Below, piece by piece: positions 1 to 41,626 of a stretch of DNA of 41,626 nucleotides. The translations under genes were made by a program, and so were the position numbers. The stretch comes from a virus. The first letter of the stretch is position 1, and the number at the start of each line of letters is the position of its first letter. Location: positions 1-41,626 of the IMG/VR virus record IMGVR_UViG_3300046459_000234; one strand, 5' to 3'. The notes under the pieces were generated by a model, which made no database searches, was not told the origin of the DNA, and was given only the letters and a program-made list of their open reading frames with translations.

Positions 1-127
1 CGATCGCCGAGCCGATACGGCCGGGCAGGCCGCGGGCCCACGCGATCGCCTCGCCGGCCTTCGTGATGATCGTTTCTTTGAACCGGGACAGGGCCGACCG
101 TGCGCGCTCCGCGAGCTGTCCCGCGAG
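1..127. repeat. Left copy of exact 127-bp terminal direct repeat
   Basis: Bases 1-127 (cgatcgccgagccgatacgg...cgagctgtcccgcgag) are identical to 41500-41626. Confidence 0.97.
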
Positions 128-1777
128 GGGGCCGAGGGCCGAGGCCGCGCGGCCGGGTAGTCCCTTGATCCAGTCGACCGCGGCGGATATGCCCTTACCG
201 ACCCACTCGCCGATCTTGGTCGCGGCCTCGCCGATCAGTTTTCCGGCGTTGGATACGGCCGTCTTGGCCAACTCCCACGCCTTGCCGAAGTCTCCGGAGA
301 GCAACGCGACGATGGCGCCGATGATCGGTACGACCACCTGCTCGGTCACCGCGGCGAGGCCGTTCGCGAGGATGGACGCGAGCTGTCCCACCAGGCCGAT
401 CAACGGCTCGATGATCGGCATAAGGGCCGTGAGGGCGCCGATCAGCAGCTCGCCGATAGCGGGCAGCAGGGGCGCCAGTGCTACCAGGATTTGCCCGAAC
501 GCCTCGCCGATGGTGGCGAGGGCGGGCGACAGGGCGACGATCAGCCTCGCCAGAATCGGGAGGACCGTTTCGGCAAGATCGCCGAGCATCGTCGCGAACG
601 GAGCGATCAGGCCGGGCAGCTGCGCAATGATCGGTTTCAACGCGCCCGCAAGCGCGTTGACCAGCAGCATGACCACCGGCGCGGCCTGGGCGATCACGTC
701 GCCCACGGCCGTGAGCAGTGGCGTGACGGCGGGCAGCAGCGAGGCGACCAACTCGCCGATGACGGGCAGGATCGGCGACAGGGCGTCGATCAGTACGCCG
801 AAGCTGTCCGCGGCGGCGGCGAGGACCGGGCCGAGGGCGTCGACGATCGGTAGCAGGGCCTCGCCGAGCGAGGTCGCCAGTCGTGCGAGGGGCGGGCCGA
901 GCGAGGCGAGCGCGGGGCCGAGGGCGCCCGCGAGGGACTTGATCAGCGGGCCGAGGGCGCCCGCGAGGGCGGACAGGACGGGCCCGCCGGCCTCGGCGAG
1001 GGCGCCGATCAGTTCGCCCAGTGCGGGCAGGATCTCGCCGACCGCGCCGAACAGGCCGCCCAGTCCCTCGGCGGCGCCGCCGGCGCCGGACGCGACGCCC
1101 TCGAAGAATCCGCCGATGCCGTCGCCGACCGCGCCGAGGCCGGTCGACAGTGCTTCGATGACCGGGCCGGCGGCCTCGACCGCGGCGACCAGGCCGGGCA
1201 TGGCGCCCTTGGCGAGGGCGCCGATGCCCTCGACCAGCGGCTCGACCAGCGGGGCGACGCCCTCGAACAGGGCGCCGATCTGCGGGGCGAGGTCGTCGAA
1301 AATGCCGCCCAGCTGGTCAGCTGCGTTGACGAACGGTTCGACCAGCGGGGCGGCGAGTTCCTGCATTCGCCCCTTGACGTGCTCCGACAGGTCGGTAAAC
1401 GCGCCCTTGACCTGCTCGTTCTCGGCGAGGACTTTCGCGCCGAGGCCGATCACGGCCAGGGGGACGGCGGCGAGGGCGCCCGCGGCGGCCAGGGCGCCGC
1501 CGGCGAGCAGCTTCGTACTGGTCGCCGCTACGCCGAGCAGGGGGCCGATACCGGCGAGGCCGCGCCCCGCTTCCTCGGCGCCCCCTCCGATGCCGTCGCC
1601 GAGGGCGCCGCCCATCTCTGCGCCGGCCGCGACGAACCGGCCGCGCATGTCCCTGAGTCGGCCGTCGGCGTCCCGCTGGAGTCCAGCGAGGGCGGCCTCG
1701 GTACGGTCGACTCCGGCCTGTGCCCCGGAATCGTCGAGGTCGATGAAACCGACCAACTCGCCGATGGTGAGGGACAT
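1..1777 (-). CDS. Tape measure protein, N-terminal part (continues across the circular junction to 41048)
   Basis: This ORF is missing from the track because it runs off the window. ATG at 1777 (MSLTIGELVGFIDLDD...) follows a GGGGGG run. The sequence has Ala/Gly/Leu/Pro-rich helical repeats (..GALGPLIKSLAGALGP..). 1777 nt here plus 452 nt (41048-41499) gives 2229 nt, or 742 aa, in frame. It sits directly after the G/GT chaperones. Confidence 0.85.
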   Translation of the reverse strand, partial: MSLTIGELVGFIDLDDSGAQAGVDRTEAALAGLQRDADGRLRDMRGRFVAAGAEMGGALGDGIGGGAEEAGRGLAGIGPLLGVAATSTKLLAGGALAAAGALAAVPLAVIGLGAKVLAENEQVKGAFTDLSEHVKGRMQELAAPLVEPFVNAADQLGGIFDDLAPQIGALFEGVAPLVEPLVEGIGALAKGAMPGLVAAVEAAGPVIEALSTGLGAVGDGIGGFFEGVASGAGGAAEGLGGLFGAVGEILPALGELIGALAEAGGPVLSALAGALGPLIKSLAGALGPALASLGPPLARLATSLGEALLPIVDALGPVLAAAADSFGVLIDALSPILPVIGELVASLLPAVTPLLTAVGDVIAQAAPVVMLLVNALAGALKPIIAQLPGLIAPFATMLGDLAETVLPILARLIVALSPALATIGEAFGQILVALAPLLPAIGELLIGALTALMPIIEPLIGLVGQLASILANGLAAVTEQVVVPIIGAIVALLSGDFGKAWELAKTAVSNAGKLIGEAATKIGEWVGKGISAAVDWIKGLPGRAASALGPLAGQLAERARSALSRFKETIITKAGEAIAWARGLPGRIGSAI

Positions 1778-1828
1778 TTGGCACCCCCCATCGGCACGCG
1801 CCGCGCGCTATTCAGTTGTGGTTGTTGA

Positions 1829-2505
1829 TCACCGCCCGGTGAGTCGGGCGATCTCGTCGGGGTCCGACACGACGCGGGGTGTGTTCCGCCACGCGTGCGC
1901 GAACCGAGACTCGGAGGGGAGGCCGGACAGGCGGACCAGAAGCGCGCGGGTGGACAGGCGCGCGATGTCCTCGGCCGACAGGCCGTACGTCTGGGCGAGG
2001 TCGGACTCGACCGCGGCCCAGTTGGTCAGGACCGCGGCCCAGAACTCCGCGGCTTGCCCTTGCCCTTGCCCTTGTTGCCCTTCGGCTTGGGCTTGGCCGG
2101 GGCCCGCCGCGGTGCTGCTTTTCCCTTGGTGGCCTCGCGCTCGTCGTACAGCTGCGCGGCGCGTTCCATGGACACGACGCCCGGTTCGGCGACGTTGGCG
2201 GTCGCCCACAGAAGGACGATGCCGAGGTGACGGTCGGACATACCGGCCTCGGTCCAGTGGTCGACGGCGTCCGGGCCGAACAGGGAACCGAGCAGGCGCC
2301 GGATGTCCTCGGGCCGGGCCGAGTGCTGCACGCGGTGCAGCTGGAGCGTGAACAGGGCGGGCAGGGTCGGGGGCAGGGTGTACGTGCGCCCGTACAGGCG
2401 GAGCGGTACGCCCTTGAGTTCCGGCTCGGCCTGCTCGGCGAAGAACGCGTCAAAGTCGGCGACCTCGACGCCGTCCTCGGCCGGCTCGATCGTGGGATCG
2501 GTCAC
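1829..2505 (-). CDS. Tail assembly chaperone GT fusion (made by -1 programmed frameshift)
   Basis: The G frame (2026-2505) and the overlapping ORF 1829-2209 are related by -1. The T frame is open across the slippery site (..QGKSSTAAGPGQ..AAEFWAAVLTNW..) and ends 50 nt before the TMP start. Confidence 0.75.
2026..2505 (-). CDS. Tail assembly chaperone G
   Basis: GTG at 2505 overlaps the major tail stop (GTGA). The product is 159 aa with an acidic N-terminus and a Lys/Gly-rich tail. Its position between major tail and TMP is canonical. Confidence 0.8.
   Translation of the reverse strand: MTDPTIEPAEDGVEVADFDAFFAEQAEPELKGVPLRLYGRTYTLPPTLPALFTLQLHRVQHSARPEDIRRLLGSLFGPDAVDHWTEAGMSDRHLGIVLLWATANVAEPGVVSMERAAQLYDEREATKGKAAPRRAPAKPKPKGNKGKGKGKPRSSGPRS
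2119..2125 (-). other. -1 ribosomal frameshift slippery heptamer G_GGA_AAA
   Basis: The plus strand reads ttttccc, so the minus strand reads GGGAAAA. In the G frame this is AAG GGA AAA. After slippage the next codons read AGC AGC ACC (SST), matching the T-frame translation. Confidence 0.75.
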
Positions 2506-2957
2506 GGGGCCGTCACCACCTGGGCGACAGTCGGGGCGCCGCAGCGGGTGAACGTCGCGCCCCAACTGGTCTTGGCGTTGGTCTCGCCGCCCTGCTCGCC
2601 GGGTGTGACCGTGCATTCCCACACGGTCCATTCGTCCTGTGAGACGTGGCGGTACCGCATGGTCCCGCGCGACTCCTCGCCGAACCGGTACGCCCACGTC
2701 TTGTCGATGTAGTCCTGTCCGGCGTCGGGGGTGCCGGCCGTGGCCGCGTACAGGCCGCTAACCTCGATGGTCGCGCCGCGCTGCATCACGTCCTGTTCGT
2801 AATACCCGTCGCTGTCGAACGTGGTCGTGTCGGCGGTCTCTTCGTTCTCGCCGGGGTTGTGTGTCCAGCTGGTGAGGTTGCCGAGGCGTACGAAGGTGCC
2901 CGCTGTAGCGGTCTCGACCTCGAACTCCCAGCCGCGTGCGTCGATGGGCCGTCCCAT
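2502..2957 (-). CDS. Major tail protein
   Basis: 151 aa (MGRPIDARGWEFEVETATAGTFVRLGNLTSW...), Thr/Gly/Glu-rich and likely a beta-sandwich. It lies immediately upstream of G/GT. Confidence 0.8.
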   Translation of the reverse strand: MGRPIDARGWEFEVETATAGTFVRLGNLTSWTHNPGENEETADTTTFDSDGYYEQDVMQRGATIEVSGLYAATAGTPDAGQDYIDKTWAYRFGEESRGTMRYRHVSQDEWTVWECTVTPGEQGGETNAKTSWGATFTRCGAPTVAQVVTAP

Positions 2958-2968
2958 GCGGGGGCCTC

Positions 2969-3397
2969 CTATTCGGTGCGGTGGTCAGTGGGGGCCGACA
3001 CGTCAAGGTCGAAATTGACGACGTGCTCATGTCGGCCGGCGGAATCGGGGCCCATCGGGGCCGGGGTGCCGCGCGCGGCGGCGAGCACAAGCCATGTGCC
3101 GTCGGGCAGCTCCACGCCGGCGAGGCCGTGCAACGCGCTGTAGATCGCCCAGCAGCGGCGGCGCGAGACGCGCGGGTCGGGCCCGCCGCGTACGCGCACC
3201 TGTAGGCGCGGGGTGTCGTAGGCGTTGCGGGTGTCGGGCGCCTCGCCGTCGTACAGCCACACGGCGACCGCAGCATCGGGCGCGGGGGGCATCGTCTCGA
3301 CGAACAGATCGCCGGCCGTGCCGGTCGGGTCGTAGGTGACCAGGCCGCGCGCGGCGAGCAGCTGGGCGACGCCGTCGAGCGGGTCGAGGTCAGCCAC
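2969..3397 (-). CDS. Tail terminator / neck protein
   Basis: 142 aa, located between the gp10-like protein and the major tail protein. Amino acid composition is non-artefactual. The call rests on position. Confidence 0.6.
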   Translation of the reverse strand: MADLDPLDGVAQLLAARGLVTYDPTGTAGDLFVETMPPAPDAAVAVWLYDGEAPDTRNAYDTPRLQVRVRGGPDPRVSRRRCWAIYSALHGLAGVELPDGTWLVLAAARGTPAPMGPDSAGRHEHVVNFDLDVSAPTDHRTE

Positions 3398-3743
3398 GGA
3401 GCGACCTCCGCAGCTGCGCGGCGATGATCGCCGCGATGTTGTCGGCCTGCTCGGTGAGGGGGCGTTCGAGGTACTTCGCGGTCCGGCCGGCGTCGTGCCG
3501 GTAGTTCAGTTCCTCGTGTTGCCTGATCGCGTACGGGGTGTCGTACGAAACGGCGGCCGTGAGGCTCGACTCGTCGACCGTGGCCACGCCGGATCGTTCG
3601 AGGGTCGCCTCTTCGATCGGGACGACCTTCCTCGACTCGGCGAGGACGTGCTCGGCGGCGATCCGCAGACCTCGCACGGCCCCGGCGCGGGTGCCGCGCA
3701 TGGCAGCGGCGCCGTTCCACCGGAGGCGGGCGCGTTGGGTCAC
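3390..3743 (-). CDS. HK97 gp10-like tail completion protein
   Basis: Motif ..YAIRQHEELNYRHDAGRTAKYLERPL.. is typical of the HK97 gp10 family. GTG at 3743 overlaps the upstream stop (GTGA). Confidence 0.75.
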   Translation of the reverse strand: MTQRARLRWNGAAAMRGTRAGAVRGLRIAAEHVLAESRKVVPIEEATLERSGVATVDESSLTAAVSYDTPYAIRQHEELNYRHDAGRTAKYLERPLTEQADNIAAIIAAQLRRSLRG

Positions 3744-4057
3744 TCGGCGCTCACCTCCGTGCACTGCGGTACCGGGAGGCCCGGCGCGGTGTGGTGGGCG
3801 ACGTTGATCGCCTTGGTGGTGCGGCCGTCGGGGAGGGTGATCCGCGACTCGGCCGGGCAGTCGAGGCCGGGCTCGGCGATGATCTGCGCGGTGCTGGTGA
3901 CCTCGCGGCCCTCGCGGTTGCGCACGGTCCGGATCGTCTCGGCGACCAGGGCCGGCACGTCCTCGACGGGCGGGCCGTACTGCGGGCCGTACGCGCTGTC
4001 GCCGCGGTACGGCTCGACCTTGATCCGGTGGCGGAGCAGGTACCGAGGGACGTTCAC
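3740..4057 (-). CDS. Head closure / head-tail adaptor protein
   Basis: 105 aa (VNVPRYLLRHRIKVEPYRGDSAYGP...). GTG at 4057 overlaps the upstream stop (GTGA). The Arg-rich upstream part of track ORF 3740-4252 was trimmed. Confidence 0.65.
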   Translation of the reverse strand: MNVPRYLLRHRIKVEPYRGDSAYGPQYGPPVEDVPALVAETIRTVRNREGREVTSTAQIIAEPGLDCPAESRITLPDGRTTKAINVAHHTAPGLPVPQCTEVSAE

Positions 4058-4443
4058 CAGATCACCCCCGGCAGCAGGCCGGCCCGTGTGAGCGCGCGGT
4101 GTGCGCGCGGGGCGAGGTCTACGTCGGCGGCGGCCTGGGGGTTGTCGCGGCGGTCTCCGAGGGATACGGGACCGATCGAGACGCTTCCCCACTTCCCGGC
4201 GGCGCCGGTGCCGTCGTCGCCCGTGGCGAGCTGGTACTCGACCTGGGCACACACGGCGTCGGCGAGCGCGCTCACGACGACCGGGTCAGTCGGCATGCCG
4301 GCGCTGTTCACCGCGTAGCAGGCGGTGAGTAGGGCGTCGTCGATGTCCTCGGACGCCCGCGCGAGCAGCCGCTCGGCGTCGGCCGGGGCCGGCTGGCCGG
4401 TCCACGCCGTGAACTGCTCGGGGGTGGCGTAGGAACGGCCCAC
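4054..4443 (-). CDS. Head-tail connector protein (gp6-like)
   Basis: 129 aa (MGRSYATPEQFTAWTG..AERLLARASEDIDDAL..), the typical N-terminus of gp6-like connectors. Confidence 0.75.
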   Translation of the reverse strand: MGRSYATPEQFTAWTGQPAPADAERLLARASEDIDDALLTACYAVNSAGMPTDPVVVSALADAVCAQVEYQLATGDDGTGAAGKWGSVSIGPVSLGDRRDNPQAAADVDLAPRAHRALTRAGLLPGVIW

Positions 4444-4446
4444 CGG

Positions 4447-4863
4447 TCACCCCTCCTTGCTGGTCTTCTCCGGGGTCGCCTTGGCCGCGGTGCGCGTGGT
4501 GCGCGGCTTGCGCTTCGGCGCCTCGGCCGGCTCGACCGGCGCAGGCTCGATGCCGGGCGCGACGGACTCGGGCCCGTGCGGGTTGACCTCGCCGGCCCCG
4601 GACGGCGGACGGTGGTCGCCCTCGCGGGGGTCGACCGCTCCATCGCGCAGCGCGGTACCGACCTGCTCGACCTCGACCTCGCGCGGGTCGACGGGCTCGG
4701 CCGGCTCGTCCGGCTCGGGCGCGGCCTGGTCGACGCCGTACCCGCGGCGCCGCGCGTACGCGATGATCGCCGGGTCGTTCGTCGTGGCCTTGCCGTTGCG
4801 GAACTTGAGGCCGGCCGGGCCGTCGCCCTCGAACCCTGGGACGGGACTGTGAAGGGTCGTCAT
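4447..4863 (-). CDS. Hypothetical head-associated protein
   Basis: 138 aa (MTTLHSPVPGFEGDGPAGLKFRNGKATTNDPAIIAYARRRGYGV...) with a Pro/Glu-rich tail. ATG at 4863 overlaps the capsid stop (TGATG). Confidence 0.6.
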   Translation of the reverse strand: MTTLHSPVPGFEGDGPAGLKFRNGKATTNDPAIIAYARRRGYGVDQAAPEPDEPAEPVDPREVEVEQVGTALRDGAVDPREGDHRPPSGAGEVNPHGPESVAPGIEPAPVEPAEAPKRKPRTTRTAAKATPEKTSKEG

Positions 4864-5828
4864 CAGCCGGCCACCTTCACGCCACGCAGAACGGCCGCGG
4901 CCTTGGTGGCCTTGAGGGCGACGCCCACCGGCCCCATTTCGACCTCGCCCGTCTTGACGGCGCCCGACGTGGTGAAGTCGGGGAGCCACTGACGGACCAG
5001 GTTCCCGCCCGTGGTGCTGATGCCGTGGAACCCGTCGACGCCGATCCGAACGGCGTAGATGTCCGTGGTTCCCGCGGTGGCGTCGGTCGGGATCACGGGG
5101 TCGTTGCTGCCGGCCTTGGCGCCGAGGTCGATCAGCGGCACGCCCCGCCACGTGGTGATCGTGCGGCCGAACGCGTCGAGGGTGCCCAGCTGCGAGACGA
5201 AATCGGCGATCGTCTCCAGTGCGGCGAGGGCGTCCGCGTTCATGAGCAGCGCGGTAGGCGAACCGTCCAGCTTCGCGTACAGCTTGCGAAGGTGCTTGAG
5301 GGCGGCGATGCCGCTCGCCTGGGAGTTGACGGCCGACCAGTCGTACCCGGCGGCGGTGCCGAGGGTCAGTTCGGTGCTCGACCCGGTGAGGGCCTTGTCG
5401 AGGCCGTCGAACGAGTCGGCATCGACCGCGGAGTCACCGTTGATCACGGCATCGGAAAACGTCGAGTTGGCGGCCTTGATCTTCTGCGTCATCTGGAGGC
5501 TGACCTCGTTGGACGCGGCCGGGCCGAGGTTCGCGAGGACGCGGTCGATCTGGAACGCGCCGCCCAGAACCTTGAGGTCCGTCGTGTACCGCTGGCGCGT
5601 GACCTCCTGCGGCGCGTACTCGGTGTTCAGCGCACGGAATCCGGCGGTGGGCTGAGTGATCAGCCGCGTGTACCCGTACGTGAGGGTCGCGCCCCCGCCG
5701 GCCGGGTTGACCACGTCGTCGAACACCATGTTGTCGAGCAGCCACGACGACTTGCGGAATTCGTCGATGACCATGAGGTCGATGTCGTCCTGCGTGTTGA
5801 GCTTTGCCTGTGCGAGGGTCACGGCCAT
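4863..5828 (-). CDS. Major capsid protein
   Basis: 321 aa (MAVTLAQAKLNTQDDIDLMVIDEFRKSSWLLDNMVFDD...). It follows the scaffold gene and has balanced composition. Confidence 0.85.
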   Translation of the reverse strand: MAVTLAQAKLNTQDDIDLMVIDEFRKSSWLLDNMVFDDVVNPAGGGATLTYGYTRLITQPTAGFRALNTEYAPQEVTRQRYTTDLKVLGGAFQIDRVLANLGPAASNEVSLQMTQKIKAANSTFSDAVINGDSAVDADSFDGLDKALTGSSTELTLGTAAGYDWSAVNSQASGIAALKHLRKLYAKLDGSPTALLMNADALAALETIADFVSQLGTLDAFGRTITTWRGVPLIDLGAKAGSNDPVIPTDATAGTTDIYAVRIGVDGFHGISTTGGNLVRQWLPDFTTSGAVKTGEVEMGPVGVALKATKAAAVLRGVKVAG

Positions 5829-5848
5829 GGGGTGTTACTCCTGGGGTT

Positions 5849-6622
5849 TCAGCCGCCCAGACGGGCGGCGATTGCGTCGGTGAGGGTGGCGGGCTTGCGG
5901 TCGCCCGTCGGGGCGCCCTGGAACTCGGCGCCGCCCCGCGCGGGCCCGGCGGCCGTGGCGCGGTAGAGGTCGGGGTCGGTCGCGACCTCGTCGGTAATGG
6001 CCTTCTTGAGGGCGTCGGCGAATCCCTCGGCGGTCGGGTCGAGGGCGGCGAGCTTGTCCGCGAAAGAGCGGGAGTTGAGCAGGCGCGCAGCATTCGCGCC
6101 CTCGGCGCCGGCGGCGCGGTACGCGGCGAGTTCGGAGCGCGCGGCGCGCAGCTGCCCGGACAGGTCGGCGACCTGCTCAGTGAGCTTGGCCGGGTCCGGC
6201 GGGCCGTCGTCCTGGACGATGCCGAGGGCCTTCCCGATCTGCTGGGCGATCTCCTGGCGCGCGTCCTCGGCGGCCTTCTGCTTCGCCGTGACGCGACCCT
6301 TACCGGCCTCGGCGCGGGCGTCCGTGAGGGCCTTCTGTGCCCACGCGGGGAGGGTGGATTCGTCGCCCTCGGCGCCCTGCTGCGGCGGCGCGGCCGGCTT
6401 CACAACGGGCGGGACCTGCCCGCCCTGTCCGGCGCCCTGCTGGCCGGCCGGGTCGCCCTGCTGTCCGGCGGGGTCGCCGCCCTGCTGGCCGGCCGGGTCG
6501 CCGCCCTGTCCGCCGTCGCCGGCGCCGCTGGCGTAGACAACGGGAGAGAACGGGTCGAGGCCGTACGGGTGGGCCCAACCGGCGCCGTCGAGGCGGTGGC
6601 GGGCGAGGGTGCGCGTGCGCAT
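5849..6622 (-). CDS. Capsid scaffolding protein
   Basis: ATG at 6622 lies 8 nt after AGGAG; the track start at 6631 is a GTG. The protein has GDPAGQQG repeats followed by a long coiled-coil (..AELAAYRAAGAEGANAARLL..). It lies directly upstream of the capsid gene. Confidence 0.75.
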   Translation of the reverse strand: MRTRTLARHRLDGAGWAHPYGLDPFSPVVYASGAGDGGQGGDPAGQQGGDPAGQQGDPAGQQGAGQGGQVPPVVKPAAPPQQGAEGDESTLPAWAQKALTDARAEAGKGRVTAKQKAAEDARQEIAQQIGKALGIVQDDGPPDPAKLTEQVADLSGQLRAARSELAAYRAAGAEGANAARLLNSRSFADKLAALDPTAEGFADALKKAITDEVATDPDLYRATAAGPARGGAEFQGAPTGDRKPATLTDAIAARLGG

Positions 6623-6675
6623 GGGGTGCACTCCTGGTGCGTCGGGCCCGCTCCTGGCGGGCGCGTTCGGGCATG

Positions 6676-6702
6676 CAAAAGGGCCCGCACCTGGCGGGCC
6701 CT
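6676..6702 (-). terminator. Intrinsic terminator inside the late operon
   Basis: The minus strand reads AGGGCCCGC-CAGGT-GCGGGCCCT followed by TTT. The stem is a perfect 9 bp. Confidence 0.6.
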
Positions 6703-6727
6703 CGGGTCGTGCTGTCAGTGGGGTGTG

Positions 6728-6898
6728 CTAGTCGGCGCGGTCCTTCTCGCGCGCGCGGCGGGCGGGCGCGTAGCCCTTGACCCATGCCGTACGGAGGATC
6801 GAGTCACGCGGGTACGGGCAGGCTGTCGGCTCCTGGCCGGCGGTGCCTGCCTCGCGGCCCTTGGTGACTGCCTCGACGATCTGCTCGCGCGTGCCCAC
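6728..6898 (-). CDS. Rmf/CrpP-like small protein (56 aa, absent from the ORF track)
   Basis: GTG at 6898 follows TAAGGGGGCGCAGC. Translation: VGTREQIVEAVTKGREAGTAGQEPTACPYPRDSILRTAWVKGYAPARRAREKDRAD. The pattern G-x2-AG-x-AG-x5-CPY-x6-R-x2-W-x2-GY resembles ribosome modulation factor / CrpP. Confidence 0.55.
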   Translation of the reverse strand: MGTREQIVEAVTKGREAGTAGQEPTACPYPRDSILRTAWVKGYAPARRAREKDRAD

Positions 6899-6909
6899 GC
6901 TGCGCCCCC

Positions 6910-9126
6910 TTACCGTTTCTGCTGCTCCTTGGACTCATTGAACTTGGCTGCGGTCGCCCACCGTTGCGTTTTGCCGGTGGCCTTCTCGATGAACTCGGCC
7001 TGTGTGAGGCGCCCGTGTTGGGCCCACCACTCCTTGAGTTCGTCGCTCGCGTTGGCGTACGCAATGCGGGCCGGTCCGCGGAACAGGCTTTGCGCGGACC
7101 AGCCGGCGGCCTGTCCCTTCTTGTTGAGCAAGTAGCCGTTGCAGTCGTCTTCCGCCTTGAGGAACTGGAGATACACGTACTCGTCGTACATCTCCCGTGC
7201 TTGGCGGCGGGTGATCCGGGGCTCGTCGTCGTGGTCGTCGTCCGGCGCGGTGCCGGCCTGGTCGTCGCCGGCCATGGCGGCCCATACGGCGTCGTCGGCG
7301 AGGGCGCCCCATCCGTCCGGGTTCTCTGCGGGGGCGAGGGCGTCGGCGAGGGCGTTCGTGTCGGCGAGCAGGTCCTCGACGGCGTCGCCGGTGTTCGCCG
7401 GCTGCGGCATGTCGACGGCGTCGCGTCGGTCCATCTCGGCGGCGATCCTGAGCAGTTCCTCGCTGGTGGCGTACTGCATGCACCATGCGAGTTCGTCGTC
7501 GCCCACGTCGGCGAGGTCGCCGAGCAGCTGCCCGCCGGGGAACAGGCGGGCGAGCAGGTCGCGGCGGGCGGCCTCGGCGGCGATCAGGGCGAGGGTGTCC
7601 GGATCGGCGCCGCGGGCCCGCGCGGCGAGGTCGTGGTCGGACAGGCCGACCAGGTCGGGCGACACCCCCGGCAGACGGCCGGCGAGGTCGCGCCGGTCCA
7701 TCTCCGCAACGACGCGCAGCGTGTCGGCGTCGTCGAGGTGGGGGAACGTCTTCGCGAGTTCCTGGTCGCCGAACTGGGTCAAGTCCTCGGCGAGGGTGCC
7801 GCCGGGGCGGATGCGGGCGAGCAGGTCGTCGAGGTCGCGGCGGTCGGCCTCGGCCTCGATCCGGGCGCGGGCCTGGTCGTCGAGCAGGTTCGAGCGCATG
7901 GCGGCGGCGAGGTCGTCGTCGCTCATCTCCCGTACGGCGCGGTCGTCACCCGACCACACGCGCGCGGCCTCGACCTGCTCGGGCGTCGCCTCGGTGCGCT
8001 TCTTGGGGAGGTTCGAGGCGCCCGGTTGCTCGCGCTTGGGGTTGCGCCGTAGGTCGGGGTGGGCGGCGAGGTGGTCGCGCATGGCGCCTTGCCACTGCCT
8101 GACCTTGAGCCGTGCGGCACGCTGCGCCTCGGGCGTGACGGCGGCGGCCTCGCGCTTCTTGTGCTTCCTGATGTTCCGCTCGATCGCCCGCTGTTTCTGG
8201 CCGGCCTCGTACCCGGCGGGGTCGCTGGTGGCCTTCTCCACGGTCGTGAGGCCGGGCGTGTACGCGCTCACGGAGTGCCGGCAGTTGGGATGCTGGAACC
8301 CTGCGAGGCGTGCCTCGTCGAGGGTGCCGGCGACCCGTACGGGGATCATGCGGCCGTCCTCGATCGCGTGCTCGACCTCGACCGTGCGCTCGCCCGTCGG
8401 GCCGTCGATGGCCAGTACGCGGCCCTCCCACGGCCGGCAGAGGGGGCACTCGCGCGGTGCGTCGGACACGATGACCAGGTCGATACCGGCGTCGGACAGG
8501 GTCCGCGTGTGCGCCTCTGTCGCCGCTCGGGCGACGGACGTACGTACGGCCATTTCCGCGTAAGAGGTGAGCTGCCATCGGCGGCCGGCCTTGTCGACGA
8601 ACGCGCGTATGCCCTGGTCGGCGAAACGTCGCATGGCGTCTTGCGTGGCCTGCCGGCGCGTGCCGGTGCCGAGTAGGGGCGTTGCGGTGACCTCGGCGAC
8701 GATCGCCCGGAACCCGTCGACCACTGCGCGCAGAATCGAGCGGTGGGTCGAGGTGACCACGTCGACGGTTTCCTGTGCGAGGCGGTCGAGGGCCTGGGCG
8801 TTCGGGGTCACGTCGTCGACCAGGGCGCGGGCGTCGTCGGACAGGGCGCCCAGTTCGGCGACCGCGGCGCGGTGTCCGACGTTGTACGCCTCGGCGACCA
8901 CGTCGAACACTTCGAGGCTCACGGCCTTGCCCAGTTCCTCGACGACGCCCTGTGAGGCGCGGCGTAGCTGCTGGACGGCGGCGAGCTTGCGCTCGGCCCA
9001 CCCTGGGGCGTCGAGGCCGGCGGCGAGCTGTCGGGCGATGATGCCGAGTAGGCGTTCCTCGGCCCCGGCGTACAGGTCGCGCGTGCCGGCCGCGAGGTCT
9101 TCGACCATGCCCGGATGAATCGGCAT
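6910..9126 (-). CDS. MuF-like head morphogenesis protein with roughly 430-aa C-terminal extension
   Basis: The N-terminal roughly 300 aa end in the MuF signature ..GFQHPNCRHSVSAYTPGLT... Then come roughly 45-aa helical repeats ending in AEMDRRD / AEAARRD, an acidic linker (DDDHDDE) and a terminal roughly 100-aa domain. Confidence 0.85.
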   Translation of the reverse strand: MPIHPGMVEDLAAGTRDLYAGAEERLLGIIARQLAAGLDAPGWAERKLAAVQQLRRASQGVVEELGKAVSLEVFDVVAEAYNVGHRAAVAELGALSDDARALVDDVTPNAQALDRLAQETVDVVTSTHRSILRAVVDGFRAIVAEVTATPLLGTGTRRQATQDAMRRFADQGIRAFVDKAGRRWQLTSYAEMAVRTSVARAATEAHTRTLSDAGIDLVIVSDAPRECPLCRPWEGRVLAIDGPTGERTVEVEHAIEDGRMIPVRVAGTLDEARLAGFQHPNCRHSVSAYTPGLTTVEKATSDPAGYEAGQKQRAIERNIRKHKKREAAAVTPEAQRAARLKVRQWQGAMRDHLAAHPDLRRNPKREQPGASNLPKKRTEATPEQVEAARVWSGDDRAVREMSDDDLAAAMRSNLLDDQARARIEAEADRRDLDDLLARIRPGGTLAEDLTQFGDQELAKTFPHLDDADTLRVVAEMDRRDLAGRLPGVSPDLVGLSDHDLAARARGADPDTLALIAAEAARRDLLARLFPGGQLLGDLADVGDDELAWCMQYATSEELLRIAAEMDRRDAVDMPQPANTGDAVEDLLADTNALADALAPAENPDGWGALADDAVWAAMAGDDQAGTAPDDDHDDEPRITRRQAREMYDEYVYLQFLKAEDDCNGYLLNKKGQAAGWSAQSLFRGPARIAYANASDELKEWWAQHGRLTQAEFIEKATGKTQRWATAAKFNESKEQQKR

Positions 9127-9146
9127 CGGTCACCCCCCGTCGGTCG

Positions 9147-10634
9147 TCACGCGGCCATGGGGAAGTTCCCGACGGGGTCCGGCGCGGCTGCTCCGGTCTC
9201 GGCGAGGATCGCCGCGACCTCGGCCTTTACCGCGGTGTCGTCCCACGTCGGGTTGAGGATCTTCACCTTCGTTGCGGTCGACACTGCCCCCGCGCGGGCG
9301 AGCAGGTCGAGCGTTGTCGCGGTCGCCTGCTCGCTCTCGGCGACGCCGTCGCCGAACTCGACGCGCGGGCGCTCGGGCGTGATGCGGCTTCCGAACAGGC
9401 TCGCGTCGAGCAGCAACATGACGTGGCACATGTCGGCCACGCCGTGTTTCCAGTAACCGGCCTTCTTCCGGCGGGTCACCATGCTGCGTTGGTCGCGGCT
9501 GTCGACCTCGGTCGCGGTGACGGCCTGTCCGTCGCCGTCGAGGCCGAACGACTGGGGCGAGTATCCGGCGGCCTGGGCGGCCTGTCGCATGGTCGCTTCG
9601 GCCGTGGCGCGGTGCTCCTCGACCCTGATGTCGAACTGATTCAACGTGATGCCGGCGCCCTCGTTGGGCGGCATGCGCAAGCTGTGCCAGACCTCGCGGT
9701 CGTCGTCGAACGACGCTCCGCGGCCGGGGCCCTCGTTGCGCATGTACCCGTCCGGGACGATCAGGCGGGCGCGGGCGAGGCGGATGTCGCGCATCCAACT
9801 TGTCCACGTCTCGTCGAGGGCGTCGAACAGGTCGTAGATCGGCGCCGCGTAGTCGCTGCGCCCGATCGGGCTCCCACGGTGCAGCCGGTTGGGCAGCATG
9901 TTGGGCACGTAGGCCGCGGTGAGTTCGCGGATACCGGTCGCGATGCTGTCGCCGTCGCCGTCGCCGTCGAGGGAGTCGACCAGGTCGGCCGTGTCGGGGT
10001 GCTCGGTGAGCGGTACCCGGCGGCCGACGTTGTCGCCGGTCCCCTCGTACAGCGCGTGGACGATGCGGCCGGACTCGTGCCGCTCGAAATGGCGCCATAC
10101 GGTCGACTGTGTCGAGCCGTCCAGCTCGCGCCAGAACGACACTGCGCGCAGCATGCCGAATCGCCACTCGGGTACGGCCCCGTCGGGCTGCATCACGGTG
10201 AGTAGGGGGCGCGGTACTAGGTCGCGGTCCCACGTCACACGGAGGAACACGCCAGACAGGGCGGCGGCCTGCTCGGCGGCGCCGAGGAACGTCTGTTGCG
10301 CGCGGCCGTCGTCGAGCAGCTGGTCGAGGCGGTCCTGTGTGGCCGTGTCCTCGACCTTGATCGTCGGCATGTCCGCGAACAGCAGGTCGGCGGACGTGCT
10401 CGCGATGTCGCCGGCAAGGGGGACGTGTAGGCGGTGGTCGCGCCGGTCGGGGCGGGCGTCGAGCGACTTCCGTCCCCACAGGCGGCGGCGCTCCGCGGGG
10501 CGGGCGTGGTTGCCGTACGCGCGGGCGAGTCGCTTCCGGTCGCCGCTGTACCACGCGTCGTCAATGCGCATCGCGTCGTAGTGCGATGCCCACGCCGGCG
10601 GCGGCCACGCTGCGCCGTTGTCAGGGAGTGCCAT
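9147..10634 (-). CDS. Portal protein
   Basis: 495 aa, located between TerL and MuF, with SD GAAGGGGG. Size and position fit an SPP1 gp6-like portal. Confidence 0.85.
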   Translation of the reverse strand: MALPDNGAAWPPPAWASHYDAMRIDDAWYSGDRKRLARAYGNHARPAERRRLWGRKSLDARPDRRDHRLHVPLAGDIASTSADLLFADMPTIKVEDTATQDRLDQLLDDGRAQQTFLGAAEQAAALSGVFLRVTWDRDLVPRPLLTVMQPDGAVPEWRFGMLRAVSFWRELDGSTQSTVWRHFERHESGRIVHALYEGTGDNVGRRVPLTEHPDTADLVDSLDGDGDGDSIATGIRELTAAYVPNMLPNRLHRGSPIGRSDYAAPIYDLFDALDETWTSWMRDIRLARARLIVPDGYMRNEGPGRGASFDDDREVWHSLRMPPNEGAGITLNQFDIRVEEHRATAEATMRQAAQAAGYSPQSFGLDGDGQAVTATEVDSRDQRSMVTRRKKAGYWKHGVADMCHVMLLLDASLFGSRITPERPRVEFGDGVAESEQATATTLDLLARAGAVSTATKVKILNPTWDDTAVKAEVAAILAETGAAAPDPVGNFPMAA

Positions 10635-10806
10635 CGTCGCCCCCTTCGTCGGTGCTTGCCTCGATCTTGGCGGCGACCTCGCGGAAGAACTCGGCGAGGA
10701 CGGGGCGCAGCTGGTCGCCCGGATCGAGGGTGATCTCGCCGGCCTCGACGGTGTGATCGCCGACGGTGAGGGATACGGGCAGGGTGAGCGGTGGCATTGC
10801 GGCCAT
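10621..10806 (-). CDS. Hypothetical small acidic protein
   Basis: 61 aa located between TerL and portal. It overlaps the portal start by 14 nt. Confidence 0.5.
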   Translation of the reverse strand: MAAMPPLTLPVSLTVGDHTVEAGEITLDPGDQLRPVLAEFFREVAAKIEASTDEGGDDGTP

Positions 10807-10818
10807 GGCGGCGGCTCC

Positions 10819-12051
10819 TTACGCGGCGAGGGTGAGCAGGTGCCGCCACTCGTGGGCGGTCGAGTGGATCACGTACCGCAGTGCGTCGCAGCTGTGGTCG
10901 TCCTTCTTCACGGGCTTGTCCTCGCCCTTGTCGGCGGCGGACTCGTCCCACACGTAACCGGGCAGTTCGTTGAGCAGCCCCTCGCACGATCGGTGTATGC
11001 GGAGCAGGCCGGCGCCGAGCAGGCTCGCCACGGACCGGATTCCGTCCACGACCTCGTTCGAGGCGCGGGCGACTCCGGGGTACGAGTCGGCCCACAACTG
11101 CGTGATGAACGACGCCGCGCTCGGGTCGATGAACGTCCACTCGGGGGCGACGCCCTGCTCGGCAACCCACTTGCGCAGTGCTGCGCTGTACTGGGCGTCG
11201 GTCATCTGGCGGTGTGCGGTGCGGGAGTCGTGGCGCCACTCGGCGCACGCGTACAGCCGGCCGTCGACGCCCTCGCCGAGCAGGATCGCCGACGTGGCGT
11301 TCACGGTGCCGTAGTCGAGGCCGATCCAGTGCCGGCTCATCTCGGGCAGTTCGTCGACGACGTGCGTCGCCTCGTCGTACATGTCGTAGATGGCGCCCTC
11401 GGCCTGCACCCACAGGCCGAGTACGTTCCGCTTGTAGAACAGGCCGGTGTGCGTGGACTTGATCCGGGCTTTGTACTCCTCGTCGAGGCCGGGATTGTCG
11501 TCCAACTGGAAGTGCCACGACTTGAGTCGGGCCTCGGTGGGCCTGAGCAGGTAGTCGCGGCGTAGCCAGTGGTTCGGGTTGTCGGGGTTGGTCGTGGCGA
11601 GGATTTTCGACCCTGGCACGCTGCAACGCGCGGTGAGCTGGTCAAAGAACGACTTGGGGAGCGTCGTCGCCTCGTCGACGTAGGCGCCCGCGCACGTCAA
11701 GCCTCGTACCTTCGGCTCGGCCTGGGCGTCGTTGGCGCCGAGGGCGTGCACGGTGCGGCCGAGGACGTGCGCGGTCGGGGCGCCGCTGGTGTAGTGGATA
11801 TCCTGCGCGACCTCGCCGAACACGTCCGGGTTCATGAGCGGCCCGAAGACGTTCCGCGCGAGGCTGTCGCGGGTGCGCCCGACCATGACCAACTCGCCGC
11901 CCTTGGGCGGGTCGGCGACGTACCCCAACCACGCAATGAGGCTGGCGATCGTCTTCCCGCTACGAACCGACCCTTCCCACAGATTCAGGAAGGCGGCGGC
12001 CTCGACGATCGAATCGACCTGCTTCGGGGACAGGGCAAGTTCACTGCTCAT
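10819..12051 (-). CDS. terL: Terminase large subunit
   Basis: Walker A motif WEGSVRSGKT, ..LTCAGAYVDEAT.. (Walker B-like), and a C-terminal nuclease region ..KKDDHSCDALRYV... Confidence 0.9.
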   Translation of the reverse strand: MSSELALSPKQVDSIVEAAAFLNLWEGSVRSGKTIASLIAWLGYVADPPKGGELVMVGRTRDSLARNVFGPLMNPDVFGEVAQDIHYTSGAPTAHVLGRTVHALGANDAQAEPKVRGLTCAGAYVDEATTLPKSFFDQLTARCSVPGSKILATTNPDNPNHWLRRDYLLRPTEARLKSWHFQLDDNPGLDEEYKARIKSTHTGLFYKRNVLGLWVQAEGAIYDMYDEATHVVDELPEMSRHWIGLDYGTVNATSAILLGEGVDGRLYACAEWRHDSRTAHRQMTDAQYSAALRKWVAEQGVAPEWTFIDPSAASFITQLWADSYPGVARASNEVVDGIRSVASLLGAGLLRIHRSCEGLLNELPGYVWDESAADKGEDKPVKKDDHSCDALRYVIHSTAHEWRHLLTLAA

Positions 12052-12568
12052 CGTCGCCGCCCGGTGCGTGGCCGTGGCGCTCGGCGTAGTTCCGGGCGAG
12101 GCCGTCCATAAGGCGACCGATCACGGAACGGGACTGCTCGCCGGCTTCCTCGCGCGGGGGTGCGAGCTTGAGCGACCGGTCGAGGGCGGCGCCGGCGGTG
12201 GCCATCATGGTGCGCCGGTCCGCGGGTATCGGCTCGTCCTGCCACTTCTGGGCGTAGGTGTGATCCTTCCCGCCCCACTCGAAATACAGGGTGCGCGCGG
12301 TCATGCGCGAGAGTTCGCGCTCGGCGATGTCGTGCAACGTGATCGCAAGTTCGGCGCGGCGCGCGGCGAGGTCTGCGCGGCGTACCTGGGTGGCGACGGC
12401 GACCTCGGCGGCGCGGTCGAACGACAGAGGGGGGTCGAACGATGCGGCGATCTTGGAAACGGTCGAGGGCGACCTCTTGATCGCCCTCGCGATGTCGTTC
12501 CGGGACTTGCCCGCGGCGTGCAGCTTCCGGACCTGCTCGCGGTCGTGGTCGTCGATGGGGCGGCCCAC
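12041..12568 (-). CDS. terS: Terminase small subunit (HTH)
   Basis: N-terminal HTH (KSRNDIARAIKRSPSTVSKI). The gene overlaps the TerL start by 11 nt. GTG follows GAGGGGG. Confidence 0.7.
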   Translation of the reverse strand: MGRPIDDHDREQVRKLHAAGKSRNDIARAIKRSPSTVSKIAASFDPPLSFDRAAEVAVATQVRRADLAARRAELAITLHDIAERELSRMTARTLYFEWGGKDHTYAQKWQDEPIPADRRTMMATAGAALDRSLKLAPPREEAGEQSRSVIGRLMDGLARNYAERHGHAPGGDDEQ

Positions 12569-12590
12569 GGCTCACCCCCTCGGCGCGGTG

Positions 12591-12803
12591 CTACTGCTGG
12601 CGAGCAAGGGCGGCGTTCGCCCAGAACATCGCCTCTTCGATCTTGGTCACGGCGAGGGCCTGCTCGCGGCCGGCGGGGCACAGCTGGTCGACCAGTTCGG
12701 CGAGGCCGTGGCACGCGGCGCGCACGGTCGCGTGGGCGTCGCGCTTCTCGTCGGTGGTCGCGGGGTGGAAGTTGAACCGGTGGGCGAGGTCATCGGGCGT
12801 CAT
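12591..12803 (-). CDS. Small helical-hairpin protein, Acb2/Tad1-hairpin-like (candidate nucleotide sponge)
   Basis: 70 aa: MTPDDLAHRFNFHPATTDEKRDAHATVRAACHGLAELVDQLCPAGREQALAVTKIEEAMFWANAALARQQ. It reads as two long helices joined by P-x-GRE. The tail LAVTKIEEAMFWANAALA matches a family I recall as the Acb2/Tad1 hairpin. Confidence 0.65.
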   Translation of the reverse strand: MTPDDLAHRFNFHPATTDEKRDAHATVRAACHGLAELVDQLCPAGREQALAVTKIEEAMFWANAALARQQ

Positions 12804-12836
12804 GGGCGGGGGCCTCTCGTCGGGGTCTGGACAGGC

Positions 12837-12873
12837 GAACGCCCCGTCGCTCGGGGGCAGCGACGGGGCGTTC
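12837..12873 (-). terminator. Perfect 15-bp hairpin 33 nt upstream of the first late gene
   Basis: gaacgccccgtcgct-cgggggc-agcgacggggcgttc. No U-tract follows the stem. Confidence 0.6.
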
Positions 12874-12914
12874 GGGAAGGGCGTCCGTTTCCGGGCACGC
12901 CGAAGACAGCGCCA

Positions 12915-12944
12915 ACTTTAGGTCACGAATGGATAACGGCGCAA
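12915..12944 (-). promoter_or_regulatory. Candidate sigma70-type promoter for late transcription
   Basis: The minus strand reads TTGCGC (12944-12939), an 18-nt spacer, then TAAAGT (12920-12915). It lies in a locally AT-richer patch upstream of the 15-bp hairpin. Confidence 0.35.
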
Positions 12945-13063
12945 GCGGGAACGATCACGCGCGCGCGGGCCGGGCCGCGACCGGTCGGCGCGGCTGCTGA
13001 CGGCGGCGCCCCACCTGCCGACGATCCGGCGGGCGGGGCGCGCTGCTGCTGCTCGCGCGTCGG

Positions 13064-13468
13064 CTACGGGCGGACGGGCGGGCGGCCGGTCTGCTGACGC
13101 TGCGGCGGCCTGCTCGGCCACTGCTGCCGACGGGCGTCATCAGTGCTGGTCTGCCTGCTGCTCGGCGTCCACGTAGGGCCCTCGTACGTGACTGTCGGGA
13201 GGACAGGCGGGCCGACAACGGGCGGCGCCTCGACGAACTTGTACGCCTTGAGCGTCGGCGCGGTGCCGACGGGCGTCGACCCGTGGTGCCACGCGGTCCG
13301 GTACATGTCGGCAACGATGCCGACGGCCGTCCGCATGGCGGTGGTCAGATCGTCGCCCGTCTGCATGAGAACGGCGAGGTCTCGCGCGAACTGCTCGTCG
13401 AGGCGAACAGTCGGCCGGGTGCCGGCGATCGGCCGGGCGCGCCGCTGAGTAGGCTTGTTCGTAGTCAT
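13064..13468 (-). CDS. Hypothetical protein, possible ribbon-helix-helix DNA binder
   Basis: ATG at 13468 follows GGGAGCAACCCCCACC. The segment ..RPTVRLDEQFARDLAVLMQTGDDLTTAMRTAV.. looks like an RHH strand-helix-helix. The Arg-rich upstream part of the track ORF was trimmed. Confidence 0.55.
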   Translation of the reverse strand: MTTNKPTQRRARPIAGTRPTVRLDEQFARDLAVLMQTGDDLTTAMRTAVGIVADMYRTAWHHGSTPVGTAPTLKAYKFVEAPPVVGPPVLPTVTYEGPTWTPSSRQTSTDDARRQQWPSRPPQRQQTGRPPVRP

Positions 13469-13550
13469 GGTGGGGGTTGCTCCCATCGTGATGAGTCGGG
13501 CCCGTTCGCCATGTGGAGTGGCGGGCGGGCCCGCGTGATTGTCGGGGGTC

Positions 13551-14366
13551 TTACTCGGCCGGCTCGTGCTCGGCGTCGCCGCGGGCGTCGAGCAGGTTGT
13601 CGCCGTCGCCGGCGCGCCACACGGCCACGCGCACGCGCTTGGTCGCGAGGTCGTCGTCGAGGCGTTCGTCGAGGATGCGGCGGGCGACTTCCTCGGCCGT
13701 CTCGCCGGCGCTCTCCTCGGTCCCGCCGGTGACGCGCTCCCACGGCTCGTCGTCACTGTCGGATGTCCAGCCGGCCGGCATGACGTACAGGGCCCATGCG
13801 GCTTCCCACGGGTAGTCGCGCAACATCCGGTAGACGTAGGACGGCGTGAGATCGAGTTCCGCGGCGATCTCCTTCGCCGTCCACCCGTCGACCCTGGCAT
13901 CGACCACAACGCCCGACATGCTCGCCTCAAGGGCCTTCGCCACGCGACGGATGACGCCGGCCTCGGCGATCGGCAGGGACGAACCGACCTGCTCGGCGAG
14001 GTCGTGGCGCTCCGCGGTGCTCCTCGCCGCGTGGAATCCCTCGGCGAGCATGTCGAGGGCGGTCCCCTCGGCGGCCTCCCACTGGCGACGATCGGCCTCG
14101 CGCTGCTCCTCGTACTCCTCGATCAGGTTGAACAGCTGGTCGCGCAGCTTGGCCGCGGGCGACTCGTTCGCGTCGCGGCGTTGGCGTTCGAGCATGCGGC
14201 GGTTGTGGATACGCGTTGCCTCGGCGCCGCCGAGGGCGGCGACCATGCCCTCGATCGATGCCTGTTGGCCGGCCGGGTGCGTGGGGAACTTGCTCGCGTC
14301 CGCTCGGGTGTAGTGCTCGACGGTGGGCTCGTCGCCCTGCTCGTCGGGCTGCTCGGTGGCGTCCAT
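13551..14366 (-). CDS. HTH DNA-binding protein (candidate late-gene regulator)
   Basis: 271 aa. HTH ..GWTAKEIAAELDLTPSYVYRMLRD.. with acidic termini. It is the penultimate gene before the late region. Confidence 0.7.
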   Translation of the reverse strand: MDATEQPDEQGDEPTVEHYTRADASKFPTHPAGQQASIEGMVAALGGAEATRIHNRRMLERQRRDANESPAAKLRDQLFNLIEEYEEQREADRRQWEAAEGTALDMLAEGFHAARSTAERHDLAEQVGSSLPIAEAGVIRRVAKALEASMSGVVVDARVDGWTAKEIAAELDLTPSYVYRMLRDYPWEAAWALYVMPAGWTSDSDDEPWERVTGGTEESAGETAEEVARRILDERLDDDLATKRVRVAVWRAGDGDNLLDARGDAEHEPAE

Positions 14367-14389
14367 GCTGCTCCTGTCGGTCGGTACGG

Positions 14390-14415
14390 GGCCCGCCCTC
14401 GGTCGAGGGCGGGCC
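14390..14415 (-). terminator. GC hairpin after the 431-aa gene
   Basis: ggcccgccctcg-gt-cgagggcgggcc, perfect 12-nt arms. Confidence 0.5.
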
Positions 14416-14422
14416 GGGATGG

Positions 14423-15718
14423 TCAGAACGGGGGCTCGCCGTCGAGGGCGGTCACGGCGGCGGACGCGTCGAGGGCGGCGTCGAGGCGGGCGGTGATCGC
14501 CTCGGCGCGGCGGGCGAGGTCGCCGGGCGTGGGGCGCGGCCGAGGGCGGCAAGCGTCGTGCCACTCGGTACCGGTGGGGATCGGGTACCCGCATCCCTCG
14601 CAGCGTGCGGCGAGCTGGGCGTCGCGGTGGGAGTGCGGGCCGTGCTCGCACGGTACGACCTCAACGGCCTTACTGCCGGTGTAGCGCAGCACGTCGGCGC
14701 GGTCGTGAGCCTCGCGGCGGCCGAGGCCGCACATGATGAACCCTTGCCACTCGCCCCGGATCACTACGCGGTGCGTTACGGCCCACATCTGTACGGGCGG
14801 GAGCGCGAGGGGTTGCGGCTGCTCGGGGGCGAACAGGGCGGGGTACGTGCGGGCGAGGTAGGCGTCGACGGATGCGCGGGTGACCTCGGGCGAGCAGGTC
14901 GCGGCGGTGGGCACCATGGCCGGCGCGGTGCGGTCGAACAGGGCGCCCTGTTCCGTGGCGGGGGCGAGGTCGAACAGGCCGTCGGCCGGCCGCTCGCCGA
15001 TCCATGCGCCCCGCCACGTCCCGTCGGTGGCCTCGGCCTCGGTGAGCAGCTGGGCGGCGTACAGGGCTTCGGCGTCCTCGACGGTGGCGACGCCGGCCTC
15101 GACCTGCTCGGCGTACTCGACGGCGTCGACGGCGCGCGCCGCGGTGGCGAACTGCTCGGCGACCTCGGCCTCGACGGCGTCGAGGCGCTGCTCGGCGGCG
15201 AGGGCGAACCCGTGCTCGCGGGCGATCTGCTCGGCGGCCTCGATGCTCGGGACGTACAGGCCGTCGTCGAGGGTGCGCGGGTCGCCGTCGATGCCGTGCA
15301 GTTCACCGCGGGCGACGGTGACGGCGGCCGGCCACGCGCTACGGAGGAACCCGACCACGCCCTCGCGCTCGATGATCAGTACGTCGCCGTCGCGGATGTC
15401 GTCGCCGCACTGGGTGCGGTTGTACGCGTCTTCGGTGCTGTCGTACTTGTGGACCATGAGGGCGGGCGAGTGGCCGGCGCGGGCGATCCACAGGCGGGCG
15501 GCGTCGCGCGTCGCGCGGGTGTAGGCGCGGGGGATGCTGAGGATGTGCTCGGCGTGCCGGCTGATGATGTGCAGCACGCGCGTGCTGGTCGGCTCGATGA
15601 CCAGGGTTCGGCCCCGTCCGCGGCGGGCGGCGTCGAGGGCGGCGGCGGTCTCCTCGTCGCCGATGTACTGCGCGGCGAGGTGGTCGGCGAGGGCGCCGGG
15701 AATGGTGACTGTGCTCAT
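14423..15718 (-). CDS. Hypothetical 431-aa early protein with Cys-rich C-domain and SSB-like EPPF C-terminus
   Basis: ATG at 15718 follows AGGGAGCAACCCCCA. The C-terminal part reads ..CEHGPHSHRDAQLAARCEGCGYPIPTGTEWHDAC.. and the protein ends ..ALDGEPPF. Confidence 0.7.
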   Translation of the reverse strand: MSTVTIPGALADHLAAQYIGDEETAAALDAARRGRGRTLVIEPTSTRVLHIISRHAEHILSIPRAYTRATRDAARLWIARAGHSPALMVHKYDSTEDAYNRTQCGDDIRDGDVLIIEREGVVGFLRSAWPAAVTVARGELHGIDGDPRTLDDGLYVPSIEAAEQIAREHGFALAAEQRLDAVEAEVAEQFATAARAVDAVEYAEQVEAGVATVEDAEALYAAQLLTEAEATDGTWRGAWIGERPADGLFDLAPATEQGALFDRTAPAMVPTAATCSPEVTRASVDAYLARTYPALFAPEQPQPLALPPVQMWAVTHRVVIRGEWQGFIMCGLGRREAHDRADVLRYTGSKAVEVVPCEHGPHSHRDAQLAARCEGCGYPIPTGTEWHDACRPRPRPTPGDLARRAEAITARLDAALDASAAVTALDGEPPF

Positions 15719-15748
15719 TGGGGGTTGCTCCCTATGGCGATTCGGTGT

Positions 15749-15786
15749 GCCGGGTGGAGGCCGGCGCCGCCGGGTGGAGTCCGGCG
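15749..15786. repeat. 18-bp direct repeat x2 with 20-bp period in an intergenic region
   Basis: gccgggtggagGccggcg (15749-15766) and gccgggtggagTccggcg (15769-15786), 17/18 identical. They lie 30-70 nt upstream of the ATG at 15718. Confidence 0.7.
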
Positions 15787-15860
15787 GATTGCCAACGTAG
15801 CGCATGACGTACTGAGTACACAAGCGATCGTGTACCGAGTTCACTACTTGGGAATGGGTG

Positions 15861-15890
15861 AGGGGGTACCGGTCAACTCCGGTACCCCCT
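15861..15890 (-). terminator. Perfect 12-bp hairpin after the 274-aa gene
   Basis: agggggtaccgg-tcaact-ccggtaccccct. Confidence 0.6.
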
Positions 15891-15912
15891 GGGCGAGTTG
15901 GGCGGGCCCCGG

Positions 15913-16737
15913 CTACGCCTCGGCGTCTCGCCGGCGGGCGTCGAGGGCGACCCACAGGCCGACCAGGTCGGCGCCCCGCCATGCGCGGCGGTGGCGCTCG
16001 TCGAGCAGGACGGGCGCGCCGCACGCCTCGCCCGTCGAGCAGGTGACGACCGGTTCGCCGCCGGGGCGGGTGTGGCCGGCGAGCTGCCCGCCACAGAAGG
16101 GGCACGGCTCGTCGAGGGCGGTCGTGCGGCCGTCGCGGCCGAGGGCCCGCTCGACGGTGCGGCGCGCGGTGCGGGCGGTCGCGGCGAGGTGGTCCAGCAC
16201 GCGGGCGGGCATCGGCCCGAACAGGTCGCCGCTCATCTCGTCGAGGGCGCGCCCCTCAAGCCACACGGCGGCCCAGTGCAGACCGAACGCGCGCGAACCG
16301 GTCGAGGTCTGCGCCTGGTAGTGCCACCGTGCGGGGTCGGCGGCGTCGGCCTGGTCGACGATGAACCGGCCTCGGCTGTCGCGGGCGGGCCGTATGGGGC
16401 GCTGCACGTACTCGGCGACCTGGTCGGCGAGGTCGAATAGGTCCCGCTCGACCGCGAGGGCGGCGTCGAGGGCGTCGAGGTTGAGCGGTGCGGGGTGCTC
16501 GCGGATGGTGAGCGGGAGACGACCGACAACGGCCTCGACGGGCTGCTCGTCGTCCTCGCCGCGGTCGTCGGCGGCGAGCTGGTCGAGAAACCCTGTGCAC
16601 TCGCGGGGCGGCCACGTCGCGGCCGGCCGGCGACCGATAGCGGCGAGCAGGTCGCCCCACTGCTCGCGCACGGCGGCGAGGTCGACGGCGGCGCGGTGAG
16701 CGATCGGCGGAACGGTGGGGGCGAGGGCGGTCGTCAT
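15913..16737 (-). CDS. Hypothetical protein with C-terminal zinc ribbon
   Basis: 274 aa, with ..EPCPFCGGQLAGHTRPGGEPVVTCSTGEACG.. near the C-terminus. Confidence 0.7.
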   Translation of the reverse strand: MTTALAPTVPPIAHRAAVDLAAVREQWGDLLAAIGRRPAATWPPRECTGFLDQLAADDRGEDDEQPVEAVVGRLPLTIREHPAPLNLDALDAALAVERDLFDLADQVAEYVQRPIRPARDSRGRFIVDQADAADPARWHYQAQTSTGSRAFGLHWAAVWLEGRALDEMSGDLFGPMPARVLDHLAATARTARRTVERALGRDGRTTALDEPCPFCGGQLAGHTRPGGEPVVTCSTGEACGAPVLLDERHRRAWRGADLVGLWVALDARRRDAEA

Positions 16738-16753
16738 GTGCGCTGCTCCTGGG

Positions 16754-17023
16754 CTATCTGCGGTGTACGGGGCGGGCGGGGCCGTGCGGTGACTGCCACG
16801 CGGGGCGGTCGCGCGGTCGGCGGCGCGGCGGGGCGAGGGCGTAGTCGTCCGGGTTCGCGGCGCGGGCGGCCTCGACGGCTTGCGCGAGGGCCTGGGCGGC
16901 GGCGCGCACTGCTGGGGTGATCGCCTCGACCCACGCCCGCAGTGCTGCGCCCAGCTGCTCGACGGCCTCGCGCACCTGCTCGGGGTCGACGGCCGGCGGC
17001 GTGGCCGGCTGCTCCTCGGTCAT
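16754..17023 (-). CDS. Hypothetical protein
   Basis: 89 aa. ATGA overlap with the upstream gene. Acidic helical N-half. Confidence 0.55.
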   Translation of the reverse strand: MTEEQPATPPAVDPEQVREAVEQLGAALRAWVEAITPAVRAAAQALAQAVEAARAANPDDYALAPPRRRPRDRPAWQSPHGPARPVHRR

Positions 17024-17772
17024 GACCGGCTGGCCTGGTCGAGGGCGTACCGGACGCGCTCGGCTACGTCGTGCCGGCCGTTGGCGTACGCGAGGTCGTT
17101 CGGTAGGCCGAGGCGCGGCCGTGGCTCGTCGGGCAGTGCGGCCCGGACGGCGGCGACCTGCTGCTCGGCGACCTTGGCGCGCTGGTACTCGGCGCGGGCG
17201 TCGGCCCCGTTGTCGCGCGCGTCCTTCTCCAGCTTCCCGGCGCGGTGCTCGGCGGCGGCGAGCTGGTGGCGCAGCTTCTCGCAGTGCAGCCGGTAGCGGT
17301 CGGCGCGTTCCTCGGCGTCGAGGCGCGCCCGGTGGTCGTACCGGTCGACGGCCTCGACCTGCTCGGCGGTGCTCGCCGCGGCGCGTACCTCCGCGAGGGC
17401 GCCCTCGGCACGGCTGGCGCGGGCGAGGGCGTACATGTGCGCGTCGAGGGCGTCGGGCCCGTATATGGCGCGGTACGCCCTGAGCTGTTCCTCGGCGTCC
17501 GCGGCGCGCTGCTCGGCCTCGCGTATCGCGTCCTCGGCGGCCTCGATGCGCCGGCCCTCGCGCTGAATGGCGGTCTGCTGGCCGGCCACGGTGGCGCGCA
17601 GTGCGTTGGACTCCTCGACCTCGACCTCGACGTGTGCGCGCAGTAGGGCGGCCTCGGCCGGGGTGAGGGTGACGCCGCGCAGCGTGCGGGAGATCAGGAC
17701 GAACAGGGACTCGCGTCGGGTGGCGCGGTCGGCGGCGCGGCGCTTGCGTTCGGCCATGGTGCGGCGGGTCAT
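17020..17772 (-). CDS. Hypothetical coiled-coil protein
   Basis: 250 aa. ATG at 17772 overlaps the upstream stop (ATGA). Long Ala/Glu/Arg heptad-like helices. Confidence 0.65.
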   Translation of the reverse strand: MTRRTMAERKRRAADRATRRESLFVLISRTLRGVTLTPAEAALLRAHVEVEVEESNALRATVAGQQTAIQREGRRIEAAEDAIREAEQRAADAEEQLRAYRAIYGPDALDAHMYALARASRAEGALAEVRAAASTAEQVEAVDRYDHRARLDAEERADRYRLHCEKLRHQLAAAEHRAGKLEKDARDNGADARAEYQRAKVAEQQVAAVRAALPDEPRPRLGLPNDLAYANGRHDVAERVRYALDQASRS

Positions 17773-17903
17773 CGGGCGGCCTGCTCGGCCTCGGCGCGGG
17801 CGCGGCGTCGGCATACGGGGCCGAGGCCGTCGGCGGCCGGGTACTTGAGCGGCCGGCCGCAGTTCGAGCAGCTGCTCGCGGTGTCGTCGTCGTGGTCGTT
17901 CAT
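17769..17903 (-). CDS. Small Cys4 zinc-ribbon protein (44 aa)
   Basis: MNDHDDDTASSCSNCGRPLKYPAADGLGPVCRRRARAEAEQAAR. SD AGGAGA, and an ATGA overlap with the upstream stop. Confidence 0.6.
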   Translation of the reverse strand: MNDHDDDTASSCSNCGRPLKYPAADGLGPVCRRRARAEAEQAAR

Positions 17904-18121
17904 CGGTCGTTCTCCTGAGTCCGTTCGGTGAGCACTCGGCACGTGGTGCAGCTGCGGGGGCATCGGCCTTCACCCTTGGCGAGGCGCAACAGGGCGCGGT
18001 CGGCGTCGCGGGCGCGGTTGCGGGCGAGGGGGCCGGGGTCGCGCCGGCATGCCCACAGGCCGAGGGGCACGCCGGACGCGACGACCAGGGCGACGACGAT
18101 CGCCCATGCGAGGCCGCTCAC
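17900..18121 (-). CDS. Small membrane protein (N-terminal TM helix)
   Basis: VSGLAWAIVVALVVASGVPLGLWA.. followed by CPRSCTTC. GTGA overlap with the upstream stop. Confidence 0.5.
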   Translation of the reverse strand: MSGLAWAIVVALVVASGVPLGLWACRRDPGPLARNRARDADRALLRLAKGEGRCPRSCTTCRVLTERTQENDR

Positions 18122-18726
18122 TGGGTGGCCTGGGCGTCGAGGCCGATCGCGTGGCGGTCGAGCAGCTTCCGCGTGTGGGCCATGCCGGTGATCAGGCCGC
18201 GCGTGCCGCGGTTCACGCCGTGTTCGTCGCGGTACTCGTCGGCGTCCCGCTGGGCGAGGGCGGACAGTTCGCGGGTGTGGGCGGCGAGGATGACCAGGGC
18301 GGCGGCGAGGGCCTGCTCGGGCGTGCGCGGGGCGTCGTCGAGCAGTACGTCGCGCAGCGTGATCACGGCCGGGTGTTGCTCGCCCTCGTTGAACGCGAGG
18401 GCGCCCCGTACGTCGTCGACCCAATTCGTCGGGGCCTGCTGCTCCTCGTCGGGCAGCTGGTCGGCGACCGCGGCGAGCAGGGCGTCGAGGCCGGCCGGGC
18501 GCGGCACGGGCGCGTCATGGATGGGGCACGGCGCGGCGGTCGCGAGGGCGGTGTCGCAGTGTCCCGCGGGGCCCTCGATGCTCGCGGCGAGCTGCCGAAG
18601 GATGTTCGCGGCCACGGGGCGCGGGAGGTTGCACGCCACGTCGGCCGGTCCCTCGTTCGGCACGGCGACGATCAGACGGTGAGTGTCGAGCGAGGCGACG
18701 GCGACGGCGTCGGGAATGCGGGTCAT
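18118..18726 (-). CDS. Hypothetical protein
   Basis: 202 aa. ATG at 18726 follows CAGGAGCGCCACCCC. Balanced amino acid composition. Confidence 0.65.
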   Translation of the reverse strand: MTRIPDAVAVASLDTHRLIVAVPNEGPADVACNLPRPVAANILRQLAASIEGPAGHCDTALATAAPCPIHDAPVPRPAGLDALLAAVADQLPDEEQQAPTNWVDDVRGALAFNEGEQHPAVITLRDVLLDDAPRTPEQALAAALVILAAHTRELSALAQRDADEYRDEHGVNRGTRGLITGMAHTRKLLDRHAIGLDAQATQ

Positions 18727-18786
18727 GGGGTGGCGCTCCTGTCTCGGGTTCGAGGGGTCGAGGTGGTGCTCACGCGCGCGGGAGGG

Positions 18787-18815
18787 CCCGCGACCGGACG
18801 CGCGCCGGTCGCGGG
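18787..18815 (-). terminator. Perfect 11-bp hairpin after ssb
   Basis: cccgcgaccgg-acgcgcg-ccggtcgcggg. Confidence 0.6.
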
Positions 18816-18821
18816 GGCCGA

Positions 18822-19310
18822 TCAGAACGGGGGCTCGTTGCCGTTTCCGTGGGTGGCCCACGGGTCGCCGGCGGGCTGCTGGCCGTATCCCTGGGACTGC
18901 TGTCCGTACGACTGCTGGGCGGGCTGCTGGGCGCCCTGGGCGTTGCCGTTGGCCTTGGTCACGACCGCGGTCGCGCGGAGCAGGCTCGGGGCGACCTCGT
19001 CGGCCTGAATCTCGTAACTGCTGCGCTTGCTTCCGTCGTTGGCCTCGTACTGGCGCTGGGTGAGGCGCCCGACGATGATCACGCGCATGCCGCGCTGTAC
19101 GGACTCGGCGACGTGCTCGGCCTGCTGGCGCCATACGGCCACGCCGAGGAACAGGGGCTCGCCGTCCTCGAATTCGTTCGTCTGTCGGTTGAACTTCCGC
19201 GGGGTCGAGGCCACTCGGAAGTTGCAGACGGCGGCGCCGGACGGGGTGAACCTGAGTTCGGGGTCGGCAACGACGTTGCCGGTCATGGTGATGGGGGTGT
19301 CGCCACTCAT
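18822..19310 (-). CDS. ssb: Single-stranded DNA-binding protein
   Basis: OB-fold N-terminus ([45 protein letters not shown]..), a Gly/Gln-rich linker, and the C-terminal tip NEPPF. Confidence 0.9.
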
Positions 19311-19313
19311 GGG

Positions 19314-19826
19314 TTACGCGGCCCTTTCGAGGTGGGGTGTGCGGGGTCGGATGTGCTCGACGGGGGCGAGGCGGTCCTCGCGGGCGCGGGCGCGTGAGGC
19401 GCGGGCCTGGGCGTTCTTGCACGCGCGGCACTTGCGCGTTCCGTTGCGGGCCCGGATGGTGTTCGCCTGGTCGTAGGCGTGGCCGGCCGGGCAGTGCGTG
19501 ACGGCGGCGCGGGCGGCGACGTGGTTCGTCGAGCGGAGGATGTTCACGCGGTGCGTGACGGCCTCAAGGTGGGCGGGTGCGACGCACGCGCGGCGGCGGC
19601 ATCGGTGGTCGACCTCAAGGCCGGCCGGTATCGGGCCGTTGGCCTGTTCGTACGCGTAGCGGTGGGCCTTGACGGTGCGGCCGGCGACGTAGAACGTCCC
19701 GTAACCCTTCTCGTTCTCGGCGCCTTCCCACATCTGGCAGGGGCCGGGGCAGTCTCGGCGGAGTGACCAGGGGCCCGCGGTGTTCACCTTGGCGGCGAAC
19801 CGTGCGGCCGGGGTGGGCCGGTCCAT
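19314..19826 (-). CDS. HNH endonuclease
   Basis: ..KGYGTFYVAGRTVKAHRYAYEQANGPIPAGLEVDHRCRRRACVAPAHLEAVTHRVN.. plus a C-terminal Cys cluster. Confidence 0.85.
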   Translation of the reverse strand: MDRPTPAARFAAKVNTAGPWSLRRDCPGPCQMWEGAENEKGYGTFYVAGRTVKAHRYAYEQANGPIPAGLEVDHRCRRRACVAPAHLEAVTHRVNILRSTNHVAARAAVTHCPAGHAYDQANTIRARNGTRKCRACKNAQARASRARAREDRLAPVEHIRPRTPHLERAA

Positions 19827-19863
19827 GGATGTACCTCCGTCGGGATGTAGTGGCCTTGCCAGA

Positions 19864-19892
19864 CAGACAGGCTATCTGTCTGGGCAGAAAGT
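19864..19892 (-). promoter_or_regulatory. Operator-like motif, copy 2 (CAGACAG-N5-CTGTC-N4-CAGAAAGT)
   Basis: cagacag gctat ctgtc tggg cagaaagt. It has the same spacing as 25674-25702 and lies 38 nt upstream of the HNH start, after a hairpin. Confidence 0.55.
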
Positions 19893-19945
19893 TAGCAGAC
19901 AGGGGGGCGCCTCGGTCTACGGGGAAACGCCCCCCGGTCGAGCGG

Positions 19946-20116
19946 CTACGCGGCCACTGGGGCGCCGCTCTCGGGCTCGTCGAGGATGAGCGTCCACCCC
20001 ACGGCCGTGAGTTCGTCCGCGACGAACTCGGCCACGTCCTCGGCACTGTCGAGGCCGTTCCCGCGCGCGACCTCGACCGCGGCCCGGATGGCGGCGAGGG
20101 CGGCGTCGGGCATCAT
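19946..20116 (-). CDS. Hypothetical small acidic protein
   Basis: 56 aa. ATGA overlap with the upstream stop. Confidence 0.55.
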   Translation of the reverse strand: MMPDAALAAIRAAVEVARGNGLDSAEDVAEFVADELTAVGWTLILDEPESGAPVAA

Positions 20117-20592
20117 CGCTGCGCCCCGGTGACGTGTCGGGCCTCGCGGCGTCCGCACTGCTCGCGGGCGACCGGCGGGCGAACCATCATGCGGGCGAGG
20201 GCGTCGAGGTCCCGCTCGGATCGCTCGGCGGCGGCCCGGCGGGCGACCTCGGCCTCGACGGTGGCGCGGTGCTGCTGCTCGCGGCGGCGGCGCTCCTCGG
20301 CGGCGGCCCGGTGGCGCTCGGCGACCAGGGCGGGCCCGTCGACCTCGAACCACGTCGACCACTGGCCGTACCCCTGGTGTTCCTCGACGATCACGTACGC
20401 GCCCTGGTCGGCCATCTCGCGCGCGATGCGGCGGGCGGCCTTGCGGTCGCTGGTCGGCTTCACCGCGGGGCGGTTCGGGCGGGCGTTCCAACTGCCCGTG
20501 ATCCGGTACCCGCTGGTGTTCTTCGTGCGGTCGGTGGCCGTGGCGCGGCGGCGGTGCGGGCCGCGGTCGGGGTGCTTGCTGTTGCGGTTCAT
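20113..20592 (-). CDS. Hypothetical protein
   Basis: 159 aa (..DQGAYVIVEEHQGYGQWSTWFEVDGPALV..). ATGA overlap with the upstream stop. Confidence 0.6.
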   Translation of the reverse strand: MNRNSKHPDRGPHRRRATATDRTKNTSGYRITGSWNARPNRPAVKPTSDRKAARRIAREMADQGAYVIVEEHQGYGQWSTWFEVDGPALVAERHRAAAEERRRREQQHRATVEAEVARRAAAERSERDLDALARMMVRPPVAREQCGRREARHVTGAQR

Positions 20593-21293
20593 GCGGCCGG
20601 CTCCCTGGGGGCGTAGTGCTGCGCGGTGGCGAGGTCGAGGCGGGACGGGTGCGGCGTGGTGCGGTCCGTGCGACGCTTCCCGCCCGACTGGCACGGCTGG
20701 CCGGCGGTGGCGCGGCACGGCGGGTGTGGGCACGTCACGTCGAGCGGGTCGGGGAGGTTCGCGGCGGCGCGGCGCTCGCGTTCGGCTCGCGTCTTGCGGA
20801 ACTCGGCGAGGGCGTCGGCGACGGTGCGCGGCATGTAGTCGCCGAGGGCGGCGAGGCGGGCGGCGGCGAACTCGTTCCGCTCGTCGCGGGTGCTGCCTCC
20901 GGTCAACTCGCGGTATACGGCCGGCGCGGCCTGCCCGGTGGCTATGGCCTGCCTGGTGTTGGCGAGGGCGGCGCGGTACGCGGTCTGGTCGTCCGGGTCG
21001 ACGGGCGGCACGGGGTCGGTGTGGCGGCCGAGTACGTCGGCCTTGAAGGTGTGCCACGGGCGCGACACGTCGCTCGGCTGGATGCGGTACGGGCTGCTCG
21101 CGATGTGGTGGCGGACGACGTGGCCGGCGTGCCAGTCGCGGCCGTCGGGGTGCGGGGCGGTCGGGGGCACGTCGGCGAGCAGGTCGAACCACTGGTCGAG
21201 GCGTTCGTCGGCCTCGGCCTGGTCGGCCGGGGCGAGGCGGGGGTCGAGGCGCACGGCGTAGGCGAGCAGGGCGGCCACTTCTTCGCGCTTCAC
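20589..21293 (-). CDS. Hypothetical protein with C-terminal zinc-finger-like motif
   Basis: 234 aa. GTGA overlap with the upstream stop. C-terminal region reads ..VTCPHPPCRATAGQPCQSGG..HPSR... Confidence 0.65.
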   Translation of the reverse strand: MKREEVAALLAYAVRLDPRLAPADQAEADERLDQWFDLLADVPPTAPHPDGRDWHAGHVVRHHIASSPYRIQPSDVSRPWHTFKADVLGRHTDPVPPVDPDDQTAYRAALANTRQAIATGQAAPAVYRELTGGSTRDERNEFAAARLAALGDYMPRTVADALAEFRKTRAERERRAAANLPDPLDVTCPHPPCRATAGQPCQSGGKRRTDRTTPHPSRLDLATAQHYAPREPAA

Positions 21294-22246
21294 TGGGCGT
21301 TCTCCTGGGGGTTGAGGGCGGCGGCGAACATGTCGGCGGCGCGGGCTACGCGGCCGGGACGGGCGGCGTCGAGGGGGATCACGTCGGCTCCGGGCGCGGT
21401 CGGGGCGCCGGCGGGGACGGGCGGGAGCGCGGTCCATCCGGGCAGGAAGTACCGGACCGACCGCGGGCGGGAACGGGCGCGGCGCCACTGCTCGCGGGCG
21501 TGGTCGACCAGGGCCGGGACGGCGGTCCGGGCGACGATCGCCTCAAGGCGGAACCACTCGGCCGTTTCGAGCGACCACTCGACGACGATCCCGGCGGCGG
21601 TGAGTTCGTCGCGGAGCGGGACAACGTTCGGCGGCACGGCGGGGGTCGAGCCGTAGCTAGCTAGCTGTACCTCCGTAGGAGGTACAGCGGGTCGGGTCGG
21701 GTCGGGTCGGGGGGACCGTGACGGGTCCATACCGTCACGCTGTGACGATGCGCCCTGACCTGGGATTTCATCCGGAAACTCGATCTGATTCGCGAACGAT
21801 TCGCGATTTTCCGGCGTCGGATCGTCGTCGATTCGCGGACGATTCGCCGACGAATCGAGCGGATTACGCTCCTGGTTCCGCTGTTCGGCGGCCTTCTCGC
21901 GGGCCCGCTGCTGGCGCTCGGCGGAGCGTGCGCGTTCGTCCTCGACCTTGGCGCGGGTCGGGTTGTAGATCAGGAAGTCGTGCATGTAGTAGTCGCCGGG
22001 GGCCGGCTGCTTGCACTTCGGGGCCGGGCACGCGTGGCCGTGGGCGTGCCACAGGCCGGCGCTGACCAGCTTCCGGGCCTGGGGCGCGGTGCCGTACAGC
22101 TGGGCGACGACGCCCGGTATAACGCCCTCGGTGAGGTGCTGCGCGGCGTAGGCGCCCGCGCGCACCCACAGGCCGACCGCGGCGTTACCGGCCTTGAGGG
22201 CCTTGGGGTGGCCATAGAACGTGTCGTCGACTTTGAACCAGGTCAC
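21290..22246 (-). CDS. Replication initiator / replisome-organizer-like protein containing the origin
   Basis: 318 aa. N-terminus reads MTWFKVDDTFYGHPKALKAGNAAVGLWVRAGAY... The central low-complexity linker is encoded by the iteron/palindrome region. GTG follows AGGAGCACAACCCCC. Confidence 0.7.
   Translation of the reverse strand: MTWFKVDDTFYGHPKALKAGNAAVGLWVRAGAYAAQHLTEGVIPGVVAQLYGTAPQARKLVSAGLWHAHGHACPAPKCKQPAPGDYYMHDFLIYNPTRAKVEDERARSAERQQRAREKAAEQRNQERNPLDSSANRPRIDDDPTPENRESFANQIEFPDEIPGQGASSQRDGMDPSRSPRPDPTRPAVPPTEVQLASYGSTPAVPPNVVPLRDELTAAGIVVEWSLETAEWFRLEAIVARTAVPALVDHAREQWRRARSRPRSVRYFLPGWTALPPVPAGAPTAPGADVIPLDAARPGRVARAADMFAAALNPQENAQ
21656..21708. repeat. Palindromes plus (GGGTC)x4 at the ori-like region
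   Basis: gctagctagc (21656-21665); gctgtacctcc-gta-ggaggtacagc, an 11-bp perfect inverted repeat (21664-21688); gggtc x4 (21689-21708). Confidence 0.85.
21787..21869. repeat. Iteron array GATTCGC (x4, paired 11 bp apart) plus degenerate and inverted copies
   Basis: GATTCGC starts at 21787, 21798, 21830 and 21841. An inverted cgaatcg lies at 21851, and GATTACGC at 21862. The local sequence is AT-richer. Confidence 0.8.
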
Positions 22247-22321
22247 GGGGGTTGTGCTCCTGTCGAGGGGTGGGCGCCGGCGGCGAGGGGCGTCGATGGC
22301 TCGTCCTCGCCGCCGGGCCGG

Positions 22322-22570
22322 TCATGGGGTGGGGCGGAAGAACGGGCGGGTGCGGGCCGGCTGGTGCTCCTCGCATCTCCAGCCGCACGGGTACGGGCGC
22401 ACGGGGACGGCTCCGCATCGGGGGTTGCCGTGCCCGCAGTCCTTCGCCGGCTTGTCCTCGGCGGCCGGGGCCTCGACCTCGACGGCGAGCTGTCCGGGCA
22501 CGTTCTCGGGTGGCGGCTCGTCGAGGCGGCGGCGCATGGCGGCGAGGGTTGCGGCGGTCGCGCGGGTCAC
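22322..22570 (-). CDS. Hypothetical Cys-containing small protein
   Basis: 82 aa. ATGA overlap with the upstream stop. High third-position GC. Motif ..CGHGNPRCGAVPVRPYPCGWRCEEH... Confidence 0.6.
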   Translation of the reverse strand: MTRATAATLAAMRRRLDEPPPENVPGQLAVEVEAPAAEDKPAKDCGHGNPRCGAVPVRPYPCGWRCEEHQPARTRPFFRPTP

Positions 22571-23253
22571 TCGTCACCCCCCGCGGTGATGGCGGCGAGC
22601 TGCTGCGCGAGGGCGCCGGTGCGCCACGCCTCGGCCGTCGTGTCCTTCCCGCCCTTGCGCCACGTGATCGCGTAGGTGCGGGCCCGCGTCGGCTTGATGA
22701 CGACGCCCGGTACGTCGAGGACTTCGCCCGTCACCTTGTCGACCAGCTTCGCGGCGCCGGCCGCGTCCATCTCGGCGAGCAGTTCGGCGAGTTTCCACGG
22801 CTTGACCTCGCGCACGATGCGGGTCGTCGTCCACTCCTCGTCGGGCCACGTCCGCCGGACGAACCGGGCGAGGGCTTCCTCGTCGGTTACGACCGGCCCT
22901 GTCTCGCCCTTGCGGAGTGAGATCGTCGCGACCTGCTCGCCGGTGGGAAGCGAGGCGACGACGCGCTCGGTCCCGTCGCGCTTCTCGGCGGCGTCAAGGG
23001 CCCGTTGCGTGCGCGTCTTCACGTCCTTCTGCGCGGCGGCCACGCGCTCGGCGAGCAGCTTCAACACGGCGGCCTCGGTGGCGAGGTCGCGCAACGACTC
23101 GGCCGGCTGGGCGACGGCCGGCTCGGCGTCGAGCGACGGCTCGTGTCCGGCGGCGGCCTCGGCCTCGGCCTTGAGGCGGTTCACGCCGAGGCGTTCCGTG
23201 ATCGTGTCGTAGTGGTGCTGTTCGATCGGGTCGGCGAACGTCTGCGCGCTCAT
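22567..23253 (-). CDS. Hypothetical protein adjacent to the recombinase
   Basis: 228 aa. ATGA overlap with the ERF stop. N-terminal coiled-coil. I recognise no motif. Confidence 0.65.
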   Translation of the reverse strand: MSAQTFADPIEQHHYDTITERLGVNRLKAEAEAAAGHEPSLDAEPAVAQPAESLRDLATEAAVLKLLAERVAAAQKDVKTRTQRALDAAEKRDGTERVVASLPTGEQVATISLRKGETGPVVTDEEALARFVRRTWPDEEWTTTRIVREVKPWKLAELLAEMDAAGAAKLVDKVTGEVLDVPGVVIKPTRARTYAITWRKGGKDTTAEAWRTGALAQQLAAITAGGDE

Positions 23254-24419
23254 GCGGTCGCCCCCTTCGCGGCGTCGAGCAGGTCGTCGCGCATGTCGCG
23301 CAGCTGGGCGACGGTCGCCGCGGCCGGGGCGCAACCGTGGCGCGAGCTGAACAGCTGCTCGGCCTCGGCCTGGTCGGTGACGCCCGCGGAACGGGCGGCG
23401 TCGTAGAACTCGCCGAGGGCGGCGGCCTGCTCCTGGTCGACCTGCTGTGCGGCGGCCGGCCGGGCGTTGCCGAGGGCGCCCTCGGCGGCGACCGCGTCCG
23501 ATATCGAGTGCGGGGCCGGTCCGGCCGGGGCCTGCTGCTGCGGCTTCTGGGCGGCCTCGCGCTTCTTCGCGGCGACCTGGTCGAGGGTGGTGAGGAATTC
23601 CGCGGGGGCGCCGGCCTTGACGGCGGCGGCGCGCACCTTGGCGAACGCCTCGGGGTTCGGGGCGGCCTTGGCCTCGGCGAGGTAGTCGCGGCGCGGCGGC
23701 GCGGCCTGCTGGCCGTTCTGCCGGGCGGGCGCCTGCTGCTCCCACGGTCCGGCCTCGGCGCGGCTGCTGCGGCGCGGCTGCTGGCGCTGCTGTCCCTGCC
23801 CGCGCTGCTGGCGTCCCTGCTGGCGCTGCTGCTGCTCGGCGCGGTGCTCGGGCGTCGGCTCCGGGTGGTGGCGGTCGCCGTCGTCGATGCTGCGACCGTC
23901 CACGGGCAGCATGAACAGCGTGAAAAGCAGGTACTTGAGGGCGGCCGACTGGGCCTTGTTGGTGCTCTTGTCGGCGAAGTCGAACGCCTCGCCCGGCACG
24001 TCGGCGACCAGGCAGTCACCCGCGGGCCCGTACACGCGGTACCGCATGGTGATGAGGGTTCGGGTCATCTTCCCGTCGCGCTCGTGCTTGTGCTCGGCGA
24101 TCGTCGGCAGGATGAACACGCCGTGTGTGCGCATGGGGCCGGCCATCGCCGACATCACGTCGTCGATGCCGCGGAAGTTGTAGTTCTGCTGTTTGTTCTC
24201 CTGGGTCTTGCCGACGGGCATCGCGTCGCGCATCACGCCGTTGATGGCGGCGAACACGCGCGGGGCGTCGGCCGGGGCGCCGTCCGGGGCGGGCACGTAG
24301 ACCACTTCCGGCGCGGGCGTCGGGGCCGGCATGGGGTGCATCGTCTCGACCAGGCGCGCGAACAGTTCCGGGCTGACGCGCGGGTCGGTAAGGGCGGTGG
24401 GCAGGGTGGTGACAGTCAC
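23250..24419 (-). CDS. ERF-family single-strand annealing protein
   Basis: ..KQQNYNFRGIDDVMSAMAGPMRTHGVFILP..KSTNKAQSAALKYLLFTLF.. followed by a long Gln/Ala-rich tail. Confidence 0.85.
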   Translation of the reverse strand: MTVTTLPTALTDPRVSPELFARLVETMHPMPAPTPAPEVVYVPAPDGAPADAPRVFAAINGVMRDAMPVGKTQENKQQNYNFRGIDDVMSAMAGPMRTHGVFILPTIAEHKHERDGKMTRTLITMRYRVYGPAGDCLVADVPGEAFDFADKSTNKAQSAALKYLLFTLFMLPVDGRSIDDGDRHHPEPTPEHRAEQQQRQQGRQQRGQGQQRQQPRRSSRAEAGPWEQQAPARQNGQQAAPPRRDYLAEAKAAPNPEAFAKVRAAAVKAGAPAEFLTTLDQVAAKKREAAQKPQQQAPAGPAPHSISDAVAAEGALGNARPAAAQQVDQEQAAALGEFYDAARSAGVTDQAEAEQLFSSRHGCAPAAATVAQLRDMRDDLLDAAKGATA

Positions 24420-24790
24420 GGGCGCGTGCTCCGGTTCTTGCTGTGGCGGATGTGTCCGGCGAGGCGGGTGATGCGGCCGGCGAGGGTGATCGCCGAATCG
24501 GGGTCGAGCAGGTCGTCGAGGTCGGCGGCGATCGGTGCCTCGGCGGCCAGTGCCTCGCGGCTCCCGTCCGCGGCGGCGGCGCGCATCGCCCGTTCGTACT
24601 CGGGCACGTCGTGCCCGTAGATCGCTCGGTCGAGGGCGGCGACGTTGTCGCCGTGGTGGGCGAGCAGGGCGCCGAGGGCGGCGGGGTCCTCGACGTACGC
24701 GAGGGCGAGGTCGTCGAGCAACTGCTCGGCGCGGGCGGCGATCGGTAGACGGACGGCGAGGCCGTCGGCGGACAGCTGGGGGCGGATCAT
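24416..24790 (-). CDS. Hypothetical protein
   Basis: 124 aa. ATGA overlap with the upstream stop. Confidence 0.6.
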   Translation of the reverse strand: MIRPQLSADGLAVRLPIAARAEQLLDDLALAYVEDPAALGALLAHHGDNVAALDRAIYGHDVPEYERAMRAAAADGSREALAAEAPIAADLDDLLDPDSAITLAGRITRLAGHIRHSKNRSTRP

Positions 24791-25161
24791 CGGTGCAGCT
24801 CCTCGGGCATGGCCGGCTCGTCGAGGGCGAGGTCGCCCGTCGCGGCGTCGTAGGCGTGCGGGCGGGTCCAGTCGGCGGCGGGGAACGCCCGGCGGAGCAG
24901 GCCGAGGGCGGCGCGGTGCGCGGCGCGGTCCGCGGTGAGTGGCAGACCGAGGGCGTCGTCGAGGGCGACCCACATCGCGACGCGCTGCTCGCCGTCGCGG
25001 TCGGTCGTCACAGGGACGGTCCGCACGCGGGCGGTACCGGGTGCGATCTGGTCGAGCTGCCGGGCGATCACGCCCGTGCGGGCGAGACGCTTCCGGGCGG
25101 CGAGGGCACCCTCGACGGCCTCGGCGGCGCGAGGGCGGGCGGTACGCTGGGCGTTGTTCAC
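24787..25161 (-). CDS. Hypothetical protein
   Basis: 124 aa. GTG at 25161 follows GAGAGG. The Pro/Ser/Arg-rich upstream part of the track ORF was trimmed. Confidence 0.55.
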   Translation of the reverse strand: MNNAQRTARPRAAEAVEGALAARKRLARTGVIARQLDQIAPGTARVRTVPVTTDRDGEQRVAMWVALDDALGLPLTADRAAHRAALGLLRRAFPAADWTRPHAYDAATGDLALDEPAMPEELHR

Positions 25162-25228
25162 GATCGGTACCTCTCGGGGTTCGGTCGGGGAGGGCCGTCC
25201 GGGTGCATCCGGGCGGCCCTTCGTCGTG

Positions 25229-25432
25229 TCAGGCGGCGGCGCGGTCGGGGGCGGCCTGCTCGGCCTGCTCGGCGCGGTGCGCGCGCTCGATGCGCCGGAT
25301 GATGAGTTCGGCCTCGGGGTCGAGGCGGCCGGCGGCGCGGTCGCGGGCGATCCGGTCGAGGGCACGGTCGAGAACACGCCGCGCGTTGGCGAACGCGACC
25401 TCGCGCGGGATGACGGGCGCGGGGGCGCTCAT
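25229..25432 (-). CDS. Hypothetical small helical protein
   Basis: 67 aa. ATGA overlap with the Cro-like gene stop. Confidence 0.55.
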   Translation of the reverse strand: MSAPAPVIPREVAFANARRVLDRALDRIARDRAAGRLDPEAELIIRRIERAHRAEQAEQAAPDRAAA

Positions 25433-25656
25433 GCGGCGGCCTGATCAGTCGAGGGGCCGCGGAGTTTCAGCAGGCGAGAGGCGGGGATGCCGTATTCGTC
25501 CTGAACGGCGGCGGCCACACGGGCACTTGGGGCGGTCTTGCCCGTCCACAAACGCCATGCGGTCGCGGGGGCAACTTTCAGCCGTGCTGCGAGGTCTGTG
25601 TAATGCCGGTCGCCTTTGTCGGTGGCAACTGCCTGCAAGTGGGCACGGTCGTACAT
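25429..25656 (-). CDS. Cro-like HTH regulator
   Basis: 75 aa, MYDRAHLQAVATDKGDRHYTDLAARLKVAPATAWRLWTGK... ATG at 25656 follows AAAGGAAC. It is divergent from the repressor gene. Confidence 0.7.
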   Translation of the reverse strand: MYDRAHLQAVATDKGDRHYTDLAARLKVAPATAWRLWTGKTAPSARVAAAVQDEYGIPASRLLKLRGPSTDQAAA

Positions 25657-25673
25657 GGCCGTTCCTTTCTGAT

Positions 25674-25702
25674 CAGACAGAACGTCTGTCAGGACAGAAA
25701 GT
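25674..25702 (-). promoter_or_regulatory. Operator-like motif, copy 1 (CAGACAG-N5-CTGTC-N4-CAGAAAGT)
   Basis: cagacag aacgt ctgtc agga cagaaagt, 18 nt upstream of the cro-like ATG. It contains the perfect inverted repeat GACAGA-ACG-TCTGTC. A further GAAAGTTAG-N2-GACAG box lies at 25723-25738. Confidence 0.55.
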
Positions 25703-25770
25703 AACACCTATCTTTCAGGAGTGAAAGTTAGGGGACAGCGTTACGGCCTGTGACGGTGGGTGTTACGCCG

Positions 25771-25799
25771 TTGACAGGGGGGTACGTGCGGTACAGAAT
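25771..25799 (+). promoter_or_regulatory. Candidate rightward promoter for the repressor operon
   Basis: TTGACA (25771-25776), 17-nt spacer, CAGAAT (25794-25799). Confidence 0.45.
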
Positions 25800-25856
25800 C
25801 GGACGTACGTTCGACGCATTAACGCAGGTCACGGCCTACGTGCATGCGGTAAGGGG

Positions 25857-26378
25857 GTGAACAGGTGCAACGACGCGCCATGTCTGGAACGCCATGTATC
25901 GCGCGAGACAGCTACGCGCTACATTTCACCCATGAAAAACAGCAAGCACGGCGCGGCCGACCGTGCCGCGCAGTTCGCCGACTGGCTGACTCAGCAGATC
26001 AGCGCCCAGGGATACGACCTCTCGGGCCCGCGCAGCGGCGGCAAAAGCCGCTTCGCCGAAGATTCGGGCATTAGCCCGTCAACCGTCGGCCGACTCCTCG
26101 ACGGCAAGCGCGTAACCGACATGGACGTACTCGCGAGGCTCGCCGAAAAGCTGGGCGTGACCCTCGGAACGGTCCTCTTGCGCGCCGGCATCGTGAGCGA
26201 GGGCGACCTCGTCGCCATACAGGAGCCGGAAACGGGACCGCGCCGCATGACGCCGGCGCGAGCAGCCGAAGAACTCGGCATCACAGACCCCCACAAGCGG
26301 GCCGTCTTTGTCTCCATGACAGAGACCCTGCAACAGCCACCCCCCGACACAGGCGAGGCGAGACTCGCAGAGAACTAA
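25857..26378 (+). CDS. CI-like repressor (XRE-family HTH)
   Basis: HTH ..SRFAEDSGISPSTVGRLLDGKRVTDMDVLARLAEKLGV... The start is ambiguous: either GTG at 25857 or ATG at 25932 (MKNSKHG..). Confidence 0.75.
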   Translation: MNRCNDAPCLERHVSRETATRYISPMKNSKHGAADRAAQFADWLTQQISAQGYDLSGPRSGGKSRFAEDSGISPSTVGRLLDGKRVTDMDVLARLAEKLGVTLGTVLLRAGIVSEGDLVAIQEPETGPRRMTPARAAEELGITDPHKRAVFVSMTETLQQPPPDTGEARLAEN

Positions 26379-26395
26379 AACGCACGGAGGCACCG

Positions 26396-26818
26396 TTGAA
26401 CGGCCGCAAGATGTACGCCCCCACCGTGACGATCTTCGCAACAGGCATCACGTTGAGCCTGGTCGGGATCTTCCAGGATGACGGGGGCGATCTGTCGCGC
26501 GCCGGAATCTTGATCGCGTTCGCCAGCCTCCCCCCACTCTGCTACTGGCAGACGCAGCGCGCCCACGACGACGTAGAGAACCAGGTTGCCGACGCTCACG
26601 CCGCCGGCTACCGCCTCGGCCTCGAACACGTCGCTAAGGGCCTGCTCAAGAGGAACGCAGCACCGCCCGACGGCGGCGAGCACGTCGACCAGGTCGAGCA
26701 GTGCGCCGACCAGGCGACGCACCGCGCCGCCAACGGAGCGGCGGGCCCCGTTGTCCCTGACAACGTGCGCCCGCTGCGACTCGTACAGCCGGATCACGAC
26801 GAACGGAAGATCGTATGA
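26396..26818 (+). CDS. Two-TM membrane protein, translationally coupled to the integrase
   Basis: TM helices YAPTVTIFATGITLSLVGIF and AGILIAFASLPPLCYW. SD GGAGG. The stop overlaps the int ATG (ATGA). Third-position GC supports the plus frame over antisense ORF 26375-26836. Confidence 0.7.
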   Translation: MNGRKMYAPTVTIFATGITLSLVGIFQDDGGDLSRAGILIAFASLPPLCYWQTQRAHDDVENQVADAHAAGYRLGLEHVAKGLLKRNAAPPDGGEHVDQVEQCADQATHRAANGAAGPVVPDNVRPLRLVQPDHDERKIV

Positions 26819-28503
26819 CCCTTCCCGACATCCCATCCACGTTCCACGGCTCGCCGCACGCCGGCGAGCCGTGGATCGGCTATATCCGCGTGTCCACGTG
26901 GAAAGAGGAGAAGATCAGCCCCGAACTACAGCGGACCGCTATCGAGCAGTGGGCCGCGCGCACCGGGCGGCGCATCGTCGATTGGATCATCGACCTTGAC
27001 GAATCCGGGCGCCACTTCAAACGAAAGATCATGGGCGGCATCGAGCGCATTGAGCGTCGCGAGGTCCGAGGGATCGCCGTATGGAGGTACAGCAGGTTCG
27101 GGCGCAACCGGACCGGCAACGCGGCCAACCTCGCCCGCGTGGAGGCCGCCGGCGGCCTACTGGAGTCGGCGACGGAACCCGTCGATGCCTCGACCGCCAT
27201 CGGTCGGTTCGCCCGCGGTATGTACATGGAGTTCGCCGCATTCGAGAGCGACCGCGCCGGCGAGCAGTGGAAAGAGACACACGAGCACCGCCTCGCCGCC
27301 CAGCTGCCCGCCACCGGCCGCGGACGGTTCGGGTACATCTGGCACAGGCGAGCCGTCCCCGATCCCACCGCGCCGAACGGAATCCGGCTGCAACAGGAGC
27401 GGTACACGCTGCACCCCGACTACGCGAGCGTGGTCGAAGAACTCTACGAGCGGAAGATCGAGGAGTACGAAGGGTTCAACGCCCTTGTGCACTGGCTCAA
27501 CGAAGAGTTGGTCATCCCCACCACGCGCGGCAAGGCGTGGGGCGTGAGCACCGTCTCGCGGTACCTCGACTCAGGGTTCGCCGCCGGCCTGCTCCGCACA
27601 CACGACAAGACGTGCCCATGCGGGTACAGCAGCGGCAAGCGAAGCGGATGCCCCGACAACCGGTTCATCTATCTGCCCGGCGCACAGCCGCGGATCATCA
27701 CCCCCGACCAGTGGGAGGCGTACAAGGAACACCGGAAGATCACCAAGGCGACGCCGCCGCGGGCCCGGAAAGCGACCTACCCCCTTACCGGCCTGCTCCG
27801 GCATGGCTACTGCCGGCACCACATGAGCGCAGCGTCGTACACCTACAAGGGCGAGCAGATGCGCGGGCGAAACCTGGTGTGCAGCCGGAACAAGCACACG
27901 AGCAAGGTCGAGTGTCCGAAGGGGATCAACGTCCGGCGCGACTACGTCGAGAAGGAGGTCAAGAAGTGGCTTGAGCGCGAGGCCGCCCCCGGCATCGACG
28001 CCGCGCCGTCCGTGCCCGTGCAGCGCGCCGAGCCGACCGAGGACCCGCGCGCCCGCGCGCAGCGCGAGCGGGCCCGACTGCAAGTCGAGTTGAGCAAGGT
28101 CGAGGCCGCCCTCGACCGGTTGGTCATGGACAACGCCATGAACCCGCAGAAGTACCCGGCGGACAGCTTCGCGCGCGTGCGCGACCAGTTCGCCCACCAA
28201 AAGGGTTCGATCATGAAGGCCATGAACGAACTGGGCGAGGTCGAGGCGATGCCGACGCGCGAGGAGTACGCGCCCCTGATCGCGAACCTGATCGAGGCGT
28301 GGGACCTCTTGCAGCCGATCGAGAAGAACGCACTTCTTCGGCAGATCGTACGGCGCGTCGTGTGCCACGACATCCGTACGGAAGGGTCGCGCTGGATCGA
28401 GGTACGCGTCGAGGTTCACCCGGTGTACGAGCCGGACCCGTGGGCCCCGATCGTGGGCGAGGTCGTCGCCCGTAAGGACGGGCCGGCCGAACTGACCGGC
28501 TGA
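26815..28503 (+). CDS. int: Large serine recombinase (phage integrase)
   Basis: Catalytic N-terminus ..WIGYIRVSTWKEEKISPELQ.. and ..GIAVWRYSRFGRN... The recombinase domain, a Cys-rich zinc-ribbon region (..CPCGY..CRHHM..C..C..) and a coiled-coil give 562 aa. Confidence 0.92.
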   Translation: MTLPDIPSTFHGSPHAGEPWIGYIRVSTWKEEKISPELQRTAIEQWAARTGRRIVDWIIDLDESGRHFKRKIMGGIERIERREVRGIAVWRYSRFGRNRTGNAANLARVEAAGGLLESATEPVDASTAIGRFARGMYMEFAAFESDRAGEQWKETHEHRLAAQLPATGRGRFGYIWHRRAVPDPTAPNGIRLQQERYTLHPDYASVVEELYERKIEEYEGFNALVHWLNEELVIPTTRGKAWGVSTVSRYLDSGFAAGLLRTHDKTCPCGYSSGKRSGCPDNRFIYLPGAQPRIITPDQWEAYKEHRKITKATPPRARKATYPLTGLLRHGYCRHHMSAASYTYKGEQMRGRNLVCSRNKHTSKVECPKGINVRRDYVEKEVKKWLEREAAPGIDAAPSVPVQRAEPTEDPRARAQRERARLQVELSKVEAALDRLVMDNAMNPQKYPADSFARVRDQFAHQKGSIMKAMNELGEVEAMPTREEYAPLIANLIEAWDLLQPIEKNALLRQIVRRVVCHDIRTEGSRWIEVRVEVHPVYEPDPWAPIVGEVVARKDGPAELTG

Positions 28504-28520
28504 CCAGGCGTTTTTTATTT

Positions 28521-28564
28521 GCCCCTTTAGGCGCACAGTTCCACAACTGTGCGCCTAAAGGGGC
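28521..28564. repeat. Perfect 20-bp inverted repeat with 4-nt centre (candidate attP core and/or int terminator)
   Basis: gcccctttaggcgcacagtt-ccac-aactgtgcgcctaaaggggc. It lies 18 bp after the int stop, is preceded by ttttttattt, and is locally AT-rich. Confidence 0.9.
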
Positions 28565-28668
28565 ATCCGGGCGGCGAGGCCGCTTGACCTGCTCACCGCA
28601 CAGGCAACGGGGGAAAACCACGCACCGCGCCGCGTGCGGTGCCGCTCACGTCCTCGCGGGAGGCCGCC

Positions 28669-30330
28669 ATGTTTAGCACCATGCAGGACGCCCCCCTGAC
28701 TGTAAGCCGCATCCTGCGGCACGGCGTACGGGTCCACGGATCGTCGTTGGTCATCACCTGGACAGGGGGCGAAGCGCAACGGCGCACCTTCGCCGAGGTG
28801 GGCGCCCGCGCCGCGCAGCTTGCCCACGCGCTCAGCGAGTTGGGCGTCGGCGAGGGCGACGTCACGGGAACCCTGATGTGGAACAACTCTGAGCACGTGG
28901 AGGCGTACTTTGCCGTGCCGTCCATGGGCGCAGTTCTCCACACCCTGAATCTGCGGCTTCCGGCCGAACAACTGGGCTACATCGCGCGCCACGCCGGCGA
29001 CAAAGTGATCTTGGTCAACGGCTCGTTGGTCGGGCTGCTACTCCCCCTTCTTCCGAACCTGCCACGGCTTGAGCACGTAGTCGTGTCCGGCGCGATGGCG
29101 GACGACGCCCGCGCGGCACTGTCCGCGGCTTCCGGCGTGCAAGTGCACGAGTACGAGGAACTGATCGCCGGCCGTCCCACGGCCTACGACTGGCCGGAGC
29201 TGGACGAGCGACGGGCGGCCTCGCTCTGCTACACGTCCGGGACCACCGGCGACCCGAAGGGGGTCGCGTACTCGCATCGGTCCATCTATCTGCACTCCAT
29301 GCAAGTCAACATGGCCGAGTCCATGGGGCTGACGGACGCGGACCTTTCCCTTGTGATCGTCCCGCAGTTTCATTGCAACTCTTGGGGCCTGCCTCACGCA
29401 GCGTTCATGACCGGCGTGAACATGCTGATGCCGGATCGGTTCTTGCAGCCTGGCCCGATCGCCGAAATGATCGAGCGCGAGCGACCGACGCACGCCGCGG
29501 CCGTGCCCACCATTTGGCAAGGCTTGCTTGCCGAGCTGACCGCGAAACCGCGTGATGTCAGCACCCTGACTCAGGTGACGATCGGCGGCTCGGCCTGTCC
29601 CCCCGCCCTGATGAAGGCATTCGACGATCTCGGGATGCGGGTCTTTCATGCTTGGGGCATGACCGAAACGTCGCCCCTGGGCACGGTCGCGAGGCCGCCG
29701 GCCAAGGCGGTACCCGGCTCCGAGGAAGAGTTCGCCTACCGGCTCACTCAGGGCCGATTCCCGGCGGGCGTCGAGGGGCGCCTCATCGGTCCGGGCGGTG
29801 AAGAACTTCCGTGGGATGGTGAGTCAGCCGGCGAGTTGGAGGTGCGCGGGCCGTGGATCGCCGGCGCGTACTTCGGCGGGGTCGAGGGCGAGGCCACGCG
29901 TCCGGCCGACAAGTTCAGCGAGGACGGTTGGTTGAAGACTGGCGACGTAGGGACGATCAGCGCAGACGGATTCCTGACCCTCACGGACCGGGCAAAGGAC
30001 GTGATCAAGTCGGGCGGCGAGTGGATTTCCTCGGTCGAGCTTGAAAACGCCCTCATGTCCCACCCGGACGTTGCCGAGGCCGCCGTCGTGGCCGTCCCGG
30101 ATGAGAAGTGGGGAGAGCGGCCGTTGGCAACCGTGGTGCTCCGGGACGGCGCCGCGGCGGACTGGCCCGCCCTTCGTGAACACCTGGCCTCGAACGGCAT
30201 CGCACGATGGCAGCTGCCGGAACGGTGGGCCCTGGTGGCTGAGGTACCGAAAACGAGCGTGGGGAAGTTCGACAAGAAGGTGTTGCGCGGACGCTACGCG
30301 GACGGCGCGTTGAAGGTCGAGCAGGTCTGA
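28669..30330 (+). CDS. AMP-forming acyl-CoA ligase (long/medium-chain fatty-acid--CoA ligase family)
   Basis: ATG at 28669 lies 6 nt after GGGAGG. Motifs present: LCYTSGTTGDPKGV, AWGMTETS, GWLKTGD, IKSGGEWISS, PKTSVGKFDKK. 553 aa, apparently intact. Confidence 0.9.
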   Translation: MFSTMQDAPLTVSRILRHGVRVHGSSLVITWTGGEAQRRTFAEVGARAAQLAHALSELGVGEGDVTGTLMWNNSEHVEAYFAVPSMGAVLHTLNLRLPAEQLGYIARHAGDKVILVNGSLVGLLLPLLPNLPRLEHVVVSGAMADDARAALSAASGVQVHEYEELIAGRPTAYDWPELDERRAASLCYTSGTTGDPKGVAYSHRSIYLHSMQVNMAESMGLTDADLSLVIVPQFHCNSWGLPHAAFMTGVNMLMPDRFLQPGPIAEMIERERPTHAAAVPTIWQGLLAELTAKPRDVSTLTQVTIGGSACPPALMKAFDDLGMRVFHAWGMTETSPLGTVARPPAKAVPGSEEEFAYRLTQGRFPAGVEGRLIGPGGEELPWDGESAGELEVRGPWIAGAYFGGVEGEATRPADKFSEDGWLKTGDVGTISADGFLTLTDRAKDVIKSGGEWISSVELENALMSHPDVAEAAVVAVPDEKWGERPLATVVLRDGAAADWPALREHLASNGIARWQLPERWALVAEVPKTSVGKFDKKVLRGRYADGALKVEQV

Positions 30331-30346
30331 CGTTCTACGGGGAAAC

Positions 30347-30376
30347 GGCCCCGGTACCTCACCAGGTACCGGGGCC
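30347..30376 (+). terminator. Perfect 12-bp hairpin after the ligase gene
   Basis: ggccccggtacc-tcacca-ggtaccggggcc. Two more hairpins (30431-30456; 30464-30489) lie in the same convergent spacer. Confidence 0.75.
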
Positions 30377-30498
30377 GTCCCATGCGGCCCGCCGGCCCTG
30401 CTCGGGGGGGACCGGGCGCGGCGGGCCCTTCCCGCTACCGGTGTCGCGGTAGCGGGGGGCGAGGACGTACGCGCCGGCGAGCGTACGTCACGGGCGGT

Positions 30499-30807
30499 CT
30501 ACAGCAGCCGCGCGAGGCAATCCGGCATGAACAGGTCGCGCGCCCGATGCTGCGCCCACGCGACCGCGCAATCGTCGTCGCGTCGTCGCGCGTACTGGGG
30601 GCACAGCTCGCACCCGTCGAGGTGCTGGCCGGGCACGGCCTCGGGGTGCGCCTCGGCGATGTGCCGCGCCACCTGAAGTTGTTCCCAGAAACAGCCCTCG
30701 GGCTCGTCCCACGTCCGGGCGAGGCGCAGCAGCCATCGAACGCACTCCGGGCACGCCCACATGAAGGGCGGCGGTATGGGCCGGTCCGGGTGCGGTTCAT
30801 CGCACAT
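30499..30807 (-). CDS. Cys-rich small protein (cargo operon gene C)
   Basis: MCDEPHPDRPIPPPFMWACPECVRWLL..HLDGCELCPQYARRRDDDCAVAW... The start overlaps the gene B stop (TGATG; GTG at 30810 is an alternative start). Confidence 0.6.
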   Translation of the reverse strand: MCDEPHPDRPIPPPFMWACPECVRWLLRLARTWDEPEGCFWEQLQVARHIAEAHPEAVPGQHLDGCELCPQYARRRDDDCAVAWAQHRARDLFMPDCLARLL

Positions 30808-31292
30808 CACCGGTTCCGGATGGTCGTCGCGCCCATGTACGCGCGGCCGGTCGCGCAGATGCGCGCGAGGTAGTCCTCGACGGCGTCCGGGCCCGCGCCC
30901 GGCGGGATCGGGTCGAGGCCGATCGTCAGGCACACTTGCCCGCCGGCGTTCACGTGCGCGCGCCACTGCTCGCCGGGGGTCGGTAACCGCATGGTGTAGG
31001 CGGGGTGCCCGTAGTCGAGGGCGACGTACGGGCCGCGGAGTATCAGGCGGGCGCCGACGATCGGCACGCGCTCGGCGGCCGGCTGCAAGCGCATCGCGTC
31101 GACCATGCCCATGAGGCCGACCTCGACCGACTCGGCCGTCTCGTTCGCGCGCCGCGGGGGCGCGTGGCCGATCAGTACGTACGCGACGGGGACGGCGAGG
31201 GGGCCGGCCGCGTGCACCCACGTTGACACCGTGCAGCCCACGACGAAACCGGGGCCGGGCACGGCCCGGATGACGAGTTGGTTATCGGTCAC
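30807..31292 (-). CDS. Hypothetical protein (cargo operon gene B)
   Basis: 161 aa. GTG at 31292 lies 7 nt after GGAGG and overlaps the gene A stop (GTGA). I recognise no motif. Confidence 0.65.
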   Translation of the reverse strand: MTDNQLVIRAVPGPGFVVGCTVSTWVHAAGPLAVPVAYVLIGHAPPRRANETAESVEVGLMGMVDAMRLQPAAERVPIVGARLILRGPYVALDYGHPAYTMRLPTPGEQWRAHVNAGGQVCLTIGLDPIPPGAGPDAVEDYLARICATGRAYMGATTIRNR

Positions 31293-31723
31293 CTTGCTAC
31301 CTCCGCCCACACCTTTTTGCCGAACGGCCGGTCGTCCACGTCCCACCGCGCCGCGAGGGCGTCAACGATGTGCAGGCCGCGCCCGCGGGCCCGCTCTCCC
31401 GACTCGTTGCGGATGTACGGCCGGCGGCGCCGCGGGTCGTCGACCTCGACGCGCACGCGTTCGTCTGTGGTCAACACCGTGACGAGTACGGAGTCGCCCG
31501 GTTCGGTGCCGTACCGGTAGGCGTTCGTCACCAGTTCGGAGACGACGAGTAACACGTCGTCGAGGACGCCCTCGGGGAGGTCTGGCACGTCGTCGGTCAA
31601 CAGGCCGCGCACGTACGCGCGGGCGGCGTGCGCTGCCTCGGGGCCCGTGGGGAACATCGCCTGTGCAGGCGTCCCGCTGGGCGGGTCGCAACACGGAGTG
31701 GTATCCCGCCGTCGTTCGGTCAT
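31289..31723 (-). CDS. RsbW/SpoIIAB-type HATPase (anti-sigma-factor-like Ser kinase; cargo operon gene A)
   Basis: 144 aa starting at ATG 31723 (MTERRRD..). N-box LVVSELVTNAYRYG and G-box ERARGRGLHIVDALAARW. Confidence 0.8.
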   Translation of the reverse strand: MTERRRDTTPCCDPPSGTPAQAMFPTGPEAAHAARAYVRGLLTDDVPDLPEGVLDDVLLVVSELVTNAYRYGTEPGDSVLVTVLTTDERVRVEVDDPRRRRPYIRNESGERARGRGLHIVDALAARWDVDDRPFGKKVWAEVAR

Positions 31724-31782
31724 GCTTAACCCCTTCGGGCAGTCACGACATGCTGCCGCGGCTGCTTCACGAGCGAATGAGT

Positions 31783-31798
31783 TTGCCTGACTAGGCAA
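31783..31798. promoter_or_regulatory. Inverted repeat TTGCCT-N4-AGGCAA in the divergent cargo promoter region
   Basis: ttgcct gact aggcaa, in the middle of the 158-bp spacer between gene A and the XRE-TPR gene. Confidence 0.35.
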
Positions 31799-31881
31799 CA
31801 CGCGTAACGAAACCGGGGGTACCGTCGAGGGGGGTGTCGAAGGGTGTCGCTTTCGTCGCCCACGGTCGCGGAGGTGCGGGG

Positions 31882-33234
31882 ATGAATTCGCCAAACGATC
31901 AGCTTGCGTACTGGCTTGGGCGCTCAGCCATCAGCCGTAAGGATTTGGCGCGGCGCGTGCAATCAAAGGCGCGGGAGTGGGGGCAACCCAACGTTGCGCC
32001 CAACGCGACCCGTGTCCGGTGCTGGTTGGAAGGTGAGACGCCGCGGGCGCCGATCCCTGACATTCTCGCGGGGGTGTTCTCGGATCACTTCGGGTTCCGG
32101 GTCACGACGTACGACCTCGGCCTCGGCGACGGAAGTTCGGCCGACGCTGCCCTCGCCTATGACCCGTCGTTCGCCGTTACGGTGGAAGTCGTGGCCGACT
32201 TGGGGAGACAAGACGTGGACCGACGTAAGTTCCTTGCAGCCGCGCCGTTCGCGGCCGTGGCCGGTGTCGGTCCCTCGCGGGACTGGCTGTTGAACACGCT
32301 TGACCAGGAACCGGAACCGGGCCCGCGCGTACGTCTGGAAGACGTGCTAGCGGTGAAGAACATGTTCACCACCTTTCAGCGCATGGACATTTTCCAGGGC
32401 GGGGGGTCCGGGCGCCTGGTGCTCGCCGAGTACATGAACCAGCACGTCTATCCGCTGCTCCGTCGGTCGCATGACGACGACGTGCGGCGCGCGCTGTGCG
32501 AGGCGGCGGCGGAACAGACCTACCTACTCGGCTGGATGGCGTACGACAACGGCGAGGACGGGGTCGCGCAGCGCTACTTGATCCAGTCGCTACGCCTCGC
32601 GGAGGAGTCGCGTAACGCACCCCTCGGTGCCCACGTCCTCGCCGGCATGGCTGATCAAGCGACGCTGCTCGGCGATCCGGTCGAGGGCCGGCGCCTCGCG
32701 CAAGCGGGGCGACAGGGGTTGTCGAGGGTGGGGTCGGCGGCCTGCCTCGCCGACCTGTGGTGTCTGGAGGCGCGGGCGTTGGCTCTGCTCGGCGACAAGA
32801 AAGCGGCGGCGCGCGCGGTCGTGCAGTCGGAACGGGCGTACGAGCGGGTCGACCTCGACGCCGAACCGGACTGGGCAGAGTTCATCGATCCGGCCTACCT
32901 GCACGGGGAGCACGCGAACACGTTCCGCGACATGGGCGACGCGAAGTCGGCCGAGGAACACGCGCGCCGCTCGATCGATCACGCGCAGATGCAGCAACGG
33001 GCGCGGCGCGGTGCGATGTCGCATGCTGCGCTTGCTGTTTCTCACCTGCAACGGGATGACCTTGAGGCCGCGTACTCGGCTGGTCTGCGGACGCTGAAAC
33101 TATCCGGACAGGTGAAGTCGTCGCGGGCGGTCGAGGCCGTGCAGGATCTACAGCGGCGTATGGAGCCGTTCGGCGGGCATCGACTCGTCGCCGATTTCAA
33201 CGAGCGGGCCCGCGAGCTGGTCGCCGCGGCGTAG
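31882..33234 (+). CDS. XRE-type HTH + TPR-like transcriptional regulator
   Basis: ATG at 31882 lies 9 nt after GGAGG. N-terminus reads ..LAYWLGRSAISRKDLARRVQ..VRCWLEGETPRAPIPDIL... A Tat-like RRKFLAAAPFAAVAGVG linker follows, then a helical-repeat C-domain (..AAEQTYLLGWMAYDNGEDGVAQRYLIQSLRLAEE..). Confidence 0.8.
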   Translation: MNSPNDQLAYWLGRSAISRKDLARRVQSKAREWGQPNVAPNATRVRCWLEGETPRAPIPDILAGVFSDHFGFRVTTYDLGLGDGSSADAALAYDPSFAVTVEVVADLGRQDVDRRKFLAAAPFAAVAGVGPSRDWLLNTLDQEPEPGPRVRLEDVLAVKNMFTTFQRMDIFQGGGSGRLVLAEYMNQHVYPLLRRSHDDDVRRALCEAAAEQTYLLGWMAYDNGEDGVAQRYLIQSLRLAEESRNAPLGAHVLAGMADQATLLGDPVEGRRLAQAGRQGLSRVGSAACLADLWCLEARALALLGDKKAAARAVVQSERAYERVDLDAEPDWAEFIDPAYLHGEHANTFRDMGDAKSAEEHARRSIDHAQMQQRARRGAMSHAALAVSHLQRDDLEAAYSAGLRTLKLSGQVKSSRAVEAVQDLQRRMEPFGGHRLVADFNERARELVAAA

Positions 33235-33250
33235 GCGCCGGAACGCACAG

Positions 33251-33292
33251 AACGCCCCCCACGCGGCCACGAACGGCCGTGTGGGGGGCGTT
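33251..33292. terminator. Bidirectional 18-bp hairpin between convergent genes
   Basis: aacgccccccacgcggcc-acgaac-ggccgtgtggggggcgtt, with one G-U wobble pair. Confidence 0.7.
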
Positions 33293-33294
33293 GC

Positions 33295-33639
33295 TCATGC
33301 TCGGGTGGCGAAGGTCCAGAGGGACAGGGCGAGGCCGGCGAGGGCGACCAGGGCGGCCACGGACGGAAGGGGCCACCGGCCACGTTCGAGGGCGTCGGTG
33401 CGTGAGTCGTTGCGCTTCTGCCGTTCTGTCTCGCCCCGTTCGAGGGTGTCGAGGCGGGCGTCGTGGTTGTCGATGCGGCGGGCGTGTTCCTTGAGCGCTT
33501 CGTCTGTCTGGTCGTGGCGCTGAACGAGTAGCGCGAGGGCGCCGTCGGTGCGGGTGAACCCGACCTCGATCGTCCTCCGGATGCGTTCGAGTTCCAGCGC
33601 GACCGCGGCCGGATCGGACGGCGAGGGATGGGTCGTCAC
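33295..33639 (-). CDS. Tail-anchored coiled-coil membrane protein (lysis cassette accessory)
   Basis: 114 aa. Coiled-coil followed by a C-terminal TM helix (WPLPSVAALVALAGLALSLWTF). ATGA overlap with the holin stop. Confidence 0.65.
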   Translation of the reverse strand: MTTHPSPSDPAAVALELERIRRTIEVGFTRTDGALALLVQRHDQTDEALKEHARRIDNHDARLDTLERGETERQKRNDSRTDALERGRWPLPSVAALVALAGLALSLWTFATRA

Positions 33640-33872
33640 GGCGCGGTGGGCTCCTTGTCGTCAACCAGGCCGAGGCCGAACCGGTCGAGGATGGCCTCGA
33701 CGCTCGGGAGTGCCATCACGCGGGCGAGGCCGCCGGCGACGGCGAGGCCGCCGGCGACCCACGGCAGGGAGTCGGGCACGCCGGATGCGGCGACGATGCC
33801 GGGGAGCGCGACGGCGAACGCCACGGTGCCTTGCAGGACGGTGCGGATGCTGCGCTTGTTCTCGGGGGTCAT
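33636..33872 (-). CDS. Holin (two TM helices)
   Basis: 78 aa. TM helices VLQGTVAFAVALPGIVAA and LPWVAGGLAVAGGLARVMAL. It lies next to the endolysin gene. Confidence 0.7.
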   Translation of the reverse strand: MTPENKRSIRTVLQGTVAFAVALPGIVAASGVPDSLPWVAGGLAVAGGLARVMALPSVEAILDRFGLGLVDDKEPTAP

Positions 33873-33897
33873 GGGTGCTGCTCCTGTTCGGGACGGG

Positions 33898-33958
33898 GCG
33901 CCCGAAAGACTCGAGTATTGTCGTCAAACTGACGCGAATCCTCGAGCTTTTCGGGCGC
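33898..33958. repeat. 18-bp imperfect inverted repeat (16/18) with 25-nt loop between endolysin and holin
   Basis: gcgcccgaaagactcgag ... ctcgagcttttcgggcgc, in a locally AT-richer 100-bp spacer. Confidence 0.7.
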
Positions 33959-33972
33959 GTGGGTGGGGGTGA

Positions 33973-34938
33973 TCAGGCGGTGACGGTGAAGCCGTGCCGC
34001 TTGGCGAGGGCGTCGAGGGACGCGCGGCCGGGGATACCGTCCGCGGCGGCGCCGCTGTACCCGCATCGCTGCTGCCACTTGCGGTACGCGGCGACGGTTG
34101 TCGAGCCGAAATGCCCGTCGACGTACTTCCGGGCGAGCAGTCCCTCGGCGGCGAGGGCGTCCTCGACGATCCGGGCGCCGGCGTAGGACACAGGCGTACC
34201 GGACTTGGCGGGGTCGCGTCGTGCGGCGGCGACCAGCTGCGAGAGGTCGACGACCTTCGCGGCCGGCTTGCTCGGCTTTGCGGGGGTGCTCGGCTTGGAC
34301 GGGGCCGGCGCGGTGTCGTCGTCGAGCAGCTGCTCGACGCGCGCCCGGATCTTGTCCATGGTGAGGGCGGGCCCGCCCTTCTTGCCGATCGGGCCGCGGG
34401 GGTCGATCTTGCCCGGCTGCCACTCCGCGTGTCCGATCACGGACTCGGCGCCCCACCCGTGCGCGCGGCAGATGCCGGCGGCGGCGCGGGCGATGGCCTC
34501 GACCTGAGCCTCGGGCCACGGGTCGACGTTGTCGCCGAGGTTGATCGCCTCGAACCCGTAGAACGCGCTGTTCCCGTCGGTGTTCGCCTCGTTGTCCGTG
34601 GGGAGCGGGGACCGCTCGGCGATCACGGCGTCGAGTACGTCGTCGTCGCCGCTGCCCGCGTGGTTGGCGCGGCCGTAACCGACCAGGTGCACAGTGCCGG
34701 TCTTGTCGATGACGCCATGGCACAGGGGGCCGGGGAGGGTGCTGTGTCCGTCGCGGCACAGGGCGACGCTGTGCGCGGTGCCCGTGGTCACGGTGTGGTG
34801 GATCATCACGCCGCGCAGCGGGCCCCATGCGCCCTTGTGGTTGCGGTTGTGGGTGCGCCACGAACCGACCTCGACGACGTTCACGCCCTCGCGCTTGAGG
34901 GCGTCGCGGAACGCGGTCGCGGACAGGGGGGATGACAT
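33973..34938 (-). CDS. Endolysin: N-acetylmuramoyl-L-alanine amidase + C-terminal peptidoglycan-binding domain
   Basis: Amidase_2/PGRP-like ..GVMIHHTVT..GYGRANHAG..FYGFEAIN..VIGHAEW.., a Pro/Lys linker, then PG_binding-like ..DGHFGSTTVAAYRKWQQRCGYSGAAADGIPG... ATG at 34938 lies 7 nt after GGAGA. The track start at 34956 sits in the terminator T-run. Confidence 0.9.
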   Translation of the reverse strand: MSSPLSATAFRDALKREGVNVVEVGSWRTHNRNHKGAWGPLRGVMIHHTVTTGTAHSVALCRDGHSTLPGPLCHGVIDKTGTVHLVGYGRANHAGSGDDDVLDAVIAERSPLPTDNEANTDGNSAFYGFEAINLGDNVDPWPEAQVEAIARAAAGICRAHGWGAESVIGHAEWQPGKIDPRGPIGKKGGPALTMDKIRARVEQLLDDDTAPAPSKPSTPAKPSKPAAKVVDLSQLVAAARRDPAKSGTPVSYAGARIVEDALAAEGLLARKYVDGHFGSTTVAAYRKWQQRCGYSGAAADGIPGRASLDALAKRHGFTVTA

Positions 34939-34957
34939 AGGGGTGTCTCCAGACATG

Positions 34958-34987
34958 AAAAAACGCCCGCGGCGCGGTGCCGGGGCG
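34958..34987 (-). terminator. Intrinsic terminator after the tail fibre gene
   Basis: On the minus strand a 9-bp GC stem with one bulge is followed by TTTTTT. Confidence 0.7.
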
Positions 34988-35007
34988 TACGGGTGGGGCG
35001 CGTGTGA

Positions 35008-36777
35008 TCAGGCGGCGAGTGCCACGATCGGGATGTCGTGGTCGGCGAGCGCGGTCGCGGCCGTCGGGCTCACTGTGGTGGGGAGCGTGCTTTGTGCCGC
35101 GATGTACCAGGCGCGCGGGAACGGGGTCGTGGTCATGAAGAAGTTGGCGGCGGCGACCGGCGCCTCGTTCTGTACGTGGTAGAACGCGAAATCGGCTGTG
35201 CCGCCCACGGTCATGAGCCACGCGACCCAGTACCGGCCGGGCGCGAGCGTCGTCGAGGTGAACGACAGGGGCACGGCTCCGATGTGGTTCGCGTCCATGG
35301 CGGGAAGCGTTCCGGCTTCCTGGCCGGCCATGGTGAGGGCGACGGCGCTCGACGCGACGACGCGCGTCCCGTCCTCGCGATAGATGCCGGCCATGTAGCG
35401 GTTGGTCGTCACTCCGCCGTACCCGCGGGCGAACATCACGGCCTTGGTGACGGTGGTCGACTCCGTGATGTTCACGCCGGTCAGGTAGAGACGCTGCGGG
35501 GCGAGGTACTTCGCGGCGGGGTTGGCCACGCCGTACGGGTCGCACGCCCACGCCTGAAATCCGAGGGCCTGCGGGGTCCACGTGTTCTTGACGACCGCGG
35601 TCGGCATCTGCGCGATGGGGAGGCGGGTCGAGGCGTCGAGGCTGGCGACGCCGTTCGCCGCGGCGCGTGCGGTGGTGGCGAGGGCGCCCACGTCCGCGGC
35701 CGTGAGGACGACCGCGCCCGTCTTGGTGTTGACGGACGTAACCGGCGCGGCGGCGCCCCCGGTGCCGACCTGAAATACGGTGCCGTCGCCCTGCTTGATG
35801 TACGGCAATCCGGCCTTGGAATACAGCTGGATCGAACCGGCGGACGTGGCGGGGTCGGCGGCGATGTCCTTCGCGCCGATTGCTCCTGTGGCCGTGAGGA
35901 CGGACTCGCCGGCGGTGGACGTGCCGTTGATGACTACCCGCCGGTTGTCGCGGCGGATGAACAGGGCGACGCCGTTATCGGTGCCGTCGTCGTGTCGCGG
36001 GGCAATGCGGAAGTTCGACCCGGTGTCGGTGCCGCCCTCGGCCGTGCCGTCGTTCTGGATCTGCCACCGGTCGACGCCGGCCGTCTGGAGCTTGATCGGC
36101 CGGTAGGTGCCGGTCGCTCCGTCGAGAGCGAACGTGCCGGATACCTTGCCGTTGTCGCTGGCGACGGCGCCCACGTCGGCGGGCGTGAGGACGACCGCGG
36201 CGGCGCTCTTGCCGTTGACGGACTGCACGACGCCAGGGGCGCCGGTCGGGCCCGCGGCTCCGGTGTCGCCCTTGTCGCCCTTCGGGCCGGCCGGGCCCGT
36301 CGCTCCGGTGTCGCCCTTGACGCCCTGGGGGCCGACCAGGGACGCGAGCCACTGGGCGACGGTGCCCACGAACCCGTTCTCGACGGCGACCTCGTATGCG
36401 CTGTCGCCGCGCACGGCGACGTAGGTCGGCGTCGTCGGGTCGGTCGGCGCGATGTCGGCGAGGTCGACCTCGGGCGCCTCGGCCGGCAAGAGGACCTGAT
36501 AGACGCGGTTGACCGGCACGCCCGCGAGCTGTTCGGCGACCTGGTACGACCAGTCGTCGGGGTTCATGCCGGGGGCGTCGGTGGCCGGTAGGACGACCGC
36601 GAACGCGCCCGTGGAATCGAGCGGCGCGGTGACCGGTCCGCCGAGGATCACGTCGTACGCGCCGAACGTGACCAGGCTCGGCGCCCGGAACACGACCTGT
36701 CCCGTGAGGGGCTGTCCGTCAGGGGTGAGGAACCGACCCGTCACTCGGACTGTCGGTATCCCCTCGGGGAGCGGCAT
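35008..36777 (-). CDS. Tail fibre / receptor-binding protein with collagen-like segment
   Basis: 589 aa. SD GGAGGA. G-X-Y run GPQGVKGDTGATGPAGPKGDKGDTGAAGPTGAPG. Duplicated motif VNGKSAAAVVLTPADVGA / VNTKTGAVVLTAADVGA. Confidence 0.85.
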   Translation of the reverse strand: MPLPEGIPTVRVTGRFLTPDGQPLTGQVVFRAPSLVTFGAYDVILGGPVTAPLDSTGAFAVVLPATDAPGMNPDDWSYQVAEQLAGVPVNRVYQVLLPAEAPEVDLADIAPTDPTTPTYVAVRGDSAYEVAVENGFVGTVAQWLASLVGPQGVKGDTGATGPAGPKGDKGDTGAAGPTGAPGVVQSVNGKSAAAVVLTPADVGAVASDNGKVSGTFALDGATGTYRPIKLQTAGVDRWQIQNDGTAEGGTDTGSNFRIAPRHDDGTDNGVALFIRRDNRRVVINGTSTAGESVLTATGAIGAKDIAADPATSAGSIQLYSKAGLPYIKQGDGTVFQVGTGGAAAPVTSVNTKTGAVVLTAADVGALATTARAAANGVASLDASTRLPIAQMPTAVVKNTWTPQALGFQAWACDPYGVANPAAKYLAPQRLYLTGVNITESTTVTKAVMFARGYGGVTTNRYMAGIYREDGTRVVASSAVALTMAGQEAGTLPAMDANHIGAVPLSFTSTTLAPGRYWVAWLMTVGGTADFAFYHVQNEAPVAAANFFMTTTPFPRAWYIAAQSTLPTTVSPTAATALADHDIPIVALAA

Positions 36778-36879
36778 CGGTGGGTTCCTCCATCGGGGGC
36801 GGGGGCGGGATGCTGGGGTCGTTTCCGGGGGCGGGCATGTACCCGCCGCTGTCCGGGTCGGGGGCGGGCGAGGGCGTGG

Positions 36880-37608
36880 TCACTGGGGGGCCTCCGAGGC
36901 GTTGAAGCTGTTCCGCGTGTAGACGCCGAGGCAGTTCGTACGGATCGAGCCGGTGCCGCTGCGTACGGAGTGCTTCAACCGGTAGTTGCAGTGGTCCATG
37001 AATCCCTGTCGCACGGGCTTGGTGATCTCGTGGAGGGTCCAGCCGTTCGAGGTGTTGGCGACCCATGAATCGATCTCGCCGAGGCCGTCGTCGAACGACA
37101 CGTCGGCCGTGACGCCGGCGGGGGTGTACGTCTCGAATGCCGCGTACAGAACGGAGTTCATGAGCCGTGTCGCGCCGGTCCATGCCGTTGTGGTCGTGGT
37201 GCTGCTCGTCTCGCGCCCGGATGTGGGCTGCATGGGAATGGGCATCGACGGCCGGCCGAGGAACCCGTCGGCGTACGCGTCATCCATGACGATGACCTCG
37301 CCGTCGCGGGACCACATGCGGATCATCTGTGCGTTTCCGCTGTTGAAGTCGTCGCCGACGGTCAGGGCGGCGGTGCCGCCCTCGCGGCCGAGGCCGACAC
37401 CCCAATCGCCCTGCGGGGTCTGGCCGACGATGAACGTTCGCTGTCCGCCGGGAGTCTGGGCGATCAGTTGCCCGCCCTCGCCGATCACTACGTCGCCGGC
37501 CATCACCTGATTGAGGGCGGGGCGCATCTGCGCGCGCCCGCGCAGCTGCCGTACCTCGCGTTCGAGGGCGGCGATGCGGTCGAGTACGTCCTGTGGGACG
37601 AACGGCAT
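36880..37608 (-). CDS. Minor tail protein with N-terminal coiled-coil
   Basis: 242 aa ([27 protein letters not shown]..). The ATG overlaps the upstream TAA (TAATG). Confidence 0.65.
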   Translation of the reverse strand: MPFVPQDVLDRIAALEREVRQLRGRAQMRPALNQVMAGDVVIGEGGQLIAQTPGGQRTFIVGQTPQGDWGVGLGREGGTAALTVGDDFNSGNAQMIRMWSRDGEVIVMDDAYADGFLGRPSMPIPMQPTSGRETSSTTTTTAWTGATRLMNSVLYAAFETYTPAGVTADVSFDDGLGEIDSWVANTSNGWTLHEITKPVRQGFMDHCNYRLKHSVRSGTGSIRTNCLGVYTRNSFNASEAPQ

Positions 37609-38723
37609 TACGGGGCCTCCAAGTAGAGCTGCGCGGTTTCGGGGCGCCCGCGCTCGGGCGGGCTCACGCTGATGCCGACCACGCGGTACCGGGCGTCGAG
37701 CGCGGTCGGGTGCCACAGGTCGCGGATGCGGAGACGGATCGTCGAGCCGACCAGGGCGGGCGTGATGGTGCCGCCGAGCAGGACCGTGATTTCCGGGATG
37801 GTCACGGGGTTGCGGGCGGCGGTGTGGTCGGCGCGGGCGTAGGCGTCGAGGGTGTCCTGTCGTTCTACGGTCGTGTAGTCGCTCGATCCGTCGAGGCGCG
37901 GCCACCCGGCGGCGAGGTCGTCGTCGGCGATCAGCACGGGCGACGTGAGCGGGTACGAGTCGGCGGCCTGGTTGGTGTTGATGCTGGCGCCGCGGGTCTG
38001 CCACGCGTTCGCCTTCTTCGTGGCGTCGACCGACCACGTGTAGGACAGGACCGGGCCGGGGTGGTCGAGGACGATCTCGGACGCGCCGGTACTGATGATG
38101 GGGTGTCCCAGCTGCAAGCGCTTGACTCGGCGGCCGTCGCTGTCGCGGAACGATGCGATGCGCCACTCGAACCCGTTCTCGACGGCGGCGAGGTCGTCGA
38201 GCAGGTCGCCGATGCTGTGCAGGTCGTAGCGCAAGAACGTGCGGTCGCGGGCGACGCCCGACGGGTCACTCTCGTATGTGATGCCGATGTCGCCGCCGGT
38301 CGTGCTCTGCGCGTAGTCGACCAGGCCGCGCGCTATGTCGAACTGGTCGACCTGCTCGGCGATCTGCGTGTCGTACAACAGGCGGCGGTACAGGTAGCTT
38401 TCCCACCCGCCGGCCTGGATCTGGGCTCCGAGGCGCCCGCGGTCATCCGAGGCGAGGGCGAGTGTCCATAGGACGCCGCCCCACCACAGGTCGCGCCCGC
38501 GCTCGACCCATACGCCCGTACGGCCGGGCAGGATCGCCCGGCGGGCCCGTTCGGCCATGGCGCGGTTGGGGATCGGCACGGTGCCGGTCATGCGGCCGGT
38601 CTTGCCTATGTAGTCGTCGAGGGCGACGCCCTGTACGGGTAGGGCGTCGAGCAGCTGGTCGGAACGTAGGTCACAGAACAGGACGCGGTACGGGGGTGCG
38701 TGGCGCACGGCACCCCCCGTCAT
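37608..38723 (-). CDS. Minor tail / baseplate-hub-like protein
   Basis: 371 aa ([51 protein letters not shown]..). ATGA overlap with the upstream stop. The N-terminus resembles actinophage minor tail proteins. Confidence 0.7.
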
Positions 38724-39721
38724 GGCAGCAGGTACGTGCTCGACACCCTGATACTCCGGTCGCTGCGCAGTGCGCCGTTTCCGGTCCACGTGCGCAGCGT
38801 GATGACGCCGGCCGTCGACAGTCGCGCCGTGCCCTCGCCGAACCCGTCGGACACCGATATGTCGGCGTCGATGATCGGGCGCCACCCGCTCGGCAGGGTG
38901 CCGATCGTCTCGTCGTTGATGTTGCCGGCGGCCGGTACGTCCAGCTGTGCGCCCTTGCGGCTGACCTCGGCCACGAATGAGCACACGCCCGCGTCCGGGT
39001 TGCGGCGGGCGGCGAAGCTGTTCAGCGTGTACGTGGACGCGATGACGAATCCGGTCGTGGTCGACTCGGTCCGGCGCGGTGTGCGGTAGGTCTGCCACGC
39101 GCCGGCGGTGGCGCTCCACCGTTCCAGCACGCTGCCGTTGTCGCGGTACTGGCCGTCGTAGGCGCCGGCGAAGCTGAGGCCGTACCCGCGCGGGATGATC
39201 CCGCCGGCGGCCGTGGTGAACCGGCGGCGGTCGGCGAGGGCGGAGCCCCAGTTGATACCGCCCACGCCCGCGGACGCGCCCGCGGGTACGGTCACGTCCC
39301 ACAGGCGCAGACAGGCAGGGTCGAGGGTCGGCGCGGTCGGCGTCGCGTTCGGGGCGCCGACAACGACCTCGATCCGGGCGAGGTTCTGCCCTTCCTGGTC
39401 GAACAGGGCGTCGAGTACGCGGATGACGACAGAGTCGATACGGGCGAACTGGGCGTCGCCGTCGCCGAACGTGAGGGTTACGGGCCCGTCGTTGGCGACC
39501 GGGTACGCGCCCTGGGCGTCGGTGCCCTGTACGTACGCGCGGCCGGCGCCGATCTGGAGTTGCATCGCCGCGGCGCCGGTCGCGGCGAACGGGTCGCCGC
39601 CCGGTAGGACGCCGTCGCGGACCCTGATCGGTGTCTCGTGAGCGACCGGCGATACGGGGGCGAGGCGGGTGTCTTCTCGCGTCTGCCCAAGGGGCAGCAG
39701 CCATGCGGAACGCACGGTCAC
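38720..39721 (-). CDS. Minor tail protein
   Basis: 333 aa with balanced composition (..[38 protein letters not shown]..). Confidence 0.7.
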
Positions 39722-39734
39722 GGGGGGTGTCTCC

Positions 39735-41045
39735 TTACCAGTAGGCCGAGCGGTAGCGCACGGTCGCGGTCGCGGTGGGGTCGCCTGATGCGGCGCGGAA
39801 GTGCAGTTGCGAGACGCCCGGCGCGAGCGTGAACGTCTGCTCGGGCACGCTGCGCGGGGTCGCGGTGTAGATCCGCGAGGCGGTCGCGTTGAGCGTGACC
39901 GTGCCCGCCGCGGTGTCGACGGTGAGCACGTCCTCGGCCGTGAGCGGGATGTCGTATTCGAGTACGTCGCCGGTGCCCACGTTGGTGAGCGAGGGCCGTT
40001 CGACCGGGCCCCGGAACTCGATCACGGGGTGTGTCGAGGCGTCGCCGGCGTTGATCGCCGACAGGGCGCCGGTACTGCCCGGCGTGCCGAAGTCGAGCGG
40101 CCACGACAGGACGCCGGACGGGGAGCCGATCAGCAGCGACGACGTACCAATCGGGACGGGCGCGCCGAGGGCGGCGGGCAGCAGTACGACCGGCTGCACC
40201 CAGGCGGCGCCCGCGGGGGCGGACGCGGTGAACGTGGCCTCGCCGGCGTCGCCGGTCGAGTCGGCGAGGTACGCGCCGGTCGCGTCCCACCACCGAAGGA
40301 TGATCGTCGCGGCCTGGGCGGCGGCGAGTGCCGCGGTGAACGTGGCGGCGGCGCCAACGGTCACGGGCCACCCGTAGTCGCCGTGCGTCGAGGTCCACAC
40401 CAGTTCGCCGCCGGGGGTGAGCGGTCGCACGCTCACCGTGCCGACGTTGTCGCCGGCGAGGACGGGGTCGCCGTCCGTCCACCAGCGCCACAACTCGCCC
40501 ACGCCCGCGGCCTGGTCGTTGTTGAGGACCTGCTCGGGGTCGGTCTCCCACGTCAGGCCGCTTTCCGGCGCGGGCAGGGTCGCGGGTACGACCTGCTCGA
40601 CCAGGGCGTACCGGCGCGGGTCGGTCGCGACGAACTCGACCGCGCCGCCCGTGATCGTGCCGAGGCGGTAGCCAAGGGTCGCCGGCACGGCCCGGCGGGT
40701 TGCGCGCGCGTACGCGAGCAGGGGCCCGCGCTCGTCGAGCCACGCGACGAACGGGCGCTCGTCCTCGACCGGCACCGTGCCGCGGTTGAGGGCGGCGACG
40801 ACCGCGCCCACGGATGCTTGCGGGGCCCGGATGACCAGGCCGTCGAGGCCGATCGTCCGGGCCTGTGCGAGCAGGCCGCCGGGGAACGCGCCGTGTGCAT
40901 CGCTGCGCGGCACCGTTCCGGAGTCGAGGGCGGGAAGTTCCTCCCACCCCGTGATACCGCGCCACCGGTACGGCGTGCCGGCGCCGAGCAGTAGGTCGCC
41001 GTACTGCACCTGTCCGGGACGGGTGATCAGGGAACCGGGCGCCAT
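39735..41045 (-). CDS. Distal tail protein (Dit), enlarged
   Basis: ATG at 41045 lies 2 nt after the TMP stop. MAPGSLITRPGQVQYGDLLLG..YRWRGITGWEELPALDSGTVPRSDAHGAFPG.. is typical of siphovirus tail-family proteins. At 436 aa it is long. The Arg-rich 165-aa upstream part of the track ORF was trimmed. Confidence 0.8.
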   Translation of the reverse strand: MAPGSLITRPGQVQYGDLLLGAGTPYRWRGITGWEELPALDSGTVPRSDAHGAFPGGLLAQARTIGLDGLVIRAPQASVGAVVAALNRGTVPVEDERPFVAWLDERGPLLAYARATRRAVPATLGYRLGTITGGAVEFVATDPRRYALVEQVVPATLPAPESGLTWETDPEQVLNNDQAAGVGELWRWWTDGDPVLAGDNVGTVSVRPLTPGGELVWTSTHGDYGWPVTVGAAATFTAALAAAQAATIILRWWDATGAYLADSTGDAGEATFTASAPAGAAWVQPVVLLPAALGAPVPIGTSSLLIGSPSGVLSWPLDFGTPGSTGALSAINAGDASTHPVIEFRGPVERPSLTNVGTGDVLEYDIPLTAEDVLTVDTAAGTVTLNATASRIYTATPRSVPEQTFTLAPGVSQLHFRAASGDPTATATVRYRSAYW

Positions 41046-41047
41046 GG

Positions 41048-41626
41048 TCACCCCCTTGCCTTCGCGAGCCATGCGAGGGCCTTTGCGTTGTCGTCGGGGG
41101 TGCCGTTTTCTGCGGCGTGCCAGTGCTCGACGTGCACTGTCGCGCCGGACGCCGAGGCGGCAAACGGGTTTCCGTACGCGCCCATGCCCGCGCCCGCGAG
41201 GGCGGGCGAGAGGCCCGGAACAGAGGGAGGGGTCACCAGGCTGGACATTGCGCGGTCTACGGCGCCGGCGCCGCCCTCGATGCCCTTGACCAGGCCGGCG
41301 GGAATCCAGCGGCCCACGTCGCGCGCCATGACCTTGGACGGCGACGCGATGCCGAGGGCGTCGGCGATCGGGCCCGGAATCATGTTCTTCGCGAAGCTGA
41401 TCAACTGCGACTTGAGCCAACTGCCCATGCTCTTTACGCCGTTGAGTAGGCCGCGAACGATGTCCTTGCCCTTGTCGACCAGCAGCGAGCCGAGGTTCCC
41501 GATCGCCGAGCCGATACGGCCGGGCAGGCCGCGGGCCCACGCGATCGCCTCGCCGGCCTTCGTGATGATCGTTTCTTTGAACCGGGACAGGGCCGACCGT
41601 GCGCGCTCCGCGAGCTGTCCCGCGAG
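41048..41626 (-). CDS. Tape measure protein, C-terminal part (continuation of 1-1777)
   Basis: ..AIAWARGLPGRIGSAIGNLGSLLVDKGKDIVRGLLNGVKSMGSWLKSQLISFAKNMIPGPIADALGI.. with stop TGA at 41048. The frame is continuous with 1-1777 through the 127-bp overlap. Confidence 0.85.
   Translation of the reverse strand, partial: LAGQLAERARSALSRFKETIITKAGEAIAWARGLPGRIGSAIGNLGSLLVDKGKDIVRGLLNGVKSMGSWLKSQLISFAKNMIPGPIADALGIASPSKVMARDVGRWIPAGLVKGIEGGAGAVDRAMSSLVTPPSVPGLSPALAGAGMGAYGNPFAASASGATVHVEHWHAAENGTPDDNAKALAWLAKARG
41500..41626. repeat. Right copy of exact 127-bp terminal direct repeat
   Basis: Identical to bases 1-127. Confidence 0.97.

Follow-up and report, generated by a model that had tools for sequence, protein, structure and literature searches.

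An AbaA-like HATPase operon and a divergent NsdA-family regulator in a temperate Streptomyces phage

Closest described systems and the phage genome

Few regulatory gene sets in Streptomyces are as expanded, or as poorly understood, as the whiJ/bldB/abaA loci. In these loci, abaA paralogues adjoin paralogues of whiJ and bldB and are released from repression in a bldB mutant, and WhiJ9 binds to direct repeats within its own divergent spacer (PMC10294661). Overexpression of abaA6 rendered S. venezuelae white and non-sporulating, whereas four of five abaA paralogues had no overexpression phenotype in this species (PMC10294661). AbaA-like genes often carry TTA codons, and a 2013 review noted a complete lack of knowledge about what the anti-sigma-like component of these loci does (PMC4255298). 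NsdA is a DNA-binding protein that negatively regulates differentiation and antibiotic production (PMC12243394).

The window, i.e., the whole stretch of 41,626 nt analyzed here, contained a four-gene cassette consisting of a regulator gene (R) and three divergent genes (A, B, and C; Table 1). It resembles the whiJ/bldB/abaA loci (e.g., SCO4542-4544 and the S. venezuelae sets) in the arrangement of a small AbaA-like HATPase gene divergent from the gene of an XRE-family regulator, in the frequent occurrence of TTA in the HATPase gene, and in its restriction to Streptomycetaceae. It differs from them in that one NsdA-family protein takes the place of WhiJ and DUF397, the HATPase is always coupled to B, which is not mentioned in the cited literature on those loci, and a Cys/His-rich protein (C) and carriage by a phage are added. 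The cassette also shares with the RsbW-RsbV and SpoIIAB-SpoIIAA pairs a small GHKL anti-sigma-type ATPase that is co-translated with a dedicated small partner, and an occasional single-chain fusion of A and B recalls the fused Rv1364c, the kinase domain of which is the best PDB relative of A (E 0.0014). In contrast to these pairs, B is not a STAS protein and its predicted fold resembled no solved structure, A appears to have a degenerate G1 box, the cassette contains no sigma factor gene, and B is located downstream of the ATPase gene rather than upstream. In a related prophage (L024), a gene for an ECF-like sigma factor lies about 1 kb downstream.

The window represents the entire genome, assembled as a circle, of a Raleighvirus-like temperate Streptomyces phage. 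Its ends share exactly 127 bp (41,499 unique bp), which indicates a circular assembly and a complete phage genome, and hence that the cassette is phage-borne. This overlap and the collinearity with phages Raleigh and Darolandstone substantiated the phage-borne status that an earlier, sequence-only reading of this DNA had proposed. As that reading also held, the four genes represent accessory cargo that a temperate phage carries. They are located between the lysis cassette and attP/integrase. The nearby gene that it had called a ligase does encode a ligase, although profile searches identified a long-chain acyl-CoA ligase and not a DNA ligase. The phage gene is intact and homologous to the host gene that serves this phage group as an integration site. 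The GC-rich hairpin downstream of C (IR2) was retained in Raleigh, Tubberson, Darolandstone, and prophage loci. It was not called by a T-tract terminator scan, and a consensus promoter and terminator scan of the high-GC cassette region yielded no matches.

The cassette had been regarded as a candidate novel system, but orthologous cassettes already exist in the same genomic slot of Raleigh (gp25-28), Tubberson (25-28), and SV1 (gp24-26), with 80-82% nucleotide identity, and its proteins occur in PHROGs families. In the records of these phages, the genes are labeled no more specifically than HTH protein, histidine kinase, transcriptional regulator, or hypothetical protein. Relative to the three phages, the window has an extra gene, the acyl-CoA ligase, between attP and C.

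Table 1. Features of the cassette and its surroundings in the window
Feature	Coordinates	Strand	Length	Basis or remark
Long-chain acyl-CoA ligase	28639-30330			Profile searches (Pfam, NCBIfam)
IR2, GC-rich hairpin	30344-30377	.		Downstream of C; probable terminator, conserved cassette boundary
C, Cys/His-rich, optional	30499-30807	-	102 aa	No known domain
B, partner of A	30807-31292	-	161 aa	Unmatched predicted fold; phrog_12213
A, AbaA-like RsbW/SpoIIAB-type HATPase	31289-31723	-	144 aa	Pfam HATPase_c_2
Divergent control region	31724-31881	.	158 bp	Palindrome and direct repeat
Palindrome TTGCCTGACTAGGCAA (TTGCCT-N4-AGGCAA)	31783-31798			In the 158-bp spacer
Direct repeat GGGTGTCG-N2-GGGTGTCG	31832-31849			In the 158-bp spacer
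R, NsdA-family regulator with TPR-like repeats	31882-33234	+	450 aa	NCBIfam NF053720

Regulator, control region, and operon proteins

The longest open reading frame of R begins with a GTG at position 31834 and ends at 33234. An alignment of 10 orthologous loci placed the true start at the ATG at 31882, with GGAGG 5' of it, which bears out the protein length and the spacer length of the sequence-only reading. R matched the NsdA-family model NF053720 (NsdA_fam_reg) with 415.7 bits (cutoff 75) across profile positions 2-432 of 432, and also matched phrog_10886. Its scores against the NsdA equivalog NF050130 (195.7, cutoff 830) and the NsdB equivalog NF050135 (147.7, cutoff 700) were far below the cutoffs, and R is therefore a paralogue. 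R is thus a full-length member of the NsdA family that differs from NsdA and NsdB in being phage-encoded and paired with an abaA-like operon. The former description of R as an XRE HTH protein with TPR-like repeats stood only in part, as Pfam detected no HTH even at E<=10 and the TPR matches were weak (E 0.03); a clear NsdA-family protein was found instead.

The palindrome of the divergent spacer was found where it had been reported. The spacer is highly conserved among 10 NsdA-type loci; the full palindrome was retained in five of the 10 orthologous spacers, whereas the AGGCAACAC half-site (the right half of the palindrome) and the direct repeat were retained in all 10. Both the palindrome and the direct repeat occur once in the phage genome, solely in the spacer of the cassette itself. 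A promoter scan detected no sigma-70 consensus promoter in the 158-bp region.

Genes A, B, and C were located and sized as previously described. The assignment of A to the RsbW/SpoIIAB-like (AbaA-like) class was corroborated by HATPase_c_2 (E 5.9e-14); A also matched HATPase_c (E 1.9e-06) and, weakly, the RsbA/SpoIIAB models of NCBIfam. Both reported motifs (SELVTNAYRYG and GRGLHIVDAL) were present. According to the sequence and its alignment to Rv1364c and SpoIIAB, A contains the N box (SELVTNA) and a G2-like GRGRGL, while the G1 position (DxGxG) reads DDPRR; thus, kinase activity of A is doubtful.

The GTG start of B shares nucleotides with the TGA stop of A, and C follows B through the reported TGATG junction. 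A survey covered 36 loci related to the cassette. A and B were the invariant core across these loci, with A directly upstream of B in all of them, and the 4-nt RTGA overlap between the two genes was found in at least 20 of 26 loci. Furthermore, A and B were fused into a single HATPase+B polypeptide in three species, namely S. acidiscabies (16 contigs), S. sodiiphilus, and Streptomyces sp. NPDC059629. The view of A-B(-C) as a translationally coupled operon divergent from the regulator was upheld, and the A/B overlap is conserved.

As anticipated, B and C contained no known domains. B matched nothing in Pfam, NCBIfam, or PADLOC. Its family is small and restricted to Streptomycetaceae (81 close homologues; 138 representatives at 50% clustering), and the broad alignment was too divergent to serve as a probe for genome scans. 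The AF2 model of B was confident (pLDDT 89). A Foldseek search of this model against the PDB yielded nothing at E<=0.001 (best E 0.27, TM <=0.23), no STAS protein was present among the 50 best-scoring PDB matches listed, and the family profile detected no homologue among PDB sequences. The Foldseek and profile searches ruled out B as a STAS protein or as any known fold, and B constitutes a new family with a predicted fold unlike any solved structure. No residue conserved throughout the family was suited to a phospho-acceptor or catalytic site. Distant members of the B family resemble IosA, a 15-kDa novel-fold sporulation inhibitor in the abaA slot of S. venezuelae, in size and pI; a comparison limited to the IosA termini, as deduced from published primers (MNEENREV... 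and ...FSGGS), revealed no likeness among the B-family members seen.

C is optional cargo, carried by about 12 of the 36 loci, and its 28 homologues are all from Streptomyces. It contains the reported WACPEC and DGCELCP motifs, and its invariant residues are C19, C22, C39, H49, H54, H62, C66, C69, and H87, including an invariant HxxxCxxC (H62-x3-C66-x2-C69). Its AF2 model was poor (pLDDT 50). A zinc-binding anti-sigma (ZAS) domain was ruled out because Pfam detected no zf-HC2 even at E<=10 and hhalign to RsrA aligned only the HxxxCxxC (11 columns, probability 0.3%). An assignment to DUF6415 was likewise rejected.

Exchange of the regulator and distribution of TTA codons

The regulator slot was of the NsdA type in about 13 of the 36 loci and of the WhiJ+DUF397 type in about 16. 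The former included this window, Raleigh, Tubberson, and SV1. The latter, in which a WhiJ-like XRE protein and DUF397/BldB accompany A-B, included the sister phages Darolandstone (gp25-28) and Picard (gp24-27), and many chromosomal loci; the Darolandstone regulator matched the family of Sco1979, a WhiJ paralogue, and at three loci (L003, L023, and L025) A-B adjoins genes encoding DUF397 and HTH_31/DUF5753 proteins. One locus (L015) combined an NsdA-type regulator and A-B without phage markers nearby. Since the same A-B pair occurs with either an NsdA-type or a WhiJ+DUF397 regulator, the cassette is a regulator-swapped member of the whiJ/bldB/abaA family. The occurrence of both regulator types in front of the same operon suggests that the two classes do equivalent jobs.

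The absence of the usual partners, which the sequence-only reading had emphasized, holds for this window, where tblastn detected neither a WhiJ-like (HTH_31 + DUF5753) gene nor DUF397. It does not hold for about half of the related loci, in which WhiJ-like XRE and DUF397 proteins partner A-B. The claim of an architecture unlike that of the whiJ/abaA loci was consequently abandoned, as the same A-B pair stands with WhiJ-like and DUF397 genes in Darolandstone, in Picard, and at several plain chromosomal sites. The chromosomal copies are surrounded by housekeeping genes (e.g., enolase, divIC, and ppx) and not by defense islands. The slot beside the cassette turns over rapidly and contains C, a B paralogue, FACL, or a tRNA synthetase; the tRNA synthetase of Picard proved to be unrelated to the one beside a chromosomal A-B pair (L004), and a relationship between the two was rejected.

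The TTA codons at codon 58 of A and codon 103 of B are the only ones among about 10,000 phage codons, and the window contained no tRNA gene. The TTA at codon 58 of A was retained in 10 of the NsdA-type loci tabulated, which include duplicate records of the same phage. At least one TTA in A or B was found in about 17 of 20 holin-adjacent loci, compared with two of 11 chromosomal loci.

Possible roles of the cassette

The reading that we favor, with confidence that is evenly balanced, is that the cassette represents a phage-borne, regulator-swapped developmental checkpoint locus of the whiJ/bldB/abaA family that acts on host development, its most likely role being bldA-gated interference with that development. 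By analogy with WhiJ9 and iosA, R would bind the conserved repeats of the 158-bp spacer, autoregulate, and control the A-B-C promoter. Translation of A and B would need the host bldA tRNA, so the appearance of both proteins would be confined to late growth. A and B may form a complex, in which the anti-sigma-like A would have B as its antagonist, substrate, or sensor partner. The target of this complex might be a sigma factor or developmental regulator of the host, so that sporulation and antibiotic production would be delayed or rewired in lysogens. The precedent for such a developmental effect is abaA6, the overexpression of which blocks sporulation of S. venezuelae. The position of the cassette beside the immunity/integration region counts against a developmental role, as this site is equally typical of prophage defense genes. 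The doubtful kinase activity of A, the lack in B of a STAS domain and of a suitable family-wide conserved residue, the failure of profiles to detect an HTH in R, and the four abaA paralogues without an overexpression phenotype also weigh against it.

A more far-reaching proposal, offered tentatively and rather doubtful at present, is that the bldA(TTA)-gated AbaA-type anti-sigma/ATPase and the new-fold B form an unrecognized kind of partner-switching pair, with which the phage restrains sporulation of its lysogen or reads the developmental clock of its host, and that regulators are traded as cassettes that suit the host. If this were true, B would be the missing handle on the function of dozens of chromosomal AbaA paralogues. 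B is in any case a conserved and sometimes fused partner of one AbaA subclass, and thus a concrete candidate for interaction. The carriage and exchange of whiJ/bldB/abaA-type loci by isolated phages links phage biology to host development, and direct testing is possible, since cultures exist of Raleigh, SV1, Darolandstone, and the hosts of these phages.

For Streptomyces phage Hau3, a role of UUA in sensing the life cycle of the host has been proposed (PMC10732093). The confinement of TTA to A and B, its enrichment in phage copies, and the adjacency of the cassette to the lysis and immunity modules would likewise be consistent with bldA-dependent translation that reads the developmental state of the host as an input to the lysis-lysogeny decision, induction, or the timing of lysis, leaving the host phenotype unaltered. 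This explanation appears unlikely, however, given that the candidate operator motifs are found nowhere else in the phage genome than in the spacer of the cassette, that the same A-B pair also functions in chromosomal loci, where no phage is present, and that related phages swap the regulator type while the rest of the genome is unchanged.

The sequence-only reading had also considered anti-phage defense by abortive infection or exclusion. In a defense of this kind, R or B would sense an incoming phage and A-B(-C) would shut down host transcription or growth (abortive infection), or superinfection would be excluded. The location in a moron slot flanked by the lysis genes and attP, with the repressor and integrase as neighbors, the cassette's own divergent promoter region, and the rapid turnover of the neighboring slot (C, B paralogue, FACL, and tRNA synthetase) all count in favor of this role. 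Positive evidence for it was not found: none of A, B, C, R, and the acyl-CoA ligase matched PADLOC-DB 2.0 at E<=0.1, and the cassette encodes no nuclease, protease, NADase, or membrane effector. Furthermore, TTA gating would postpone the response to late growth, but young mycelium is the stage at which Streptomyces phages replicate (PMC10276819), and the chromosomal homologues lie in WhiJ/BldB contexts amid housekeeping genes. We therefore consider defense decidedly improbable. Lysogenic conversion, the other role that had been proposed, is the better fit in view of the TTA codons, of the setting within the abaA family, and of the housekeeping genes that surround the chromosomal copies.

A toxin-antitoxin or addiction module that stabilizes the prophage, as once proposed for XRE-DUF397 pairs (predicted type II systems; PMC2701414), would suit a small, autonomous cassette that is mobile between replicons, but is very improbable, because experiments with the XRE-DUF397 pairs of S. 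coelicolor point to a regulatory role in antibiotic production and differentiation and not to toxin-antitoxin systems (PMC6262351, PMC10364602), the window lacks DUF397, and no toxin-like fold was found.

Genome context and comparative survey of the cassette

The window begins and ends with the same 127 bases (1-127 and 41500-41626), an exact overlap. Identical ends are the signature of a circular assembly, and the window is a complete phage genome with a unique length of 41,499 bp. Its head, tail, lysis, integrase, and repressor genes are collinear with those of the Streptomyces phages Raleigh and Darolandstone (genus Raleighvirus). The cassette thus belongs to a complete temperate phage genome, as the sequence-only reading had held in calling it phage-borne. 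The cassette comprises an NsdA-family regulator (R), an AbaA-like HATPase (A), a partner protein with no known domain (B), and a Cys/His-rich protein (C), and is located between the holins (33295-33872) and attP/integrase. The same slot held orthologues (80-82% nucleotide identity) in the cultured phages Raleigh (gp25-28), Tubberson and SoJo (25-28), ToastyFinz, and SV1 (gp24-26), where they carried no annotation beyond HTH protein, transcriptional regulator, histidine kinase, or hypothetical protein. The PHROGs families were 12354 for A, 12213 for B, and 10886 for R. Homologues of B were found in 16 phage records (approximately 10 distinct phages, all of Streptomyces), as well as in seven IMG/VR contigs. 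The G+C content of the lysogeny/cargo region (25000-33000; 0.665-0.714) was lower than in the bulk of the structural and replication arms, where it was mostly 0.69-0.77.

Features of the cassette and the neighbouring ligase/attP region, in window coordinates
Feature	Position	Strand	Description
A	31723-31289	minus	144 aa; SELVTNAYRYG and GRGLHIVDAL; Pfam HATPase_c_2, E 5.9e-14
B	31292-30807	minus	161 aa; GTG start overlapping TGA of A
C	30807-30499	minus	102 aa; start within TGATG; two CxxC pairs
R	ORF from GTG 31834; start by alignment, ATG 31882	plus	450 aa
Palindrome TTGCCTGACTAGGCAA	31783-31798		R/A spacer
Direct repeat GGGTGTCG-N2-GGGTGTCG	31832-31849		R/A spacer
attP-like inverted repeat	28520-28565		just past integrase gene; homologous to SV1 attP
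Acyl-CoA ligase gene	28639-30330		intact long-chain type; PRK06187, 650.8 bits
attB-equivalent codons in ligase gene	29364-29375
Ligase/attP region	28504-30377

The open reading frames, junctions, and motifs of A, B, and C that had been read from the sequence were all recovered by an ORF and Pfam check. Neither B nor C had a Pfam or NCBIfam match, in line with the earlier remark that B carries no recognised motif, and none of the four proteins matched PADLOC.

The survey drew on genomes, prophages, phages, and viral contigs and comprised 36 related loci, some of them duplicate records of the same phage; they were scored with the window proteins and a WhiJ-like/DUF397 pair. A was directly upstream of B in essentially all of them, and in at least 20 of 26 loci, distant ones included, the A stop and B start shared an RTGA overlap. 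A and B formed a single polypeptide in S. acidiscabies (16 contigs), S. sodiiphilus, and Streptomyces sp. NPDC059629. The layout of these fusions is shared with Rv1364c, in which a STAS partner follows the kinase domain in one chain, but the partner differs, since B is not a STAS domain.

The regulator slot was variable. It held an NsdA-type protein in approximately 13 loci, including the window, Raleigh, Tubberson, SV1, and one locus (L015) with no phage marker detected within 7 kb. A WhiJ-like regulator with DUF397 occupied it in approximately 16 loci, namely Darolandstone gp25-28 (genus shared with Raleigh; regulator matching the Sco1979 WhiJ-paralogue family), Picard gp24-27, prophage L003, and others including chromosomal sites beside enolase/divIC/ppx or other housekeeping genes. 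A single locus (L004) had a third type, a different XRE-type protein. C was present in only about one-third of the loci, and was elsewhere sometimes replaced by a second B paralogue (L024) or by nothing. AbaA paralogues are small HATPase proteins adjoining whiJ and bldB paralogues (PMC10294661, PMC4255298). Judged from this literature and from the A-B pairs found with WhiJ-like and DUF397 genes, the cassette is a regulator-swapped member of the whiJ/bldB/abaA locus family, with the same small HATPase and an NsdA-type regulator instead of WhiJ-like plus DUF397. The sequence-only reading had described a different architecture lacking the usual partners and had proposed a neighbourhood survey; the survey, with these partners in approximately 16 of 36 loci, shows that the architecture is not a different one. 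The cassette represents a new variant, carried by a phage, of a locus family that is known but poorly understood, and its new conserved component is B.

Regulator, spacer, and predicted properties of A, B, and C

R was a full-length match to the NCBIfam NsdA family (415.7 bits vs. a cutoff of 75) and scored far under the NsdA and NsdB equivalog cutoffs; by these scores, it is a paralogue. NsdA negatively regulates differentiation and antibiotic production, and its DNA binding has been demonstrated by ChIP and EMSA (PMC12243394). The XRE HTH previously assigned to R is plausible by family, but Pfam detected none even at E ≤ 10, and TPR matches were weak.

Alignment of ten orthologous spacers placed the R start at the ATG following a conserved GGAGG, which agrees with the 450-aa regulator and 158-bp spacer proposed earlier. 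The spacer was strongly conserved among NsdA-type loci, in which the direct repeat and the half-site AGGCAACAC were kept in all ten and the full palindrome, also noted in the sequence-only reading, in five. Because a motif scan found both the direct repeat and the palindrome nowhere else in the phage genome, they point to local control, and there was no sign that R controls other phage genes. A parallel is WhiJ9, which binds direct repeats within its own divergent spacer (PMC10294661).

Among solved structures, A was closest to the RsbW-like kinase domain of Rv1364c, a multidomain protein (E 0.0014), with SpoIIAB second; together with the HATPase_c_2 match, this upholds the RsbW/SpoIIAB-type class first given to it. 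A has an intact N box and a G2-like GRGRGL, but DDPRR instead of DxGxG at the G1 position; it may act on a target by binding and not by phosphorylation.

B had 81 close homologues, all in Streptomyces, and a profile search of 1.84 billion representatives returned 138 clusters from Streptomyces, Streptantibioticus, and Kitasatospora. The remote-homology and structure check suggested for B gave a confident alpha/beta AlphaFold2 model (pLDDT 89, pTM 0.85) with no PDB match by Foldseek (best E 0.27, TM ≤ 0.23), and the family profile found no homologue among PDB sequences. No residue was invariant across the broad B family, which argues for a binding or regulatory rather than a catalytic role. The B domain was also fused to DUF6415 (NCBI name "natural product biosynthesis protein") in several Streptomyces strains (proteins P0112 and P0193). 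The 28 homologues of C shared nine invariant Cys/His positions, including H-x3-C-x2-C, and metal binding is likely; its structure model was poor. Homology of C to ZAS is not supported, as the alignment to the ZAS anti-sigma factor RsrA covered the motif only (probability 0.3%).

TTA codons and possible role in lysogens

TTA occurred at codon 58 of A and codon 103 of B and in no other gene of this phage (non-overlapping set of 38 ORFs, approximately 10,100 codons); a third TTA fell within a 5' extension of the A ORF that has no support. The codon-58 TTA was kept in 10 of the tabled NsdA-type loci, duplicate records of the same phage included, and at least one TTA in A or B was found in approximately 17 of 20 holin-adjacent loci vs. 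2 of 11 chromosomal loci. Genes that recurrently contain TTA in Streptomyces include the AbaA-like ones (PMC4255298). The phage encodes no tRNA. From these findings, A and B should need the host bldA tRNA for their translation, which would confine them to late growth.

The best-supported reading is that the cassette would be a module in which bldA-dependent translation gates A and B, and which would disturb development or secondary metabolism of the lysogenic host. Overexpression of abaA6 blocks sporulation (PMC10294661), NsdA and WhiJ are developmental brakes (PMC12243394, PMC4255298), and Streptomyces phages replicate only in growing mycelium, with sporulation altered by infection (PMC10276819). 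A role in defence, as a sensor serving the phage life cycle, or as an addiction module is a less likely alternative to such developmental interference.

Acyl-CoA ligase gene and the attP-proximal slot

The "ligase" noted beside the cassette is present, and its type is a long-chain acyl-CoA ligase. The gene is located next to attP on an insertion of 1,777 bp that Raleigh and Darolandstone lack. SV1 attP is experimentally defined, and SV1 attB is within SCO4383, which encodes a CoA ligase (PMC4068962). Prophage L013 cuts a host ligase homologue (68% identical to the window ligase) at codon 245, and the truncated gene joins the P' arm of an attP of this type at CAGTTCCAC. From these two cases, the phage carries a complete homologue of its group's integration target. 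At the attB-equivalent site, the phage copy reads CAG TTT CAT (CAGTTTCAT), whereas the two host copies read TTC CAC; these are two synonymous changes to rarer codons. Such changes would block recombination of attP with attB inside the phage, but this is suggestive only, because codon usage in the gene itself would give two such codons by chance with a probability of about 0.05. It thus seems that the gene disrupted by integration has an attB-silenced replacement on the phage.

Related prophages interrupted acyl-CoA ligase homologues at two different points, at about codon 83 (L006, 8005-8256) and at codon 245 (L013, 7690-8418), which suggests more than one att site within one target gene family. 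The slot between attP and the A-B operon was a cargo hot spot, holding the acyl-CoA ligase and C in the window (28569-30806), C alone in other phages, a second B paralogue in prophage L024 (6001-6465), and a tRNA synthetase with an RNA-binding protein in Picard (4114-5585). An intact acyl-CoA ligase with 70% identity to the phage copy was found 4.6 kb from a chromosomal WhiJ/DUF397/A-B locus (L019, 250-1917; 6537-7474), which may be a coincidence or a hint at phage cargo origin.
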